From NCBI GenBank assembly GCA_016839745.1, contig JAEOTS010000005.1:1-13683 (forward strand): a stretch of 13,683 bases of DNA. The letters are read 5' to 3'. Position 1 is the stretch's first letter. Every line of letters begins with the position of its first letter. Positions 1 to 13,683 of this stretch are shown piece after piece. The notes under the pieces are model-generated. The model saw only the letters and a list, made by a program, of their open reading frames with translations. It did no database searches and was not told where the DNA came from. The position numbers were made by a program, and so were the translations under genes. Source of the DNA: Promethearchaeota archaeon. GTDB lineage: Archaea > Asgardarchaeota > Lokiarchaeia > Sigyniarchaeales > SOKP01.

Positions 1-2
1 TA

Positions 3-332
3 GCAATGTATCAATCAAGTACATCTAATCAATTTCCCTCTGAAATTTGCAGTTGTTGTCCTTGTTGTTGTCAAGCACTTCAAGGATTACAACGATTAAA
101 CATGAAAGGATTAGTAGAGCCAAGTGAGTATGTATCAACATTCGATTCAGAATCATGTATTCAATGCGGTATTTGTACTGAGAGATGTCACTTTGGAGCG
201 AGAATATTGGATGCTCATGATGAAATTATTTATAAACTAGATTTATGCTTTGGATGTGGTCTCTGCGTTAGTTCTTGTCCTGAAAGCGCCATAAAACTGA
301 TCCCTAGAGATAGTTGGGTAAAAACTCTCTAA
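3..332 (+). CDS. Cys-rich 2x[4Fe-4S] ferredoxin-domain protein, C-terminal part (5' truncated by window edge)
   Basis: Two ferredoxin motifs (CIQCGICTERC, CFGCGLCVSSCP) preceded by an ICSCCPCCC cluster typical of anaerobe Fe-S proteins. The frame is open to the window edge (GCA at 3-5 before ATG 6), so the true start is probably upstream. Confidence 0.85.
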   Translation, partial: AMYQSSTSNQFPSEICSCCPCCCQALQGLQRLNMKGLVEPSEYVSTFDSESCIQCGICTERCHFGARILDAHDEIIYKLDLCFGCGLCVSSCPESAIKLIPRDSWVKTL

Positions 333-362
333 AAGTAATAATTAAATCCTAATTCTCTTGTT

Positions 363-899
363 TTAATATTTAGGCGTTATTTGTTCCCCAATTCGATAAT
401 AACTATAATCACCACCAGTAGTCCAGATGATGGGATTTAAGTTCCGCCAATTAATTTTATCACCTGTAAGGTATTGAGGATCAACATATGATTTAATGAC
501 TCTACCAATAATTCCTTCGTTAGGATCATAATCAAGAATTTCCACTACTTCACATTCCATATTTATTGGACATTGGTGAATCATTGGAGCTGTTTTTAAT
601 ACTCCATAAAAATTATCAAAAAGCGTGCTTTTATCGAAGTCTCTACCTGAGTTACTTCCACAGATTTCAAATTTAGCTAAAATTTTTTCCGAAGGAATGT
701 TCACGCTGAACGTTTTATGTTCATGAATTCCAATTTGAGTATATCGTTTTTTATATAGACTAAAGAAAATATGCTTTCCAAAGTCAAATGGGCAGATATA
801 TCCTATTACTAAATAGTTTGGGATGCCATTAACTTGCGCTCCTACCAACACTGCTGGTAATGGACTTAAAAAATTCCCTTCAATCTCTTGCTTTTTCAA
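363..899 (-). CDS. Flavin reductase-like / flavoredoxin family FMN-binding protein
   Basis: Motifs PLPAVLVGA, FSVNIPS, CGSNSGRDFDK and APMIxQCPINMECEV. TTG start with AGGT SD-like sequence (907-910) upstream. Confidence 0.88.
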   Translation of the reverse strand: MKKQEIEGNFLSPLPAVLVGAQVNGIPNYLVIGYICPFDFGKHIFFSLYKKRYTQIGIHEHKTFSVNIPSEKILAKFEICGSNSGRDFDKSTLFDNFYGVLKTAPMIHQCPINMECEVVEILDYDPNEGIIGRVIKSYVDPQYLTGDKINWRNLNPIIWTTGGDYSYYRIGEQITPKY

Positions 900-1172
900 T
901 TTTTTTACCTTTTTTCAATTTAATCTAAAATATTTTCTTAAAATGTTACTTCTTATTAATCCAATAAATCATTACATAAGTAATTTTTATAATTGAACTT
1001 AAAGTGAACTTTTAACTTAATTTGAATCTATGCCACCATAAGCTAGATTTTTCCATGAATTACCCTCCATAAATTAGAAAAAAGAATAGGATATTAATAA
1101 AATTTAAGTGAGGAAAAAAGAATTTGATATAATTTTTCTTCGAAACTTTAACAATCTATCCTCCACTTTATT

Positions 1173-2210
1173 TTAAAATAGACTCATGTAAGTAAAGTCT
1201 TCTGACGCCTCTTCTAAAAATCCGCAACCAGGACATTTCTGTTTCCTCGGTTTAGGTTTTCCGCACGAGGGACATATTGCTGAATAAAAGGCAGATGTGA
1301 ACGCTTCACCTTGGAGTCCTTCCGAATTGATGACTAGTCCATCTAATTCAATTTGTCTTAGTGTGCTCTTGCCTTTTTTGAGCTTTGAAATCTTCTTAAA
1401 CATTTTTTCTGCTTTATCTTTGGCATCTGAGAACGCACCTTTACCAGTGGATTTCCATTTAACATTGGTTTCTAAAGATTCAAGAATAGCATCTTTTCTC
1501 ACGTTGAAATTATGAGATGAACGATGAAGTTCTACACCTCTGATCTCACCCTCAGCATCAACAACAACGATTCCGACAGTGTTTTTTGGGAAATTCAATT
1601 GCTTACTACGTTTAATAACTTTTTCTCTCCTCGAATTTATACCTAACGTGTATTTAGTTTGGTCCTTAACAGCTTTTTCGCTTGCCATCTCCTCGTTCAC
1701 TTTATTCCATATTCTTGATTGATTTATTGTTGAGGCTCCATAACCTATGGTCGCGCTACTGAACTTGAGTGAGCGCATCTCATTTAGCATTCCGCGACTG
1801 GCTTTCCCACCATATGAGAAGTTAGCATTTGCCGAAAGATAATGAGGAGCGTGCACGCATTTGACGCTAATTTCTTGCACGGCTCCGGGTTCAACCATAA
1901 CAGTTCCCACGGAGATTCGGTCCTGCGTTCCTTTTCCCAAGAAGATATCGCCTTCTTCAATGAGAATGGGCAGCTCCCCCAGATTTTTAAAAAAGATATG
2001 GGCTACTTCCGTGCCTTTATCGATAATTTCACATACTCCAAATTCCAGTGCTTCAGAAAGAGTGAGGTAATCCCTTTCTTCTTTTGGAACTTCCTGTTTA
2101 ATAATCGGCACGAATGAAATTTCCTTTAATACAATCGGTTCAACGATTTCCATTCCATCCGATTGGGTTATTTGAGTGGCGACTTTTTTAATTACTTCTA
2201 ATTCGGTCAT
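1173..2210 (-). CDS. ARPP-1 (DUF6569)-like domain protein with C-terminal zinc ribbon
   Basis: ILIEEGDIFLGKGTQDRISVGTVMV...ISVKCV, QSRIWNKV and GIVVVDAEGEIRGVEL match the ARPP-1/DUF6569 pattern as I recall it. C-terminal CPSCG-x8-CPGCG. Start moved from GTG 2222 to ATG 2210 because AAGGTGAG (2218-2225) sits 7 nt upstream of that ATG as an SD. Confidence 0.75.
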   Translation of the reverse strand: MTELEVIKKVATQITQSDGMEIVEPIVLKEISFVPIIKQEVPKEERDYLTLSEALEFGVCEIIDKGTEVAHIFFKNLGELPILIEEGDIFLGKGTQDRISVGTVMVEPGAVQEISVKCVHAPHYLSANANFSYGGKASRGMLNEMRSLKFSSATIGYGASTINQSRIWNKVNEEMASEKAVKDQTKYTLGINSRREKVIKRSKQLNFPKNTVGIVVVDAEGEIRGVELHRSSHNFNVRKDAILESLETNVKWKSTGKGAFSDAKDKAEKMFKKISKLKKGKSTLRQIELDGLVINSEGLQGEAFTSAFYSAICPSCGKPKPRKQKCPGCGFLEEASEDFTYMSLF

Positions 2211-2330
2211 GTTTTTACTCACCTTGTTTAATTTTATTAGTTGATATGAAGTGATTTAGAAGTGTTTAATTTTGAAAATAATCAAACAGTGGAATTTTTC
2301 CTTCTAAACTTGTATCTTAAAATAATTCGA

Positions 2331-2339
2331 ATATATAAA
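2331..2339 (-). promoter_or_regulatory. Putative archaeal TATA box (TTTATATAT) for the ARPP-1-like gene
   Basis: TTTATATA on the minus strand about 120 nt upstream of the ATG. The AT-rich background lowers specificity. Confidence 0.35.
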
Positions 2340-2472
2340 TGTATGGTTCCAGCGTAACGAGGATGAAAATTGGGAATTTTCTCTATAATATATGTTTTCG
2401 ATTTTTTTCTTTTAAATAGATTGATAATTTGATCCAGGCAATAATGAATCACATTTTTTTAATGATTATAAA

Positions 2473-2685
2473 TTGAAAGGCATAAATGATTTAGTGTTTG
2501 AATGTTTGAAACCTAAACTGGAATATATTTGTGGTAAAATTCAGAATAGTTTAGAGAATGTTACAGATGAAACAAAAGAACACCAGTCTGGTATTATAGA
2601 GTCCTATGCCAAAGTAATTCATGAGATGCTGAAATATGTTGAAGGTAAGGAATACAGATCAATAAAGCCTCTTACTGAACCTTAA
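2473..2685 (+). CDS. Small hypothetical helical protein (start uncertain)
   Basis: 70-codon ORF in otherwise stop-rich intergenic DNA, with protein-like amphipathic composition. TTG start has no clear SD. Confidence 0.5.
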   Translation: MKGINDLVFECLKPKLEYICGKIQNSLENVTDETKEHQSGIIESYAKVIHEMLKYVEGKEYRSIKPLTEP

Positions 2686-2777
2686 GAGGGATTTAAAAAT
2701 TAGTTAATCATGGAAACATAAAATAATAAAACAAAAGTGAAGGGAGCGTAAAGCTGGATTTCAAATTTAGTATAGAA

Positions 2778-3335
2778 TCAATAATAAATTTTAAAATCTC
2801 TATTAAGTGTTCCTTTTACATCATGCTGAGAAAAATGTAGTAATGAATATATACAAAAAGTAATGCCTAAAATGATTACATCAATACCACTCATAAGAGA
2901 TTTATAAAACCGGATTGGTTGTAAGGAACTACAACATAAAAATGTATTTGGATGTGGAACTGGTATTAGCACAATAAGAAATATTATGAATGTACATCCT
3001 ACCACTAGCTTTAAACTGTAATTAATCAATAACTTCAAATGAGAATTTATTCTCTTAAAATAAGAATTTATTAGCAGAAAAAGAATTATAGCTATAATCA
3101 TCAAAATGATGTTGAATGACACACATGATAATACATACGTTACTGTTTGATTGGAAAGGCTTGTAATCAACTGACTAATATCTTCTTGATAGTGATAATG
3201 TATCACTCCAACCCAGGAGGGCCAGTTCCAATTTAAGCTGATAATATTAAACCAAGAAATAAATATGATAACTAAAATAAACAAATTAACCGAAAGATTT
3301 AGCCTCTGTTTGGCCTTTATTTTCATACTTCTCAC
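2778..3335 (-). CDS. Hypothetical membrane protein, about 4 TM helices
   Basis: Four hydrophobic stretches, with a PHPNTFLCCSS loop before the last helix. TTTATAAA box at 3356-3363 fits a leaderless or short-leader transcript. Alternative ATG at 3326. Confidence 0.7.
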   Translation of the reverse strand: MRSMKIKAKQRLNLSVNLFILVIIFISWFNIISLNWNWPSWVGVIHYHYQEDISQLITSLSNQTVTYVLSCVSFNIILMIIAIILFLLINSYFKRINSHLKLLINYSLKLVVGCTFIIFLIVLIPVPHPNTFLCCSSLQPIRFYKSLMSGIDVIILGITFCIYSLLHFSQHDVKGTLNRDFKIYY

Positions 3336-3618
3336 TTATATATATCAGTATCTGCTTTATAAAAATTATTGCAAATCAGATTTTAATTTATAGCTTGTTT
3401 TAACAAAAAGAATAGATAATATGATAAAAAATTAAAGGGAGGGACTTTATCGTAAATGCTGCTATTAGTAACAAAAAGTTGAATATCAATTTTTACTTCA
3501 AAACAGAATAACATAGTTTATAGAGGATTCATGTTAAAGCGATATTTTCTTTTTATTATTGCTATAGATGTTTTTAAAAAACTTTGGGAGATTAATTTTA
3601 TTAAAAGACAAAATAATA

Positions 3619-3626
3619 TTATATAA
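3619..3626 (+). promoter_or_regulatory. Putative TATA box (TTATATAA) of the TPR-LRR operon
   Basis: About 30 nt upstream of ATG 3656, which lacks an SD, consistent with a near-leaderless archaeal transcript. Confidence 0.35.
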
Positions 3627-3655
3627 CAATACTTGTATAAAAAGACAAAAAAACT

Positions 3656-6600
3656 ATGCAAGAATTTAAGTCGTTTTTAGCTAGGAGCCAACGCTATTTA
3701 GTAAATGGCGAGTTCAAAAAAGCAATCAGAGAAGTTAAAACCGCACTTAATATAGATCCATCTCAGTTTTTGGGTTGGGTTACACTTTCATCGTGTTATT
3801 TCAATATTGGAAAGATAGATAAATCTATAGAAACTGTGAGAAATGTAATGAAATTTAATAGCAGATTTAAAGAGAGGACTGATATACTCACCGCAGCATT
3901 TCAATATGCTAAAGATTCCGATAAACTTATAGAAAGTCTTAAGAAGGCTTTAACTAATCCAACATCATTTAAAGGTGAGTGGACACTTGTGGGAGGATAT
4001 TATCTCAGTAAAAAGGAGTATGATAAAGCAATTGAAGCGTATAAACTCGCGATAAAACAACATCCTGATTGGCCTAGTATGTGGTTAAACCTTTCGGCAG
4101 TATATATTGAAATGGAGGAGTTTGATAATGTAATCGAGACTGCCAAAAAAGCTTTACAAATTAAACATGATTTTAAATTTGCATTACTTCATCTTGGTAT
4201 TGCTCATTTTAAAAAAGGGGATAAACAGGAAGCATTAAAGATTTGTGAACAGATCCTTAGATTAGATCCTTTATTTGAAGAAATGATAAAGCTTCAGAGC
4301 AAAATCTTAAAAGAAATGGGAAAATCGACCATTAATGATGAAAATCCTATTGAAATCTATGAAGGAATAGAGCTGAGAAAAGATCAAAAAGAAGTATTAT
4401 TCGAATTAGAGAAGTTAAGTAAAAAACCTATTAAGCCTCAAGTAAGAATAAATGCATTGTTTAGTACTGAAGCTGGTTTTGTAGCGAGAGCAGGTTATAT
4501 TGTTGAGTTAGGATTAACTTTTGCACAACATATTCCAGAGTCCATTGCAAATTTAAAATACCTTAAAGTCCTAGAGGTACCATTTTCAATGACAGAATTG
4601 CCTGAAAATATAGTAAAACTTCAAAACTTGAAACGATTATTGTTTATTCCTAATTTTAGTCCTGTACTCGCATTTAAGCGTCAAAAAGCTGAGCAAATCT
4701 ATCTTGATAAAAAAATTTGCCAGCTAAAAGGACTAAAAATTTTAAATATAAGAGATAGTAGTACTATCACCCATTTACCCGAATGTTTAGGACACCTGCC
4801 AAATCTTCAAGAAATAAATGTAGGGAACTGTCATAATTTGTATGGTATACCTGAAAGTATTAAGATAAATTTTAAACCTGAAGGAGATGATTTTAGGTTA
4901 AAGTTGATTCGAAGAACTCCCAATAAAGATAATTCGAATGAAGGATGGGAGCATTCCAAGTTTATAAAAACACCTGGACCAAGAAAGCCTCTATTAACTC
5001 CTTATACTCATCCTAGAGCAGTTAATTTAAAGTTTGAAAGAAAAAACTTACCAGAAAAAGAAATTATGTTTTTAGAAAGGCTAGAAAAATCTTTGGGGTA
5101 TCCAATAACTAATCAAAACACAAACCCTCGATACAACCGAGGTTCTTTTTTTCGAACTACAAATGATACTGTTTCAGAATTATGTATTGGAGGTTCTAGG
5201 ATCATGACTGAAATTCCTGAAACGATCTCTTGCTTGACTAATCTAGAAAGGCTCACGATAAATGCGTCTTCTAAACTGAAGACAATAACTGCGCAAATAG
5301 GTAAACTCAGTTCCTTAAAATATTTAAGTGTTCACGGAAAGGTGACCTTGCCTTATACAATTGGAAAATTAAAAAATTTAGAGGAAGTTATATTTGCACA
5401 CTGCTCAATTCCCCAGTCATTTACTAAATTAAGCAATATACGGTTAGTTAAAGTTAATAACTGTCAGGACTTCAATAATCTAACAAATTTTAATAATTTA
5501 CAATCTCTTAAGCATTTAAATATTTCAGAAATTAATCATCTACCTATAAATTTGGGTGATCTTCCAAATCTTAAGACCTTAAATCTCCTTATGATAAGAG
5601 AAGTAAAAAAACTTCCTGAAAGTCTAGGTAGACTTAGTTCACTCGAACAATTAACAATAAGTCATTGTAGGGAGATAATGCTAGTGCCAAATACAATTGG
5701 ATCTCTTAAAAATTTAAAAAAGTTAGAGATTCAAGCATGTCCAAAAATAAGCCATTTACCAGAATCAATAAAATATTTAGAGTCCCTTCAAGATTTAAAT
5801 ATTGAAAACTGCAATTTTAAAACTCTCCCACAAGACTTAAAAAATTTCAAAAACCTTAAGACGGTTTCGATTTTAGGTAATCCAATTTCTCCTCGTAAAA
5901 TATTGGACAAGTATGAGCATAATCTTCTTAGTGAGGAAGAGGTACTTCATCAATTAATGTTTATAATAGAATTTTGGAAAGAGGTAGAAAAAGATTTTTG
6001 TGGAAGGGGAGATGTGATAATTGACTATGAAAATATAAGGGTAACCGCCATTCAATTGCTTCATAATTTAATGATGAATCGTACAAGTACGCCAACTGAA
6101 CAGGAGAGATTTTATAAATTATTTGAAAAAATTATCTCATCTGATAACGATATTGCTGTACGTGATGCTGCTCTTGAAAGTCTTATAAAATTGTATCCAA
6201 AAAAATCTAAAGATTCGCTTAATTGGGTAATAAAAAACGAATCTTCCTTTCTTCTTCTCAAAAATTTATACAATCTCTTAAAACAATATCCAGAGTTAAC
6301 AGAATTCTGGAAACGATTGCGAAATAGGTTTTGTAGTGTATTAAACATTTCTGCGAAGGAATTAGAAGGAATACTACCTTTTTTCTTCTTTCAAATAATT
6401 GAAGATTTTCACTTTAAATTTGATGAGGCTATGCTTAGACAATTTGCTATAAATAGTATTAGTACGGTTAAAGAAAATAAAGATAGAAAAACATTTTATG
6501 CGATAGATGAGGGGCATGTAATTGCTTTGAACATTAGCGGTTTTGGTTTCATGGAGATTCCTGATTTCATTAAGCATTTAACCAGACTTCAATATTTAAA

Positions 6601-7756
6601 TGTAAGTCATAACCAAATAACATCTTTACCACCAAAGATAGCTGAATTTGAATATTTAAAAGAAATTGATTTAAGCTATAATAAATTTACCACATATCCA
6701 TCATTACCAAAACAAATAAAGCGTATAAATATTTCACATAACCCTCTGAAATCAGTTCCAAAAGAAATACTTGAGGGATTCATTAAAGAATATATTAACT
6801 ATAGAATAGATATTAAAGACGTAGAAGTTCTAGCTTATTTAAAATTAGTATTTGGATTGACCCTAACCCAAATATCGTCGATTTCTGAAGTTTTAAATCA
6901 AAAGAATAAAAATTGCTACATTCTTACTGATAAAAGCAATATTAGAGGCTTATTTATCAATGATCCGACAGTTAATGGCTTGATGCATATACCAGATGTA
7001 ATTAATCAGTTAAAATATCTTGAATTTTTAGATATTTCAAATCACCCTTCTTTAACTACAGTTCCAAAAGCGCTTAGTTCATTGAAAAATCTTACATATT
7101 TAAAATTGTACAATAATAATCTGAGTGAATTCCCCTTATCAGCACTAGAATTACTTAATCTTGAATATCTCAATTTAGGAAGTAATATGATTCACGAAGT
7201 TCCAAAAGATATCAATCATCTTTCTCATCTTAAAACACTAGATTTAAGTTTCAATAAAATAAAGAAGATACCTAAGAAATTATTTGGCATTAATTCTCTT
7301 GTTCAATTAAATTTTGATGGAAATGAAATAAATGAAATTTACTCTGATCTAGCTCAATTAAAAGATTTACAAGAACTCTATTTAGGTTTTAATAATCTTT
7401 CTACTCTTCCAGATGAATTAACTAAACTCACTGCTTTAAAAAAGTTGAGTATATGTGGGAATAAAGTAAGTTGTCTACCTAGTACTATTGGAAATTTAAA
7501 AAATTTAATCATGTTAAATGTATCAGGAAATACTATTAATGAAATACCTGATAGTATTGCACACTTACCACAGTTAGAATATCTAGATTTAAGTGAAAAT
7601 ACATTGGAAAGTGTTCCAGACTCAATTGCAGATATTGATACTTTAAAACATTTTAACTTAAGTTATAACAATATGAATGCTCCCTCACCTAAAATTAATA
7701 ACATAAAAGGATTTATTTTTAAAAGAAAACTAACTCGTAATGAATTTCAATATTAA
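3656..7756 (+). CDS. Large TPR + leucine-rich-repeat protein (TPR - LRR - LRR - HEAT-like - LRR - LRR)
   Basis: About 6 TPRs in aa 1-220 (e.g. EYDKAIEAYKLAIKQHP, WLNLSAVY). Many LxxLxLxxNxIxxIPxxIxxL repeats in four blocks. HEAT-like helices around DNDIAVRDAALESL (about aa 830). No NTPase, GTPase or kinase motif seen. Confidence 0.9.
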   Translation: MQEFKSFLARSQRYLVNGEFKKAIREVKTALNIDPSQFLGWVTLSSCYFNIGKIDKSIETVRNVMKFNSRFKERTDILTAAFQYAKDSDKLIESLKKALTNPTSFKGEWTLVGGYYLSKKEYDKAIEAYKLAIKQHPDWPSMWLNLSAVYIEMEEFDNVIETAKKALQIKHDFKFALLHLGIAHFKKGDKQEALKICEQILRLDPLFEEMIKLQSKILKEMGKSTINDENPIEIYEGIELRKDQKEVLFELEKLSKKPIKPQVRINALFSTEAGFVARAGYIVELGLTFAQHIPESIANLKYLKVLEVPFSMTELPENIVKLQNLKRLLFIPNFSPVLAFKRQKAEQIYLDKKICQLKGLKILNIRDSSTITHLPECLGHLPNLQEINVGNCHNLYGIPESIKINFKPEGDDFRLKLIRRTPNKDNSNEGWEHSKFIKTPGPRKPLLTPYTHPRAVNLKFERKNLPEKEIMFLERLEKSLGYPITNQNTNPRYNRGSFFRTTNDTVSELCIGGSRIMTEIPETISCLTNLERLTINASSKLKTITAQIGKLSSLKYLSVHGKVTLPYTIGKLKNLEEVIFAHCSIPQSFTKLSNIRLVKVNNCQDFNNLTNFNNLQSLKHLNISEINHLPINLGDLPNLKTLNLLMIREVKKLPESLGRLSSLEQLTISHCREIMLVPNTIGSLKNLKKLEIQACPKISHLPESIKYLESLQDLNIENCNFKTLPQDLKNFKNLKTVSILGNPISPRKILDKYEHNLLSEEEVLHQLMFIIEFWKEVEKDFCGRGDVIIDYENIRVTAIQLLHNLMMNRTSTPTEQERFYKLFEKIISSDNDIAVRDAALESLIKLYPKKSKDSLNWVIKNESSFLLLKNLYNLLKQYPELTEFWKRLRNRFCSVLNISAKELEGILPFFFFQIIEDFHFKFDEAMLRQFAINSISTVKENKDRKTFYAIDEGHVIALNISGFGFMEIPDFIKHLTRLQYLNVSHNQITSLPPKIAEFEYLKEIDLSYNKFTTYPSLPKQIKRINISHNPLKSVPKEILEGFIKEYINYRIDIKDVEVLAYLKLVFGLTLTQISSISEVLNQKNKNCYILTDKSNIRGLFINDPTVNGLMHIPDVINQLKYLEFLDISNHPSLTTVPKALSSLKNLTYLKLYNNNLSEFPLSALELLNLEYLNLGSNMIHEVPKDINHLSHLKTLDLSFNKIKKIPKKLFGINSLVQLNFDGNEINEIYSDLAQLKDLQELYLGFNNLSTLPDELTKLTALKKLSICGNKVSCLPSTIGNLKNLIMLNVSGNTINEIPDSIAHLPQLEYLDLSENTLESVPDSIADIDTLKHFNLSYNNMNAPSPKINNIKGFIFKRKLTRNEFQY

Positions 7757-7778
7757 AATATACAAAAGTGATGATAAA

Positions 7779-9101
7779 ATGATATTAAAAATTTACAATT
7801 CTGAAATTGTGGATTGTTCTTCAAGTTGCAATATATTATTACCACCACCAGATTCTTTGAAGTTAATTATTGATTTGTTTTTAAGAATATGCGAATCTGA
7901 GGCTGTTGAGAACATAGTAGAACATTCCATTACATTAGAGTTTGAAGATGATACAATCGGACTTATATCCCCTAATGGTAATACTTTTGGTCATTATGAA
8001 TGGTACATTAATAAGTTTGTCAAACACAGGCTAGTTTATGATCTGCAACTTGGAAATAGCGCCAAACGAAATAAGACATTTGGAATATATATTTCAAGGA
8101 TTCATGATATAGAGGAACACACGCACCATCATAGAGCAGGTTATGCCAACACTCTTTATTCTATTCCTGCTGGAATAAAGGGTATTCGTAAATCTGTAGA
8201 AGTAGTTAAGTCCCTTCTAAGTAATAATACATCCAATTTACCAACCTTTTTATATCAAAAAACATTGCAAAATTTTGAAATAAGTGCAAAAATCATCTGG
8301 AAAGTATGGTCTCTGTATAAGAAAATATCTGAAATTGGACAAGTTCAGTGTGGAGAAGTGGATTCGATTTCTGGCTCTACAAGAGAAATGAATTTATACT
8401 TAGGAAATATATGTTTAGGAGGCCATCAAGGAAGACCTCAAGGGGATAAACACTTTGCTGATATTCAGAATGTACTTAATGAATATTATCCAGAATATAC
8501 TATTCAAGAAGTGGGAGAAAGTGCAACGGACACAAATGGGAGGAAAGCATTATATAAAAATACACCTGTTAATGAAGTTGCCCGTGTTGAGCCTTCAAAT
8601 ATGTATTATAGGCAAAAAGTCGATACTAAAGAAAAAGAATTACTTATTCAGATCCAAAAGAAAACTGGAAAACTATTCCCAATGACAGAACATTGGTCTC
8701 ATGGTTTCTCAGTCATTGAAGGGAATGTAGAAGGAATTAATCTAACTAAACAAGATCCACATGAGATTATAGAAATTTTGGAACAATTTTCTCATCTAAA
8801 AAGGCTCAATTTAAATGAGTGTAATTCTTTAGAGCATTTAGACATTGGTTCTCTTAAACATTTGGAAAGCTTAAGAATACATAATTGTAAGAAATTGAAG
8901 TCAATCTCAAATTCAATTGGGAAATTAAACCATTTAAAAATGCTTGAGATGCGTAATTGTCTCCAATTTTCTTCATTTTCTACAACCATAGAAAATCTAT
9001 CTCTTCAAAAATTGATTTTAAATAGGGTAGGTAAATATAAAGATGTACATTTCAGAGATGAAAAAAGTATAAAAGATAATATGCCCAAAATTATTCCCTA
9101 G
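7779..9101 (+). CDS. Unknown N-terminal domain (xSSS motif, His-rich patch) fused to a short C-terminal LRR block
   Basis: C-terminal LRRs (LKRLNLNEC, LESLRIHNC, LKMLEMRNC) follow a helical cap. The N-terminal ~275 aa are non-repetitive, with SEIVDCSSS and HDIEEHTHHHRAGY. The ORF track starts at 7740. ATG 7779 is preferred because it has a GTGAT SD-like site upstream and removes the overlap with the previous gene. Confidence 0.8.
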   Translation: MILKIYNSEIVDCSSSCNILLPPPDSLKLIIDLFLRICESEAVENIVEHSITLEFEDDTIGLISPNGNTFGHYEWYINKFVKHRLVYDLQLGNSAKRNKTFGIYISRIHDIEEHTHHHRAGYANTLYSIPAGIKGIRKSVEVVKSLLSNNTSNLPTFLYQKTLQNFEISAKIIWKVWSLYKKISEIGQVQCGEVDSISGSTREMNLYLGNICLGGHQGRPQGDKHFADIQNVLNEYYPEYTIQEVGESATDTNGRKALYKNTPVNEVARVEPSNMYYRQKVDTKEKELLIQIQKKTGKLFPMTEHWSHGFSVIEGNVEGINLTKQDPHEIIEILEQFSHLKRLNLNECNSLEHLDIGSLKHLESLRIHNCKKLKSISNSIGKLNHLKMLEMRNCLQFSSFSTTIENLSLQKLILNRVGKYKDVHFRDEKSIKDNMPKIIP

Positions 9102-9113
9102 AGGTAAGATTAC

Positions 9114-9911
9114 ATGAATTCAAGTACTGATCTTAAAATTATTTTATACCCTCCAAAATTTCCGCTCTCTGCGCATTTATATATAACAAACCGGTGTAAC
9201 CTAGATTGCGAAAAGTGTTATTATAGAAAGGTGGATGACCAGAAAAAACAACTCTCATATAAAACAATAAAGAAATTATTTCTTGAATGGAAACAATATC
9301 ACCTTACATCAATTGCTATTGGTGGCGGTGAACCTTTGCTCCATCCTGAAATTGAAAAGATTATTAGCTTAGGTAAGGAACTGGGGTTTTTTATGGCAAT
9401 AACCACCAATGGAACCCTATTAAAACCAATACATCCCGATAGATTACATATTTCTTATGATGAAATTCATTCCACTTGGAAAAACGAGGAATTGATTCAT
9501 ACAGCAATTAATTATTATAAAAAGATGGGATGTAAAGTAGGTATGAATCATGTCTTAACTTACTTCAAAAATATTGATTATATCATGCAAAATTTTCCGG
9601 AAATAGATAACCTACTTCTAATAAGAGAAAAACCCAAATCCAAATTTACTGAGTGGCATAGAATTAAACCTAATAGAAAATTTTGGATTGAGGGGTGTAT
9701 TAAAGGTTCCAAGTGCGAACAAGGGATTTTAAGCTTCCATGTAAATTATGATTTAATGGCTTCTATATGTTCAAATTTTTACGATAAGATTAGATATACC
9801 ACTTTATCAGAAACATGGGAAAAAATAAAACAATATAAATGCAAAATTAGAGATTTAGCCTTAGTTTCAAACTACAACAGAAAAGAACTCAAAATAAACC
9901 AGAAAATATAA
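9114..9911 (+). CDS. Short radical SAM enzyme with C-terminal Twitch/SPASM-like Cys segment
   Basis: CNLDCEKC (CxxxCxxC), IAIGGGEP, ITTNGT, and C-terminal EGC-x5-CEQG...ICS...C. SD GAGGT (9101-9105) overlaps the stop codon of the upstream gene. Confidence 0.9.
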   Translation: MNSSTDLKIILYPPKFPLSAHLYITNRCNLDCEKCYYRKVDDQKKQLSYKTIKKLFLEWKQYHLTSIAIGGGEPLLHPEIEKIISLGKELGFFMAITTNGTLLKPIHPDRLHISYDEIHSTWKNEELIHTAINYYKKMGCKVGMNHVLTYFKNIDYIMQNFPEIDNLLLIREKPKSKFTEWHRIKPNRKFWIEGCIKGSKCEQGILSFHVNYDLMASICSNFYDKIRYTTLSETWEKIKQYKCKIRDLALVSNYNRKELKINQKI

Positions 9912-10007
9912 TTTACTACAAATAAGCAACGTCCTCTATTTAATTCTTTATAGGGTAAGTATTTACGAATTTCTCTTCAAAAACCGACTCAATAACAAAA
10001 TAAAAGT

Positions 10008-10068
10008 TAAGGGAGGGAAAAATTGGAAAAAAAAAGATATTTAAAAAATTTCTTTAATCCCTCCCTTA
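10008..10068. repeat. Perfect 11-bp inverted repeat TAAGGGAGGGA ... TCCCTCCCTTA with 39-nt AT-rich spacer
   Basis: Arms at 10008-10018 and 10058-10068, lying between convergent transcription units. Confidence 0.8.
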
Positions 10069-10130
10069 CGATTTAACCATGGAAATGAAAAGGGTACGCG
10101 TGATATTTCTTTTAATTAATTGAAAACTTT

Positions 10131-10147
10131 AAAAAAATAAAAAAAAA
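10131..10147 (-). terminator. Oligo-U archaeal-type terminator after the 23-aa peptide gene
   Basis: 16 of 17 nt are T on the minus strand, starting 5 nt after the TAA. Confidence 0.55.
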
Positions 10148-10151
10148 TTAT

Positions 10152-10223
10152 TTAATATGCCTGATAGGCTGGATTTTGAATAATAATTATATCAAATACT
10201 CTTATTCTCTCATTTTTATTCAT
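10152..10223 (-). CDS. 23-aa small peptide MNKNERIRVFDIIIIQNPAYQAY (not in ORF track)
   Basis: ATG at 10223 to TAA at 10152. Strong SD GTGAGGT (10232-10238) 8 nt upstream and an oligo-U tract directly downstream. Lies 40 nt after the 80-aa gene on the same strand. Confidence 0.6.
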   Translation of the reverse strand: MNKNERIRVFDIIIIQNPAYQAY

Positions 10224-10263
10224 CTTTTTATACCTCACGTTTTTTAATTAATTTATATCTTTT

Positions 10264-10506
10264 TTAATAAACACCAAGATTCCCGAAAGACATCTTCTGT
10301 TTTACTTTATTTATATCAATCAATTCTTCATGATAATTCGCATATTTGATCACATTGTCTACTTTTTGCGGATCAGTTTCACATAAATACTCTTCTTGCT
10401 CAGAAGTCAGGAGATTCTTTAAGTTTTCTTCTTCAAGCTCTACAAAATATATCTTTTCTTTCTTTTCTTCCAATACCGCATGAGCCATTTTTTCTTTTCT
10501 CACCAC
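10264..10506 (-). CDS. Small acidic hypothetical protein (80 aa)
   Basis: Glu/Lys-rich ORF. TTTATGTA TATA-like box at 10538-10545 on the minus strand, about 30 nt upstream of the GTG. Confidence 0.7.
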   Translation of the reverse strand: MVRKEKMAHAVLEEKKEKIYFVELEEENLKNLLTSEQEEYLCETDPQKVDNVIKYANYHEELIDINKVKQKMSFGNLGVY

Positions 10507-10553
10507 TTTTTTTTCTTAAGAAAATAAAATCAGCAACTACATAAATGATTTTG

Positions 10554-10601
10554 GTTCGGAAACTTCAATTGTAGTTCGAACTTCAATTGAACTTCAAGTA
10601 G
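10554..10601. promoter_or_regulatory. Operator-like array: 3x AACTTCAA(T/G)T with overlapping palindromes
   Basis: AACTTCAATTG at 10561 and 10579, AACTTCAAGTA at 10590. Perfect palindromes AGTTCGAACT (10573-10582) and TTCAATTGAA (10582-10591). Located between divergent genes, one of which encodes a wHTH protein. Confidence 0.6.
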
Positions 10602-10668
10602 AAAACCTTAAATTGAACATTTGACAACTAATAATTAATAAGCTAAATAGTGATTAAAGCCGATTTTT

Positions 10669-13209
10669 ATGAGTGGAACAGAACAAATAAATTATCCTCC
10701 TGATGAGATATTATCTCCTGCTCCTACTCGGAGGAAAAATTTTGAGCATATAATACTCTGGATGTTAAGTAACAATGAAGAGTGTGAATGGTCGGATTTT
10801 ACAGAGAATCCAATAGGTATTAGTCAATCCACACTTTCAATTTACAAGAATAGGTTAGAATCTAAGGGATTTATTGAAAATGTAAGGAGAGGGTTTTATC
10901 AAATTACTAGCGCTGGTCGAGAGAGATATTATGAGTTATCGCGGATGAAGAGCACAAAAAGAAAGTTAAATTATCCTCCAAAAGCGATATTGAGAAGGAG
11001 GAATTACGATCATTGGATTTTATGGATGCTGTATAATAATAATTATTGTAAATGGAGTGACTTTTTGGATGATAATAAACCAGTGTATATCAACCAATCC
11101 TCTTTATCAAAGAATTTGAATTTATTAATGGAAAAGGAAAATGCATATGTGAAGAAGGATAATAAGCGATATGAAATTACAGAAGCAGGGAAAATAGAAT
11201 ATTCTCGTATGTTAAGGTTGTATGATCTTGACCGCCAGTCAATTTTAGAGGAAGAAAGTAAGAGAATTGAGGAAATCACCAAGAAAACTCGGGAATTCTT
11301 TAGGAAATATAATATTGAGGATCGGGATGTAAAATTTCGATTTTTGAATAATGTTTTAAAGATGGATTATGCGAAGGTGCAAAGTTCATTAGATAATGAA
11401 GAGGATTTTAAGAAGATTTTGTTATTTTTTTCGATTAATCACCCAAATTCGTATCCTGGATATATTTCTCCGGAGGAATTTTCTTTAAAGTTTGGTATTG
11501 AAAAAATAATATTAGAATTTCATATTCTTCAGATAGCAGAGAAAGAGATTTATCCGATAAAATTTTTTAAGTTAAACACTAAAGAAGGCAAAACTTTTTA
11601 TTTTCAGGCTGAGGAAAAGATAGAGAAAGTACTGCGAGCTATTGTGGATGAATATGTCGCAAAATTTACGTACTTGAATAAGTTAGGGGGGTATCCCTAC
11701 TATACCATGTATTCATTGATAGATGATATTTTAGGTGATATTTGTGATAATTTATTTCATAATGATTTAAGAGATTCACTGGGAGAATTTTTAGCAGAAT
11801 ATATTAAATATTTGACTTATAAAATCGAGACTGAAAAACAATTAGTTGATGCGTCTGATAAGTTAGAAGGGTTTATGTATGAGAATATCCCATTAATGCT
11901 TCAGAGTTTTGAATCTGGTGATTTAGAGCATCAATTTAAGGCAAAGAAGGAACATAGATATTATTTATATCCAGATACATTAAAAGCGTTGGCACCATAT
12001 TACATGAAAAATATCAAAACGGTTTTTCAGAAAACTATTGCTAGTATTGAAGAGAGAGATCTTGATAAAGCTTTAGAAGTATTAAACTCAGCAATTAAAT
12101 CAGAACCAGAAAAAATCGAATTATACATTTTGAATTCGATTGTTGTATCTCTTTGGAGGAGACATAGGGAAGCTATAGAACTTTTAGAGGAACAGCTTGA
12201 CAAACTTACGGATGTAGATGATGATCAACTTATTCCAATAATTATGTTTATCTTAACTTTTTGTCATTTATCGTTAGGAAATTTTGAAAAAGCCTTAGAA
12301 ATTTCGCATGATGCCATTCAAATAAACTCTAATCACCCTATTTCACATTTAAATCGAGCATTTATTTTTGGTTATAACCTTCTTCATAGATGGGATCCTG
12401 AGAATGCTAGTTTAGATTATTTCTTAGACGAGATAGAAAAAACTATATCATTGGAGTCCAATACTTTAAATTTATCTAGATATTACCAACTGAAAGCTAT
12501 TATCTTCTTTGAGCTGAGAAGATTTGACGATGCTGTTGAAGCAATTGATACTGCTATCGAATTAAAACCTAAAATAATAGACTATTATTACAAAAAAATT
12601 CATGGGTTCATATTAAACAAGAGATTTAAAGAAGCAATAGAATTTGTTGAAATTGCCATTAACCAATTTCCTAATGAAAATAAACACTTTCTAAATAAGA
12701 AGGCATATATTTTGGACAAAATGGGTTATTATGAAAATGATCCTATGAAATTCGAAGAATCCCTAGAAATTTTGGATAAACTTATTGAATTATATCCCGA
12801 TGATTATGACTTACTTAACTCAAAAGTTTATGTATTAGCTTATTTAGAACGAGAAAGTGATGCAATAAAGTTAGCAAAAGAATTAGTGAATCTTGATCCT
12901 AATTGTGGGAATTATCATGATTCATATGGAGAAGTATTAATGATGTTCAAAAGGTATAAAAAGGCAATAGCATTATTCAAAGAAGCCTTAAATCTTGAAC
13001 GTTATGGCCATTTTGTCTATCAAACATTCATTAAGCTAGGCATCTGTTATTATAACCTTGAAGAGTACGATTTAGCTAAAGAATGTTTAGAAGAAGGTAT
13101 GGAGCAAACCTATTCTTGTTTGTGTAACCAAGAAAAGAAAGAACATTGGTTAGAAAAAGCAAATACATATATGCTCAAAATCAAGGAATTGAATATAAAA
13201 ACTCAATAA
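10669..13209 (+). CDS. Tandem winged-helix DNA-binding domains + central helical region + C-terminal TPR array; putative transcriptional regulator
   Basis: Internal duplication NYPP..IL...R(R)N(F/Y)(E/D)H.ILWML.NN..C.WSDF...I.QS(T/S)LS...Y.IT.AG, a MarR/ArsR-like wHTH pattern, at about aa 8-90 and 101-180. TPRs from about aa 450 (e.g. RRFDDAVEAIDTAIELKP, YKKAIALFKEALNL). Confidence 0.85.
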   Translation: MSGTEQINYPPDEILSPAPTRRKNFEHIILWMLSNNEECEWSDFTENPIGISQSTLSIYKNRLESKGFIENVRRGFYQITSAGRERYYELSRMKSTKRKLNYPPKAILRRRNYDHWILWMLYNNNYCKWSDFLDDNKPVYINQSSLSKNLNLLMEKENAYVKKDNKRYEITEAGKIEYSRMLRLYDLDRQSILEEESKRIEEITKKTREFFRKYNIEDRDVKFRFLNNVLKMDYAKVQSSLDNEEDFKKILLFFSINHPNSYPGYISPEEFSLKFGIEKIILEFHILQIAEKEIYPIKFFKLNTKEGKTFYFQAEEKIEKVLRAIVDEYVAKFTYLNKLGGYPYYTMYSLIDDILGDICDNLFHNDLRDSLGEFLAEYIKYLTYKIETEKQLVDASDKLEGFMYENIPLMLQSFESGDLEHQFKAKKEHRYYLYPDTLKALAPYYMKNIKTVFQKTIASIEERDLDKALEVLNSAIKSEPEKIELYILNSIVVSLWRRHREAIELLEEQLDKLTDVDDDQLIPIIMFILTFCHLSLGNFEKALEISHDAIQINSNHPISHLNRAFIFGYNLLHRWDPENASLDYFLDEIEKTISLESNTLNLSRYYQLKAIIFFELRRFDDAVEAIDTAIELKPKIIDYYYKKIHGFILNKRFKEAIEFVEIAINQFPNENKHFLNKKAYILDKMGYYENDPMKFEESLEILDKLIELYPDDYDLLNSKVYVLAYLERESDAIKLAKELVNLDPNCGNYHDSYGEVLMMFKRYKKAIALFKEALNLERYGHFVYQTFIKLGICYYNLEEYDLAKECLEEGMEQTYSCLCNQEKKEHWLEKANTYMLKIKELNIKTQ

Positions 13210-13250
13210 CATTCAATATCAAATGTTAACAATAGATGAGTTAAAATATT

Positions 13251-13682
13251 ATGGGATACAAATATGTAAAGGGTGTCAAGGAGAATCCCAAATTTGGGAA
13301 ACTTTTAGCTGTAAATTTTAATCCTTATAAGGTATGTAGCTTTAATTGCGTGTACTGTGGAATTGGACCAACAACGGATAAAACTTGTGAACGTAAACTA
13401 TTCTATCCTCCTGAGGATGTGTTTAGAGAAATAAGAGATTATATTGAAACCCACGGAGAACCTGATTATGTTTGGTTAACTGGATTAGGCGAACCAACTC
13501 TATATTCAGGATTTACGCAACTTTCTAAGATGATTAAAGGGGTATATCCAAATATCAAAATTGGAGTGTATTCAAATGGTTCATTATTCTTTCGTGAGGA
13601 TGTAAGAAATGATTTTTCTTTATGTGATTTGATGTTAATCAATCTGAATAGCGTGTGTCCGATTGAGTTTTCAAAGATTTGC
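13251..13682 (+). CDS. Radical SAM protein (COG0731-like Fe-S oxidoreductase), 3' truncated; not in ORF track
   Basis: Translates as MGYKYVKGVKENPKFGKLLAVNFNPYKVCSFNCVYCGIG...WLTGLGEPTLY...VYSNGSL, with CxxxCxxC and GEPTL motifs. The frame is open to the window end. Confidence 0.88.
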   Translation, partial: MGYKYVKGVKENPKFGKLLAVNFNPYKVCSFNCVYCGIGPTTDKTCERKLFYPPEDVFREIRDYIETHGEPDYVWLTGLGEPTLYSGFTQLSKMIKGVYPNIKIGVYSNGSLFFREDVRNDFSLCDLMLINLNSVCPIEFSKIC

Positions 13683-13683
13683 A

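What the first reader, a model, noticed from the sequence alone, without database searches (positions are those of the whole stretch)
3656..9911. Candidate undescribed system: TPR/LRR sensor + xSSS-motif-LRR protein + coupled radical SAM enzyme
Seen: three co-directional genes with gaps of only 22 and 12 nt, and the radical SAM SD overlaps the previous stop codon, so they look like an operon. Two of the genes carry the same capped-LRR modules. Established: LRR and TPR solenoids are recognition scaffolds, as in eukaryotic innate immune receptors, and SPASM/Twitch radical SAMs are typically protein or peptide maturases (e.g. anSME forms formylglycine at a Cys/Ser near the N-terminus of sulfatases). 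Inference: the radical SAM modifies or activates the N-terminal domain of the middle protein, while the LRR/TPR arrays recognise a target. This would be a radical-SAM-armed, LRR-guided immune/conflict or signalling module in an Asgard-like archaeon. I know of no described system with this architecture.
Basis: partly seen in the sequence, partly recalled or inferred. Interest (0 to 1): 0.82.

Follow-up and report, generated by a model that had tools for sequence, protein, structure and literature searches.

The report
Radical SAM enzyme with Asp-Cys partner
A small radical SAM enzyme sits next to an unannotated protein whose N-terminal Asp-Cys motif is present only when the enzyme gene is adjacent, and in one Lokiarchaeial lineage this pair has gained leucine-rich-repeat scaffolds; it looks like an undescribed enzyme-substrate pair, with no evidence yet for an immune role.

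Summary
Three co-directional genes (3656-7756, 7779-9101, 9114-9911) are separated by 22 and 12 nt, and a GAGGT overlaps the middle gene's stop codon.

It is a two-gene pair:
- a ~280-aa domain with no Pfam, NCBIfam, PHROG or PADLOC family and no convincing fold match;
- directly downstream, a ~250-aa radical SAM with the CxxxCxxC motif plus four more invariant Cys.

The pair occurs in Lokiarchaeia ('Promethearchaeota') MAGs, an Archaeoglobaceae MAG, an Elusimicrobia MAG and two contigs with mobile-element genes.

All 17 partner genes that lie beside the enzyme gene carry an N-terminal (I/V)(I/V)-D-C-(S/T) motif; Asp-Cys is invariant in the 16 full-length ones aligned. All 6 solo partner genes lack the motif, through different lesions, but keep the core invariants K99, G132 and G135. 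I read this as the enzyme acting on the partner's N-terminal Cys segment (about 0.5).

The LRR tail and the giant TPR/LRR gene are a lineage-specific addition: one clade of four loci, one already noted by this scan on other DNA. The module sits in unrelated flanks in a same-genus genome.

An immune role is untested and has only indirect support. Complex prediction and read mapping were unavailable.

The parts
3656..7756 (+). Giant scaffold protein (1366 aa): N-terminal TPR (~10-225), Cys-containing LRR blocks (~290-740), a conserved non-repeat middle region (~745-945) and two further LRR blocks (~950-1340). No enzymatic domain and no NTPase.
   Evidence: Pfam TPR_1/2/8, LRR_14, LRR_8, LRR_4. 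It is collinear over residues 1-1366 at 37% identity with the G238 orthologue. Homologous giants lie upstream in L001 and on the P0134 contig.
7779..8627 (+). Partner domain (~283 aa), an unannotated family. In the alignment of 16 enzyme-linked members the invariant residues are D12, C13, K99, G132 and G135.
   Evidence: No Pfam hit in any of 29 members. No NCBIfam, PHROG or PADLOC hit. An exhaustive HMM search found only 59 representatives among 1.84 billion proteins. The AF2 model has pLDDT 81.8 and pTM 0.81. The best fold matches reach only Z 7.1 or Foldseek E 0.067.
7806..7820 (+). I10-V11-D12-C13-S14, the conserved N-terminal motif and candidate target or recognition site of the radical SAM. 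It lies in a tail (residues 1-15) modelled with low confidence, just before the first strand.
   Evidence: The motif is present in 17 of 17 partner genes beside the enzyme gene and absent in 6 of 6 solo genes.
8628..9101 (+). C-terminal cap plus about four Cys-containing LRRs fused to the partner domain.
   Evidence: The LRR-fused partners form one clade with SH-aLRT 99-100.
9099..9113 (+). Junction: TAG stop of the partner gene overlapped by GAGGT, then 12 nt to the ATG of the radical SAM gene.
9114..9911 (+). Radical SAM enzyme (265 aa). It has C28-x3-C32-x2-C35, a GGGEP motif, and four further invariant Cys (C195, C201, C219, C243) that could hold an auxiliary Fe-S cluster.
   Evidence: The model has pLDDT 89.4. 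Structural neighbours tie: SuiB Z 21.3, SkfB 20.1, viperin 20.0, PqqE 20.0, MoaA 19.0.
10009..10067 (.). Inverted repeat AAGGGAGGGA...TCCCTCCCTT, 98 nt after the radical SAM stop codon. It may be a terminator-like hairpin or the end of an element. A third, direct copy lies at 3435-3444, upstream of the giant gene.
   Evidence: Three matches were found against 0.69 expected; 7 of 200 shuffles reach three.

Best explanation
The core is a conserved two-gene cassette. A ~280-aa protein of an unannotated family is encoded directly upstream of a compact (~250-aa) radical SAM enzyme that has a second, Twitch-like cluster site. The enzyme most likely abstracts a hydrogen atom within the partner's flexible N-terminal segment, at or next to the invariant Asp-Cys. 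This would modify the segment post-translationally, for example by oxidising the Cys or forming a thioether cross-link, and so mature or switch on the partner domain.

In one Lokiarchaeial clade, which includes this window, the partner gained a C-terminal LRR tail and a giant TPR/LRR scaffold gene joined the operon. These additions presumably tie the matured domain to a protein target or assembly.

Shown here: the gene pair is conserved, the motif and the enzyme gene co-occur, and the LRR form is one clade. Inferred: that the partner is the substrate, what the chemistry is, and what the LRRs do.
For: 1. Adjacency. In a scan of 400 Asgard genomes the enzyme family was found in 8 genomes. In all 7 evaluable cases the partner gene lies directly upstream on the same strand. 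The same holds on metagenome contigs L001, L002, L003 and L031 and on the P0134 contig. It also holds in an Elusimicrobia MAG, an Archaeoglobaceae MAG and contig L037, where the enzyme is only 35-42% identical.
2. Motif. The (I/V)(I/V)DC(S/T) motif is present in 17 of 17 partner genes beside the enzyme gene. It is absent in 6 of 6 solo genes, through different lesions: deletion, truncation or substitution.
3. Invariant residues. Among 16 enzyme-linked partners only D12, C13, K99, G132 and G135 are invariant. The solo genes keep K99, G132 and G135, so the loss is specific to the N-terminal tail.
4. The motif lies in a low-confidence tail ahead of the folded domain, where an enzyme could reach it.
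5. The enzyme has four extra invariant Cys. Its structural neighbours include the protein- and peptide-modifying SuiB, SkfB, PqqE and anSME.
6. The partner and enzyme trees agree on the pairs window+L001 and G238+P0134/P0047.
Against: - No direct evidence of binding or modification was obtained.
- The enzyme's structural neighbours tie with small-molecule enzymes: viperin Z 20.0, BlsE 19.6, MoaA 19.0.
- The motif-enzyme association rests on few independent events. There are 5 concordant changes on the best tree but only 2-3 on well-supported branches, giving a sign test of p 0.25-0.5.
- A catalytic Cys in an enzyme that works alongside the radical SAM would produce the same pattern.
- The enzyme has no recognisable peptide-recognition (RRE) domain.
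Confidence: 0.5

Rival explanations
1. The partner is not the substrate. It is a second enzyme, or a substrate-binding or carrier subunit, and the two act together on a small molecule or a nucleic acid. Examples would be a viperin-like nucleotide modification or a DNA/RNA modification carried by mobile elements. In this reading Asp-Cys is a catalytic dyad or a ligand at a shared active site.
For: - Viperin, BlsE and MoaA tie with the peptide maturases as structural neighbours.
- The PADLOC pVip and NCBIfam viperin models hit the N-terminal core.
- The partner has a strand-PGxxGxxK-helix element with invariant G132 and G135, plus invariant K99, which resembles a phosphate-binding site.
- Distant pairs sit beside a reverse transcriptase, DnaN, RadC, a MoxR-like ATPase and DUF2201.
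Against: - The viperin models match only residues ~20-107 and score 57 bits against a cut-off of 180.
- Solo partner genes lose only the N-terminal tail and keep the putative core site. That fits a detachable modification site better than a catalytic dyad.
- The motif sits in an unstructured tail.
Confidence: 0.25
2. One reading: the three genes form an LRR/TPR-guided immune or conflict module. The scaffolds sense an invader and the radical-SAM-matured domain is the effector.
For: - Distribution is patchy: 12 of 400 Asgard genomes, all in one family.
- The three-gene module lies in unrelated flanks in two genomes of one genus.
- The scaffold and partner have diverged much further (37% and 35% identity) than the enzyme (58%).
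- Distant pairs lie in mobile-element-like neighbourhoods with TrwB, TnpB, a reverse transcriptase and E2/JAB/E1 genes.
- An ARPP-1 domain gene lies upstream in the window.
Against: - No PADLOC system was found, no STAND or other NTPase, and no known toxin or nuclease domain.
- No member was found in IMG/VR.
- Most pairs have no LRR, so sensing by LRR cannot be the ancestral mechanism.
- LRR proteins also serve many non-immune roles.
Confidence: 0.2
3. The adjacency has no functional meaning. The LRR genes and the enzyme gene simply lie side by side, and the N-terminal motif is unrelated to the enzyme.
For: No expression data could be obtained.
Against: - The pair is conserved across two domains of life, with enzyme identity down to 35%.
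- The three-gene order is kept in four loci at 35-57% partner identity.
- The motif-enzyme association is perfect.
Confidence: 0.03

Closest known systems
anSME (anaerobic sulfatase-maturing enzyme) with its sulfatase substrate
   Same: A radical SAM enzyme without a peptide-recognition domain acts on a Cys or Ser near the N-terminus of a full-size protein. It carries auxiliary Fe-S clusters. It is a structural neighbour at Z 16.4.
   Different: anSME is ~370 aa and has the 7-Cys SPASM motif with two auxiliary clusters; this enzyme is ~250 aa with four extra Cys and no PF13186 hit. The partner lacks the C/S-x-P/A-x-R motif and is not a sulfatase.
Twitch-domain radical SAM enzymes (SkfB, BtrN, SpeY, MoaA)
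   Same: Compact enzymes with one auxiliary cluster in a short C-terminal beta-hairpin domain. SkfB matches at Z 20.1 over model residues 5-251, BtrN at Z 14.9. SkfB forms a Cys thioether in a peptide.
   Different: No family-level sequence match; every NCBIfam hit is far below its cut-off and covers only residues ~20-110. The presumed substrate is a ~280-aa folded protein encoded upstream, not a short peptide or a sugar.
QhpD with QhpC (the gamma subunit of quinohemoprotein amine dehydrogenase)
   Same: From general knowledge: a radical SAM enzyme that makes Cys-to-Asp/Glu thioether links within a protein subunit encoded nearby. The Asp-Cys pairing here recalls that chemistry.
   Different: Not tested here. 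QhpD is a SPASM enzyme and QhpC is a small subunit with a leader. No sequence similarity was seen in any search.
Prokaryotic viperins (pVip)
   Same: A radical SAM core of similar size. The PADLOC pVip models hit residues 22-118, and viperin is a structural neighbour at Z 20.0.
   Different: The NCBIfam viperin model scores 57 bits against a cut-off of 180. Viperins lack the four C-terminal Cys and have no obligatory upstream partner with an Asp-Cys motif.
NLR/STAND-type LRR immune receptors
   Same: LRR and TPR solenoids are combined with a non-repeat domain in a multi-gene locus.
   Different: No NACHT, NB-ARC or other NTPase domain is present in any of the three proteins.

Membership tests
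Radical SAM superfamily (PF04055) | CxxxCxxC cluster motif and a Pfam score above the gathering threshold | tested here: met
   C28, C32 and C35 are invariant in 57 homologues. PF04055 scores 52.9 bits against a cut-off of 29.5.
Radical SAM superfamily (PF04055) | Partial TIM-barrel fold shared with solved radical SAM enzymes | tested here: met
   The model has pLDDT 89.4. It matches about 20 different solved radical SAM enzymes at Z 19-21.
SPASM/Twitch subfamily | C-terminal auxiliary Fe-S domain: the 7-Cys SPASM motif (PF13186) or a truncated Twitch version | tested here: inconclusive
   There is no PF13186 hit. Four invariant C-terminal Cys (C195, C201, C219, C243) are present. The C-terminal region aligns with SkfB, SuiB, PqqE and MoaA up to residues 251-258. 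Cluster binding cannot be tested with these tools.
anSME (anaerobic sulfatase-maturing enzyme) | Substrate carries C/S-x-P/A-x-R in a sulfatase; the enzyme is ~370 aa with two auxiliary clusters | tested here: not met
   The partner motif is (I/V)(I/V)DC(S/T), with no P/A-x-R after it. The partner has no sulfatase domain. The enzyme is ~250 aa with four extra Cys.
Prokaryotic viperin (NF038283 / PADLOC pVip) | Full-length match above NCBIfam's curated cut-off | tested here: not met
   57 bits against a cut-off of 180, and only residues 20-107 match.
RiPP maturase systems | A short precursor peptide, and an RRE leader-binding domain on or beside the maturase | tested here: not met
   The radical SAM core begins at about residue 17, which leaves no room for an RRE. 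The upstream gene encodes a folded domain of ~280 aa.
NLR/STAND immune receptors | A central P-loop NTPase (NACHT or NB-ARC) joined to the repeats | tested here: not met
   Pfam finds only TPR and LRR in the 1366-aa protein and only LRR in the 453-aa protein.
Ntn hydrolases (considered for the partner) | Four-layer alpha-beta-beta-alpha fold with the nucleophile at the first strand | tested here: inconclusive
   The top Foldseek rows were proteasome subunits, EgtC and GlmS, but at E 0.07-0.6 and TM 0.1-0.15. None of these reappeared in VIA's second look at Z 3.4 or above.
Known anti-phage defence systems (PADLOC-DB 2.0) | A match of any of the three proteins to a defence-system model | tested here: not met
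   The only matches were a weak TPR hit (PDC-M71B, 26.9 bits) and partial pVip hits on the radical SAM core.

The most novel reading that the evidence does not exclude
In a Lokiarchaeial lineage the three genes form a new type of conflict or immune module that has no NTPase. Giant TPR/LRR and LRR scaffolds recognise an invader or a cell structure, and the effector is a domain of a fold with no recognisable relative here, armed by radical-SAM chemistry on an N-terminal Asp-Cys. The bare two-gene pair is the mobile ancestral form, which also travels on plasmid-like elements of bacteria and other archaea.
Probability: 0.15. Interest if true: 0.85.

Novelty: new variant of a known kind. Interest (0 to 1): 0.62.

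Why it matters
Radical SAM enzymes that modify whole proteins are few (sulfatase maturation, glycyl-radical activation, QhpD, Mmp10), and each one revealed new chemistry. This work provides:
- a compact enzyme;
- a defined candidate target, an invariant Asp-Cys in a flexible N-terminal tail;
- natural 'motif-less' controls in the solo paralogues;
- distribution across archaea and bacteria.

Together these make a clean hypothesis that mass spectrometry can test. The partner domain has no annotated family and no convincing fold relative, so it could be registered as a new domain family. The LRR-fused form adds a rare case of recognition scaffolds coupled to a radical-SAM-dependent protein in the closest archaeal relatives of eukaryotes. 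If it proved to be immune-related, it would widen the known range of LRR-based defence beyond NTPase-driven receptors.

Tried and rejected
- **Ntn-hydrolase idea** (a propeptide cleaved before Cys). Foldseek's weak proteasome, EgtC and GlmS rows were not upheld by VIA. Dropped.
- **His cluster (HTHHH) and CLGGHQG as catalytic residues.** The His run lies in a variable, low-confidence loop, and neither element is conserved across the family.
- **'xSSS' as the motif.** Only D-C-(S/T) is conserved.
- **Fold searches for the partner.** PDB by Foldseek, PDB by VIA (wide search and second look) and BFVD gave nothing above background. The best results were Z 7.1, Foldseek E 0.067 in PDB and E 0.004 in BFVD.
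- **PDB sequence profile search for the partner:** 0 hits at E up to 10.
- **Family libraries.** Pfam was run on all 29 partner members; PHROGs, PADLOC and NCBIfam were also searched. No family was found for the partner.
- **IMG/VR scan with the enzyme alignment.** Only generic radical SAM cores matched, with no full-length member.
- **Literature searches.** Three searches found no description of this pair.
- **Conserved extra genes.** The small ORFs next to the pair in L001, L002 and L003 are not conserved between loci.
  - Complex prediction.
  - Fold 'atlas' library.
  - The protein-atlas search.
  - The look-up of sequencing runs.
  - As a result, neither binding nor co-transcription was tested.
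- **Sign test on independent pairs.** It is underpowered (p 0.25-0.5), so I do not claim statistical significance for the motif-enzyme association.
Full report
**1. What is in the window**

Table-11 ORF listing gives three co-directional genes at 3656-7756, 7740/7779-9101 and 9114-9911.
- Gene 1 ends with TAA at 7754-7756.
- The closest homologue of the middle protein starts at MILKIYN, so the real start is the ATG at 7779. That leaves a 22-nt gap.
- The middle gene ends with TAG at 9099-9101 and the next ATG is at 9114. The sequence reads TAGAGGTAAG, so a GAGGT overlaps the stop codon.
- Pfam finds TPR and three LRR blocks in the 1366-aa protein.
- It finds LRR only at residues ~340-420 of the middle protein, and PF04055 in the third protein.
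- The LRR tail of the middle protein is most like the Cys-containing LRR block at 520-730 of the giant protein: 37% identity, E 7e-9.

**2. The conserved unit is a pair, not a trio**

The radical SAM has about 60 close homologues (42-70% identity, ~250 aa), mostly from Loki-, Promethe- and Thorarchaeota and Bathyarchaeia records. The middle protein's N-terminal domain found only one relative in the word-indexed search.

Reading the contigs that carry the enzyme homologues changed the picture. The gene directly upstream is a homologue of that domain without any LRR.

An exhaustive HMM search of 1.84 billion representatives found only 59 members, so the family is small. None of 29 members has a Pfam family. 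NCBIfam, PHROGs, PADLOC and PDB sequence profiles also gave nothing.

In 400 Asgard genomes:
- the partner family occurs in 12, all in the window's own family;
- the enzyme occurs in 8;
- in all 7 evaluable cases the partner lies directly upstream on the same strand.

The own genome has one copy of each.

The pair also occurs well outside Asgard:
- an Elusimicrobia MAG (enzyme 40% identical);
- an Archaeoglobaceae MAG;
- contig L037: reverse transcriptase, partner, enzyme, DnaN, then E2, JAB and E1 genes;
- contig L036: a TrwB-type coupling protein; a partner gene cut by an IS605-family TnpB; the enzyme; a MoxR-like ATPase; DUF2201.

IMG/VR holds no full-length member.

**3. The N-terminal Asp-Cys motif tracks the enzyme**

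All 17 partner genes beside the enzyme gene, including the IS-truncated fragment in L036, carry (I/V)(I/V)-D-C-(S/T) at about residues 10-14. All 6 partner genes without the enzyme lack it (G246, G247, G216, L032, L033/34, L035). Each has a different lesion: an internal deletion, an N-terminal truncation or a substitution.

In an alignment of 16 full-length enzyme-linked partners only D12, C13, K99, G132 and G135 are invariant. The solo genes retain K99, G132 and G135. What they lose is specifically the tail.

On a tree built without the N-terminal columns, each trait changes 5 times on the best tree, always together. Only 2-3 of these changes sit on well-supported branches, so the sign test is underpowered at p 0.25-0.5. 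I report the association as perfect but resting on few independent events.

In the AF2 model (pLDDT 81.8, pTM 0.81), residues 1-15 have low confidence and the first strand starts at residue 16. The motif therefore lies on a flexible tail.

**4. The two proteins**

*Enzyme.* C28, C32 and C35 are invariant, and so are C195, C201, C219 and C243. There is no SPASM Pfam hit. The model (pLDDT 89.4) matches several enzymes about equally:

| Solved enzyme | Z |
|---|---|
| SuiB | 21.3 |
| SkfB | 20.1 |
| viperin | 20.0 |
| PqqE | 20.0 |
| BlsE | 19.6 |
| MoaA | 19.0 |
| anSME | 16.4 |
| BtrN | 14.9 |

This places it in the SPASM/Twitch/viperin/MoaA group. It does not separate protein substrates from small-molecule substrates. 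All NCBIfam hits cover only the first ~100 residues and fall far below their cut-offs.

*Partner.* It is an alpha/beta sandwich with no convincing relative. The best results are Foldseek E 0.067 in PDB, VIA Z 7.1 on ferredoxin-like fragments, and E 0.004 at TM 0.12 in BFVD. The Ntn-hydrolase idea prompted by weak proteasome and EgtC rows was not upheld.

**5. The LRR layer**

The LRR-fused partners are the window, L001, G238 and P0134. They form one clade with SH-aLRT 99-100. P0147 is a second, independent LRR fusion.

Each of the four has the giant TPR/LRR gene upstream and the enzyme downstream. The enzyme tree recovers the same two sister pairs.

In G238, a genome of the same genus:
- the giant protein is collinear over its whole length at 37% identity;
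- the partner is 35% identical and the enzyme 58%;
- none of the window's flanking genes is found on that contig.

So the module moves or is rearranged as a unit, and its scaffold and partner diverge faster than the enzyme.

**6. Interpretation**

*Best-supported reading (about 0.5).* The enzyme modifies the partner's N-terminal Asp-Cys segment. The LRR tail and the giant scaffold are a lineage-specific addition that anchors or targets the matured protein.

*Main rival (about 0.25).* The two proteins act together on a small molecule or nucleic acid, with Asp-Cys as catalytic residues. The strand-PGxxGxxK-helix element and the viperin-like neighbours keep this reading alive.

- patchy distribution;
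- mobile-element contexts of distant pairs;
- different flanks within one genus;
- fast-evolving scaffolds.

No known defence model, NTPase or toxin domain is present.

**7. Novelty**

No described family or system covers the partner or the pair in the libraries and papers searched. A radical SAM enzyme paired with a protein substrate is a known kind of system. This would be a new variant: a new substrate family, a new target motif and an unusual LRR-coupled form.

Noticed in passing
window 10669-13209 and 13251-13682: A protein with two winged-helix domains and TPR repeats (846 aa) is followed 41 nt later by a second radical SAM gene, which is cut by the contig end. This enzyme is unrelated to the first: the own-genome search with P0003 did not find it. 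It is a second TPR-plus-radical-SAM adjacency in the same 13.7-kb contig.
   Followed up: partly
window 1173-2222 (- strand): The gene encodes an ARPP-1 domain (PF20208, E 6e-29) with a C-terminal zinc ribbon. It lies 1.4 kb upstream of the operon on the opposite strand. The 185-aa ORF at 2778-3335 (-) has no family in any library.
   Followed up: no
window 3435-3444, 10009-10018 (+) and 10058-10067 (-): AAGGGAGGGA occurs three times and brackets the three-gene block. The two downstream copies form a hairpin with a 39-nt loop. Expectation is 0.69 matches; 7 of 200 shuffles reach three. These could be element ends or a terminator, or could be chance.
   Followed up: partly
L003 8041-8340 and 11350-11649: In a marine-sediment Lokiarchaeial contig the partner-enzyme pair is bracketed by a 300-nt direct repeat (90% identical, spacing 3309 nt). 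The repeat duplicates the 3' half of a TetR-family gene, which looks like a cassette insertion or a duplication scar. A 65-aa remnant of a second partner gene lies between the partner and the enzyme (L003 9792-9986).
   Followed up: partly
L036 4356-5857: The partner gene is truncated after about 79 codons by an IS605-family TnpB gene on the opposite strand. The radical SAM downstream is intact and is followed by a MoxR-like AAA ATPase and a DUF2201 protein.
   Followed up: partly
L021 (G185:C24) and L024 (G181:C66): G185 has two tandem partner genes, both with the DCS motif, ahead of one enzyme gene. G181 has partner, enzyme, then a second, very divergent partner-like gene. One enzyme may serve more than one partner.
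   Followed up: no
L014, L017, L033 (solo partner genes): Solo paralogues without the Asp-Cys tail are intact ORFs that recur in several assemblies; P0138 is on 5 contigs. The domain therefore seems to have a function that does not need the enzyme.
   Followed up: partly
P0157 (3978 aa) and P0185 (2920 aa), hits: Two Ser/Thr-rich giant proteins match profile positions ~185-250 of the partner family, 12 and 4 times respectively. The repeated unit looks like a small alpha/beta module. This could be a true remote relationship or a composition artefact.
   Followed up: partly
L019 (G216:C107) 2449-3573: A motif-less partner-like gene lies divergent from a different, distant radical SAM gene that scores only 36.9 bits against the family HMM.
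   Followed up: no
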